In this document: one piece after another, positions 1 through 64,000 of the stretch
Position numbering within the stretch: position 1 is the stretch's first letter
How the letters are laid out: every line of letters starts with the position of its first letter
NCBI RefSeq assembly: GCF_036365525.1
Contig: NC_090401.1
Coordinates: 61,948,868-62,012,867 of the forward strand
From: Heterodontus francisci
Lineage: Eukaryota
DNA length: 64,000 nt
Direction of reading: 5' to 3'
Notes under the pieces: generated by a model
Database searches by the model: none
What the model was told of the DNA's origin: nothing
Seen by the model: the letters and a program-made list of their open reading frames with translations, nothing else
Program-made: the position numbers and the translations under genes

Positions 1-468
1 GCGACGTCTCAATTCATTCCATCTTCGCTGCCTCTGGAGAATACTTGGCATCAGGTGGCAGGACCGTATCTCCAACACAGAAGTCCTCGCCACTGGTATC
101 AGACCCAGAGGCCGTCCATGTCTCCGCTTCAAAGACGTCTGCAAACGCGACATGAAGGCCTGTGACATGGATCACATGTCGTGGGAGTCAGTTGCCAGCG
201 TTCGCCAGAGCTGGCGGGCAATCATAAAGGCGGGGCTGAAGTGTGGCGAGTCGTAGAGACTTAGCAGTTGGCAGGAAAAAAGACAAAAGCGCAAGGGGAG
301 AGCCAACTGTGTAACAGCCCCGACAAACAAATTTTTCTGCAGCACCTGTGGAAGAGCCTGTCACTCTAGCATTGGCCTTTATAGCCACTCCAGGTGCTGC
401 TCCACAAACCACTGACCCCCTCCAGGCACTTACCCATTGTCTCTCGAGATAAGGAGGCCAAAGAAGAC
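1..468 (+). mobile_element. 3' end of an RTE-clade LINE (degraded)
   Basis: Reads as an RTE ORF2 C-terminus (GxRPxGRPxLRFKDVCKRDMK...WESVA..RQSWR, then a terminal C2H2-like CxxC..C.SxIGL.SH). It ends in a short 3' tail ...GATAAGGAGGCCAAAGAAGA. Confidence 0.7.
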
Positions 469-1334
469 CTTTCTGTGACACTGATATTTACTGTGTAAAT
501 TTGATTGATCCTTGATCCTCCAGGTCTTCAGAACTCTTCTGATTATTAGCAGTGCCAGACAGGCTCAACTAAAAACTTAACTGTTTGTTAATAACTGCAT
601 TTTCACCTCAATTTATGGGCAATGCAAACTAGTCAAGTAGTTGAGGCAAATTGAAGATAAAATATTGATTTATTTTACTATTATTGATCAAAATGTAATT
701 GTCTAACAAATAAATGGTTTGTTATAATGTGCTCTTTACATATTTGTTCTTAACACTTTTGATTCATTATAAACTATAATTAAAATAGGACAAAGAAAAA
801 AATCAACTGATACAATTATATTTCAAAACTTATTTGATAAAGTTCCAAATGTGAGGCTTTTAAAGAGAGTATTTAGATGTATAGAATTAAGGATAAGTTT
901 ACTAACAAGACCAAATATTATCTTGGCAATAGAAAGCAGGAAGGAAATATGCAAGACTCTGTCTAGGAGGCAACTAATAATTGTAGCACATCAAGGATCT
1001 GTTCTGTGTCCTTTGCTATTTACACTATCCATAAATGATATGGTGAAGGGATCTTTTGATGATGATATATCACCAACTTTGCTGATAATACCACACCATG
1101 TGGCTAGGTTATTACTATGACAGAGATTGATAGCAGTCAAAGGAATCTAGACATACTTAGCAGATGGGTTAAGGAACAGAAGGTGGATTTATATTTGAAT
1201 GATATTAAGTTATACACAGGAAACAAAAAACAAGTAGGTACATTATATGTGTGCCAATTGTCAAGGTGAAAAGTGAAATGTATGGATGTGATTATATATA
1301 TTCTTTAAATAACCAGTAGCCAATATTTGGATGA

Positions 1335-2140
1335 CTGAAGCCATTGCCTTCCCAAATACGTTCCCTAGCTACTGACTCCATCCCTCTCCACGGCAACTAA
1401 AACTAAAGCAGACTGTTTGCAACCATTATGTGATATTTGACCCTGAGATGAGCTTCCAACCACATATCCATTCCTTCATTAATATTGCCTATTTCTACCT
1501 CCATAACACCACATGACTTCACCCCACCTCAGTTCATCTGCTGCTGAAACACTCATTCATGCCTTTGTTACCTCTTGACTTGACTACTTCGATGCACTCC
1601 CGGTCGGTCTCCCACATTGTACCCTCTGTAAACATGAGGTCCTCTAAAACTCTCCTGCTCATATTCTTACTCGCACCAAGTCTCATTCACCCATCACCCC
1701 TGTGCTCGCTGACCTACATTGGCTCCCAGTCAAACAACGCCTTGATTTTAAAATTCTCATCCTTGTTTTCAAATCCTTTAATGGCCTCACCCCTTCCTAT
1801 CTTTGTAATCTCCTCCAGCCGCACAACCATCTGAGATATCTGCGTTCTTCTAATTCTGGACTCTTAAACATCCCTGATTTTAATCGCTCCATCACTGGTG
1901 GTTGTACCTTCAGCTGCCAAGACCCTAAGCTTTGGAATTCCCTCCCTAAACCTCCCCACCTCACTTTCTACCTTTAAGATGCTCCTTTAAATTTACCTCT
2001 TTGACCAAGCTCTTTGTCATCTGCTTGAATATCACCATACATGGCTCGGCATCACATTTTGCTTTCTAATGCTCCTGAGAAGCATCTTGGGACGTTTTAT
2101 TATGTTAAAGGCACGATATTAATATAAGTCGTTGGTTGTT
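1335..2140 (+). mobile_element. L2-type LINE 3' fragment
   Basis: ORF 1702-1977 carries the L2 ORF2 C-terminal motif LHWLPVxxRLDFKIL...LRSS...F....PKLWNSLP, followed by a GTT-rich tail. A near-identical fragment lies at 38050-38510. Confidence 0.75.
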
Positions 2141-3130
2141 GAATATTCTCTCTAATTATCATGAAAAGCTTGTCTAATGAAAGCAATTGAATTGGCAGCC
2201 CAGTCAGTGTCTTATTCCATATTTTTTGTTTTTGTGTAGTAAATTGGTGGGAATAAAAACAAACTGTACCCCAAGAAAATATAACAATGAATGAAACTGG
2301 ATGCAATATAGCCTGGGAGGGTGGCAAGAGGCAATTTCCTCTTTCCACTATTTGTAGCAAAATCACAAGTTTTCTTGATATACATACATATATATTTACA
2401 ATTTCTTTACAAATAGAGAGCTCAGGAAATCTTTCCCAGTGCACAAAATAAGTATTTTCTTAATACAAGTCACAACTAAATTTCCAGTCATCCATCAGAA
2501 GTAAAAGTCATGCCCTCAGTGGTGAAGGAACGGTGTTTGCTGTTCAACTCACTCGCAACTGCTCATGGGCTTTTTGCCAGCTTGACAGTGGAGCTTTCCA
2601 CTAATCCAGCATTTGTTTCAGTCCTGTGCCCTCTACAGAGGATCTGTGGAGTCTGTGAACAGGGAAAGCAACAGCAATGCTCTTCAACCAATCAGATTGA
2701 AGAACTGTTGCTGAGACACGCAGAGTCCAAACCAGAAAGTAGAAAGCAGGAAATATAAATTACATTTAAATGATGTAGAGGAAGTGAAAAAGATTGGGAA
2801 ATACATGTAGGATTAAGGAAGAGAGGTAAACGAGACAAACAGAAAAAGTAAAAAAAAAAATCAGATTTCCCCTGTAACAATGATGAGCATTATTATCATT
2901 CACCATAATTATTACAGCAAAATCTGGGCTAATGTGCAGGTAGAATTTCAAAGAATTTTACTAAATTGGATTAAAGTGTTTATATATTTGGCTTTCACAG
3001 ACTGTCACAATAGATTTCACATGAATATTCAAGGTCAACTTTGTGTCTAATTTCTTTTTACTTATTCTGAAGAAACACTTCTGAAAAAACAGCTACTACT
3101 TTAGAGACAGAATAGCATAAATGCACTTAC

Positions 3131-3408
3131 TCTATTTTTTTAAACTTTTCAAATCCTGCGGCCACATAATGACATCCATTCTGTAGATCATTTAACTGAA
3201 GGACCCGGTGTCCTCCACTTGGTGTGTAAATGTTTCTCACAGCCATAGGGGCATTGATGTTATTTGTTACTTCATTTAAAAAAGACTCAAAAGTTATAAT
3301 CTGCCTCTGGTTGACCACAAGCTTTCTTCCAGTAAAGAAAGGATCTCCATTCTTAAAGACTACCACATTCTTTGCCTGAGGGGCAACAGAAATGCCCGTT
3401 GAGGCCAT
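3131..3408 (-). CDS. DCDC2B: Doublecortin domain-containing protein 2B, first coding exon (first DCX domain); gene continues leftwards
   Basis: MASTGISVAPQAKNVVVFKNGDPFFTGRKLVVNQRQIITFESFLNEVT...VRNIYTPSGGHRV...YVAAGFEKFKK is a DCX domain of the DCDC2 type. A GTAAGT donor follows at 3130 (phase 2). Proximity to TMEM234 supports the DCDC2B paralog. Confidence 0.88.
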
Positions 3409-3509
3409 TTTCCTTAACTCAAGACCAGCTTTTTTCCCTTTGTCGCATACTTAACTGCGACTAAAGTTATTGAGTGGTGTGAGTGACTGTGCTGTGCAAA
3501 GCTACCTTG

Positions 3510-3996
3510 GTTTCCATGGTGCTGTTTTCATCAATGGTTGCTTTGTGTGTTGTGCTGCCAGTAGAACAGCAGCTCAAGTCAATAAGATCAATTTACACCT
3601 ATTGTTTGGTTACAAGCTTCTAAATCAAAGAGTGCCACTGCTCTGAGTCATTCCCATTTTCAAGTACGGATATTAAATGGGAACGGCATTATACCCCATT
3701 ACTATAGTCCCCACATTGACTACATTCAGTTCCAATATGTGCCCCAAACTGACTGCATTTTTTTTCAATTTCTATTCAGTGCTGTTTAGTTTCATTTTGT
3801 ACTACACAATTTTGCAATGAAGTGCACAAGGGAAAATTCACATCAGGACTTTTTATCAGATCATCCATAGGCATTATCTGACATTTTGCTAATGGTATCC
3901 ATCTGGTACAATGGTGATCCGGCAACCTCAGGTGATCTGAGAAAGAGATGAAGCTTTGTTGTTGCAGGCTTCCAAGATGATAGTTACCATGGAGAT
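3510..3996. promoter_or_regulatory. RFX X-box-like motifs upstream of DCDC2B
   Basis: GTTTCCATGGTGCT at 3510-3523 and GTTACCATGGAGAT at 3983-3996 resemble GTNRCCATGGNAAC. DCDC2-family genes are ciliary RFX targets. Confidence 0.45.
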
Positions 3997-4604
3997 AAAG
4001 GGGTAGAGGATCTTGGGGTTGTTAGTGATCAAACCAAGTATCTCATGGCAGTTCAGTTTAGTTGAATGTCAGATTAGGGATTGTCTCTCTAATTTTATTC
4101 AAAGCTTTTGCTGTGGGAAAATAAGAGCTGTACATATTGAAATATAGCCAAAACTCTTTCCCTCTCTTTGGAGTATCAGCAGAATGTAACAACCCCAGAT
4201 CTTGCCTTCTGCTGGTATTATGCTGTTTAGTTCATATAAAAAATAAACTATTGAAAAGACAACATTGGGCAAATTCTGTACAAAAAGATTGCCATCACAA
4301 TTTTCCATTTGCCTGATAATACACAGCATTTGGCTCCAACTACAAAATATTATTCACCTAAAACTTGTGGAGAAGTCTTGGTAAACATGAAAATGAAGTA
4401 AATGTAATAACTCCATTTAGAACCTGTGTTGTAATTAACAGATTGCACTGTTGCACCACAGCAGCTCCTGTAGTTATTTTAGAGATACGTTAATATATTC
4501 TCAGCCAATTGGATTACCAAATTTAAATTTGTCACCTCCTAATTTTCAGCTGAGATGTCATGCCCTTTTAAAGTGAATGAGGTCATTGCAAAGGAATGAA
4601 AGGA

Positions 4605-4772
4605 CATTTTAACTTAACCTGTCCATTATGAACTGAGTGGGTTCTGGTCAGTTATATTTTACATCCCAGTCGATTTACATTCTGTTTCAAATGTAAAAGT
4701 GAGCAGGGTATAAAACAGGCACAGGACCTGAACCTGCCCCATTCCTTCTAGACAGGTTAGGTTAAATTACCC
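4605..4772. repeat. Short palindromic MITE-like element
   Basis: TTTTAACTTAACCTGTC (about 4607) is inverted to GACAGGTTAGGTTAAA (about 4751). Further inner symmetry is imperfect. Confidence 0.45.
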
Positions 4773-5604
4773 CTTTCAATGTTTTTATATCCCTTGTCAG
4801 CAAAATCTCTTTCTTCGGTGAAGTATAGCTATGATTAAAGGTGGAGTAAAGCCCCCAGTAATATGCATTAACCTCAACCTGGGCCACTTTGATGCACAGA
4901 ATTTTGGGCAACATTATACCATGAAACAGCAATTAGTAGACACTGAGATTGGCCAAACTAATTTTGTTTAAGGCTCTTACAGCTAGCAGATTGATGATAT
5001 TCGGCTGATCCCAATTCATGGCCCAGAGTCTACAAGCCATGAAGTGCTTGTGTTTCCACGCTTTTTTTGGTAGCTTTTTATTTTACTGGTATTATTTCCT
5101 AGATAAGTATAGCCATTACATTTTACTATTATGTCTCCACATTAACTTTGAAACTTATCAAATCAAAGCTTTGACAGAAATTATTATGGCCACTTAATGA
5201 TTATGAGAAATTTTGTAATGCCTTTTACAGATTTATCAACAAGGAAGGTTTTAGATTTTAATTGTTTGTGCATTTTTCCTTTATCTTATATTTGACTTAT
5301 ATAAAGTGTGTAGAAACTGGCTGAAAAACACCTTGAGCCAATAGCTATCCATGATTCCTTTGCAGTCTATTAGGTTCCCCTTTTACCTCACACTGAACAA
5401 TCAATTGTTCTTTCACTTTAGCTATTATTTTTCTGCACATGGCTCTTGTGGATGAACAAAATGACATAAATGTAGGTGACTGTGCTATCTGTGTGCTACC
5501 TGGTGTGGTAACATGTTTCTCCATTTTGGCTTCATATTCTTCCTCTTGTAAAATTATCTTGCGACCAGAGATATCACTGGTTTGTTTACTGGCCTATGTG
5601 GATT

Positions 5605-5949
5605 TTAGTTTAGAGATACAGCACTGAAACAGGCCCTTCGGCCCACCGAGTCTGTGCCGAACATCAACCACCCATTTATACTAATCCTACACTAATCCCA
5701 TATTCCTACCAAACATCCCCACCTGTCCCTATATTTCCCTACCACCTACCTATACTAGTGACAATTTATAATGGCCAATTTACCTATCAACCTGCAAGTC
5801 TTTTGGCTTGTGGGAGGAAACCGGAGCACCCGGAGAAAACCCACGCAGACACAGGGAGAACTTGCAAACTCCACACAGGCAGTACCCGGAATCGAACCCG
5901 GGTCCCTGGAGCTGTGAGGCTGCAGTGCTAACCACTGCGCCACTGTGCC
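5605..5949 (-). mobile_element. tRNA-derived V-SINE/HE1-like SINE, full length
   Basis: Minus strand shows a tRNA-like head (TGGCGCAGTGGTTAGC...GGTTCGATTCC), a V-domain-like core (GTGGAGTTTGCA..TTCTCCC.GTG...GCTCCGGTTTCCTCCCACA) and a CR1/HER-type tail GGGCCGAAGGGCCTGTTTC. Confidence 0.85.
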
Positions 5950-6564
5950 GGAGTTGGCTGATCTCAATCATGGGGCATTAAAACTTGGAGTCAATCGCTG
6001 GAACTTTCAAATACTGCAGGGGCCTGAACGGGGTGACATCGGACTGGCCGCAAGCTTTACACCACACCGAATTTCCCTTTCCATTGAAGTCCAACACAAA
6101 GAAAGATTGGGCAGGACACTTAACAGGCAGCCAATCGATAATGTCCATTGTCCCTGGGCTTGGAAGAGGAAAGTTGCTTAGAGTTCCCATTCCTAATTGC
6201 TATCCAATCACCCCAGCTGGAAAGTAAGCATGCCAGGAAAATACAGTATCTGGTTTTGCTATGATGGACTGCATGGTTTAATAGCCTGCTGACTCTCACT
6301 GCCCAGGTTCCCAAATGAGGAATGCTCTTTTGAGTGAGGCACTGGAGAGCTGGCTGTGCCAACGCAACTATACACCACCATGAGTAAACAACTTGGGAAG
6401 AAAAGGAGAAAAGGGAAGGAGGGGTGAGAAATGATGGAACTTTGGTGACATTAATAAGTTATTTATGAAATAACCACTTTTGTTTATGTTATTCTATCTC
6501 TCCCATCTTCATGCTCAGCCCAAATTCTATTAGTGTCATTCATTTAACCACCTGTTCTTGTCTG

Positions 6565-8190
6565 CTTTGCCCTAGCCAAATTGAGGTCAATGGGAATTAG
6601 GGGGAAAACTCTCTACTGGTTAGAGTCATACCTAGCACAAAGGAAGATGGTTGTGTTTGTTGGTTTGTTGGAGGTCAATCATCTCAGTCCCAGGACATTG
6701 CTCCAGGAGTTCCTCAGGGTAGTGTCCTAGGCCCAACCATCTTCAGCCGCTTCATCAATGACCTTCCCTCCATCATAAGGTCAGAAGTGGGGATGTTCAC
6801 AGATGACTGTATGATGTTCAATACCATTTGCGACTCCTTAGATACTGAAAGCAGTCCTCGTCTATATGCAACAAGACCCGGACAACATGCAGGCTTGAGC
6901 TGATAAGTGGCAAGTAACATATGCACCACAAAAGTGCCAAGCAATGATGATCTAACGATCTCCCCTTGATGTTCAATGACATTTAACAGCATTACCATCA
7001 CTGACTCCCCAACCATCAACATCCTGTGGGGGGGGGGTTTACCATTGATCAGAAACTGAACTGGAGCAGCCACATAAATATTGTGGCTACAAGAGCAGGT
7101 TAGAGACTGGGAATTCTGCAGTGAGTAAGCCAGCTCCTGTCTCCCCAAAGCCTATTCACCAGCTACAAGGCACAAGTCAGGAGTGGAATACTTTCCACTT
7201 GCCTGGATGGGCGTGGCTCCAACAATACGCAGGAAGCTCGACACCATCCAGGACAAAGCAGCCCTCTTGATTGGCACCCCATCCACCACCTTAAACATTC
7301 ACACCCTCCACCACCGACACACAGTGGCAGCAATGTGTACCATATATAAAGTGCACTGCAGCAACTGACCACGCCTCCTTCAACAGCACTTTACAAACCC
7401 AAGAACTCTTCCTTCCAGAAAGACAAGGGCAGCAGACATGTGGGAACACCACCATCTGCAAGTTCCCCTCCAAGCCACACACCATCTTGACTAGGAACTA
7501 TATTGCCGTTCCTTCACTGTTGCTGGATCAAAATCCTGGTTAGGCCACAGCTGGAGTATTGCGTACAGTTCTGGTCACCACATTACAGGAAGGACATAAT
7601 TGCTCTAAAGTAAGTACAGAGGAAAGATTAGATCGGCTAGGGTTGTTTTCCTTAGAACAGAGGCGGCTGAGGCGTGACTTAATTGAGGTATACAAAATTA
7701 TGAGGGGCCTAGATAGACAGGAAGGACCTGTTTCCCCTAGTGGAGAGGTCAATTACCAGGGGGCACAGATTTAAGGTGATTGGTAGAAGGATCAGAGGGG
7801 ACATGAGGAAAGACTTTTTCACCTAGAGGGTGGTGGGTGTCTGGAATTCACTGCCCGAATCAGTGGTGGAAGCATAAACTCATTTAAAAGGTACCTGGAC
7901 ATGCACCTGAAGTGTTGTAACCTGCAAGGCTACGGACCAGGTGCTGGAAGGTGGGATTAGATTTACAGCTAGTTTTTTCAGCCGGCACGCACACGATGGG
8001 TTGAATGGCCTCCTTCTTTGCCCTAACTTTTCTATGGTTCTATGGTTCCTGGAACTTCCTTTCTAACAGCTCTGTGGGATACCCACACTAGATGGACTGC
8101 AGCGGATCAAGAAGGCAGCTCACCACCACCTTCTCAAGGACAATTAGGGATGGGAAACAAATGCTAGCCTTTCCAGTGAAAGAATAAAAA
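6565..8190 (+). mobile_element. CR1/L2-group LINE ('family B') 3' portion, interrupted by a HER/CR1 3' fragment at 7540-8046
   Basis: RT motifs GVPQGSVLGP / F(T)DD and the family B tail AAGGCAGCTCACCACCACCTTCTCAAGG. The insert is flanked by a TCCTGG duplication (7534-7539 / 8047-8052) and ends in (TTCTATGG)n. Confidence 0.8.
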
Positions 8191-11100
8191 TAACTCAAAC
8201 ATAGAGGCTTCATTTTGAGAACAGCACAGCTACAGCTGCCGGTGTATCCTGTATGAAAATTCCTCTGACTGGCTGTACTAATGCATCAGGAAAGACAGAG
8301 TGGATATGGCAGAGACTTTCACAATCTGTGTGCGACACTATGAAAAAATCCTGCACAACATATTTTTAAAAACTGCAGATAACGGCCAAAAATTAAACTG
8401 CTTAGAAATAAGAATTTTGCAGAGCTTTAACAAACAATAACCAGAGAATATGATGAACTTTTAATTTCCACCACTTCTTAATGCAGTTGCTATTTCCTGC
8501 AAGTAAAAGCTTGACTGTTACAGCAGACCATTTTGTTGGAGATTTTCAATTTCTAAATTGCTGTAAGATTTAGCACATCTTGGGATTTCTTTTCTTTTTC
8601 CCTGTGAAAAGGAATAGAAAAAGATAAAATATCAAAATGACGCATCTATATATTTACTTGCTGTCATCTTCTAGACAATTTCATAGCTTCAAAAAGATCG
8701 ATCTCTGAGCCTTAGTCTGCTTTTATAATGGCAGTTATCAAATGGATTACTACAATAAAATGTAATTTTGTTTAAAAAAATTAAATTGCTCGAATTGCAC
8801 TGCAACTTTTCCAAAGGTTATTGTAGGCTAGACATCAATGAAAAGGAATACTGCAATGTTAATAATAGTTTCTTCTTTATTAAACATTATAACACCATTA
8901 CCTTCTCTATCATAAAGCTCTTATTAAAATACACACTTAATTACAACCTGATCTCCCGTGCTAGTAGAGCACAGCTGAGGTGCTTAGTGTGACAAGTGGA
9001 ACTTTGTATTTAAAATTTGGCATTGCACGTTTATTTTAATGAGTGTTCTGAGTGGTTGAATCTGTTTCATTCATATTTGCCAGACAGAACACACATACTA
9101 GAACAGAGTTAAGGTTTAATCATTTAATCATCATTTGAGTAAGCACAGAGGCTGAAGTAAAAAAAGTTTTGCATTGGACATAATCAGGAAAATTTTCCCT
9201 TTAAGTTATGCCAGTTTTCTGCTGTAACTTGGATGGGCAAAGGCAGAACACTGGACATCCTGTTAGTTCTCCATCCATTTCTGGCCCAGGAGAAATTTTC
9301 AGTGATACAAAAGCACTGCCCAAAAACTGGCAAAGGATAACCAAGTAAGGTGGCAAAAATAAAGGTATGTTGTATGCCACAACTTCGCTCACTACCATCA
9401 TTGCAACACTAGTATCAAGAGCATGTGGCTGCGGTCTAACATTGCTAGGGTTGTTATTATATGGATAAACAGATATTAAAAGGGATAAAACAAATTTTGC
9501 TACATTGGTATCTTCTCATCATTAACCTTGGTCTATCTACTAAATGAAAATTGTGAATACTATATATAAAAAAATAATGTACTGTTTAAGTCAGAAGGTG
9601 AGACAATAAATGGAACTGAAATTATTTAATTATTTTACAGAACAATCCCCTTTCAGTATTTTGGGTTGTTTTCAGGTTCCTGTGCAGAAATATTAGTGAC
9701 TCGATAATCTGTTCATTATTAACAGGCATTCTATAGAAATCCAAACCAAGTATAATCGAGCATTAATTGTCAAACCAATTATTCTCTCTTATCACGGTAC
9801 AACTGTACCTGGGTAGATATTGCTTTGCTGATTATTAAAGTGACATTGTTCAGCTGCACTCTTCAGTATTCTCTTTGCAACTCTGGTCTTCATCTGCTGG
9901 AGAAATATTAAACCAAAATATGAATTACAGACTACAAGCTATTATTCAACTGCTTTTGCTTTTCATCTAATAACTGATCATTTATTTTCTTTCTTCCCCC
10001 TCCTCACCTTTCTGTTTGTTGCAATCTTTTTCTATGTTCTGGATACTGCTTTGGTCATTTGATACCCCCTTGCTGCGTGGAAGTCGTGCTTAAAAGCAGC
10101 ATGAATTGGAAAGAGTGGGTAGGAGTGCTGTCCAAACTCTGCAGTTATTGTGATCTTGACCCCTGCCCCCCCCTGGGATTCACCATTGCCACAAGCCCAA
10201 GTGAGGCAAGTGGCCTGAGGTTTCTCACCATGTAGAGGCCCAACAGATGCCAGCAGTTCAGGTAAAAAATATCAATGAGACTCAGGTCAGCCTCAGGCTT
10301 CCAGGTTACAGCCCAAAATCAGGCCCAGACAAATTTCCACAGTTTTGTTAGAAATCTACTAGGTACATTCCAACAAGAGCGAAAGGTAAGGGAACCAATA
10401 ACAGGGCTCCTTGGATGACGAGGGAGAAAGAGATTCTGATGAAACAAAACAAAATGGTGTATGATGCATATCAGGTGAATTTTTCAAGTGAGAACCAGGT
10501 CATATACATGAAGTTGAGGGGGGAAGTGAAGAGCAAAATTATACTGGCAAAGAAAGAATATGAGAATAGAATGCCCATGGGATACTGGGGAATGTGGCAA
10601 GTTGGATCCAGAATTGGCTCAGGGACAGGAAACAAAGGGTACTGGTCGACAGATGTTTTTGCGAATGGAAAGTTCCACAGGGTTCAGTGTTGGGTCCTTG
10701 CTGTTTGTGGTATATATTAATGATTTGGACTTCAATGTGGGAGGCATGATTGGGAAATTTGCTGATGACACAAAAACTGGCGTGTAGTTAATAATGAAGA
10801 GGATAGCCGTAGACTCCAGAATGATATCAATGGTTTGGTTGAGTGGGCGGGGAAATGGAAAATGGAATTCAATCCAGAGAAGTGCATTTATGGATGTAAA
10901 ATAAAGTGACGGAATACACAATAAACAAGAGGATATTGAGAGGGGTAGAAGAAGCGAGAGACCTTGGAGTGCATGTCCACAGGTCCCTGAAGGTGGCAGG
11001 ACAGGTAGATAGAATGGTGAAGAAGGCATACGGAATGCTTCCCTTTATTGGCCGAGGTATAGAATACAAAAGCAGGGAGGTAATGCTGGAACTGTATAAA

Positions 11101-11308
11101 ACGCTGGTTAGGCCACAGTTGGAGTACTGCGTACAGTTCTGGTCACCACATTAGGGAAAGGACAAAATTGCTCTGGAGAGAGTACAGAGGGGATTTACAA
11201 GAATGATGCCAGGGCTTGAAAGTTGCAGCTATGAGGAAAGATTAGATCGGCTAGGGTTGTTTTCCCTGGAACTGAGGAGGCTGAGGGGAGACTTAATTGA
11301 GGTGTACA

Positions 11309-13985
11309 TAGAAAATAGGAGCAGGAGTAGGCCATTTGGCCCTTTGAGCCTGCTCCGCCATTTATTATGATCATAGCTGATCATCCAACTCAGTAACCTG
11401 TTCCGGCTTTCTCCCCATATCCTTTGATCCCTTTAGACCCAAGAGCTATATCTAACTCCTTTTTGAAAACATTCAATGTTTTGGCCTCAACTGCTTTCTG
11501 TGGTAGCGAATTCCACAGGCTCACCACTCTCTGAGTGAAGAAATTTCTCATCTCAGTCCTGAAAGGTTTGCCCCATATCCTTAGACTATGACCCCTGATT
11601 CTGGACTCCCTCACCATTGGGAACATCCTTCCTGCATCTACCCTGTCAAGTCCTGTTAGAATTTTATAGGTTTCTATGAGATCCCCCCCTCACTCTTCTG
11701 AACTCCAGTGAATATAATCCTACCCGACTCAACCTCTCCTCATACGTCAGTCCCACCATCCCAGGAATCAGTCTGGTAAACCTTCACTACACTCCCTCCA
11801 TAGCAAGAACATCCTTCCTCAGATAAGGAGACCAAAACTGCACACTGTATTCCAGGTGTGACCTCACCAAGGCCTTGTATAATTGCAGCAAGACATCCCT
11901 GCTTCTGTACTCGAATCCTCTCGCTATGAAGGCCAACATACCATTTGCCTTTTTTACTGCCTGTTGCACCTGCATGCTTACCTTCAGCGACTGGTGTACG
12001 AGAACACCCAGGTCTCGCTGCATATTCCCCTCTCTCAGTTTATAGCCTTTCAGATAATAATCTGCCTTCCTGTTTTTGCTACCAAAGTGGATAGCCTCAC
12101 ATTTATCCACATTATACTGCATCTGCCATGCATTAGCCCACTCACTCAACTTGTCCAAATCACCCTGAAGCCTCTCTGCATCCTCCTCACAACTCACCCT
12201 CCCACCCAGTTTTGTGTCATCTGCAAATTTGGAGATATTACATTTAGTTCCCTCATCTAAATCATTAATGTATATTGTGAATAGCTGGGGTCCTAGCACC
12301 GATCCCTGCGGTACCCCACTAGTCACTGCCTACCATTCGGAAAAAGACCCATTTATCCCTACCCTTTGTTTCCTGTCCGCCAACCAATTTTCTATCCATC
12401 ACAATACACTACCCCCAATCACGGTGGCAGCACAGTGGCACAGTGGTTAGCACCGCAGCTTCACAACTCCAGGGACCCGGGTTCAATTCTGGGTACTGCC
12501 TGTGCGGAGTTTGCAAGTTCTCCCTGTGACCGTGTGGGTTTCTGCTGGGTGCTCTGGTTTCCTCCCACAGCCAAAGACTTGCAGGTGATAGGTAAATTGG
12601 CCATTGTAAATTGCCCCTAATGTAGGTAGGTGGTAGGGAAAATGGGATTACTGTAGGGTTAGTATAAATGGGTGGTTCTTGATCGGCACAGACTCGGTGG
12701 GCCGAAGGGCCTGTTTCAGTGCTGTATCTCTAAAAACAAAAAATCCCAGGTGCGTTAATTTTACATGCTAATTTCTTATGTGGGACTTTGTCGAAAGCCT
12801 TCTGAAAGTCCAAATAAACCACATTCACTGGCTCCCCTCATCAACTCTACCAGTTACATTCTAGTAGATTGGTCAAGCATGATTTCCCTTTCGTAAATCC
12901 ATGCTGACTCTGTCCAATTCCACCACTGTTCTCCAAGTGCTGTGCTATAAAATCTTTGATAATGGACTTTGATAATGATGAAGTTTCCCCACTACCGACG
13001 TCAGGCTGACTGGTCTATAATTCCCTGCTTTCTCTCTACCTCCCTTTTTCAATAGTGGGGTTACATTAGCTACCCTCCAATCTGTAGGAACTGTTCCACA
13101 GTCTACAGAATCTTGAAAGATGGCCACCATACACTATTTCTAGGGCCACTTCCTTACGTACTCTGGGATGCATACCATCAGACCCTGGGGATTTATCGGC
13201 CTTCAATCCCATCAATTTCGCCAATGCCATTTCTCTACTAATACTGATTTCTTTCAGTTCCTCTCTCTCACTAAACCCTGTGTTCCCCAACATTTCTGGT
13301 ATGATATTTGTGTCCTCCTTTATGAAGACAGAACAAAAGTATGCACTTAGTTGTTCAACCATTTCTTTATTTCCCATAATAAATTCCCCTGTTTCTGACT
13401 GTAAGGGACCTACATTTGTCTTCACTAATATTTTTCTCTTCAAATACCTATAGAAACTTTTACAGTCAGTTTTTATGTTCCCTGCAAGCTTGCTCTCGTA
13501 CTCTATTTTCCCCTTCTTAATCAATCCCTTGGTCCTCCTTTGCTGAATTCTAAACTGCTCCCAGTCCTCAGGTCTGTTGTTTTTCCTGGCAAATTTATAT
13601 GCCTTGGATCAAATGCTATCTCTAATTTCCCTTGTAAGCCATGGTTTGGCTACCTTTCCCGTTTTACTTTTGCGCCAGACAGGGATAAACAATTGTTGCA
13701 GTTCATCCACACGCTCTTTAAATATTTGCCATTGTCTATCCACTGTCATCCCTTTAAGTAACATTTCCAAATCTGTCATAGCCAACTCACACCTCATACC
13801 TTCGTAGTTTCCTTTACTAAGATTCAGGAGCCTTGTCTCAGAATCAACTACGCCACTCTCTATCTTGATGAAGAATTCTATCATATTATGGTCGCTCGTC
13901 CCCAAGGGGTCTCGCACCAATAGATTGTCAATTATTCCTCTCTCATAACACAATACCCAGTCTAGGATGGCCTGTTCTCTAGTTA
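11309..13985 (-). mobile_element. CR1-type LINE (second subfamily), 5'-truncated and degraded ORF2
   Basis: ORF fragments 13609-13953 (EN end, SDH), 13066-13524, 11787-12326 (GVPQGSVLGP, KFADDTK) and 11390-11626. The 3' tail is GGCCTACTCCTGCTCCTATTTTCTATGT. Confidence 0.88.
12426..12740 (+). mobile_element. V-SINE/HE1-like SINE nested in CR1
   Basis: Same family as 5605-5949, with tRNA A/B-box head and CR1-type tail. Confidence 0.85.
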
Positions 13986-14302
13986 GTACAAAATTATGAG
14001 GGGCCTAGATAGATTGGACAGAATGCCGGGGTGGACAGTTACCAGGGGACACAGATTTAAGGTGAATTGGCAGAAGGATTAGAGGGGACATGAGGAAAAA
14101 CACTTTCATCCAGAGGGTGGTGGGTGTCTGGAATTCACTGCCAGGAATGGTGGTGGAGGCAGAAACCCTCAATACTTTTAAAAGGTACCTGGACATGTAC
14201 CTGAAGTGCTGTAACCTGCAAGGCTACGGACCAGGTGCTGGTAGGTGGGATTAGATTGGGTGGCTAGTTTTTTCGGCCGGTGCAGACATGATGGGCTGAA
14301 TA

Positions 14303-16321
14303 TTTTGTTTTTATTCATTCATGGGATGTAGGCATCTCTGGCCAGGCCAGCATTTATTGCCCATCCCTAACTGCCCTTGAGAAGGTGGTGGTGAGCTGCC
14401 TTCTTGAACTGCTGCAGTCCATGTGGGGTAGGTACACCCACAGTGCTGTTAGGAAGGGAGTTCCAGGATTTTGACCCAGCGACAGTGAAGGAACGGCGAT
14501 ATAGTTCCAAGTCAATATGGTGTGAGACTTGGAGGGCAACTTGCAGGTGGTGGTGTTCCCATGCATTTGCTACCCTTGTCCTTCTAGTTGGTAGAGGTCG
14601 CGGGTTTGGAAGGAGCCTTGGTCTAAGGAGCCTTGGTGCATTGCTGCAGTGCATCTTGTAGATGGTACACACTGCTGCCACTGTGCGTCGGTGGTGGAGG
14701 GAGTGAATGTTTGTAGATGGGGTGCCAATCAAGCGGGCTGCTTTGTCCTGGATGGTGTCGAGCTTCTTGAGTGTTGTTGGAGCTGCACCCATCCAGGCAA
14801 GTAGAGAGTATTCCATCACACTCCTGACTTCTGCCTTGTAGATGGCGGACAGGCTTTGGGGAGTCAGGAGGTGAGTTACTCACCTCAGGATTCCTAGCCT
14901 CTGACCTGCTCGTAGTCACAGTATTTATATGGCTACAGATCAGTTTCTGGTCAATGGTAGCCCCTAGGATGTTGATAGTGGGGGATTCAGCGATGGTAAT
15001 GCCGTTGAATGTCAAGGGGAGATGGTTAGATTCTCTCTTTTTGGAGATTGTCATTGCCTGGCACTTGTGTGGCGCGAATGTTACTTGCCACTTATCAGCC
15101 CAAGCCTGGATATTGTCCAGGTCTTGCTGCATTTCTACACGGACTGCTTCAGTATCTGAGGAGTCACGAATGGTGCTGAACATTGTGCAATCATCAGCGA
15201 ACATCTCCACTTCTGACCTTACGATTGAAGGAAGGTCATTGATGAAGCAGCAGAAGATGGTTGGGCCGAGGACACGACCCTGAGGAACTCCTGCAGTGAT
15301 GTCCTGGAGCTCAGATGATTGACCTCCAACAACCGCAACCATCTTCCTTTGTGCTAGGTATGACTCCAGCCAGCGGTGTGTTTTCCCCCTGATTCCCATT
15401 GACCTCAGTTTTGCTAGGGCTCCTTGATGCCATACTCGGTCAGATGCTGCCTTGATGTCAAGGGCAGTCACTCTCACCTCACCTCACCTCTTGAGTTCAG
15501 CTCTTTTGTCCATGTTTGAACCAAGGCTGTCATGAGGTCAGGAGCTGAGTGGCCCTGGCGGAACCCAAACTGAGCGTCACTGAGCAGGTTATTGCTAAGC
15601 AAGTGCCGCTTGATGGCACTGTTGATGACACCTTCCATCACTTTACTGATGATTGAGAGTAGGCTGATGGGGTGGTAATTGGCTGGGTTGGACTTGTCCT
15701 GCTTTTTGTGTACGGGACATACCTGGGCAATTTTCCACATTGCAGGGTAGATGCCGGTGTTGTAGCTGTACTGGAACAGCTTGGCTAGGGGCGTGGCAAG
15801 TCCTGGAGCACAGGTCTTCAGTACTATTGCCGGAATATTGTCAGGGCTCATAGCTTTTGCAGTATCCAGTGCCTTCAGTTGTTTCTTGATATCATGCGGA
15901 GTTAATCGAATTGGCTGAAGTCTGGCATCTGTGATGCTGGGGACTTCAGGAGGAGGCTGAGATGGATCATCAACTCGGCACTTCTGACTGAAGATTGTTG
16001 CAAATGCTTCAGCCTTATCTTTCGCACTGATGTGCTGGGCTCCCCCATCATTGAGGATGGGGATATTTGTGGAGCCACCTCCTCCAGTTAGTTGTTTAAT
16101 TGTCCACCACCATTCACGGCTGGATGTGGCAGGATTGCAGAGCTTCGATCTGATCCGTTGGTTATGGGATCGCTTAGCTCTGTCTATCGCGTGCTGCTTA
16201 CGCAGATTGGCATGCAAGTAGTCCTGGGTTGTAGCTTCACCAGGTTGACACCTCATTTTCAGGTATGCCTGGTGCTGCTCCTGGCATGCCCTCCTGCACT
16301 CTTCATTGAACCAGGGTTGGT
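14303..16321 (-). mobile_element. CR1/L2-group LINE family B, 5'-truncated ORF2 (RT) with few frameshifts
   Basis: ORFs 15474-16256, 14623-15477 and 14367-14819 join into one RT (QFGFR, LDIKAA.DRV, GVPQG.VLGP, FADD). One frameshift coincides with a CTCAC micro-duplication at about 15473-15490. Confidence 0.88.
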
Positions 16322-16369
16322 CTCCTTCTGTGCCAAAGTTGTTCTATAGTTCTAATGGCAGTCAACATA

Positions 16370-16870
16370 AAAGAGAACCACAAAATCTTCTAACGGCGTG
16401 CAAATAGTAAGCGGGTAGTAAGAGGTGGAGTGGGGCCCATTCCCAACAAAGAGAGTAATATATGCTTAGAAAGGCAGGGCATGGCTAATATACTTAATGA
16501 GTAACAGTGTTCACTAAGCAAATGGAATCTGACGATATATCAGAAGAAGCGGAGAGAGTAGAGGCAATGAATAAAGTAAATATTGAGAGGGGAAGGTACT
16601 AAAAAGGCTGGCTATGCTGAGGGTAGATAAGTCACCTGGTCCAGATGGCTTGCATCCCAGATTGCTAAAGGAAGTGGAGATGGAGATAGCGGAAGGGCTA
16701 TAATCTTCCAATCTTCCTTGTATACGGGGGAGGTGCCAGAGGATTGGACAGTGGCAAATGTGACACCTTATTCAAGAGAGGATGTAAGGACAGTCCTAGC
16801 AACTACAGGCCAGTTAGTTTAACATCAGTGCTAGGTAAGATTTTAGAAACAACAATCAGGGGAAAAAAAC
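16370..16870 (+). mobile_element. CR1 internal fragment
   Basis: Encodes DKSPGPDGLHPRLLKEV...VPEDW..ANV.P...NYRPVSLTSV. Confidence 0.75.
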
Positions 16871-16876
16871 ACACTC

Positions 16877-17460
16877 AACAGGAAGGGCTTCCACTCCCTG
16901 AAGCTGGTCTGCGACCATAACAAGCGCTTAATGCATGTGTGTGCATGTTATCCTGGCAGCTGTCATGACGCCTTCTTCCTTCGGCAGTAGAGGGTGCTGC
17001 TGCTCTTCATGGCAGTACCGACACTCTGCAGATGACATCTAGGGAATAAGGGATATCCCTTGAAGAGATGGCTAATGACATCTAGATATGCTCCTGCAAC
17101 GGAGGCACAGAGGCGCTTCAACCGAAGCCATCTGCTCACAAGGAGCACCATCGAGCAGGCCATGAGGCTTCTGAAGATGCAATCCCAGTGACTTGACCAG
17201 TCGGGTTTCGCCCTCCAGTACACTCCCACAGGGTGTCGTGTATTACAGTGGTCTGCTGCACTCGCAATAATATGGCCCTGCAGAGAAGAGGGTGAACTGC
17301 TGAGCGGCACAGCTCATTGGAGGACGAGGAGGAGGAAGATGCAGAGCAGAACGGAGCCTATGCTGTGCAGGGAGGTCACTGAGGCTGCCTCATGAGTCAA
17401 AGCACTCATCAGGGTGGCATGGATGCTAGGGCCAATCTGATCAAGACATGTTTCACCTGA
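16877..17460 (+). pseudogene. Harbinger DDE transposase (HARBI1-like), C-terminal part, disrupted
   Basis: Manual translation gives [13 protein letters not shown]...[20 protein letters not shown](N)KGYPLKRWLMT and EAQRRFNRSHLLTRSTIEQAMRLLKM..*LDQSG.ALQYTP, with an acidic tail. Stops and frameshifts are present. Confidence 0.85.
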
Positions 17461-17742
17461 ACACTACTCATCCAGCAGGACTGCGTGCTCTGAATCCACA
17501 ATAGACACAACTCTTATTAGTTCCATTCTTCCCAAAAATGCATGGAAAACATCTCTCCAGCAATCACAATGTCCACGTTCACAGACCATTGCATTGCTTG
17601 CCCACTTCTTCCCTTTTCTGCCATATTGCCATCAAAGAATGGAAACACACAAGTCTGGGTTCGTGCAACAACATGGCCATTGTAATGAAACATAATAACT
17701 TTACACATCCACAAAGATACCCAAGTGAATCACTCAGTGCAA

Positions 17743-19075
17743 TTAACAATGTGGTGGTCTTTGTTCGCAGCCACTCCTATGGTGTGCTCCCTTTGTGGCC
17801 TCGGATGAGGTAGAGGCAGCCTGCTCACATGTGCCTGCCTGTGGCTGAGATGCCCGTGGCGATCATCCCGTCGTGGAGGTGCCAGTGGGACACCTCCAGA
17901 GGCTGCAGCACTGGCGTCAATGCTGGGGCAGCCTCCGTCACAGGGCCTTGCAGCAAGATGGTTCCTCAGTCAGAGGGGGGGGGTCAAGGAGGTGGATGAT
18001 GATGGCAGCACCCTGGAATGGCACCTTCATCACTATCGGTGACTGCCTCAGGCCTTTCATGGCGCACTCGATCACTAGAGGGAACCACCAGCTGGACCAC
18101 AACTGGCATCCACTCCATACACCTTTGCATCATTGGCGCCACTGATCGCTTTGTGCACGTCAGTGCACTGTTCCTGTATCTACTCAGAGTGATGATGCAT
18201 CCGTCTCTCCATGAGGTTGAGCACTCTTTCAAAGGAGGAGCTCGTGCGCTCCAAACCCTGAGATATAGCAGTGTATATGTGCTGAAGGGACTCCTCCATT
18301 CTCAGTCCGTCTGGAAATTCAACGTTGTGGCATCAGTTCTGGATTTAGTCAGTGGCAGGAAAGCACCAAGGTGGCATCATTGCCCAGAAGCACAGGAATG
18401 TAATTTAAACTGTACAACAGTTTGTTTTACTACAGTAGCATGTAATTGATCGTGATTCAATGGAGGTTTGGAATTAAGTGGATGACGGGCAGCCCTCACA
18501 TTCCTTCAGACCCCCAGCCATTGAAAGCTGGCAGCATCAAGGGGAGCTCAGTGCCGCGACAGGTAGGCAGCCATGACCAGCACAGCACGGGGGAAGAGGG
18601 AGGGAGCGGAGGCCATTGTCAGCCCATGGGGCTGTGCGCCCTGCGCGGGTGGGCTTGTTCTCGGGTGGCAGTGCCGGGTGGGCTTGGTCTCGGGTGGTCT
18701 GCAAGAGGGGGGCTTGGTTTTGGGTGGCACTATCGGGTCTCCATACCGTTGGGTGAGAGGGTCAGGTGCTCATACTGCTGGGTGGCAGTACCGGTTGTCC
18801 GTACCATTGGGTGAGAGGGTTGGGTGTCCATACTCCTGGGTGAGAGGGTCGACTATCAGCAAGGTGGGCACTGAGGGTCATTAGCTAGACTGCCGAGAGA
18901 AGTAGCAAAGGGTAAGCTGCCAAGGCAGGTTCGTCTCTGCAAGGACAGTGCTCCAGAAGCCTATGGATCACCTTGCACGGGCCTCATATACTCTATCTTT
19001 CTGGACCTCCATGGCATGATGTAGCGCCTCTGACAGAGGGGGAAGGGTGAAGTCAGCAGCTCATAATTCAGGCAT
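17743..19075 (-). pseudogene. Second Myb/SANT-like accessory gene of the Harbinger element (decayed, putative)
   Basis: The N-terminus MPEL*AADFTLPPLSEALHHAMEVQKDRVYEAR resembles the RxPRFS..LE.L..A...R..LF motif. The C-terminus G*SPRASQPQAGTCEQAASTSSEATKGAHHRS aligns by eye to the first gene's GRPLKSSQAKGQRDQLPASSPAASAGVTPHRS. Confidence 0.5.
18650..18855. repeat. Degenerate GC-rich tandem repeat (about 28-30 bp unit)
   Basis: Recurrent CATAC..TGGGTGAGAGGGT and GGGCTTG.TCTCGGGTGG units. Confidence 0.55.
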
Positions 19076-19181
19076 GATAGAATAATCAATTTCCACAATG
19101 AAAGTTAATTTCAAAAATGAAAAATCTTCTTAAGACAAAACAAATGGCATATGTCAAACATTAATGAACCACCAAGTGTGT

Positions 19182-20826
19182 CTAGGTGGTTTTCTTCATA
19201 CATTTGTGAGTGCTTCTATGAGGTGTGACCCCTGCACTAGCAGCTGGGCTGGAGGCAGGCAGCTGATCACGCTGCCCTTTGGCCTGTGATGACTTCAGCG
19301 GCCGTCCTCTGGCTGCCTGAGGCGTGGAGAGCCCCGGCTGCCTGAGGGTTTCCTGCACTGGTGCAGGACACTCCTCAGGCGTTGTGGCTACTGGTGCTAG
19401 GTGCACTGGCGGAGGGGCACTATCGACACTCAGAGCGCCCTGAGGGGAGTCCCCAGCTGTGGTGGTCATTCTCCCCTCCTCTCTTTCAAGGCTCATTTGA
19501 AACTCTTGCTGACCAGAGAAGGGTGAGGAGCTGGAGAAGACTCCAGGGGCCTCAACCTTCTCTCGCCTTGCCACTGCTGCGTCGGGCTCTTGTCCAAGAC
19601 GATGGTGTGCAGGTTTGTGCACATCTGTGAGATCTGGCTCTCCATGAGGGTCGCCAAACTCTCAATGGAGGAAGCCATGCACTCACAAAGCTGAGACGTG
19701 GCAGCACTCATGGAATGGATGGACTCCTCCGTCATTTGCTCATGGCTGCACATTGCTTCTGGCATCTCTGCCAGATGTTGCCTCACCCCTATCTGCAACT
19801 CCAGGTCCTGTGCTGCCAACACCAGAGGCTTGTCATGAGCCTGGCCACCGACAGTCCATGACTGTCAGAGCCTCGGCTGTCTTAGCCTCAGCCAGCTGCT
19901 TGGACGCGTGTGCGGTTCTCTCACCAGCATGTGACCCAGATTCTACAGCCGACGGAAACCCACCGAGGTGAGGGTACCTGTGCTGGTGGAGGGTGCAGGA
20001 GAGTCATGTGATGGTGCATTGCTAACTGCTGATTCTTCTCAGAGGTGAATTACATCCCCCTTCTGCTGGAGTCTCCTGTGGACGCCGACCTGCTTGACAG
20101 AACACAAACGTGTGTGGGTTAGGTTGTGCAGATCTTCTCATGCCAACCATGTGGGATGCCAGTCTCCAGAAGTGATCTGTATGTCGATGGAAGACAACTG
20201 TCATTCTCTTGCGCGGGGACTCCAGTCTCACCATCCGCGATTGACCAGCCGCCCTGGGTCCCCGCTAATTTCAGTGGCTCCTCCTCAGCCGTGGAGAGAG
20301 GCCTGATGTTTGGGATGTTTCTGCCAATCTGCAATGTCTCCCTGCTGTATATGGGCCCTCTTGTCCTGCAAGTGGAAAGAGGGAGATAGTCATATTTCAC
20401 AGAAAGATTAACATGACATTTCTGCTAATGGCAGCCCCTCATATATCTCATCCTTCTGTCTGTTCTCAGGGGATTTATTGGGAGTGAGCTGTGACAGAAG
20501 GTGGCCTGCAGCCATTTGTGCTGCCTTCCTCCTGTGTAGCCATATGCAATCACTAAAAAGAGAGGTATGGAGCAGTCACCTTGGCAGAATGAAGAAGCTC
20601 AATGACCCTCTTGTGGCACTGCACCCATGTTCGGAGGGGCTGGGGTGACCCCATAGCTGCTGACCTCCTCAGCAATCTCCATCCAGGCTTGCTTGGTCAG
20701 GCGGGAGGACCTCATCTTGCCATCACTGGGGAACAGGACAACCTGCCTTTCCCTTGCTGCCTGGAGGAGAACCTGCGGGCAGGCATCACTAAACCGTGGG
20801 GCCACCCTGTGTCTTCTTTCAGCCAT
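19182..20826 (-). pseudogene. Harbinger Myb/SANT-like DNA-binding gene (NAIF1/MSANTD-like), spliced, decayed
   Basis: MAERRHRVAPRFSDACPQVLLQAARERQVVLFPSDGK...TKQAWMEIAEEVSS...TWVQCHKR. Downstream exon-like blocks lie at about 20210-20368 and 19182-20093 (coiled-coil-like, then an S/P/A-rich basic tail). Confidence 0.8.
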
Positions 20827-21642
20827 GGTCATTGCAGGTTCACTTTCAGCACCTGCTTCAGAGTCACCTGATGGCGTATTCGGCACCTTGAATCCTGTCC
20901 CCAGTATTGTAATTAGCCAGGCTCCGTGCCTCCTTTATTATAATTGGCAGCCTGCCACATGATTAAAGTGGGCCGGCTGCACATATGACAAGTGGGGATG
21001 CCCACTTTTGGGTCCACCGCCTGCGACGGGCTCACTAAATCCAGTCCCCCAACTTCGGAGTCCCGACCCCAGACTGAAAATCCAGCCCAGGGTCTTTACT
21101 GTAGCACTTGACTCCAGTTTGCATATATTAATGAAACCTTTGCCTTCTTCCGTCTGCATTGAGACTCGCCCAAAAATTGGAATAGGTGGATAAGTCTACA
21201 GCTTAATCCTCCACATGATTTGGTCCTGCTGCCACCAGATTTTTAGTTATAAATAGTGCAGCCATAAGAGGACAATCACCCAATATATATTATTCTGCTT
21301 GTGGTAGATAGATGTCCCTTCAAGGCTACTAAGTATAATTAATGTTATGTTTGGATGGGTTCATTCAAAGGTTAATAGCTATTCAGGCCAGAGATCTGAA
21401 ACTTGCATTTGTTGATGGTTAAGTCAATTAAGAGTTTGCAGATAGTGTGGCTCCAGCACTTACTATTCCTAGGGAGTTTCTCTGTACATTTCTTTGTACT
21501 TAGGTAAAAAAACTGACACAGAAATTGGCATCAGCCAATGTCATCTATCGAGTCATGGACAGTGTAGTAGGCATTCATAATGTGCTATTTTAACAATATT
21601 TATATATTAAAATTTACATTATGAAAATTGCAATTAACTTAA

Positions 21643-21897
21643 TCATTGTACATTTTTATAACTTGGAGGCTTAAATAATGTATAACATACAGATGTGGGT
21701 GTTGGCTGATAAACTTTTTGATTTACTACTGTACCTGGTTGGCATTCATCAGACTGGACTGTTTCAGAAACAGTATCTGGTAATATAGGAAGGCTGCTAC
21801 AGGGAGGTGGAGGGCTTGAATTTAAAAGCTTTAGAGATTCTGTATTGGAGGGTTCTTCAGGTGGCTGGCAATCTGTCGCATCTGACTCAGAACACAG
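21643..21897 (-). CDS. Candidate terminal exon of an unrecognised gene
   Basis: Acceptor TCTTTCCTGCAG is followed by 84 open codons in phase 0 (LCSESDATDCQPP...PPPPCSSLP...KPPSYKNVQ*). No homology recognised. Confidence 0.35.
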   Translation of the reverse strand: MCSESDATDCQPPEEPSNTESLKLLNSSPPPPCSSLPILPDTVSETVQSDECQPGTVVNQKVYQPTPTSVCYTLFKPPSYKNVQ

Positions 21898-22713
21898 CTG
21901 CAGGAAAGACAATGAAGCAAAGTGTTAACACAGTGCAGTAGCCCTGCAAAGTAGAGAAGTGACAAACAGGTTACGGCCCTGGCTGAGGCCTTCAGTTAAG
22001 ACAAATAATGATTAAGACTTGAAGTGTTTTAATTAAAATTAAAATGTTCAATTTCTTTTTTGATCAAATTAAGTTGAATTAATCTTGTCACTACTTTGCT
22101 GTAATACACCAACTGTTTTAGCATTATATTCACAGTAAAAGCACTCTACTTTGTAACTGTGTGTACTTGTAGCTTGTTATATAAAGCCCTAGCATGGTAC
22201 TAAATTTTTACTGAATACCTAAAATGTTTATACTATTAATCTGTTAACAGCCTGTATCTGTATAAAACAAACTTTGAGCTGCAAGGTAGCATTTGCTCAC
22301 ACTTGGATTTGAGATTTTATTTGTTTTTGTGTCTGATAATAACATTTCTCACCAGAGTGGCATTCTGTGAAATGAAAAATATATATTCTTGCCATAATAA
22401 AACATTAAGAGTTTGTCTCCTCTTCCAACCATCAGACCTCAGACGAGATCGTCCAGTGCAAAATTCAGAACCATTATAGCAGAAGTCTTTGAACTTCAAC
22501 AACAGCCACATAGCAACCAGAATCATTGCTACACTGAGCTCAGCACAGGTGGAGCATTGTTATCAGGAATTGCAATCGTGTAAACAAAGCAGCCAATCCA
22601 GAGAATTCAAATCTCCCTGTGAAGAGTTCTGAAATTCTTCACAAACAGCATTATGGAAAGATCACAGCAGACTTGAGTTCCATCAGCATAGTGGTTGGTA
22701 ATCTGCTGACACA

Positions 22714-22727
22714 GTCACTATGGAAAC
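22714..22727. promoter_or_regulatory. RFX X-box-like motif
   Basis: GTCACTATGGAAAC (reverse GTTTCCATAGTGAC). A CCAAT box lies at about 22593. Confidence 0.35.
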
Positions 22728-24212
22728 AAGCTTATTTTAGACTATTCTAAGCTTTTAGTATAAGTGAAATAGCTTTTATGTTGTCTGACATATTAACTGT
22801 GCCCTTTAGTCTTTATTATACTACATCAGGTACACATAGTCACATAGTACATGCTCCATCTCTAGGTTACACCATCAAAAATAGTCACCTCTAAACCTAA
22901 CTGCTTAGCGTGTGTATGAATAGAAGTTTGGATTTCTTTAGTTGTCTAGTCTCTAGGACATTTAATAATGCTTATGACAAATTAACTTTGCTTCCTAATT
23001 TTTGTATGGCAAAATATTTTGGAATACAGAACAAACAAATCTACATCATGGTAGAATGACAAAAAGGTGATCCTATGTAGCATACAAGTATTAAGCTATC
23101 CACCCTCCCAGCTTTGAACTACTCAATCCACATTAGGGGATTTCTGCATTGTTTAATTAATATTCCAAAACCAGAAAGAAAAAAATCCTGGTTCCAATTA
23201 CTGCTTTTCAAAAGAGAGCTGTCATGTGCAACCCGCCTCTTTCCTGATTGGTGGATGCTCGATGAACCCTTTTACCATTTTCTAGATGCACAAGTAAACT
23301 GTTTCCAGTTTTGTGATGCATCACCTTTGTGTGCATGTTTGGTAAGATCCGTTTTGCATACAGAGAGCTTTTTCCAATGCCACGTGCCACTTCCCCACAC
23401 CCCCAACCCCACAGATGACACCCCTCACCCCACCCCATAGAACCCCACCCCCACCCCCTCATCCCATAGCCCTGCACACCTTCAGCTTCAGACTGGACAA
23501 AAGGTGGCCACTGCAATATGTAAACTTGAGAAGTGTCCTGGGGCTGAAACTTAGATCCTTGACATGAAAAGCCAAAGTTCAAATACACTGTGGCCTTCAA
23601 TGCCTCAAGAACTATATATTTCTTCTAAAATTCTATTTGCTAAAAAAATTATCATACATCTGATTTAACTTTCAATCCTTCCAACCTCAGATGGCATCGT
23701 CTAATGTACATTTGAGAACATACTTGTAAAGTTCCCCAATGGTTTAGTTAGTGACTGCAGTGTTACTGGGTAACAGCCAAGACGACTGGAAGGGTCTCAA
23801 TACCCAAGTCACAGTCAGTCCTGAGTTAGTTGGTCTTGACTGCGGTGCTAATAGTTGTGGTATAGTTGACACGAGCTATTACAGGGGAAAATAAATCACT
23901 CAGGATCCTGTTGCTGTTCATTATCCAGTAACTACAGTTGGAAAGTATACATTTATTGACATTGAACAAGAGTAGGATCAGTTTGGCTGAGACAATGCTG
24001 TTGGTTAAGTGGCCTGTCACCATTCATTATCCAAATCCACACATGAAGAGTGGACACTTGGGTTGCAGAAGGCAGCTGCTGTATGGGGAAGTATACCAGA
24101 ACCTCTGAGTCTCTGATATCAACTGCAGAAGGCAAAATAAGAAAACTTGACGGAATAAACACTTTATTTTTATTTAAAATTAACTTAAGAAAAAAATTGA
24201 TTGGCTGACTAC

Positions 24213-24472
24213 CTTCGGGATGTCTGGGATGTCTGTATCAAACAAGTGGTTTTGGAGTCTTTTTGGAAGGTTTTCTGAGTCTGCAGCTACTGACGTGATT
24301 CCCAAAGCATCCTTTAATGTTAGAATAATCCTGCCCTTGTAGTATGCGGAAATGCTGTTATCTTCCTGCACATACTGCTCAATCACCCAGTCAATCATTT
24401 CACAGTCATCCTCCCAATCATACGGAAGAATCAAGGAGCTCTCCCTGATCCAAGCTCTGCCAGTTTGGTTCT
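24213..24472 (-). CDS. Candidate internal exon of an unrecognised gene
   Basis: Protein-like open frame NQTGRAWIRESSLILPYDWEDDCEMIDWVIEQYVQED...FDTDIPDIPK between AG and GT, embedded in AT-rich intron-like flanks. Confidence 0.4.
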
Positions 24473-25710
24473 CTGGAATTGTGTTATTCCAAGTAAAGAG
24501 ACTGGAAAAGGAATATAATAATAATAAATAAATGGGCTGTGAAAAAACTGTCATGCACAAATAGAAATAATATGGAAAGTCTCAATTCAGTTCCCAGCAG
24601 AACAAATCCACATCAGAAAATCTAGAAACAATTCTACCTAACAATTGAACCATTGGGGAGGACGCAGATAATGAACCTGTATTTTTCTTTTTAATAAGTA
24701 TTTTCTTTATGTTTTCTACGAGATGGAGATTTCCTGAGGAATGGGCAAAGGTCTATGTTTGCTCCAGATGCCAACTGGGATAATCTGTTTGAATCACTGC
24801 CCTTTTTTCCCATCCATTGCCCTCAGTCAGAGTGACTACCTGATATCTGAGACTATCAAATTACTAGTTTTTTTTCTGATTGTGCCTTCCATTTGTTATT
24901 TTATATCAAAATATTTCAACCAGTGCAAGTAGCCACACTAATAATCACAGCCCGCTATTCCTCACTAACTGCCTTCCCCCACCCCCTTCAGCTTGTTTCT
25001 GTATCCAGGATACTGCACACTTGATCTAGTATGTTGCTGTAATGCCATAATGGAACAGAGGTACTGAGCAGTGAAGGTGATTCCTGGCAGCCTTTATCCT
25101 ATATTACAGATTTCAGAGATTTAGAAACTGATTGAAAACTTAAATGCTTATAGATTAGAGGAAATCTGATGAAAGAAAAATAAACACACTATCACATTCT
25201 CATGATGTCCAAAGTACTTTACAACTGATTGATTACTTTTTGAAATGTAGTCACTTGTTATGTGGAAAAGCATGGCAGGTAATTTACCCACCGGAAGATC
25301 CCACAAATAAGAAATAGTCTGGTTTTGGTGGTGTTGACAAATATACTAATGGATTTGTTACATGCACAGTGTTAGAAATTGATAATTTTTCAGCCCTGAT
25401 TCACAGTTTGATCATTATTCTTTATCTCATGTCCCACACACCAGTCAGTTCACTAAGAACCACTCACAACAATGAATTATTTTCATAATATAGATAAGTG
25501 CCCCTCGGGTAAATGCTGAAATAACAAATCAATCGGAGTGCTGAAAATTGGGACAGAAGGGCTGATCAGGGTGGGGAGGCCAGGTGGGAGGTGGGGGGTG
25601 GGGGTGGGGTGGAGACTGAGATGAGGGTGTCGAGGTAGCAGTCATGAGGGAAGGGTTGAGGCAGTGGTGGGCAGTGGTGACATGCAATAAAATATTTTTT
25701 ACAAACTTAC

Positions 25711-25817
25711 CTTTTTGGTGGTAGTCTGGAGCAGTAGACTTGGTTTTCCAGACCAGTTGTGTCCAATATTGCACAGGAGGTTGCACACAGTCGTTAGGCT
25801 CCTTATTTACATATGCC
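25711..25817 (-). CDS. Candidate internal exon
   Basis: Strong AG|GTAAGT donor but weak acceptor. AYVNKEPNDCVQPPVQYWTQLVWKTKSTAPDYHQK is phase-compatible with the neighbouring candidates. Confidence 0.3.
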
Positions 25818-26211
25818 CTGGACACCAATCTTTCTGCCTACAGCATTATGGCAGTTGACACACTTCTGGCTCATAATGAGCGTGCACTTCCTGCCCACCA
25901 TATTGGAGGCTTCAGAGCCCATTTAGGTCCTTGAAAATGGCTTTGTGCCATTAAATTGCGAGACCAAAGGATCTTAATAAAATGAAAGCCTTCCATGTGA
26001 CAGTTAAGGTAGAACTAAACTGCTTTGCTTAAAGATGCTGAAGTGATCTTATCACTGAAATGTTATACTGATAATTATCACTGTGAGGTTATATGATATC
26101 ACCATGGAAAACAGTTTGGTACAAAAAGGAAATTGGTTTTCAGTTGGGAAGCAAATTATTGAGCTTTTAAAATGTCTGCTTATATTTTTATATAATTAAT
26201 TTATGACTAAC

Positions 26212-26416
26212 CTCTTTTCTTGAAGGTGTTTTGAGGGAACATCATTTATCCTGGAATCAAAGTAATGTTCATCTGTTCTCTCTTTGGCACACCGATTACT
26301 GTGGCTGCCTCTATCTCCACAACACTCATCCTCTTGCTTAGTCTTTCTACGACCACAGTTGTAACATCTGATTTGATGTACTTTACAATGCCCATTATCA
26401 GACTGAACCTCACAAT
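26212..26416 (-). CDS. Candidate internal exon (Cys/His/charged)
   Basis: Acceptor TTTCTGCACAG and donor AG|GTTAGT enclose the open frame CEVQSDNGHCKVHQIRCYNCGRRK...KHLQEK. Confidence 0.35.
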
Positions 26417-28189
26417 CTGTGCAGAAATGGAAAAATGTCATTCAGAACCATGACACACAGAAATTAAATCTACAATATGGTGTTTCTCGATGGCCAAATA
26501 TATTTATGTGTGGTACTGAACCACACAGACCAGTAGGTCTCAGGTTTGGTATCCAATATATGTGGAGTTCAAGCTGCTGATTGTTATCAAAATAACTATT
26601 TCTGGAAAGTTAGGTGAATTCAGGTTAAGGTTCAACTCTGATGCTCTGCTTAGTCAAAACTGTCTGCTAAAACTCACTGTCAAACTTACAGGTGAAGAGT
26701 GACCGCTTGGATAAAGTACCAATATTGGTAGGATGGTAGTGTTTGCTGCACTCCTTATTCCGCTTATTGTCTATTCTGGCTCTGCCTCATTGAAACAATG
26801 CATGTTGAGAGTTTAACCAGGCAGCATCAATACTGAGACCAATATGCTTTTTCTTTTGCATATTGCTGCTGCTTCCTGCCACTCCCCATAATACTTTATT
26901 GCTCCAAATCAAAATTGTTTCTCTTCCCTTAAAACACTGCTCAGCCAGGCAGTTCTTGGCCAGTCCCTTTAAGCTGTTGCAGTAAGAGCAACACTGCAGC
27001 AATACAGGTACAGTGACAGAATCCCAGTAGAGAGCAGAGATATCACTGGAAGCCTGCCCGGCATCCATAATGGCCCCAACATAGGAAAAGGGAGTGTGGA
27101 CATGAATGGGTCAGATTACTGAGTGGAAGCCTGGTCCAAACCCACTTGTGGTAAATTTTCTCCCCTTGAGACAAATTAATACCATCTCCCCAATAACCCC
27201 ACCACCGCCACGTCTCATCAGAAGCAATCACTTACGATTTTTAGTGAAAACACAATAAAATGTTCATCCAATCGGCAGCTGGCGCCACAACATCAAATAC
27301 TGCTGCCTTTGGGGCTACAATAGATATGTTTTTGAGGTCTGGAGTATTTCTTGCAGAAGTATTTTCATGACATATAAAAGGTATATTTTCCAATTGTCTT
27401 TGCTGTTCTGATGGCACAGAACAAGTAGAAATTGTCTGGAACTAATGTGCTGCACATATGCTCTAGGATAGGAGTACATGTAAGTGGACAATGCTCTCCT
27501 CAAAATAGGTGAGAGCTTCATTGCAATATTGAAATCATTCTTGATATGCAGATATGTTCTTGTACAATTGCCCATGTCAAGAAAAAACATATGCCAAATA
27601 AGGAATATTAATCAGTTGGAAACTTACATTAAACTTTTAATGGAAAAAATCCTGCAATTAACTTTTAAAAAACTGACAGCCAAGATGGCCAGCACAATTT
27701 TCATCTGAAACACCTTTTCACAGTCCAAGGCTTCAACTGGAGACAGAGGTCTGAGGAGCATGGACCCAGAACAATGGCTTGCTCTAAGTGCTTGAATTAC
27801 CTAAGTTTGCTTCATTAGCACAGCATTCAAGGCAATCCTAACACCTTGACTTTGAAAGAACAAACCCCTCCAAGTGTAAATATTGGCATCCTGGGGCCTG
27901 GGGAGCCAATTGCAAACCTTGAATTTCATTAGAAGGTTCCAGAGAATACACTGAGGCAGTCATATGACTGTCTGTCCATCTCTGTGAAAGCTGGGAATTT
28001 CCTTGAACAAAGGAAATCAAGCCAGTAACTCAGACTGTGCAGCAGCAGGAAGGCTGTGTGCCCCCCTCTCTCTTTCTCTCTCTCTCTCCAGATAACACAA
28101 GTCTGAAAACTGTCTACGACTGTGGACCTTGAATGGTGGAGCAGGCTCGAAGGGCCGAATGGCCTACTCCTGCTCCTAGTTTCAAAACA

Positions 28190-28485
28190 TTTATTTATTT
28201 ATTTAGAGATACAGCACTGAAACAGGCCGTTCAGCCTACCGAGTCTGTGCCGACCAACAACCACCCATTTATACTAATCCTACATTAACCCCATATTCTC
28301 TACCACATCCCCACCATTCTCCTACCACCTACCTACACTAGGGGCAATTTACAATAGCCAATTTACCTATTAACCTTCAAGTCTTTGGCTGTGGGAGGAA
28401 ACCGGAGCACCCGACGGAAACCCACACAGTCACAGGGAGAACTTGCAAACTCCGCACAGGCAGTACCCAGAACTGAACCCGGGTC
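28190..28485 (-). mobile_element. V-SINE/HE1-like SINE, 5'-truncated
   Basis: Same family as 5605-5949, with a (TAAA)n tail. It is preceded by a short CR1 3' tail at about 28130-28183. Confidence 0.8.
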
Positions 28486-28754
28486 ATGTTTTTACAAGTT
28501 TTACTTTAAAACAAAACTTTAGACATTTAATATTGATAAAGTTTAATTAATATAGCTGAAAATGGGTTTATCGCAAAAAATCAGCACTTTCAATCAAAAT
28601 GTCATCCACCACCTGTGAGTAACCCAATTTCAAATGACTTTAAAAAAAATATACAAAACCCTTTTCCAGTTAGATTGGGGTGCAATAGCTAGTTCCTTAG
28701 TAAGTTAAAAAAAATTCTAAATCTTTGAATATGTGCCTATTCGTGTCTTTGCAC

Positions 28755-30869
28755 TGTTACGACCAAGTGAGAGGGGTCTAGGGGTTCCCTCTTAGCCTTG
28801 CCTGGTTTAACAGTAACAGGGTTTAATTTTATAAAAACACCATGTTTTAGCTCCCCCTTTAGTGAATCCTTGTTCATTGCTTTCCAATTGTAAGGCAAAG
28901 AAATCAATTCAGTCAGCTTTTCTTAGATTTTAAACAAGAAAGGTAGAAGTTTATTAGTTAATTAGACAGCATGGCTTTGTCAGAGGGAGGTCATGCCTAA
29001 CAAATTTGATTGAATTTTTTGAGCATGTGACTAGGTGTGTAGATGAGCGTAGTGCAGTTGATGTAGTTTACATGGATTTCAGCAAAGCCTTTGACAGGGT
29101 CCCACATGGGAGACTTATCAAGAAAGCAAATGCACATGGGATACAAGGTAACTTGATAAGGTGGATTCAAAATTGTCTTAGCTGTAGGAGACAGAGAGTG
29201 ATGACAGACGGCTGTTTTAGTGACTGGAAGCCAGTGTCCAGTGGTGTACCACAGGGATCTGTGCTGGGTCCCCTATTGTTTGTCATTTATATAAACGACA
29301 TAGATGACTATGTGGGGGGTAGGATCAGTAAGTTTGCGGATGACACAAAGATTGGCCGAGTGGTTAACAGTGAGGTGGAGTGTCTTAGGTTACAGGAAGA
29401 TATAGACAGGATGGTCAAATGGACAGAAAAGTGGCAGTTGGAATTTAACGCTGAAAAGTGTGAGGTGATACACTTTGGAAGGAGTAATGTGACACGGATG
29501 TATTCAATGAACGGCTTGACACTGGGAAGTTCCGAGGAACAAAGGGACCTTGGCGTGTTTATCCATAGATCTCTGAAGGCAGAAGGGCAGGTTAATAGGG
29601 TGGTGAAAAAGGCATAAATTGCCTTTATCAATCGAGGCATAGATTACAAAAGCAGGGAGGTCATGTTGGAGTTGTACAGAACTTTGGTAAGGCCACAGCT
29701 GGAGTACTGTGTGCAATTCTGGTCGCCACATTATAGGAAGGATGTGATTGCACTGGAGGGGATGCAGAGGCGATTCACCAGGATGTTGCCTGGGATGGAA
29801 CATTTAAGCTATGAAGAGAGGTTGGATAGGCTTGGGTTGTTTTCGCTGGAGCAGAGAAGACTGAGGGGTGACCTGATTGAGGTGTACAAGATTTTGAGGG
29901 GCATGGACAGGGTGGGTAGGGAGCAACTGTTCCCCTTAGCTGAAGGGTCAGTTACGAGGGGTCACAAGTTTAAGGTGAGAGGCGGGAGGTTTAAGGGGGA
30001 TTTGAGGAAGAACATTTTTACCCAGAGGATGTTGATGGTCTGGAATGCCCTGCCTGGGAGGGTGGTAGAGGCAGGTTGCCTCACATCCTTTAAAAAGTAC
30101 CTGGATGAGCACTTGGCACGTCATAACATTCAAGGCTATGGGCCAAGTGCTGGCAAATGGGATTAGGTAGACAGGTCAGGTATTTTAATGTATCAGTGCA
30201 AACTCGATGGGCCGAAGGGCCTCTTCTGCACTGTATTATTCTGTGGTTCTGTGAATCTTAAACTCTAATCTGGTTACCAACTACGAATATGCGACGCGAC
30301 CACGCTGGCATGCATACGCGATAAACACACAGGCAGATAGAGACAGAAAAGGTAGAAGGAATAAAGATGAAAAATTTGAGGCAATATCTGGTTTCGCCTT
30401 GTTTCAACGTTGGAGTCTTTTCTCTCTGGAAGCTTGCATGTCTTCTGTGGGCCTGGTGGCTTGGGAGAAAGTGAGAGAGGCTTCCTTGTTCCAGCTTTAG
30501 TTTCAAACTGCCTTCTGAATTCAAACAATCCTGTGGCTAGTTCAAAAAACCTGGACCGGCCAGTTAGTCATGTGACCAGCTGGTATAACCAGTCCTGGGT
30601 CTGTGGATTGTATCTTCTTAGCAGGGCTTGGAATGCACTTCCTTACACCTTCCCAATATCTGGTGATCAAAATCCATTTGGATTAATTGGAGCAGGGAAT
30701 AGTCCTTTGTCTCTACAAGCAGCATCTCTTAGTATGCAAATGTCCTTCCAGCCCTGTGTCTGGTGATCTTCAAACAAATCATTTCTTCATTCCAGCAACA
30801 GTTTAAAATCAATGTTCATATGACAAAATTAATATGCCTCATTCTTGGCAGGTGGGGGTCTGCATGACA
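28755..30869 (-). mobile_element. Solo LTR (Gypsy-like) with nested CR1
   Basis: TG...CA termini (TGTTACG...CATGACA) with a 4-bp TSD GCAC at 28751-28754 and 30870-30873. AATAAA on the minus strand at about 28950. Confidence 0.7.
28960..30254 (+). mobile_element. HER/CR1 LINE 3' portion nested in solo LTR
   Basis: ORFs 29006-29617 and 29663-30166 (DFSKAFD, GVPQGSVLGP, KFADDTK, LEYCVQFWSPH) and a (TTCTGTGG) tail. Confidence 0.88.
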
Positions 30870-31330
30870 GCACCCAAAAGTTCCAGCTTAATTTTTGAAG
30901 CCTCGTCAAACACCTGGGAATGAGCATAATTAGTGGAAACTCCTCATGGTGATTAATTCACCCTGGGACCAGTTTTGTGGGCAGGGCCTGCTTTTAGCAC
31001 AATGTTTTTAAACTAGTGCAGATCACAGAGATCACGGAAACTCAAATTGCGCTGAACATAAAATTTACTTTTAAAGTTCCGTGATCTTTTGTTCCGGGTA
31101 CATCGATGTCAGGGAATTGCGATGAAAAACCCAGCCCAGCCAAGTGGAAATTCCAGTCCAATGGGCTTTTCTGTTATGACAATCCAAACTGAAGAAGTTT
31201 ACTCTAGCTCTTTCTGCATTACTGTAATGAATTTTACAAAAATCACATGTTTGCAGTACAAAGGTTGTGAGGCACAGTCAAAAGTTATGCAGGGATGGGC
31301 TGATAAGTGCCCCATCTCAACAAAATTTAA

Positions 31331-34300
31331 TCAGTGATGCGGGTGGATGTGCCTGTGCTGCCGCTTGCTATGGATGGAGTAGGTAACAGTGAGTGTTGTG
31401 ACATGCTGGCTTTGGGCTGCCTTTTTCTTCAGATACCTATAGAAAGAGAAGAGCAGTGAATTACAGTGCTGGCTAAGAAACAAAGCTGATGTAGCCAATA
31501 TCGAGTCACAATGCTTTACTGCAATGCATGTGTGCGTGTGTTGGGGGAGAACGATACTTCCCTGATCTTGGAGTTTTCCAGCTTCCCATGGCCCACATCA
31601 TCTACATCTAGTGCAGCAAACTCGTACTGTGTGAGGGAACTGAACAGTAAGAGTACTCCTCTGCTTCAGCTCTGCTCTCTTTTATTATGAGCAGCTTTGT
31701 CCTGCAAACAGAAGTAATGAAATGCTGGAAGAGTATACAGACTAATGGGAACCTAGAGGTCACCTTTCATTATGTATCGTATGCGTTAGTGACACGTTAA
31801 GCTTGCTTTGTGGGGGCACCTCTCCAAATATTCATGTAATGCGTTTTAAACACTGGTAATAAAGTATGCCTTGCTGTGGCACAGGAATGCATGCAATGCT
31901 TAGGAAGAACTTCTTTCTGAGGGCCTAGCATTCAACTTCACTGTGTTAAAAGGTGAGAGGAAATGGTTATTTGGGTGGATAGTTTGATACAGAGCAATGC
32001 TGGCTAAGGTTTTTGACACATCTGTTTCCAGGTCCTCTTGATGGTGGTGTAAGATTATTAGGTTAACTTAGTTAACCACCTCCTACCAAGCAGCCTAGAC
32101 ATTATTTTAATTTGGGAAAGTAAGCTGGCATGTCGATGAGAACAATAAACCTTTACTGCATTTCTAGCAAGACCTCCAAAAAGCATCAGAAAGTGGAGCA
32201 GACATGCTCCTTGCTCCATCCATGTCTTCAGTTGTGTACAGCAACAATACACATGGGCCCACTTAGCAGGTGCTGCCTTTAAGAGCTGCAGCTATGTACT
32301 ATTTCCTTCATCCCCACCCTCTTTTTGCATTGCCCCAACATCAGGTCCATTCAATATTGCAAGCTCTATGTGAATATTTAAAGCTGATTTAATGCTGGGA
32401 TTGGGACCGATAATTTCATCCTATCGTATATATAGTCCTACCATCATCATAGTTTATGGTCTTCTTAGAACACTTCCTTCCATTCGTTGGACTATGTCTC
32501 TTTTCTATGAGTCGATCCTCACTGGTAAAATGTAGAACATAACTTACACTATTGCTTTATTCATAGCACATATTTATTATTTTATTTATATGAAAATATC
32601 TATTTAAATATCACTAATCCATAATATTTCAAATAATGTTGGTCACTGTGAAAGAGTGCTATGTCATATAATGTACAACGTATTATCAGGGCCACTGATT
32701 TATACTGACAATGTGAAATTCTGCTTCCATTAACCGATATTTGCAACTCTTTATGTCTTTATTATAGTTACAAACTCATTTTCAGCTTAGATAAGAATCT
32801 AAGAAGGTAGCTGAGAAGACTTTCAAAAAATATGTTGATCAAATGTTGAATGCCTCACCTTCTTTACTGATTGATCTTGCTGACTGACAATTTTTAATTC
32901 ATAGCTTTTCGAATTTCATGATTGTTGGCTTTCACTCCTACTTGCTACTTGTTAATTGGTGTGTTTTCCTCCAGTTCATGGTGATTTGTTGATTTTTTAT
33001 TAATTAAAAAAATTGAGACAATCAGGTGTAAATATGACAAAAATTTGTGAGTAAAAATGTGCACTGTGGATTCAGGTGAATGTATACACTTGCAATATTT
33101 AAATATGGATGAGAAGAAAACATTAAAGCCTCCTCTCCCAATTTATCTTTCTTCTATCTATGATACTGGTAACACACATCTCTTGAGGATGATACTAGTT
33201 AACCTCATCTGAAATAGCTCTGGGAGAACCCATTGAAATTAAAAGGAGCACCACTGGTTATTGAAGAATCCTATCTACATGAATGAACTAACAAAAGGTT
33301 CTGAAGACAGACTGACTCACAGCCCAAATCAAAATGAATAGAGTGAAGCAGAACAATTATAACAGAAAGATCCCCATTTAGACATCAATAGATAGCCATG
33401 GTTTCCATATCCTGGACCATTCTGTGGTCACACCAAGAGAGAAAGCCATGTGTCACCTAACAGAAACTCAAATATGACGGATTTTGACCTTAAAAGCTAA
33501 CCCTCCAGAGAGAGAGAGAGAGAGAGAGGATAAATCAAGACAAGACCACAGGAAGCCCATTTCAAGCCACAGGCTGTGAGAGACATCCAGCTAAACAGAA
33601 GAACCCTGCTGAACAAGAACTGAACAACACTACAGCAGAGAAATTACCAAGTGACTTTGAGACTCTCCATCTGTGAAGGTAAACCAAATTCACACCAACA
33701 ACTTTGGACTGAGTTTAACCACCAAAACTCCATAACACCTCAGCAAATTCGGAACTGCAAATATCCAGGCCTGCACTTTAAAAAAAAAAGCTTTCCTCCC
33801 AGGAAGACTCAACAGTATTCTGTAAACCATGAGCTCTTATATCATCTTGGACTTTAATTGCATCCTACCCTTTTCTCTCCATCTATTCTTGTGCCTGCAT
33901 GTATGTGTAAATGCGTGGGTGAGTGAAGGTTGCGACCATTTTGGGAGTTGTTTAAAAATAGTTATCTTCTTTATAACCTACGAGAAAACCTGTCATTTGT
34001 CTGTTTATTTGACCCTAAAAAAACTCAGGGACTAACACATGATTTTTAACAAAACACGATTGCGTTTAGTTGTGAGGTAAAAAGTGGAAGCTACCCACAC
34101 CACTTACCACCTGCCTGTAACACAGTGTAAGGTTTTCTATTTCTCATATCAGCGTCTGCAACATTTTTCTATGAGAAATATCCAATTTGATAATATGTGC
34201 CATATTATAGTGTGGGTCCATGCCCAGTAGGTTAAGATTATCCAAATGAAATTCACATTGGTCTCTATCAGCTGGCAATAAGAGAAGACAAGCATCCTCT

Positions 34301-36478
34301 GTCTAAAATGGTTTTGAACCCAAGCCCCAGTCCTGGAAGAACATTGTGCCACTTAATCTGTCCAACTGATCTTGTCTGAAAATTATTTTCCCATATGGAA
34401 GATAACTGTGGCCCTTTATTGAGCTGCTGTTTTTGTTTTAATTTTTACAATACCTAAAGATGACTTCATTAAAGAAAATCTGCGAAGAAAGAAGTTAATT
34501 TCAGAAGTTTCTGGAAATGTTGAGTTGTTGCCCAGAAAAAATTAATTCGAAATTTGATTGGTTAAGTAAGCATGCCCCTTTTCTTACAAAAAATCCTTCT
34601 GCTGCTTCTCATGTAATTATGAAATACCTGCAGGACTTAATTGCTGGAGTTTGTTCACTATTTCCCTGGTAATTTCTCTTTAAATGCTGATTGCTCCCTT
34701 TACAGTTGCTGCATTCAATGCATTTCTGTAGAAAGAGATGGTAAGTAATAAACATTAACATTGTTTTGCTGCCTGCTATGATGTAAACAGCATTGTACAG
34801 GTTGGAAACAAGCTAAGCAGACAATGAAACTAGTTCTTCAAAGTATGTTTTATAGTAACTATATTGAACTGTTTGAAGAATTGAATCAAAATTTGGTCTT
34901 AGGCTAACAAAATATTAGTTGAGCTAGTGAATGTCAAAAGTAGCAAAGCTTATTGATCACTTATTTTGTCCTGTTGAGATCCTGACTTTTTTTTAAAAAC
35001 AAGCACAGAACCTTTGTCAGGTAAGAACAGGGCTTGCTACTTTTCAATGTTTCATAGGTATGCATAGCTGCTGAAGTGCAAATATTCCATTTGAGTTTAG
35101 TCTGTTGGCTAAATGCATTTTGTAGTTCAAGCAGGAGAGAAAGGATTATTATTTAAATGGGGCACAAATCTCCAAAAATTAATAACTACATAAATCTAGA
35201 CACTAATTTGGCAACTAGATAAGACTTCCACCTACCATGATCCAAACCATTTCCCTGGGTTAAGCGTCATTGAATATGAATGGCAGGTTTGCAGTTTGAA
35301 GGCCAAGCCCACCAGTGCCCAGCCACAAAATTCCAGTAGTTCTGCAGCAGGAATTTAAAAGGGTAGAAAGGTCTCGCAGTTTAAGGGAGCTGAAGCCTTG
35401 GAGGCCTGAGCAAAGATTGAGATTTATGTAGGTAACTGATTGGGGGCCTCTACCATGGTAGAGGCAACTTCTACTGGCACTCTCCCTCGAGGCTGCTATC
35501 ACTCTACCTCCGTCCCACCTTGACAATCATGGGAAGCACAGTACCTGCGGCAAATGGGAGGGGAATGGCCTTGGGTCCTGGGCCTCCACCAACATTTGAA
35601 TCAGGCCATCAAGAAAGCAATGGCTAGTGGTGATCCCAGCTGGGTGGGGGAGAGAAACAGAAATCAGTGCAGTGAGGCAGTAATCAGTGGCACGGGTCAA
35701 TTTTGGCTCATTCACCTCTGCTACCTCACCCCATTTTTGATGGAATGAGAGGAAAATCCATCCGTCTTTGTGTTTGCGTATACATAGAGTCACGTATATA
35801 GGGTAAATATGATTGGTAGTTATGGATTTGACTTCAAAAAACTATCCTCTGTTTTTCCTATGCCATGTTCTGCTGCTGAGATGTTATGAAGACAACATCT
35901 GAGTATAACAGATTTCCATAAAAACAAAGATTTTAGAAAAAGAGAGATAAAACTTTCTGTATCAGATATCATTATGGCCACAGAAGCTAATGCTTGCTTA
36001 TTTAGAGGCTTATTAAACACTAAGATTTATGGCTATTCTGAATTTCCAGAATTATTGTTGGTTAAACTTTGTTATGTAAGCAAAGGAGTGGAAATAAAAA
36101 CACAAAATAGTTGATAAAACCCACAGCCTGTACAAAAACGGGATAGAATAATGAATTATTTACATTAGTTGGCTGGAACCACTCCAGGCAACACTGTTGA
36201 TTTCTTGCATAAAACCTAACACCACATAAAGGTTCAAAATTATCTCTTGCAATGAAAAACCTAGAAAATGTTATTATTCTGCATATTTTGTAAATCAAAC
36301 TCTATAATATTGTTTTTGTATCACTTACTTCACGTGTGTACTTTTTATTCTGGTCAATAGCTTTCCTCACTTTTGTACGAACTGAAGGTACTTCACAATC
36401 CTTGGGAAGGGTTTTGATCTCTGTATGTAATGCCACTGGCTCAGGTTGAGGCTCAGAATCTACAGAAACCTCAGACAT
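31331..36478 (-). CDS. Putative 117-aa orphan protein; coding exons 36329-36478, 34628-34725, 31331-31436
   Basis: Three GT-AG exons with good polypyrimidine acceptors and matching phases (0, then 2): MSEVSVDSEPQPEPVALHTEIKTLPKDCEVPSVRTKVRKAIDQNKKYTRE|KCIECSNCKGSNQHLKRNYQGNSEQTPAIKSCR|YLKKKAAQSQHVTTLTVTYSIHSKRQHRHIHPHH*. A probable non-coding first exon ends at CAG|GTAAGT at about 38946. Confidence 0.45.
33045..34121 (+). mobile_element. Possible degraded solo LTR
   Basis: Ends ...CCACCTGCCTGTAACA, resembling the terminus of the 28755 LTR, and has an internal (GA)n at 33507-33529. The left end and TSD are not clearly seen. Confidence 0.35.
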
Positions 36479-36914
36479 GCTTTTAAAAAACCTGTAGGGA
36501 AGATGTATTTTTCTGAGGCTGTAATCCCATTTCAATATTCAGATCATAAATTGTTTTAGCCTTAGTCCCTTTTTCCATGATGTAATTTGAAACCTCAATG
36601 TGTTTATAGCCTTGTAAACTCTTCAATTATCCAATATTCCTTATATAATTCAACACAATTTCATTTACACTATATTAAAGATAAGTCTGTATTGCATGCA
36701 TATCATTTAAAAAGATATACTTTATTTCCCAGTAATTAAGTGGAACATCACATCACTACAGGACACCATTAGTCCATCAATGGGGATGCCATCACATATT
36801 AACAACACAGAACATTCAGTTTATCATTATCTGCAAAGACATCTATAATTGGGGGGAGGGGATGGAGAATGGGTCAAGCATATAATAACACCTTTCATTA
36901 AATTCAACAGTATT

Positions 36915-37212
36915 CATTGGGTATTGCTGAAAATAGAGACATTTTATCGAAGCTTTTTGTCTTGCACTCATCAGGACAATTCGCAAGAATACCAATGTAA
37001 AGGAAGCAACAAATTTATATTGTATGAGAAGAGAGTGCTGATTGGTTGGCAAGTGGATTCTGATAGGTAGAGGCGTTGCCATGGAGAATGCGCCAGTTTA
37101 TGGTGACAGATAGTTAACTGCCAAGCTTGTTTTCAATTTAAACCTGGCCGCTTGACTCTGATTGAATAGAAACGTTTGAATTCGCTGGTTCATTCCTCAG
37201 GGCAATGCCTTG
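36915..37212 (-). mobile_element. Penelope-like terminal-repeat fragment with decayed minimal hammerhead ribozyme
   Basis: Minus strand reads TGTC CTGATGA GT-GCAAG-AC (A)AAA AGCT TC GATA at 36945-36978. Confidence 0.55.
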
Positions 37213-38049
37213 ACTTAAGTTCTGTACTACCAAATGACTATTCGTATTGATTGTAGTAATAACATATATGTTGTGGGTGGGGGGGGGGGGGGGTGAAATT
37301 AATCAACATTCCCAATTCCCATTCTTAACTGTTATCTAATGATCCATGCTGTACATGTGTTTGTATGTGAGGTGAGGACAGAACGAGGTGTGGTTGCGAT
37401 GCTTTGTATGATTCAACAGTCTGCTAAAACTCCCTGACTACAATGGCTACTTGGATGAAATACCAGAGGGTTACTGACACCTTTGGAACCATATTCCTGA
37501 ATAAAATGTCAGGAGAAGGGAAGTGCCCTCTCAAATTTGTCAAAAGCCTTTTAACTATTAAAAGTTCTGTCAACAAAATAGACTTCGTTGGTGCAATTTA
37601 AAGAGGAAGAGGAAATTACTTGATGTACTCAACTCGGACCCATTACACATACAGTATCTCAAAGGTGAACTCTCTACCATGCCAGAAAATATGACAGTTT
37701 AATAAGACGACCAATGCATGCTTTTCACACATGGCAAAATGTACCAGCTGACTGGATAGCTCAACTGGCTGATGCCCAGTTCAATGATGGTGAGTTAAAG
37801 GCATATGGCTGGCTTGCACTCAAACTTGTTCACTGCAATTTGTTGAACTTTGCCACTTTTCAGTCAGTCCACCTTATTAGCTGGGAGTAGAGAAGTAGCT
37901 CTGCTGGGATCATGTGTACTGCTGGCTTAACATACAGTATCATTAGTGATTGGGTGAGCTTTGCAGTCCAGACCATTGCCTTTTCGAAGATGGAAAGCAC
38001 TTTAGTGTGAGCAGCCTGCAAGGGGAGAAAACTATAATTGTTATGGTAT

Positions 38050-38510
38050 CCCGTTCACCCATCACTCCTGTGCTCGCTGACCTACATTGGCTCCCAGTTA
38101 AGCAATGCCTTGATTTTAAAATTCTCATCCTTGTTTGCAAATCCCTCCATGGCCTGAGCCCTCCCTATTTCTGTAATCTCGTCCAGCCCCACAACCCTCT
38201 GAAATATTTGCATTTCTTCAATTCAGTTCTCTTAAGCATTCCCGATTTTAATCGGTTCACCATTGGCGGCCGTGCCTTCAGCAGACAAAGCTTTAACTCT
38301 GGAACTTCCTCACTAAACCTCTCCTTTCTACCTCTCTTTCCCCTGTTAACATGCTCCTTAAACCTTCCTCTTTGACCAAGCTTTTGGTCAGCTGCCCAAT
38401 GTCTCTCTATGAGGCTCGGTGCCAAATTTTGTTTAATAACGCTCCTGTGAAATGCCTTGAAAGTTTTACTACATTAAAGATTCTATATAAATACAAGTTA
38501 TTGTTTTGTT
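38050..38510 (+). mobile_element. L2-type LINE 3' fragment
   Basis: SPITPVLADLHWLPVKQCLDFKILILV... followed by a GTT tail. Confidence 0.75.
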
Positions 38511-39664
38511 GCGTGTCTTTAAGGTCTTCCTTGAATAAACAAAAATAAACATGAAATAAAAATTTCAGACTTCAAGTCATTTTAATCTACGAGGTCATAT
38601 TTCGCACAGAAAATACAACTTAAAAAGTGCAAACTGGAAATATTCATAACATATAAAGTATTTATAAGGAGTTACATATTACACAGAATGCACAGCACAG
38701 AAACAGGTCATTCGTCCCAACTGGTCAATGCTACTACTTTCGCTCTACACGGGCCTCCTCCTCCCATCTACTTTCATCTCACCCTATCACCATAATCTTC
38801 TGTTCCTTTCTCCTTCATGTCCTTATTCAGTTTCCTCTTAAATGCATCGTGCCATTCACCTCAACCACTCCATATAGGGTTCCACATTCTTACCATTCTT
38901 TGGGGAAAGAAGTTTCTTACTCTTTTTCATATTTATTAAACTTACCTGCTGCACAGTGTAAATGCTAAATTATTAAGTGAAAAAATGATTGACTTATTAG
39001 AGCTGGATAGACCACACAAGTTTTGAAACAGACAGAGCACCAATCGGACAGAAACGTTCAGATATCGAACGAGCATCAAAGATTCTAAAATGACAAATAT
39101 AATTGGTTCTCAGCGATCACCTTAGTAACAGAGATTCTTAACTAGACAATTGTGATGTCACAGAGCAACAGATACTTTGACCTTTTATCATTATCATTTA
39201 CTAAGACTGGAATCTACTGACACTGTACTTCCTTGACTTGCATCTGCAATGTTCTTGTCCCACAAAATCCGTAACACTAGGCTGTGTTCAATACAGACCC
39301 CGACTTTCCTTCCGCCTCGGCAATTCAAGCAAAGCAAACTCAAAGTGCAGTCCAGTCGACATGACCTGTGGCTGCCTGCAATTGGCATTGGCTCAAAGTT
39401 CCCTAGACCTTAACACAGGCATACAACCAGAATCAGGGCAAAACCCAGTCCCTATGGTCCAAACACAGCAACCAGAAGGCTTCCAAACCAATGTTTCCTG
39501 TAACCATTTTTTAAAAAAAGGTTCCACTTGTCTTTTTCAGCCTCTGTGGCCTTGCTGCCTGCCCCATCAGATCCTCTAACTTAGTGGAAGGAGGTGAACC
39601 AGGTGCAACATTTAATTCCTGCATCTTCTGGCATGTCTTCCTAATGGGTGCACCTGGTATACTT

Positions 39665-39965
39665 TCAAGCAAATGAGGCAGAGGACCCAGATTTAAGGTA
39701 ATTGATAAAAGAACCAGAGGCGACATGAGGAAAACATTTTTTCAACATAAAGTTGTAATCTGGAATGGACTACCTGAAAGGGTGGTGGAAGCAGATTCAA
39801 TACAAGCATTCAAAAGAGAATTGGATAAATATTTGAAGGGAAAAATTTGCAGGACAATGGGGAAAAAGCAAGGAGCGGCATGAAATGAATAGATCTACCA
39901 AACAGCCAGCAAAGGCAAAATGGTGTGAATGGCCTCCTTCTCAATGCTGTATAATTCTATGATTC
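39665..39965 (+). mobile_element. Old CR1 3' fragment
   Basis: Encodes WNGLPERVVEADSI..FKRELDKYL and ends in a GAATGGCCTCCTTCT...TTCTATGATTC tail. Confidence 0.7.
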
Positions 39966-40409
39966 CAGGAACATCAAAATTCAGCAATGGCACTGTTGCA
40001 GACACTCTACACGCCAATATAAACCTTTACCAGTAATACCAAAGTGCAAGTCTACCATTAAGGGATAATTTTCTGACTGTACACTACTGGCACACAAAGA
40101 TTCCAATCACAAAGTCAGAAAATTACATGATTAGAATATTGGTTGTACTTTTAGTTCCACAGAATTTGCCTTTTTCTGTTCAGTCGCTTTTGACATTTCT
40201 AAAATTATTAGATACTTTATACAAAAAGGCCCTGAACATGCTCCCATGATGCAATGCGTCATTCATGTGGTGATTCAAATGGCATTTTTTTTATGCTGGC
40301 ACTGTCCAGCAAAATAGTGGTAATATTTATCTATTAACATAACAAATGTAGAAAGTGCTTCACTGGATTTACTGCCTTTCTTAAAAGAAATGCATTAAAA
40401 AACTGCTTT

Positions 40410-41380
40410 TACAACCTCAGGATGTCCCAAAGTGCTTCACAGCCAATTTAGAAGTGTAGTCACTGTTGTAAAGAAACATGGCAGCCAATTTCCACAGAAC
40501 AAGGTTCCACAGATAGTAGTGAGATAAATGACCAGATCTTGTTTTAGCGATGTTAGTTGAAGAATAAATGTTGATTAGAACAACAGAACTCCCCCACGCT
40601 TCACTCAATAGTGCCATGAGATCTCTTACATCTTCCTCAGAAGACAGGTGGCCTTAGTTTAACATCCCATCTGAAAGATCACAAGCTGAATTTTTGGGCC
40701 CGATGGGGCCGAGCACACAAGCGGGTGGGGTTGGAATTTTGTGCTGCCGGCCGGCATGCTGGTTCCCCCACTCATCCCGTCCCCTCGCCATTTTCCCAGA
40801 AGCGGGAATATGGGGGTGGGGGTTACCCATCCGCTAGCAATGACTAAGCAATTCACCTTGTAAAGTGCCTATTCTTGGAGGTCGACTAGAAAATTCCAAT
40901 TGGCCTCCAGGTACCCGATGGCATTGGGGGACAGCCCAGCTGCCTGGCGGCCTCCCAGTGCTCCAGACAGGCTTAGAGGCCCTCCTTGCCTGTTTGGCTA
41001 CAGCTGTGGCTGCAGGTCACCCTGTGGAAGGGCTCCCCCTCCATAGTGGTGGCCCAGCTGCTCAGTCTATGTTTTTTTTTAATTTAAGAAAGTTGGAGAG
41101 AGGGCACCTCCATCTTGGGGCGCCCTCTCTTACTTACCTTGAAAGGCCAGCTTCAGCTCCTTCCGAGCTGGAGGATCTCCTATTGGCCTTCCAGCTTCGA
41201 GAGCCCATCCACCGTCCTTATTTGGACAGTGAGCCCACCCCCTGACCACCAATTAGCCAATTCAAGGAACATCAGCAGTGACTGTTCCCCACAGTGCAGG
41301 CTTCCGACCCCCATTTGAGGCTGACAGTGGGGTCCAGAAACCTGCAGGGAAGATCCTGCCCACATCTCTGACAATGCAGT
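40410..41380 (-). mobile_element. Deu-domain (SacSINE1/AmnSINE-like) SINE interrupted by a GC-rich Harbinger-type MITE (about 40684-41361)
   Basis: 40410-40680 matches the SINE at 56935-57391 and resumes at 41362. The insert has termini AGCTGAATTTTT / AAGATCCTGCCC, similar to the Harbinger end at 21077-21088, and a possible 3-bp TSD ACA. Confidence 0.6.
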
Positions 41381-43251
41381 ATTTCATTATCACTATAGTG
41401 AAGTTTAAACTAATTTTGGTACTGATGACACAAATCAGAAAGATCCCAGATTTCAGCTTTGGTCAGTGCTGAATTAATTGAACTCAGGTGAGACATCAGT
41501 GGAGACAGAACATTTGGCCACAGTGTTCCTGAGCCAAGTGAATAATTAGCCGAAGTTCTTTGTTCTCCAGTACCTTCTGCTGGAATGTAAACTTGAGTGG
41601 CCCATTTTCTATTTATTTTCTCTCACTCTTTAATTAACCTGCTATGAAAGAATAAAAGTCACATTTATGAACCTTTTTTCACATCATTGGAAAGTCCTCA
41701 TTAAAACTAATAGATAAAAACTTCTGACATGACTCAATTGGCTATGACAGTGAATAGTTGAGCCATATAAAACTGACGCTTCCAGGCTTCATCTGCAGTC
41801 TATGCTAAGTTGGGTGATCTCAGCTAGGGTGCCAGTATGAGTGCTATAATTGGCTTCCATGTACGCTAGTTAAGGTGGTAAAATGGGCCATCGCTCCTAA
41901 TTACTATCCACTGAGACCTTCAGGAAGTGTGAACATAGACATCAGGTGAAAACTAGACTGTATGCAGTTGTTTCCATCTTTTCCACCTTTTGCTGACACT
42001 CAGAGTTTAGGTTCTCATAGGAGGACTAGCTAATGTGTGTGAGGTACAAGAGAGCAACTGGACAGCCTTATCTCATCAAGGAATCAATAATACCTTTTGG
42101 AGAGTATGAGGGCACACCAACACCCATGGCATGATTTTCCAGTACGGAGTCAATGTTGCCTTCAGGAAGGCAGGAAGGGGGCATGAAAATGTGCCCAGGA
42201 AGATGTCAAAGTCTTGAAAGAGGAGGGGGATGAAAACCAGTTGATAAAAAGGAGGAATTTATAAAATTTCTCATGTTATAGACAAATAATTTTTAAATCA
42301 AGATTCTTTCAAATCTTAGTACAATGCTGCACATAATACATAACTCACAAAAAAAACTCATTTGCTGTATCCACAGCAATGCAGCATGGCCCAAGTGTCC
42401 TTCAAATATCCTATTTAGCTGTTTGAAGGATGCCGTGAATAAACTCTAGTGAGCCACTCTAATTATAAGATCCTTATTTTACCCTTGACCTTCAGCAGTC
42501 AATCAAGCTTTATTGTTCCAATGCACTGAACAGACCATATAGCTATCACTATGGAATCCACAATAGTCACCTGTAACGTGCTGCTACAATATAGTTCCTT
42601 TCCTTAAATCAGTTTTATAACAATTTCAGTTTTATAACAAATCTTGCTCTTGCTACAGTGGCTTTTCCTAGCACAGAGATCAAGCAATTTCAACTGTAAT
42701 TTAGGGTTTACAAAATAGGCAAGGGAAAGTCTGTGGCTACATCTGAATACCAGGATTTAATGTTCAAACTGGTAATGGATTGGATGGCTATTGCATATGA
42801 ATCTAATATCAGCATTTCTGCTATCTATGCTTATATTCTGCATTGCCTGTTCATTCTATGGTATTTTATAAGCCTGTTCTTGACAAATGGAATGACAATC
42901 CCCTTCACATTCAGATCAATCTACTGTGTAGCAGTTTTTAACTGGCCTACTATTTGGAAGAGGAACAAAATGGCTACACTCTATACACATGTGCCCAGTG
43001 GCTAAAGAGATCAGAAATAAATACTAAAAATGGTCTTTTAATTAGAAGAATTATTGATATTATTCAACCAGATCCCTTCACAATAGGTCATTCCCCATTG
43101 TCACAATAGCTCCCTATTTGCGCTTCATCCAATTTGTCCTTCAGATTCACAAGTTCATCTTCTTAATTAAGCAGGTAAATTATTTCCCATATCCCAGAGC
43201 TCCCTGTAGGAAACTCCATGCATATCTGATGCACATTAATGAAGAAGGGTA

Positions 43252-43432
43252 ACATAGAAACATAGAAAATAGGAGCAGGAGTAGGCCATTTGGCCCTTCG
43301 AGCCTGCTCCGCCATTCATTCTGATTATGGCTGATCATCCAACTCAGTAACCTGTTCTGGCTTTCGCCCCATACCCGTTGATCCCTTTAGACCCAGGAGC
43401 TATATCTAACTCCTTTTTGAAAACACTCAATG
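43252..43432 (-). mobile_element. CR1 3' end (same subfamily as 11309)
   Basis: Near-identical to 11307-11480, with an (ACATAGAA)2 tail. Confidence 0.8.
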
Positions 43433-44035
43433 TTATTAGGAAAATCTTAGAAATTCCACAAAACATTGTGTAGATACTGCATGTGTCCATAGATTTATGG
43501 ATACGCAACATGACTATATTATTACAGTAATTAGTTCCTGTAAATATATGCTTTATAAATACATTAATACCATCTAGTGGCAGGAAGAAAGTATCACAGA
43601 ATTTAAAAACTACTGATTTTTCTGGGATTATGCTTAAAACAATAAAAAGTTTCAGAGTACTGCACACTGACTTCATTTGTCACAACTATTCAACTTTACA
43701 CATTTACCACAGTGGATATACCTTTCCAATCAACTACAGCATGACTTCCATTCTTTGATGTTCAGAATTAAAAAACCTTTTACTTTACTGGAAGAAAAAT
43801 ATTCAGAATTGTTTTATACCGGGACACGGCTGTGTCTTCCATTCGCTATATAGATCAGTACTAGATCTTAATCTGAAAATGCCAACTGCTGAAAGAGCAG
43901 CAAACAAAAACTGAAAATTACTGGCCTCTAATCTGACACTAGATTGAAGATAGCTGGAGTCCATTTTCTGTACAGGTCTCCAATGTAATATAAACACACC
44001 AACTGCAGGACATTTTATATCTTTAAAATGCTTGT

Positions 44036-44512
44036 TTTTTTGTTTATTCGTTCATGGGATGTGGGCGTCACTGGCCAGGCCAGCATTTATTGTCCTTCCC
44101 TAATTGCCCTTGAGAAGGTGGTGGTGAGCTGCCTTCTTTTATCACTGCAATCCTTGGGGTGTAGGTACACCAAGAGCTCTGTTAGGAAAGGAGTTCCAGC
44201 GTTTTGACCCAGCAACAGTGAAGGAACGGCGATATAGTTCAAAGTCAGGATAGTGTGTGGCTTGGAGGGGAACTTGCAGGTGGTGGTGTTCCCATGCATC
44301 TGTTGACCTTGTCCTTCTAGGTGGTAGAGGTCATGGGTTTGAAAAGTGCTGTCAAAGAAGCCTTGGTGAGTTGCTGCAGTGCATCTTGTAGATGGTACAC
44401 ACTGCTGCCAATGTGTGTCGGGGGTGAAGGGAGTGAATGTTGAAGGTGTTGGATGGGGTGCCAATCAAGCGGGCTGCTTTGTCCTGGATGGTGTTGAGTG
44501 TTGTTGGAGTTG
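44036..44512 (-). mobile_element. LINE family B 3' fragment in the TMEM234 3' region, sense orientation
   Basis: Matches 14303-14780. It carries AATAAA on the minus strand at about 44043-44048 and 44086-44091. Confidence 0.8.
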
Positions 44513-44684
44513 TCTTAGAAATTGACTCTCTATTCTGCTCCAATTCTGAGATACATCCAGAGAAGAGTTGTGCTTGTTTACCATTCTGCATTTTTGTTTC
44601 GTCCTCATTTTATGAGTTGATCAAGTATAGCTATACAATTAAAAGCTTGATTTTATCCTTTTGATGCATCAGGTTCCCTTTATG

Positions 44685-55929
<11,245 letters not shown>

Positions 55930-55944
<15 letters not shown>

Positions 55945-56200
55945 GCCAGCAGCTGAGTGACTCCTGACCCCGCGGGGTTTCCTTCCGGTGGGTGGGTGCT
56001 GCGCATGCGTGATCGCTGCTTCCGGTCTCCACGCTGCTGAGGGAAGAGGTGGACGGTAGCGGACACGGAGCAGTCATGGTGGGTATGAGGGAGATGAAGG
56101 GGGAGGCGACCGGCTCCGAGCAGCCATGGTGGGTGTGAGGGAGGAGGTCACATCCCCTCCCCCGGGTCAGTGAGGAGCGATCACAGTCGCTGCTTTAGAT
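55930..56200. promoter_or_regulatory. CpG-rich, probably bidirectional housekeeping promoter
   Basis: CpG cluster with an NRF1 site TGCGCATGCG (56000-56009) flanked by two ETS/GABPA sites CTTCCGG (55982-55988, 56019-56025). The TMEM234 ATG is at 55944 on the minus strand. Confidence 0.8.
56076..56078 (+). CDS. Possible ATG-only first coding exon of the divergent gene (EIF3I by human synteny; not verifiable here)
   Basis: GCAGTCATG|GTGGGT gives Kozak-like context followed directly by a GT donor, and is repeated at 56126-56128. EIF3I is head-to-head with TMEM234 in human. No downstream exon was found in this window. Confidence 0.4.
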
Positions 56201-56599
56201 GCCAATCCGGTCTGTCATTGAATGGCAGACCGGGCTGGAAGGGCCGAATGGCCGACTCTTGCTTCATCCTTAAAAGCTGCTCCTTTGACCAAGCTTTCAG
56301 TCACCTGCCCTGATACCGTTTTATGTGGCTCGCTGTCAAATTGTGTTTGATAACACGCCTGTGAAGCGAATTGCGATGTTCTAACTGTTAAAGGTGTTAT
56401 ATTAGTGAGTTTGGAGCCCTGGGATCACTGGGAGAAGTCTCAGTGTCGGGAGGCAGAGGGACTGGCCTCTGTTTCAGCCTCACTGCATTACTCATGTTTG
56501 TAAACTGATTATAATTTCCAAATAGCAGCACCAAAAATCATCTGCCATGATGCCAAGCATTACTACTTCTTTGTGTCGTCTCAGGTGCAAAATGGAAAG

Positions 56600-56930
56600 C
56601 AACGACTTGGTTTATATAGTGTATTTAATGTAGTAAAACTTCTCGAGGTACTTTAAAGGAGCGTTGTAAAGCAAAATTTGACAGCAATCCACCTAAGGAG
56701 TTATTAGGGCAGATGATGAAACACTTGGTCAAAGAAGTTGGTTTCAAGGAATGTCTTAAAGGAAGGAGGAGAGAGAGGCGGAGAGGTTTAGGGAGTGATT
56801 CCAGAACTTGGGGTCTAGGCAGCTGAAGCACGGCCGCCAGTGGTGGAACGATTAAGATCAGGGATGCTACAGAAGCCAGAATTAGAGGATCGTAGATATT
56901 TCTGATGGTTGTGGGGCTGGAGCAGATTTT
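56600..56930 (-). mobile_element. L2-type LINE 3' fragment
   Basis: Reverse complement of the family seen at 1800-2140. Confidence 0.7.
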
Positions 56931-56934
56931 TAAA

Positions 56935-57391
56935 AAGAACCACTTGCATTTATGTACCACCTTTCATTACCACCGGACATCTCAAAACATTTTATAGTCA
57001 ATGAACTAATTTTTTGAAGTGTAGTCACCGTTGTAATGCAGGAGATGCGACAGCCAGGATGCACACAGCAAACTGTAACAAACAGCAATGTGATAATGAA
57101 CAGATAATCTGTTTTTGTGGTGTTGATTGAGGGATAAATATTGGTCAGGACACTTGGGAGAACTCCCCTGCTCTTCGAAATAGTGCCATGGGATCTTTTA
57201 CATCCACCCAAACAAGCAGAGGGGGCCTTGGCCTAACGTTTCATCCAAAAGATGACAGTTCAGATAGTGCAGTGTTCCCTCAGTACTACGATGGAGTGTT
57301 AGCCTTGATTTTTGCACCCAAGCCCTGGAGTGGGACTTGAACCTGAAACTGCGTGACCTAAAGGTGCTACCCACTGAGCCACAGCTGACAC
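56935..57391 (-). mobile_element. Deu-domain SINE (SacSINE1-like), near full length
   Basis: Minus strand shows a tRNA head (GTGGCTCAGTGGGTAGCA...GGTTCAAGTCCCAC), a Deu-like core (AAAAGATCCCATGGCACTATTTCGAAGAGCAGGGGAGTTCTCCC) and an L2-like tail. Confidence 0.7.
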
Positions 57392-57446
57392 AGAGATAGG
57401 GAGGGGTACATAGGTCCCTGAAGGTGGCTGGATGGTTAAGGTGGTC

Positions 57447-57462
57447 AAGAAGGCATATGGGA
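57447..57462 (+). repeat. Left copy of 16-bp target-site duplication
   Basis: AAGAAGGCATATGGGA, identical at 63533-63548. Confidence 0.92.
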
Positions 57463-57514
57463 TCGCTTCTCGGCCTTTTGGTTAAGATCAAGTGTAGTAT
57501 CTGTTCTTATCAGT
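57462..57514 (+). ncRNA. RNU2: U2 snRNA 5' fragment (nt 1-53), fused to the retrotransposon 5' end; not a functional U2 gene
   Basis: ATCGCTTCTCGGCCTTTTGGTTAAGATCAAGTGTAGTATCTGTTCTTATCAGT matches vertebrate U2 nt 1-53 at 52/53 (C21T). It begins exactly at U2 +1 and includes stem I and the GTAGTA branch-point pairing sequence. There is no Sm site or 3' half. Confidence 0.95.
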
Positions 57515-57577
57515 GCTTATTTGATTGAGAAGAGACCATGATCATTGCCTTTTGATCCTGGGGAAGCTTTGAGTAAA

Positions 57578-59104
57578 ATGGCTATAACCAATTTTCGAGC
57601 TTCGGGCCAGGGAGTGCGCAACACCGTTCGGGTGGTCGTGAAGGACAAGGAAGGAGATGCACTGGTCGATCGCACCTTCTTCATCAAGAAAATTCTCTTC
57701 GATTGCTGCGGATTTCAAGCGACGGACGTCTTCTGCCTGCAGGATTTCCCCAGCAATGGATACTTCGACGTGACGTTCCGGAACGTGGCGGGATGCATCA
57801 AGTTCCTGAAGGCGTTCAAGGAGAAAGGGGACCGGGCTCCACTGTCGATCCTCACAGCGGAGCCGCTCTTCACGCTTCCGTCACAACGGGACCGGGTGGT
57901 GACGATTCACCTCTACAACCCCCATGTTCCGGTGGTGGATGTACTCACCTTTCTCGCCAGGTACGTCGAGGTGGCCGGCAGCAGCACTGATGTCAAGGAC
58001 CCCTTTGGGATCTGGACCAGCAAGCGGCAGGTCAAGGTGACCTTGAAGGTAGATCCCAGTGGAGCCATCATCCACCCTCCCTCCAGCTTCGCTATCGGGG
58101 GAAGTCGAGGCTTTTTGGTCTACGCTGGGCAGCCCAGAGTTTGCTGCACCTGTGGCAAATCTGGTCACATGGCAGCCAACTGCAGCACGGTTGTTTGCAA
58201 GAACTGCAAGGAGGAAGGCCATCAGACCAAGGACTGTAAGCAGACTAAGTGTTGCAACTTGTGCGGTGCGGCAGGCCATCTCTACAAGACCTGCCCCAAA
58301 CGTTGCCTCAGCTATGCTCAGGCGGCAAGGTCCAAGGAAAGGCCGGGAGAAGGTTCGACGAAGGCGTCCGCTGTTCGAAAGGAGACCAGCAACCTTCTTC
58401 GCAGTGAGGAACTTCAACCTGAAAAGGAAGGGGAGGCAGCTGAAACCAACGACCCAGCACCTACCCAGCGCCCGGAAACCCCTCCTACACAGACAGAATC
58501 AATGGAGGAGGAGGCAGCAGATGGACAAACAGGTCAGTGGCAAGTGGTCCAGAGGAAAACCACAAAGAAAAAACATCCCAAAGCCACCACCCAAACCAGT
58601 GGCAAGAGGAGGCTCTCTTCTGAATCAGACTGCAACAACTCCTCTTCACTGGACGGGGAAATGCTGGAACGACAGCCCCTTCAAAAGAGGCGGCAGAACT
58701 CCGAGATGGATGATAAAGCATCCCAGCCCCCGGGCACTGGAAGCTGTGATGGGCCCGGCGTGCCCCAACCCCAATTCCCCACACGTAACGACGTGGCCAA
58801 CGCATCTCAGCTCCGGGACACCGGGAGCAAAGACACGTCTGGCGCACCTGAGCTCCGGGAGACCGGGAGCTGTGATGTTTTCGAGGAGGAACAGATGGAA
58901 GCAGCTATGGACAACCCAATGCTCTCTGCCTACAAGACCCCCCCGATGTCACCCGAGCGGCACAAACCCTGCATGAAAAATCAGGAGGGGTTTCTGAGCC
59001 CAACCAACGTGAAACTGCTTGCGCATACGATGGGTATGCAGGAACATCCCGAAGGGGAAGGACTGGGACTAGCGAGGACAAATGGTATGGGAAGCAACAA
59101 CTAA
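57578..59104 (+). CDS. ORF1p: Gag-like nucleic-acid-binding protein (ZCCHC3-like N-terminal region, 3 CCHC knuckles, disordered tail), 508 aa from the first in-frame ATG
   Basis: Knuckles CTCGKSGHMAANC, CKNCKEEGHQTKDC and CNLCGAAGHLYKTC, followed by SYAQAA and WQVVQRK...KRR motifs typical of Tx1/L1-group ORF1. Confidence 0.9.
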   Translation: MAITNFRASGQGVRNTVRVVVKDKEGDALVDRTFFIKKILFDCCGFQATDVFCLQDFPSNGYFDVTFRNVAGCIKFLKAFKEKGDRAPLSILTAEPLFTLPSQRDRVVTIHLYNPHVPVVDVLTFLARYVEVAGSSTDVKDPFGIWTSKRQVKVTLKVDPSGAIIHPPSSFAIGGSRGFLVYAGQPRVCCTCGKSGHMAANCSTVVCKNCKEEGHQTKDCKQTKCCNLCGAAGHLYKTCPKRCLSYAQAARSKERPGEGSTKASAVRKETSNLLRSEELQPEKEGEAAETNDPAPTQRPETPPTQTESMEEEAADGQTGQWQVVQRKTTKKKHPKATTQTSGKRRLSSESDCNNSSSLDGEMLERQPLQKRRQNSEMDDKASQPPGTGSCDGPGVPQPQFPTRNDVANASQLRDTGSKDTSGAPELRETGSCDVFEEEQMEAAMDNPMLSAYKTPPMSPERHKPCMKNQEGFLSPTNVKLLAHTMGMQEHPEGEGLGLARTNGMGSNN

Positions 59105-59117
59105 TTTTTGGTAAAAA

Positions 59118-62100
59118 ATGGGTGTAAGAATTGCTTCCATTAATGTGCGTAGCATTAAATCTACTACGCGATGTGTTTCAACCTTGGATTACCTTGCCAA
59201 GGTCAAAGCTGACCTACTGTTTCTGCAGGAGTGTGGAATACCACACCTCAGCACCTACAGGCAGTGGTCGCGATGGTGGTCCCACGGGCCATCGATCTGG
59301 TCGGGGGGTAATGACTGCCGTTCCTCCGGCCTGGGTATTCTGCTGCGGGGAGGTAACTTCACCATCTCCGAAGTTAAGGAGGTGGTGGGCGGCCGCCTCC
59401 TCGTAGCAGACGTGATGTACAACAACGCTCCGCTCCGGTTGATCAACGTGTACGCCCCGGTACAACGCAGCGAGCGGCTGACCGTCTTCCAGCAGCTCCC
59501 ACTGCTGCTGGCGACGTCCAGGCCGGTCATCCTAGGCGGTGACTTCAACTGCATCATCGATGCGGCTGGACGATCCGGCAGTGACGACAGCAAACTGGAC
59601 GCTACGTCCAGATTCCTAGTAGAAACAGTTAAGGATGCCAAACTGCACGACGTCTTCAGCAAACCTGCAGACGGAGCGCAGCGCAGATACACATGGTCAA
59701 GATCGGACGGGTCTGCCCGTTCCAGGATTGACTTCCTGTTTGTGTCCCGTGCTGTCACGGTCGGATCCACCGACGTCAAGCCGGTGTTCTTCTCCGACCA
59801 CTGCCTCTTACTGGCCGACTGTCACTTACAGGACGACCAGCGGGTTGGCAGAGGGACGTGGAAGCTCAATGCGACACTGCTGACCCCAGAGAACGTTGAG
59901 GAACTCAAAAGGGATTACAATGGTTGGAGGACCGTGAAACCCCTCTTTGAGTCTCCAGTTCACTGGTGGGAAGCGATAAAGGAGAACATCAAGAGGTTCT
60001 TCATCCACAAAGGTGTTCAGAAGGCGAGAGAGAGACAGAGGGAACTGTCCCGACTCCAGAAAATTATGCAAAATCTACTCCGGTTGCAGTCAATGGGGGT
60101 CGAGGTCAAGGAGGACCTCCAAGAGGTGAAGAGCCAGCAGGCCTCGCTCTTTGCCAAGGAGGCCTCCAAGATCATCTTCCGGTCCAGAGTCCGCTCCATC
60201 GAGCAGGATGAGACGTGCTCGCGTTACCTCTTCCAAAAGGTACACAGAGAGAGCTCTATTATCAGCAGCCTGAAGGAAGAAGATGGCTCGGTAACGTCTT
60301 CGCAGTCCGACATACTAAGGATCAGCAAATCCTTTTATGCTGGGCTGTATGACGCGAAGCCCACAGACAGCAGAGCCTCCCAGTCCTTCCTGTCATCTAT
60401 CACAGAGGTCCTAGATGACAGCAGGAGGGAGAGACTGGACAAGCCGCTAATTCTGGACGAGCTGACAAAGGCCGTCGAGTCTTTCGAGACGAGTAAAACT
60501 CCCGGGAGCGACGGCTTACCGGTCGAGTTGTACTCGTCCCTGTGGGACTGGGTCGGCCCGGACCTGCTGGAAGTATACGAGAGTATGCTCCTGGCCGGCA
60601 GCATGTCAGAATCCATGAGAAGAGGCATCATCACCCTCATTTACAAGCAGAAGGGGGAGAGGGCAGAAATCAGAAATTGGCGGCCCATCTCACTGCTTAA
60701 TGTTGATTACAAGATTCTGTCCAAAGTCATAGCCAGTCGAGTCAAGTCTGCTCTGGAGTTGGTGATTCACCCCGATCAGACCTGTACTGTACCCGGCAGG
60801 AAGATCTCTGATAGTCTCGCGCTACTCAGGGATACGATCGCCTACGTACGGGACAGGAGGGTGGACACCTGCCTCATCAGTCTGGACCAGGAGAAGGCTT
60901 TTGACAGGATATCGCACACCTACATGATGGACGTGCTTTCCAAAATGGGGTTTGGGGAGGAAATCTGCAATTGGATCCAACTGCTCTACACAAACATCAG
61001 TAGCGCAGTGTCAATCAACGGGTGGGAATCTGAAAGTTTCCCGATCAAATCTGGAGTCAGACAGGGCTGTCCTCTGTCCCCGGTCTTGTTTGTTTGCTGT
61101 ATTGAACCCTTTGCTGAGTCTATTAGGAAGGATGCGAGCATAAGAGGGGTGACAATCCCAGGCAGCGGAGGCACTCAGGTCAAAACCTCCCTGTACATGG
61201 ATGACGTCGCCGTCTTCTGCTCGGATCCGCTGTCCGTGCGCAGACTGATGAGCATCTGCGACCAGTTCGAACTGGCCTCGGGAGCCAAAGTTAACCACGG
61301 CAAGAGCGAGGCCATGTTCTTTGGGAACTGGGCTGACCGATCCTTTGTCCCCTTCACCGTCAGGTCAGATTACCTGAAGGTGCTGGGGATATGGTTCGGA
61401 AGTGCCGGGGCGTGCACCAAAACATGGGAGGAGCGAGTAGCCAAGGTACGACAAAAGTTGGGCATGTGGGGGCAGCGATCTCTCTCCATTGTGGGTAAGA
61501 ACCTGGTCATCAGGTGCGAGGCGCTCACGTTGTTGCTCTACGTGGCGCAGGTCTGGCCCATACCCCACTCCTGCGCCGTGGCAGTCACCCGAGCCATTTT
61601 CCGCTTCGTCTGGGGATCTAAAATGGACCGGGTCCGGAGGGACACGATGTTCAAATCTCTGGACATGGGCGGGAAAAATGTACCCAACGTGGCCCTCATC
61701 CTGATGACCACCTTCGTGTGCGGCTGCATCAAGCTATGTGTAGATCCCCAGTACGCAAACTCCAAGTGTCACTACGTGCTGAGGTTCTATCTGTCCCCGG
61801 TGTTGCGAAGGATGGGCCTGGTCACATTGCCGCGGAACGCACCATGCAGTTGGGCGGCGCCGTACCACCTATCCTTCGTGGAGCAGTTTCTGCGGAAAAA
61901 CACCTTTGACCACCGGTCCATCAGGCAGTGGTCTGCACGGAATGTCCTCAAGGCCCTACGGGAAAAGGAAACGGTGGATCCTGTCGGATGGTTCCCCGAG
62001 CAGACCGTCAAAGTCATTTGGCGGAATGCCTCATCACCAGAACTTTCAAACAAGCACCAAGACGTAGCTTGGCTGGTGGTGAGAAGGGCCCTCCCCGTCA

Positions 62101-62525
62101 GATCCTTCATGCACACCCGAAGTCTCGCCCCCTCCGCACAGTGCCCCCGCGTTGGCTGTGGTGGGGTAGAGACGGTCGCCCACCTCCTCCTGGAATGTGC
62201 CTTTGCAAAGCAGGTGTGGAAAGAGATGCAGTGGTTTTTCTCAAGGTTCATCCCAAGCAGCTCTGTAACACAGGAGTCTGTGCTCTACGGGCTGTTCCCA
62301 GGGACGCACACCGAGACAAACATCAACTGCTGCTGGAGGACTATCAATTCGGTGAAAGACGCCCTTTGGTCTGCCCGAAACTTGCTGGTCTTCCAGCGCA
62401 AAGAGTTGTCCACCAGCGAATGTTGCAGACTGGCACATTCCAAGGTCCAGGACTACGTGCTGAGGGACGCACTAAAGCTTGGGGCAGCCGCAGCAAAGGC
62501 TCAATGGGGAAAGACCACAGTGTAA
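59118..62525 (+). CDS. ORF2p: APE endonuclease + reverse transcriptase + C-terminal zinc finger, 1135 aa, uninterrupted
   Basis: EN: SINVRS, FLQE, NVYAP, GGDFN, SRIDF, SDH. RT: PGSDG, WRPISLLNVDYKIL, LDQEKAFD, GVRQGCPLSP, YMDD. Zinc finger: CPRVGCGGVETVAHLLLEC. Confidence 0.96.
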   Translation: MGVRIASINVRSIKSTTRCVSTLDYLAKVKADLLFLQECGIPHLSTYRQWSRWWSHGPSIWSGGNDCRSSGLGILLRGGNFTISEVKEVVGGRLLVADVMYNNAPLRLINVYAPVQRSERLTVFQQLPLLLATSRPVILGGDFNCIIDAAGRSGSDDSKLDATSRFLVETVKDAKLHDVFSKPADGAQRRYTWSRSDGSARSRIDFLFVSRAVTVGSTDVKPVFFSDHCLLLADCHLQDDQRVGRGTWKLNATLLTPENVEELKRDYNGWRTVKPLFESPVHWWEAIKENIKRFFIHKGVQKARERQRELSRLQKIMQNLLRLQSMGVEVKEDLQEVKSQQASLFAKEASKIIFRSRVRSIEQDETCSRYLFQKVHRESSIISSLKEEDGSVTSSQSDILRISKSFYAGLYDAKPTDSRASQSFLSSITEVLDDSRRERLDKPLILDELTKAVESFETSKTPGSDGLPVELYSSLWDWVGPDLLEVYESMLLAGSMSESMRRGIITLIYKQKGERAEIRNWRPISLLNVDYKILSKVIASRVKSALELVIHPDQTCTVPGRKISDSLALLRDTIAYVRDRRVDTCLISLDQEKAFDRISHTYMMDVLSKMGFGEEICNWIQLLYTNISSAVSINGWESESFPIKSGVRQGCPLSPVLFVCCIEPFAESIRKDASIRGVTIPGSGGTQVKTSLYMDDVAVFCSDPLSVRRLMSICDQFELASGAKVNHGKSEAMFFGNWADRSFVPFTVRSDYLKVLGIWFGSAGACTKTWEERVAKVRQKLGMWGQRSLSIVGKNLVIRCEALTLLLYVAQVWPIPHSCAVAVTRAIFRFVWGSKMDRVRRDTMFKSLDMGGKNVPNVALILMTTFVCGCIKLCVDPQYANSKCHYVLRFYLSPVLRRMGLVTLPRNAPCSWAAPYHLSFVEQFLRKNTFDHRSIRQWSARNVLKALREKETVDPVGWFPEQTVKVIWRNASSPELSNKHQDVAWLVVRRALPVRSFMHTRSLAPSAQCPRVGCGGVETVAHLLLECAFAKQVWKEMQWFFSRFIPSSSVTQESVLYGLFPGTHTETNINCCWRTINSVKDALWSARNLLVFQRKELSTSECCRLAHSKVQDYVLRDALKLGAAAAKAQWGKTTV

Positions 62526-62793
62526 GGTTCCCCCACCAAGCTGGACTGAGGGGCTGGAACCATGGGAAACCCCTCGAACTGTATCGTTAATATTCTCAAT
62601 TGCTGTAAATGTAAAACTGTAATTGACATGACAATTGTGAAACGGAAGGGTTGGGAAGAAACTCATGACATTATTGAAAGAAACTGATCTCTTTTGCAAT
62701 GTTTGTATTTTTTCGTGCTGTTTGGAAACTGTTTGTCAATGTAATTTTTACAGATTTTTATGAATAAAGTATATTTTGGAAATATAAAAAAAA

Positions 62794-62803
62794 TCTGTTC
62801 TTA
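62794..62803 (+). repeat. U2 target-site remnant (U2 nt 39-48) between the two element copies
   Basis: TCTGTTCTTA directly after poly(A), identical to 57500-57509. Confidence 0.85.
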
Positions 62804-63534
62804 GCTTGGCTGGTGGTGAGAAGGGCCCTCCCCGTCAGATCCTTCATGCACACCCAAAGTCTCGCCCCCTCCGCACAGTGCCCCCGCGTTGGCTGTGGTG
62901 GGGAAGAGACGGTCGCCCACCTCCTCCTGGAATGTGCCTTTGCAAAGCAGGTGTGGAAAGAGATGCAGTGGTTTTTGTCAAGGTTCATCCCAAGCAGCTC
63001 TGTAACACAGGAGTCTGTGCTCTACGGGCTGTTCCCAGGGACGCACACCGAGACAAACATCAACTGCTGCTGGAGGGCTATCAATTCGGTGAAAGACGCC
63101 CTTTGGTCTGCCCGAAACTTGCTGGTCTTCCAGCGCAAAGAGTTGTCCACCGCCGAATGTTGCAGACTGGCACATTCCAAGGTCCAGGACTACGTGCTGA
63201 GGGACGCACTAAAGCTTGGGGCAGCCGCAGCAAAGGCTCAATGGGGAAAGACCACAGTGTAAGGTTCCCCCACCAAGCTGGACTGAGGGGCTGGAACCAT
63301 GGGAAGCCCCTCGAACTGTATCGTTAATATTCTCAATTGCTGTAAATGTAAAACTGTAATTGACATGACAATTGTGAAATGGAAGGGTTGGGAAGAAACT
63401 CATGACAGTATTGAAGGAAACTGATCTCCCTTGCAATGTTTGTATTTTTTGGTGCTGTTTGGAAACTGTTTGGCAATGTAAATTTTACAGATTTTTATGA
63501 ATAAAGTATATTTTGGAAATTAAAAAAAAAAAAA
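62802..63534 (+). mobile_element. Second, 5'-truncated Keno-like copy in tandem
   Basis: Direct repeat of 62065-62793 with about 15 substitutions and 1 indel counted by eye. It has its own AATAAA (63500-63505) and poly(A) 63522-63534, and a 2-nt TA microhomology with the U2 remnant at its 5' junction. Confidence 0.92.
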
Positions 63535-63548
63535 GAAGGCATATGGGA
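63533..63548 (+). repeat. Right copy of 16-bp target-site duplication
   Basis: AAGAAGGCATATGGGA after the final poly(A). Confidence 0.92.
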
Positions 63549-64000
63549 CAATTGCTTTTATTAGCTGAGGCATAGGATATAAGAGCTGGAATGTTATGCT
63601 GAAACTGTATAAATCACTGGTTAGGCCACAGCTGGAGTACAGCGCACAGTTCTGGCCACCACACTATAGGAAAGATGTAATTGCACTGGAGGGTACTGAG
63701 GAGATTTGCAAGGATGTTGCCTGGACTGGACAATTTGTTTTGAGGAAAGATTGATAGACTAGGGTTGTTTTTCTTTGGGACAGAGGATGCTGAGGGGCGA
63801 CCTAATTGAAGTATATGAAGTTATGAGGGGTCTAGATACAATGGATAGGAACACCCTATTCCCCTTGGTTGAGGGGTCCATAACCAGGGGGCATTGATTT
63901 AGGGTAAAAGGTAGGGTGTGAGGGGATTCAAGGAGAAATCTTTTCCTGGAACTCACTGCCTGAAAGTGTGATAGGGGTAGAAGCCTTCATAACATTTAAA

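Follow-up and report, generated by a model that had tools for sequence, protein, structure and literature searches.

The Keno-type Tx1 LINE of Heterodontus francisci appears to be propagated mainly by master copies that sit within a tandem array of U2 snRNA genes and would be transcribed from the U2 promoter, a reading to which we give, from sequence, a probability of roughly 75%. The window analysed, a stretch of 64,000 nucleotides, holds a cassette of the kind such masters would produce outside the array. The original prediction had described this cassette as a succession of target-site duplication, U2 head, element with intact ORFs, poly(A), U2 spacer, truncated second copy, poly(A) and duplication, and each part was found at its predicted position.

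All features lie on the forward strand. The cassette is bounded by an identical 16-nt direct repeat (57447..57462 and 63533..63548), the final base of the 5' repeat doubling as U2 nt 1. The U2 head, nt 1-53 (57462..57514), joins the element at a junction identical to that of the array copies; it matches U2 at E 4e-10 with one change, at nt 21, and is the sole U2 match within 54000-64000. Its nt 1-38 are those of the host U2 gene, and nt 39-53 are the duplication left when an ancestral master entered a U2 gene. The element's own 5' leader is merely 63 nt long (57515..57577) and precedes two open frames: ORF1 (57578..59104; 508 aa), with two ZCCHC3-type RNA-binding domains and a CCHC knuckle, and ORF2 (59118..62525; 1135 aa), with an APE endonuclease (PF03372, residues 22-228), a reverse transcriptase (RT) and a zf-RVT zinc-binding domain. 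The 3' UTR (62526..62793) includes a polyadenylation hexamer (62763-62768) and a short A-tail (62786-62793). Behind it stands U2 nt 39-48 (62794..62803), the Keno 3' target, like the spacers between tandem copies in the array; the final 2 nt of this spacer match the element equally well. A 5'-truncated second copy, comprising the ORF2 C-terminus and 3' UTR, occupies 62804..63521 at an offset of 737 nt, differs in haplotype from the first copy, and is followed by a terminal 13-nt A-tail (63522..63534) that overlaps the duplication by 2 nt.

The cassette splits a host LINE remnant, which we take to be CR1 ORF2 of a CR1-type LINE, lying at 63549..64000 and resuming to the left of 57447. After in-silico removal of the cassette the joined flanks form one protein-coding stretch spanning the junction, so that the empty site is continuous. 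The remnant belongs to a dispersed repeat and resembles the flanks of loci L016 and L023 at 75-77%. As predicted, no U2 upstream flank accompanies the cassette: the 120 nt on its 5' side are 26% identical to the true flank, which is the chance level.

Genome-wide, at least 7,633 copies of the element were counted. At least 40 full-length copies are inserted after nt 38 of U2 genes in a true tandem array on one contig (C41), as the predicted Keno-type insertion near that position required; the array unit measures 577-579 bp and the target duplications end anywhere from nt 42 to 59. Classification by flank showed these copies to lie in true U2 genes, with the full upstream flank kept. Such genes account for five of the top 39 other matches to the element and for all 40 matches to a query combining flank and head, and 24 of the 51 U2 starts in an array sample are interrupted by an insertion. 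The published Keno site, about 37-38 nt from the U2 5' end and with the 3' target, is shared by all five array copies compared. Only about 224 A-tail/U2 junctions stand against the at least 7,633 copies, which places most copies outside U2 genes. The element is therefore Keno-type with relaxed specificity, and strict target specificity does not hold.

Keno, reportedly due to Kojima and Fujiwara in 2004, is like the present element in its APE endonuclease, two ORFs, U2 insertion point and 3' target, and unlike it in that specificity is leaky here and ectopic full-length copies bear the U2 head. The passages on Keno in three papers describe a U2-specific LINE of the Tx1 clade (PMC6136364; PMC4640811; PMC4494074), and its 3' target sequence in U2 is on record (PMC6136364). 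The element belongs to the Tx1 clade, judged by an ORF2 nearer to Tx1-type than to L1 proteins, its ORF1 domains, its A-tail and its duplication. ORF2 aligns with a TX1-named Danio protein at 38% over 885 aa and 47% over the RT; the match to L1 ORF2p, obtained with another program, is weaker (291 bits). In an RT tree of 39 rows from 120 matches, which held neither an L1 outgroup nor a Keno-labelled sequence, the element grouped among RTs from amphibians (100/99); next to these stands a teleost group that includes a Danio protein bearing the name TX1. Utopia uses the same U2 site but has a restriction-like endonuclease instead of APE (PMC4640811).

The cassette had been regarded as a rare fossil of a transposition intermediate; U2-headed ectopic copies proved instead to be the normal product of the family. 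By a strict pattern, 749 copies share the nt-53 junction, and extrapolation gives about 1,100 headed ectopic copies. The same fixed junction was seen in 11 of 20 older variants at 92-96% (BLAST placed it at nt 51 in two diverged copies). The U2 start lies between nt -4 and 20 in all 95 ectopic headed copies examined, and between nt -1 and 20 in all 60 selected by junction, of which none starts at nt 21-44 or farther upstream. Sequence upstream of the 95 copies reaches at best 32% identity with the U2 flank. The insertion sites of ectopic copies show weak preferences only in their consensus.

The prediction that the template RNA begins at U2 +1 gains support from these starts around +1 and from the base in front of them. 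A G precedes 20 of the 35 heads starting at +1 as against 12 of the 47 whose start lies at nt 3 or beyond (Fisher p 0.006), and three of five in a later set judged by eye; where the head starts at nt 3 or beyond, none of the 31 with a duplication shows a lone extra G. An extra G is known as a mark of the cap (PMC11702581), and the G preceding the +1 heads is an apparent cap signature. Furthermore, four (L034) and three (L001) bases of the U2 upstream flank are retained outside the duplication; such bases are absent from mature U2 RNA.

A second, headless 5' end was considered and rejected. A motif at element nt 462 was matched 1,507 times, double the number of junctions. Among 20 of the 21 unexplained C1 copies, 11 have the same U2 head with older leader variants, 8 are plain truncations with unrelated flanks and 1 is inverted. 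Folding of the head and leader was not significantly stable (z -1.6).

The array origin of the template RNAs is also indicated at the 3' end. All seven ectopic loci in which an A-tail is followed by U2 from nt 38 have U2 3' sequence behind the element, as does L063; three of the seven (L102, L103 and L105) carry whole array units, and L102 includes an intact U2 gene (184 bits). Ectopic loci of this kind, with the U2 3' half, whole array units or even an intact U2 gene behind the element, are direct evidence for an array origin of the template RNAs. The several array units at L102, L103 and L105 likewise agree with the predicted read-through of a tandem array retrotransposed as one piece. That the heads were instead added copy by copy, by an RT that jumps onto free U2 snRNA in the way suggested for SINEU, is very unlikely. 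Switches of template to snRNA are on record (PMC4494074) and L144 joins U2 nt 1-10 directly to element nt 190, yet the 749 copies have a single junction identical to that in the array, while the variation among SINEU-2 extensions reaches 22 nt (PMC4494074); the bases from upstream of U2 that L034 and L001 retain and the 3'-transduced U2 sequence also weigh against such jumps.

Array copies are young and intact, and ectopic copies decay neutrally. The former stand at the crown of the copy tree (4 of 113 copies omitted for low coverage), with a median of 2 private substitutions against 13 in ectopic copies and both ORFs open in 16/18 against 19/60. Private ectopic changes are neutral (N/S 2.34; expected 2.48) and widely shared changes purified (N/S 0.72). 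Homogenisation of the array would also give low divergence among array copies. With a sample of 18 copies from the array, no more than 12 of 91 ectopic copies had an array copy as nearest neighbour. Ectopic L080 is the parent of ectopic L028 via a start in the flanking sequence, 36 nt of upstream flank having been passed on; ectopic copies are thus not all dead. From their sequences most of them look like dead ends, and the proposed escape from the U2 niche is not borne out as a lasting one. SINE-like expansion of truncated headed copies was not seen at the one junction tested, where none of seven copies was ectopic and all lay in the array.

The U2 head might itself have become part of the element with an internal promoter, the headed ectopic copies then being sources themselves. 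Hundreds of such copies exist, both ORFs being open in the 19 of 60 noted above; crocodilian Tx1 families have U1 or U2 heads away from snRNA genes (PMC4494074), and the PSE match of the array spacer is weak. Heads would erode under this reading, since no more than 8 of 60 ectopic copies keep nt 1, yet starts at +1 are seen among old copies as well as young ones. The missing lone G at later-starting heads, the upstream flank transmitted by the sole ectopic parent found, and the lack of any reported internal snRNA promoter (PMC4494074) further make it improbable.

Within the window, 15 of about 716 aligned positions distinguish the two copies, which represent two 3'-UTR haplotypes, both present in the U2 array, so the second copy is no local duplication of the first. 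Rare changes (16/5322 in copy 1 and 2/716 in copy 2) point, at low power, to the same age. A one-step origin of the tandem is highly probable. The cassette would be the progeny of an array gene carrying a full and then a truncated copy, whose RNA passed the first poly(A) signal, ended at the second and was copied whole as a 6.07-kb unit. Tandems with a U2 38-5x spacer, predicted for U2 genes, do occur in the array, where 100 kb hold 27 insertions and 3 of them are of this kind, and cassettes of the window type recur at L061 (14-nt duplication) and L102. The expected donor gene with the same full and truncated tandem was not found, the window's second junction matching itself alone across the assembly.

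The lack of a donor tandem in the assembly would suit a two-step build on site, in which a short copy of U2 1-48 and the 3' end came first and a full-length element then entered at nt 38 of that ectopic head. It would yield exactly the same sequence, and the element does re-insert beside its own ectopic copies (L076/L077, L079/L080, L015, L031, L035 and others). Those re-insertion tandems, however, are spaced by local duplication and not by U2; an A-tail with U2 38-53 precedes none of 60 ectopic heads against one of six full-length junctions in the array sample; the seven copies with the U2-headed truncated junction tested are all inside the array; and both window copies look equally old. We regard this build as unlikely. 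An assembly artefact, or a DNA-level copy from the array, is hardly credible given the perfect 16-nt duplication, the terminal A-tail, the continuous empty site, the two distinct haplotypes and the similar cassettes at other loci.

In the favoured reading, a source-sink cycle, Pol II at the normal +1 of an interrupted U2 gene would make a capped RNA in which U2 nt 1-53 lead into the element. With the 3' end of U2 and its 3' box displaced by more than 5 kb, polyadenylation would take place at the element's own signal, or beyond it on read-through. As the structure of the copies shows, ORF2 reverse-transcribes this RNA in cis, back into U2 genes or, far oftener, into loosely chosen sites elsewhere; what stays behind is the U2 head, in many cases with a G derived from the cap, and a duplication of local sequence. 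Ectopic copies, having no upstream promoter, would mostly decay. Among source U2 genes, Staf-like (15/18, at -218) and 3' box-like (10/12) elements were recognized without a shuffle control; likewise without one, the array spacer matches the published PSE consensus at 7 of 12 positions in the expected place, a poor match. The polymerase at human snRNA promoters is reported to lack long-range elongation (PMC3337830). That report and the poor PSE match count against the U2-promoter model, as do the donor tandem missing from the assembly, the small share of ectopic copies nearest to an array copy and the parenthood of L080.

U2-headed Tx1 families are already known from crocodilians (PMC4494074); what is new here is evidence on how they arise. 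Tx1-Mar (Tx1-11_Crp, with a U2 head) and SINEU similarly combine snRNA heads on Keno-related Tx1 sequences outside snRNA genes with tandem insertions around a duplication, but their target is Mariner and their heads are ascribed to template switching (PMC4494074); in the present family masters persist inside U2 genes and the junction is fixed. No shared Mariner-type flank was seen among 95 ectopic copies, compared without a Mariner reference. Membership of SINEU was rejected, as the element is coding and 5.3 kb long and its truncated headed copy is confined to the array (7/7). R2 in 28S rRNA genes and MAST2-driven, 5'-transducing SVA, in the passages of PMC4494074 on them, also depend on host promoters and carry host sequence at the 5' end; they differ from the proposed snRNA-type Pol II start with cap and the mass off-target output. 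A literature search whose scope did not extend to Kojima and Fujiwara (2004), the Repbase reports or the supplements of PMC4494074 and PMC4640811 found no description of U2-promoter-driven Keno or of ectopic progeny.

The transcription of Tx1-Mar- and SINEU-type elements has been termed an open question (PMC4494074), to which these results offer a testable answer for Keno-type and U2-headed elements, together with a possible origin of snRNA heads other than template switching. The insertions, in their hundreds, can serve as natural reporters of whether long polyadenylated mRNA is driven by an snRNA promoter, contrary to expectation from human data (PMC3337830); if so, promoters of small RNAs are able to produce long messenger RNA. 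The family also shows that an element with a specific target can hold its niche although the bulk of its new copies insert at other places, and it offers whole U2 genes a route to new loci. On balance we lean towards the wider proposition that the U2 array is an obligatory nursery, in which capped and polyadenylated transcripts 5 to 7 kb long, made from an snRNA-type promoter and translated, would run past the element's poly(A) signals and the 3' boxes of U2, seed about a thousand headed dead ends and scatter complete U2 genes with their promoters, and that it may be the living precursor of the U2-headed Tx1 and SINEU families.

The cassette at window positions 57447-63548 is real and was correctly described by the original prediction. 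Its proposal of a U2-led element moving as a single unit is largely borne out, but as the way in which a large family ordinarily propagates, and not as the singular fossil that had been envisaged. Re-examination of the window recovered every claimed part: a 16-nt target-site duplication brackets a head of U2 nt 1-53, an element with ORF1 and ORF2 both open and Tx1-type domains and its A-tail, then U2 nt 39-48 and a second, truncated copy that ends in an A-tail of its own. Flank comparison confirmed that U2 upstream flank is absent, and no second U2 match was found within window 54000-64000. Once joined, the flanks form a single reading stretch from an old LINE, which we take to be CR1. Two minor features were also recorded: three degenerate 34-nt repeats at the low-complexity end of ORF1 (58718-58877), and a 117-nt inverted repeat pair with 70% complementarity (56267-56383 and 56634-56750), probably two old SINE or MITE pieces in opposed orientation.

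The masters of the family lie in U2 genes. A tandem U2 array with a unit of 577-579 bp occupies about 6.3-11.2 Mb of contig C41, and the copies inside true U2 genes on which the original prediction depended are present there, their 3' flank being the published Keno target. A query that ran from the U2 upstream flank through the head into the beginning of the element was covered in full by each of its best 40 matches (39 on C41, one on a small contig). In 100 kb of the array, a sample picked in part for its density of insertions, the element interrupts 24 of 51 U2 starts. Truncated copies there begin after U2 nt 34 to 59, usually 50 to 57, and three tandems with a U2 38-5x spacer have the structure of the tandem in the window. 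Density varies along the array: 23 of 28 U2 genes are interrupted within 80 kb at 6.63-6.71 Mb (L121-L128), where one truncated insertion occurs seven times through array turnover, and 20 kb at 7.49 Mb are almost free of insertions (1/23).

Across the 6.0-Gb genome, in which the window occupies C31:61948868-62012867, patterns allowing up to one mismatch gave counts that are all lower bounds: at least 7,633 matches for the ORF2 end, at least 1,507 for element nt 462 and at least 749 for the junction of the head with the element at U2 nt 53. Twenty-five of the 34 examined C1 copies that reach nt 462 are headed, from which some 1,100 headed copies are extrapolated genome-wide.

The head is fixed. 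Among 60 junction-selected loci (from the first 100 exact matches among those listed, C1-C12, a list biased to young copies; two were picked as a tandem pair), all start at U2 nt -1 to 20 and eight keep nt 1. A further 39 loci were head-selected (5 array, 34 ectopic). A duplication core of at least 5 nt was found in 63 of 95 ectopic copies, the window included. The base before the 35 heads starting at +1 is G in 20, C in 10, T in 3 and A in 2, compared with heads that start later, where 12 of 47 have G (p 0.006). Many of these G bases also fall inside the duplication, so the excess is not provably untemplated. The U2 gene's own -1 base is C, and L034 and L001 carry four and three upstream U2 bases outside their duplications. 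At L144 (C1:36.661 Mb), G plus U2 nt 1-10 abuts element nt 190, the trace of an internal jump that landed either on the RNA 5' end or on free U2 RNA. The element often re-inserts head-to-tail at ectopic copies already present (L015, L031, L035, L039, L065, L076/L077, L084, L095), with a local duplication lying between the copies. Independent insertions (L036, L067 and the L079 cluster; L087 and L099) share their position within a dispersed host repeat; at that point the repeat resembles the U2 target, which makes it a possible secondary target.

The pattern of A-tail followed by U2 38-57 has at least 224 matches, 93 of 100 among the matches listed being on C41. Seven ectopic loci with an A-tail and U2 from nt 38 occur among the matches listed, and all seven were retrieved. 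At L101 and L106 the element is followed by U2 38-130 and then a new A-tail, at L104 by the entire U2 3' part and at L107 by an older, partial one. L103 and L105 carry the U2 3' part and continue through the complete spacer into the next U2 head and truncated element, as does L102, which adds an intact U2 gene. Duplications were identified by eye at L105 and L106, and at L063 a single duplication encloses the head as well as a short stretch of U2 3' sequence. These 3' transductions indicate, therefore, that RNAs left array copies, read through 3' boxes as well as poly(A) signals, and landed elsewhere as single units. At L102 (C4:38.486-38.494 Mb) an entire U2 gene, its upstream spacer complete, has reached a new chromosome behind the element (184 bits); what follows is the 3' end of a related family (78% identical), joined within the next spacer.

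Window-type cassettes also occur at L061 and L102. The donor U2 locus with the same full and truncated tandem that the original prediction suggested seeking was not found: the window's second junction, of U2 39-48 with the truncated copy, occurs nowhere else in the assembly, which leaves a donor that has been lost, is polymorphic or was not assembled. That the tandem was copied in one step from array read-through RNA is nevertheless given a probability of roughly 80%, as this demands only read-through, which was observed repeatedly. Assembly in two steps, a short unit arriving first and the full element inserting later at its ectopic head, is improbable: it needs a dispersed headed short copy (0/7 ectopic for the junction tested) and re-targeting of an ectopic head (0/60). 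The window's two copies have distinct 3'-UTR haplotypes, both contained in the array, and their ages are compatible with the single event, at low power.

Decay differs between array and ectopic copies. Private substitutions have a median of 2 in 18 array copies versus 13 in 91 ectopic ones, and CpG-type private changes number 1/62 in the array against 170/1,678 outside (p 0.03). Of 18 array copies, 16 keep both ORFs open; among ectopic copies, 19 of the 60 selected by junction and 9 of the 35 selected by head do so. Private changes in ectopic ORF2 are neutral, and those shared widely show purifying selection. A tree of 109 of the 113 copies, weakly supported and blurred by array conversion, puts the array copies at its crown, and the youngest ectopic copies branch among them. 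A sampled array copy is the nearest neighbour of only 12 of 91 ectopic copies. The view of ectopic copies as a strict sink is weakened because L080, an ectopic copy with both ORFs open, was the source of L028 (C16:42.267 Mb). L028 differs from L080, its nearest relative, at 17 positions, and its 36 nt of flank and short spacer are found elsewhere only in the L080 cluster; the RNA started upstream of the head and carried 36 nt of host-repeat flank along as a 5' transduction. That cluster comprises three ectopic copies (L140/L080/L079, C10:62.978-62.990 Mb) with L080 in the middle.

The element matches Keno by target and endonuclease but lacks its strict target specificity. In a tree of 39 sequences drawn from 120 hits, its RT falls with amphibian RTs (100/99), next to teleost sequences that include a TX1-named Danio protein, a placement that neither favours nor opposes Keno. 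Tx1-11_Crp also carries a U2 head, and in PMC4494074 such heads are put down to template switching, while transcription is left open and dependence on flanking promoters suggested; PMC4640811, PMC6136364, PMC4275248 and PMC4889948 served for further comparison. Some of the closest named relatives, in a Pleurodeles cluster (P0005), apparently fall under runs of adjacent locus tags along a single chromosome, the arrangement that tandem-array copies would show. A literature search found no account of a cycle between U2 array and ectopic copies; papers beyond that search may contain one.

The U2 promoter would drive the element RNA, the preceding G would correspond to the cap, an extra G being the mark of a reverse-transcribed cap in L1 (PMC11702581), and displacement of the 3' box may permit polyadenylation. 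The array fits the published PSE consensus (PMC5493778) poorly; a site resembling Staf lies at -218, and downstream of the gene is one resembling a 3' box. The polymerase at human snRNA promoters is reported to lack long-range elongation (PMC3337830). How so long an RNA would arise against this reported limit is the main puzzle of this family and its main interest.

Follow-up and report, generated by a model that had tools for sequence, protein, structure and literature searches.

A Keno-type LINE of the horn shark that carries the U2 snRNA 5′ end outside U2 genes, and a probable route of its transcription

Introduction

Keno elements, like the shark element described here, have an AP-type endonuclease, a reverse transcriptase (RT), poly(A) followed by U2 snRNA sequence from nt 39, and an animal host. 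The 3′ flanks of both Keno and Utopia begin at this nucleotide according to excerpts of PMC4640811, and the U2 target site of the two is also given in part of PMC6136364; the hosts named for Keno in these papers are frogs, fish, lancelet, hydra and 'vertebrates', and the present host is a shark. Utopia has in common with the shark element the U2 site, 5′ boundaries that vary between families and members that stray off target, and differs in its restriction-like endonuclease, its usually single ORF and its unrelated lineage; a tandem insertion at a regenerated site of the same target is described for Utopia-1_NVit (PMC4640811, excerpts). R2, which resides in 28S rDNA, is co-transcribed with its target, and excerpts of PMC3774820 present a model, with experimental support in R2, in which target sequence on the cDNA anneals to the target upstream of the nick and passes on junction variants. 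R2 has a restriction-like endonuclease, and its 5′ end is freed by an HDV-like ribozyme. In crocodilians, the Tx1-related Tx1-11_Crp and SINEU carry U2-derived heads outside U2 genes. As far as excerpts of PMC4494074 go, these heads are put down to template switching, the families have a preference for Mariner-N4, the transcription source of the U2-headed elements is left as an open question, and co-transcription with a target is named as a strategy that also strengthens targeting.

Here, we describe a copy from the horn shark, Heterodontus francisci, analysed within a window, by which we mean the whole stretch of 64,000 nt at positions 61,948,868–62,012,867 of contig NC_090401.1 (assembly GCF_036365525.1, forward strand). 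The element is a Keno-type LINE of a shark and, as such, of a known kind. In contrast to Keno, this copy lies off target and holds U2 nt 1–53 inside its own target-site duplication. It resembles Tx1-11_Crp and SINEU in its U2-derived head, its probably Tx1-related nature and its position outside U2 genes. It differs from them in two respects: its head is traceable to the target gene, and its coding is autonomous.

Results

The U2-headed element is real and beyond chance. The inserted unit and its flanks comprise the following features:

57356..57462, + strand: left half of the split old LINE copy; the rejoined empty site aligns to three in-window copies
57447..57462, + strand: left target-site duplication, 15–16 bp; exact repeat of 63533–63548, final base = U2 +1
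57462..57514, + strand: U2 snRNA nt 1–53, the inferred RNA 5′ end (Rfam RF00004; 52/53 identical to the intact U2 of L042)
57515..57577, + strand: the element's own 5′ UTR, 63 nt, CpG-free, with a 5-codon uORF at 57538
57578..59104, + strand: ORF1, 508 aa, two ZCCHC3-type RNA-binding domains and a CCHC knuckle (Pfam PF23057, PF23058, PF00098)
59103..59111, + strand: AATTTTTGG, a match to the Sm-site consensus that overlaps the stop codon of ORF1 and is probably fortuitous (motif scan and shuffles)
59118..62525, + strand: ORF2, 1135 aa, intact, with AP-type endonuclease, reverse transcriptase and zinc finger (Pfam PF03372, PF00078, PF13966)
62526..62793, + strand: 3′ UTR, AATAAA at 62763, and short poly(A) of copy 1
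62794..62803, + strand: U2 nt 39–48, downstream half of the Keno target, from the donor locus
62802..63534, + strand: second, 5′-truncated copy with ORF2 end, 3′ UTR, AATAAA at 63500 and poly(A)
63533..63548, + strand: right target-site duplication
63549..63900, + strand: right half of the interrupted old LINE copy

Within the duplication, U2 nt 1–53, the full element, a short poly(A), U2 nt 39–48, the truncated second copy and a further poly(A) follow one another in this order. The element measures about 6.1 kb and has two intact ORFs. Alternative-frame ORFs of 154–220 aa also run within ORF1 and ORF2 (58314–58976, +; 61787–62251, −; 61988–62590, +), likely because of the high GC content.

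An earlier note on this DNA had described a U2 fragment followed by about 63 nt and the ORF1 ATG, and both the Rfam match and the ORF positions, with the ATG at 57578, confirmed this. The U2 match at 57462 corresponds to model position 1 (59.7 bits against a gathering value of 46, E 2.8e-9). Compared with an intact U2 gene (locus L042), the divergence runs from nt 54 onward, and the sole change within the head is C to T at nt 21, which turns a G–C pair of stem I into G–U. Also as that note had proposed, the leader retains stem I, with this one altered pair, and the branch-point recognition hexamer, which we take to be U2 nt 33–38 (here 57494–57499), and lacks a Sm-like site, which intact U2 has at nt 98. 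Everything past U2 nt 53 is missing from the head, including the 3′ box region.

The upstream ATG at 57538 opens a uORF (MIIAF, 57538–57555) that is out of frame with ORF1; among 11 relatives (see below), a single one (L022) has an upstream ATG in its leader. In the UTR, 12 positions of a 13-nt stretch (57533–57545) match the start of the U1-derived SINEU-2 string found in an excerpt of PMC4494074, which may be chance. An Rfam E-value scan of 57505–57600 gave no support for a concealed U1 segment or ribozyme in the UTR, its only two matches being chance ones (E 2.4 and 7.9).

The family assignment rests on several traits. ORF2 contains PF03372 at aa 22–228 and PF00078 at aa 518–759, that is, the AP-type rather than restriction-like endonuclease and the RT of Keno. 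Tx1/L1-type LINEs typically have poly(A), a target-site duplication and an ORF1 that stands apart from ORF2 and encodes RNA-binding domains as well as a CCHC knuckle, and all of these were found. As to U2 specificity, the donor junctions are on target and the latest move, that of this one copy, is off target. A gene model of Heterodontus francisci shares 98% identity with ORF1, near-identical ORF1 gene models lie on several horn-shark chromosomes, and weaker matches come from other sharks, rays, sturgeon, lamprey and a newt; the best relatives of ORF2 are amphibian or unnamed proteins at about 46%. In a quick RT tree of 48 rows, none of them a named Keno and with the short P0053 left out, the window RT grouped with amphibian and unnamed proteins (support 100), and this group fell inside a set with the U2-embedded relatives L001, L026 and L030 (SH-aLRT 89, an unstarred node); L001 and L026 were the closest relatives by RT identity (45%). 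In shark gene models P0039, P0049, P0046 and P0077, pieces of the element are fused to host genes (ABCC5-like, DMBT1-like, cadherin-domain), and these fusions are probable annotation artefacts or exonised copies. A literature search returned no paper joining ZCCHC3-type domains with a Tx1 ORF1.

The copy sits outside any U2 gene, which the earlier note had missed. A direct repeat of 16 bp, made up of 15 bp and a base in common with U2 +1, occurs at 57447–57462 and 63533–63548, compared with a longest match of 8 bp in 200 random position pairs. It encloses the head, the element, U2 nt 39–48 and the second copy as a single unit. On removal of this unit, one continuous old repeat is restored, which we take to be a CR1-type LINE and which aligns across the join to three other copies in the window at 72–77%. 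Decayed LINE copies occur elsewhere in the window at 7531–7786, 10975–11306, 29072–30166, 52769–53379 and 14623–16256, the first four being of the same family as the split host repeat. Since the duplication lies outside U2 +1, the U2 5′ end belonged to the RNA that made the insertion, and in this respect the suggestion that the U2 5′ end serves as the mRNA leader is supported for the RNA behind the insertion; it does not extend to the present locus, where no U2 promoter lies upstream. A scan of 57100–57461 gave no octamer or PSE-like match. The copy thus records the mechanism and does not use it, and it is probably silent despite its intact ORFs.

The 10-mer corresponding to U2 nt 39–48 occurs in the window, with both strands searched, only at 62794–62803 and in the head. 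Its position directly behind the first poly(A) matches the Keno 3′ end, and its length of only 10 nt is due to interruption by the second copy, which overlaps U2 nt 47–48 by 2 nt. The second copy differs from copy 1 at 15 of 717 nt, and its five changed codons are all non-synonymous. No U2 sequence follows the last poly(A), which rules out the second copy as a later insertion at the present locus. A simple duplication is not favoured, although the 15 differences could be drift after insertion. The make-up of the unit indicates that a copy residing in a U2 gene supplied the template and that the cDNA ran to U2 +1. Moreover, the distance between the head end (nt 53) and the nick (nt 38/39) is 15 bp, as is the size of the off-target duplication, nt 39–53 likewise being 15 bp.

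Relatives were collected in two sets, both on target by construction and not composed of independent lineages. The first set comprised 39 metagenome loci, retrieved by the pattern of a poly(A) stretch with U2 sequence from nt 39 behind it. Four of these (L013, L015, L021, L024) have no U2 continuation and no LINE match and look like chance. Most others hold the 3′ part of U2, in many cases together with a LINE 3′ end, and their 5′ end was unreadable owing to a short contig or a decayed element. At 13 loci, similarity to both ORF1 and ORF2 was present and the 5′ end could be read; 12 of them are distinct (L018 and L034 are 99.7% alike). L006 and L036 have ORF2 similarity and 2.7–3.1 kb of upstream DNA, with no ORF1 match and no U2 head therein, and L003 was too decayed to call. 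The second set, retrieved through the U2 5′ end, comprised 43 loci and yielded six further U2-headed LINE-like elements, whose heads span 21–33 nt and in one case about 49 nt as read by eye; four element-bearing U2 genes of this set share 70 nt of upstream sequence with the intact U2 gene L077. The U2 5′ pattern was found at no locus in viral contigs. Of note, L041, L053, L063, L064 and L077 represent several distinct U2-headed LINE lineages and intact U2 genes that share one promoter sequence, all within one assembly that bears a bacterial label; like most other U2 matches in the genome collection, they appear to be eukaryotic contigs within metagenome-assembled genomes.

All 12 distinct full-length relatives start at U2 +1, a feature that was not selected for. 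Upstream DNA is common to unlike elements in L007, L010, L014, L017, L022 and L018. As the relatives were found through U2 patterns, their on-target placement is built in, and U2 +1 upstream of an on-target copy is by itself no proof of co-transcription. In the 11 relatives in which it was measured, the U2 match ends at nt 22 (five), nt 26 (four), nt 39 or nt 51 and never at nt 53, so a constant junction at nt 53, as raised in the earlier note, was not found among these relatives and the junction is family-specific. In 9/11, it stops at nt 22–26, before the nick, often trailing into changed U2-like sequence. The branch-point sequence emphasized in that note is present in the shark head and lost in these nine, which indicates that keeping it is not needed. 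The claim of almost no 5′ UTR also stood in part: the own UTR up to the first in-frame ATG (read by eye in L009) spans 37–62 nt in five of the 11 relatives and is longer, 118–344 nt, in the other six. As the two RT-closest relatives, L001 and L026, have UTRs of about 300 nt, the 63-nt UTR of the shark could be a truncated remnant.

A motif resembling a 5′ splice site, GTAAG, occurs in all six first-set leaders with an own UTR above 100 nt and in none of six short ones, the shark window included. The leaders with GTAAG are those of L001, L007, L009, L014, L026, L027 and L067, and the long leader of L041 lacks it; in L001 and L027, CAG stands just before the ATG, as in a 5′ UTR intron. Locus L027 (253–3484) is a U2-headed unit of 3.2 kb that combines ORF1 with only the last 290 aa of ORF2 and is either an internally deleted, probably non-autonomous derivative or a misassembly. 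In L047 (43–6562), a U2 head precedes about 4 kb without ORF1 similarity and then an ORF2-like frame, which makes it a differently built U2-associated LINE.

With regard to the cap, hypermethylation follows Sm-ring assembly (PMC12359035, in part), so a leader without a Sm site should keep its m7G cap. Escape from Sm assembly, as proposed in the earlier note, is plausible, and the RNA would keep its m7G cap and be translated. The same source also reports that mRNAs with Sm sites can take Sm rings, and the consensus occurs once in this RNA, in the 13-nt spacer between ORF1 and ORF2. This is at chance level, as 65/200 shuffles of the element hold one, and the site was rejected as a conserved signal given that no relative has one before ORF2.

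The predicted fold of the shark leader has a z-score of −1.82, and the level of cross-pairing between UTR and head was reached by 53/150 shuffles. For the branch-point sequence, the prediction has most bases pairing with the UTR (unpaired probabilities of 0.12–0.19 for five of the six), a state that 18/200 shuffles reach. A 5-nt complement of U2 nt 1–5 occurs in 8/12 leaders against a shuffled mean of 1.6, the motif having been picked post hoc among related elements; in the held-out set it recurred in only 1/6, and in 5/6 when relaxed to 4 nt after the fact. The leaders in which the own UTR has a short complement of the first U2 bases with predicted pairing are those of L001, L007, L009, L014, L022, L027, L030 and L039. 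The UTR–head duplex energies are weak (mean z about −0.7), and folding of the UTR back onto the U2 head may be taken as a lead from modelling.

Discussion

The RNA behind the shark copy most likely started at U2 +1, in view of what the sequence shows: the anatomy of the unit, the duplication outside U2 +1, the split repeat, the nt 39 junction and the U2 +1 starts of the relatives. From the sequence, we infer the U2 promoter as the source of this RNA. We consider it likely that the element is a Keno-type LINE without a promoter of its own, which would be transcribed by Pol II from U2 +1 and, in the absence of a 3′ box, read through to the element's poly(A) signal. A donor copy would have sat in a U2 gene with U2 nt 39–53 duplicated around it, and a second, truncated copy would have entered the regenerated target behind the donor's tail. 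Initiating at U2 +1 under the snRNA promoter upstream, and with no 3′ box in its way, Pol II would have continued through the element, and the RNA would have been polyadenylated at the signal of the second copy, unless the RT jumped between two such RNAs. Finally, the U2-headed RNA would have been reverse-transcribed to its first base at an off-target nick in the old repeat, giving rise to the 15–16-bp duplication. The interpretation of the earlier note is partly supported, and its core idea has better evidence than was cited there.

Such read-through has a parallel in human cells, where a U7 reporter without a 3′ box gave high levels of GFP mRNA and protein; transcripts of this type can be terminated by T-rich tracts (PMC11610936, excerpts). 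The first 1.5 kb of the element contains one run of T5 or longer. As in R2, the RNA would begin in target-gene sequence, and the genomic footprint, at the level of DNA, fits this trait. Unlike R2, the shark element would need no cleavage, as a Pol II snRNA start already forms its 5′ end; the Rfam scans matched no ribozyme family.

In a different account, the UTR of the family is longer or an internal promoter of compact size is present; the shark lineage would then either have lost part of its UTR and become fused to U2 or carry the U2 head as a passenger while being transcribed from a start of its own. We regard this as unlikely, while noting that it is partly compatible with transcription from the U2 promoter. 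The argument of the earlier note that about 63 nt leave too little room for an L1-type internal promoter applies to promoters of the mammalian L1 type only; other LINEs have compact ones, with 77 nt in L1Tc and a DPE at +28 to +32 in jockey, Doc, I and F (PMC4748587, excerpts). Six of the 11 relatives with their UTRs of 118–344 nt also speak for this account, as do the dispersed horn-shark ORF1 gene models and the CpG-rich start of ORF1 (observed/expected 1.11 in its first 300 nt and 0.92 at the start of ORF2), which together make some autonomy possible. Against it stand the five relatives with UTRs of 37–62 nt, the CpG-free 63-nt UTR of the shark and, in particular, the fact that the copied RNA reached U2 +1, upstream of any start internal to the element.

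Alternatively, the head could be a chimera produced by template switching or ligation, whereby the RT finished the RNA of an element with its own promoter, jumped to free U2 snRNA and added nt 1–53. Chimeras of this type also start at snRNA +1 inside one duplication, and 5′ addition of U1 and U2 pieces by template switch is reported for SINEU and human retrocopies in excerpts of PMC4494074. Their snRNA piece is present only at the 5′ end and unrelated to the target, whereas here U2 nt 39–48 lies behind the first poly(A), which a template switch leaves unexplained, together with the agreement between head end and duplication size and the 12/12 relatives behind U2 +1. We therefore judge this explanation to be quite improbable. 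Nor is the element a SINEU: the U2-derived head does lie within the duplicated mobile unit, as the U1- or U2-derived heads of SINEU do, but SINEU is short and non-coding, and two intact ORFs over about 6.1 kb are at odds with this. A DNA-level move or an assembly artefact, by which a piece of a U2 locus was pasted or misassembled into the repeat, is hardly credible given the 15–16-bp duplication, the poly(A) end, the exact U2 +1 boundary and the cleanly split repeat, which are marks of target-primed reverse transcription.

Under transcription from U2 +1, the head may, by analogy with R2, help 5′ joining on target. Annealing of the leader to upstream target DNA, which the earlier note had envisaged, fits the on-target relatives and had no part in the shark off-target insertion, whose 5′ join overlaps the target by 1 nt only. 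It would explain the lineage-specific replacement of U2 upstream of the nick in 9/11 relatives, and match ends before the nick are expected if junction variants are inherited through RNA with target sequence, as in the R2 model. Staggered cutting also explains such deletions according to excerpts of PMC4640811.

Keno, its site and its spread were already known, and the transcription route was to be expected but is apparently undocumented. No paper found in a literature search assigns the U2 promoter to Keno or describes an off-target copy with its boundary at U2 +1; Repbase, supplements and the 2004 Keno paper lay beyond the scope of this search and may say so, and the word 'promoter' is absent from PMC4640811. 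Co-transcription with the target and 5′ annealing are in print for R2 and suggested for SINEU, so the shark element extends a known strategy.

An off-target copy bounded exactly at U2 +1 amounts to a fossil 5′ RACE, as the start of U2 has moved along with the element. If the proposed route is correct, an snRNA promoter drives a coding RNA of 5–6 kb in nature, such elements stay active only inside U2 genes, and target-gene heads can be exported and seed new families. More tentatively, and with considerable doubt on our part, Keno elements might be promoterless LINEs that deprive a U2 snRNA gene of its Sm site and 3′ box and thereby make an mRNA gene of it, and copies that carry the U2 head off target might offer a direct route to U2-headed Tx1 families and SINEU-like heads that involves no template switch; in the boldest form of this idea, the UTR would have evolved to fold onto the U2 head and mask it, and the 5′ splice-site motif of the longer leaders would help the polymerase switch from snRNA to mRNA mode.

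Follow-up and report, generated by a model that had tools for sequence, protein, structure and literature searches.

The 64,000-nt stretch of Heterodontus francisci DNA analysed here (the window) contains, far from any U2 gene, a 6,071-bp unit made of a U2 snRNA piece and two head-to-tail LINE copies. The element is likely Keno, probably a shark member of this family, stacked and displaced. As to its origin, we see close to an even chance that the tandem arose in a U2 gene and was moved to the present locus as one read-through RNA. A second history, two successive insertions in situ, would leave the identical sequence, and neither the target-site duplication nor the divergence of the two copies separates the two. 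The unit and its flanks are arranged as follows:

57406..57446, + strand: left flank, an old host repeat, presumably CR1-like; empty site colinear with three window paralogues (72-77 %)
57447..57461, + strand: 15-bp target-site duplication, left copy; bottom-strand nick context 5'-TTCTT/GA-3', L1-like
57462..57514, + strand: U2 snRNA head, nt 1-53, the first base being exactly nt 1 (Rfam RF00004, 59.7 bits, E 2.8e-9)
57515..57577, + strand: 5' UTR of copy 1, 63 nt, assigned from the sequence
57578..59104, + strand: ORF1, 508 aa, with two ZCCHC3-type RNA-binding domains (PF23057, PF23058) and CCHC knuckles (PF00098)
59118..62525, + strand: ORF2, 1135 aa, with AP-type endonuclease (PF03372), reverse transcriptase (RT, PF00078) and C-terminal zinc finger (PF13966)
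62526..62793, + strand: 3' UTR of copy 1, with AATAAA at 62763-62768 and an 8-A tail ending at 62793
62794..62803, + strand: spacer equal to U2 nt 39-48, the final 2 nt shared with copy 2
62802..63532, + strand: copy 2, 5'-truncated, comprising the last 461 nt of ORF2 and the 3' UTR, with AATAAA at 63500 and a tail of 11-13 A
63533..63547, + strand: 15-bp target-site duplication, right copy, a perfect match to the left copy
63548..64000, + strand: the old host repeat resumes, with colinear paralogues

The U2 head was the sole Rfam match in the 64-kb window, and its nt 39-53 lie on the 3' side of the position nicked by Keno. The head departs from the Rfam consensus at nt 21 in stem I (window position 57482), either as a species variant or by decay. 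Both reading frames of copy 1 are open, as the earlier note had stated, with E-values of 4e-15 for PF03372 and 7e-39 for PF00078 in ORF2. A five-codon upstream ORF (57538-57555) lies inside the 5' UTR ahead of ORF1. Elsewhere in the window, ORFs of 167-260 aa were present in old dispersed repeats (14623-15399, 15474-16256 (minus strand); 29072-30166; 52876-53379). The outer duplication is indeed perfect, and the 15-mer is present in the window at its two sites only. Joining of the flanks at one duplication copy rebuilt an empty site to which three further copies of the repeat in the window align colinearly (72-77 % identity), thus the outer event hit this repeat, which we take to be CR1-like, and not a U2 gene. 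The outer nick, 5'-TTCTT/GA-3', is close to the L1 consensus 5'-TTTT/A given in the accessible text of PMC4476161 and unlike the U2 site.

Keno belongs to the Tx1 clade; it is a LINE with an AP endonuclease and inserts specifically into U2 snRNA genes (Kojima and Fujiwara 2004, as cited in the available parts of PMC4640811, PMC4494074 and PMC6136364). The element shares with Keno an AP-like endonuclease and an RT in ORF2, a 3' end joined to the published target word at U2 nt 39, and the 5' part of U2 upstream; it differs in that the outer ends lie in a host repeat instead of a U2 gene and that two copies are stacked. The assignment is based on domains and U2 junctions; none of 76 homologues carries Keno or Tx1 in its visible name. 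The best full-length homologues, an unnamed protein and newt proteins, are 45-46 % identical, while short pieces within gene models of Heterodontus and Scyliorhinus reach 69-86 % identity in their best segments. Three shark gene models (P0039, P0046, P0049; cadherin-type domains in one, DMBT1-like, ABCC5-like) contain ORF1 and ORF2 pieces of the family, which are probably decayed copies annotated as exons. Utopia, defined by a restriction-like endonuclease and a single ORF, was ruled out as identity of the element, which has two ORFs and an N-terminal AP endonuclease.

The stacked arrangement that the earlier note had described was confirmed: the AATAAA and A-tail of copy 1 are followed by U2 bases and by a second copy at 2.1 % divergence. 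The 10-nt word between the copies occurs twice in the window, the second occurrence being in the U2 head. A match of the 10 bases after the first tail to the U2 word has a chance probability of 1.3e-6 (8 bases: 1.7e-5). The published insertion point of Keno and Utopia is U2 nt 39, the 3' flanks of both elements being identical (PMC4640811), and the 3' target word of Keno has been published as well (PMC6136364). Since the spacer starts exactly at nt 39, the 3' end of copy 1 was made by targeted insertion and not by slippage. A plain duplication in one event would not produce a spacer at this nucleotide. Also rejected was slippage on a single RNA by way of the U2 head of that RNA, since two jumps would be needed, the second exactly at nt 39. 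The 5' end of copy 2 is joined to U2 nt 46-48, a truncation with a 2-nt microhomology. An unequal crossover via the 10-nt word, for which the homology is short, is possible and was counted with the formation of the tandem in a U2 gene. Restacking at the same U2 site, on which the earlier note had relied, is a real process and has been published for Utopia (PMC4640811). In Nasonia vitripennis, 20 of 94 Utopia 3' junctions adjoin another Utopia, and one row of S1 Fig in the accessible part of that paper presents a U2 remnant of ~11 nt followed by non-U2 sequence. The tandems of Utopia resemble the present one in the U2 site and in the short U2 remnant between stacked copies, whereas their endonuclease is restriction-like, their ORF single and their described location within U2 genes.

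Copy 2 (62802-63520) aligns to 62065-62783 with 15 substitutions and no indels in 719 nt, corresponding to a divergence of 2.1 % (95 % CI 1.2-3.4 %). Six differences fall in the 461 coding bases (five codons) and nine in the UTR. All five changed codons are non-synonymous, with a P of 0.19 under neutrality and of 0.004 at a dN/dS of 0.2. The coding differences look like decay in both copies. Comparison with homologues suggests that copy 1 carries the derived state at ORF2 residues 1017 and 1041, and copy 2 that at residue 1001: the R of copy 1 at residue 1001 is present in 16 of 29 homologue rows and the Q of copy 2 in none of the 29; residue 1041 is L or M, as in copy 2, in all five homologues of at least 41 % identity; and residue 1017 is E or D, as in copy 2, in the three ungapped homologues of at least 41 % identity. 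Two active sublineages, for which the earlier note had proposed a test, are an unlikely origin of coding differences that are non-synonymous in five of five codons. Of the ten strong/weak differences, eight pair an A/T in copy 1 with a G/C in copy 2 (two-sided p 0.11). Together, polarity and the strong/weak split indicate weakly that copy 2 has no sign of greater age than copy 1; it is also not evidently older because the inner tail, with 8 A, is shorter than the outer one with 11-13 A.

That copy 2 represents an independent earlier insertion, as claimed before, therefore held in one part: a slippage duplication is contradicted by the spacer at nt 39. The dating by the perfect outer duplication fell, as 15 bp stay perfect with a probability of 0.73 at 2.1 % divergence and hence date nothing. 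A decay simulation, in which all 15 differences were assumed to postdate the event (1.05 % per copy, 400 simulations), left both ORFs stop-free in 16.5 % of the simulations, and the probability of no frameshift was 0.02-0.13 for assumed indel rates of 10 % and 5 %. Because the ORFs rarely survive if all differences came after the event, part of the divergence should predate it. Copy 1 alters 1 of 93 otherwise invariant ORF2 columns, and the CpG o/e is 0.66-0.72 compared to 0.27 in the remaining window. The open ORFs favour a young copy 1, a view also compatible with the two-step history in situ.

For the transfer as one RNA, a Keno-like LINE would first have inserted twice, in separate target-primed events, at nt 39 of the same U2 gene elsewhere, so that the two copies were stacked with U2 nt 39-48 between them. 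Transcription from the U2 start would have passed the full-length copy and its AATAAA and stopped at the AATAAA or A-tract of copy 2, and the 6.07-kb RNA would have been fully reverse-transcribed into a nick in the old CR1-like repeat, creating the 15-bp duplication. We infer the source array, the single event, the read-through and the promoter from an anatomy in which one duplication brackets the whole unit over an empty site colinear with three paralogues, and in which the unit begins at U2 nt 1, as an RNA of the U2 promoter would. This history is further supported by U2 nt 39-53 before copy 1, which would be a simple 15-bp duplication in an intact U2 gene, while a head before copy 2 would offer nt 39-48 only, and by the 63-nt 5' UTR, which presumably leaves scant space for a promoter of its own. 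Family fragments bearing the ORF1 start in unrelated shark gene models (P0039, P0049) likewise speak for it; long copies of the family seem to exist outside U2 clusters. The stacking published for Utopia and the lack of signs of greater age in copy 2 point in the same direction. Regarding the order in the source array, insertion of copy 2 into the regenerated 3' half-site, the sequence of events proposed in the earlier note, is slightly favoured over an entry of copy 1 upstream of an older truncated copy. The former requires that the endonuclease tolerates an A-tail upstream of the nick, the latter that the RNA supplies nt 49-53.

Against the transfer as one RNA stands that the same sequence is obtained without any read-through by two steps in situ, a history which the earlier note had overlooked. 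A short U2-headed copy, U2 nt 1-48 plus 729 nt (about 780 bp), would have entered the CR1-like repeat, with the 15-bp duplication as the result, its source being either a template switch onto U2 snRNA or a U2 gene that carried a truncated Keno. The head would have retained the Keno target, and a full-length Keno would later have homed into it, on target at nt 39. This is a possible origin, which we hold with some reserve. It needs no leaky AATAAA and no 3' transduction and limits the off-target copying to 0.78 kb. The L1-like outer nick would be unusual if an RNA were mobilised by the site-specific protein that it encodes, and fits an ORF-less RNA moved in trans. A 6-kb RNA would also exceed human U1/U2 transcription units, which reach only about 1 kb according to the accessible text of PMC3874203, and the survival of the ORFs, improbable if all 15 differences arose after a joint event, is accounted for by two steps: open frames, one altered column of 93 and a CpG o/e of 0.66-0.72 against 0.27 can stand next to a 2.1 % divergence. 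The short copy would moreover belong to a described class, an snRNA head on a 5'-truncated sense LINE with duplication and L1-type nick (PMC4476161 and PMC13174262, in their available parts). On the other side, the target in the head lacks U2 nt 49-53, which are present at the 5' junction of copy 1; these bases would have to be supplied by the arriving RNA or represent the first bases of the family. Decay in copy 2 should equal or exceed that in copy 1, an expectation with which the 8:2 strong/weak split and the homologue polarity disagree, if weakly, and the full-length copy must have struck a dispersed 48-nt head.

Two further explanations carry less weight. In a template switch within one event at this locus, 719 nt would have been copied off one Keno RNA before a jump to another RNA, one headed by U2 and extended past its own tail into U2 nt 39-48 by read-through, and no genomic tandem would have existed at any time. 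The 2-nt microhomology at the copy 2 junction agrees with such a jump, switching is general among LINEs in the available text of PMC4476161, and R2 uses read-through target tails according to that of PMC6530143. Nevertheless, it is quite improbable: two RNAs, a jump near the target word and then a full 5.3-kb copy are all required, the first AATAAA must still be read through, and for Utopia a genomic remnant of similar length exists. That two alleles or paralogues were fused at the tail during assembly is hardly credible, even though the region is repetitive and the junctions are those of the assembled sequence; the spacer is an exact biological word from nt 39 (chance 1.3e-6), both outer ends meet in one perfect duplication over a colinear empty site, and the 15 differences are scattered over 719 nt without indels.

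Read-through is implied by the transfer as one RNA and by the template switch only. The readings of the earlier note as a leaky AATAAA and a 3' transduction are thus possible ones. CPSF is reportedly not recruited at human snRNA genes (PMC3874203, available text), and any read-through could stem from an snRNA promoter without CPSF rather than from a leaky AATAAA. The growth of arrays in U2 genes, also proposed before, is possible; the evidence here is a single locus, itself outside a U2 gene.

Each component of the arrangement has a precedent. In L1 3' transductions the element, a first tail, extra sequence and a second tail are enclosed in one duplication. The present unit likewise holds extra sequence between two tails within one duplication, with the difference that a further copy of the element, which has an AATAAA itself, makes up this extra sequence. 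Chimeric snRNA/LINE retrocopies, among them internally truncated heads for U3 and U5 (PMC4476161 and PMC13174262, accessible parts), and the crocodilian SINEU with its U2-derived head (PMC4494074, accessible part) share with the unit a sense snRNA 5' part as head, the duplication and an L1-like nick; without copy 1 the unit is exactly such an snRNA/LINE chimera, and the head would have been joined directly to the truncated LINE only if copy 1 arrived later. Unlike these, the head here ends at the target site of the element itself and is followed by a full-length coding copy. Our literature search yielded no description of a U2-headed Keno tandem at a site other than U2, although Kojima and Fujiwara 2004 or the supplements of PMC4494074 may cover duplications or tandems, no Keno paper for sharks, and no paper on Keno transcription or co-transcription.

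Public sequences were surveyed for relatives. Among metagenomes, 470 of 595 candidates were confirmed, and the best 80 of these 470 (25-42 % identity) were kept. Rfam on all 80 and a local scan revealed no Keno-type U2 junction among these best 80 of 470, a point against the transfer as one RNA; intact U2 was present at one locus and U1 matches at three. Viral contigs contributed none out of 258 candidates. A distant two-ORF relative in L002 (492-6110) sits in the start of a U1 gene with a 15-bp duplication (492 and 6096), directly downstream of an intact U2 gene (72-263); U1-targeting is listed for Dada only (PMC4640811). The relative in L035 (5010-5150) ends at the same U1 position as that of L002, with the remaining U1 after it. 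In L006 (6046-6205), the relative has AATAAA and an A-tail and abuts a U1 gene at another position (about nt 21); an intact U1 repeat unit (7563-7726) follows 1.5 kb downstream. L029 has an intact U1 gene (47-210) upstream of the relative and a U2-like word at 652 before ORF1. Other relatives lie downstream of a type I hammerhead ribozyme (L014, 10-54) or of a 5S rRNA gene on the opposite strand (L020, 365-483). Parts of the stretch occur in sequencing runs, in 20 of the 24 rows listed, from 11 studies. For six of the sequencing-run rows, which are of mixed kind, the shared fraction of words is 0.55-0.56; with complete coverage this would correspond to ~1.5 % private divergence, a lead only.

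The locus records the 5' end of an RNA at U2 nt 1 and, in addition, two target-site junctions. If the tandem was moved as one RNA, the unit is the fossil trace of a U2-promoter transcript of 6 kb, which ran past a canonical AATAAA; if it was built in two steps, dispersed U2 heads serve as fresh targets. As a single locus that both histories fit equally well, it offers a lead but no demonstration. Under a further, rather unlikely reading, Keno would use the external promoter of U2, read past its AATAAA, and seed new targets through off-target U2-headed RNAs. A polymerase loaded at the U2 promoter without CPSF would ignore the AATAAA of the element by design, multi-kilobase RNAs would run through stacked copies, and U2-headed RNAs inserted off target would provide new dispersed U2 heads as further Keno targets. 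The persistence of U2-specific LINEs on a low-copy target has been raised as a puzzle (PMC4640811). If this reading is true, a site-specific LINE would make its own targets and thereby escape the confines of a low-copy gene family.
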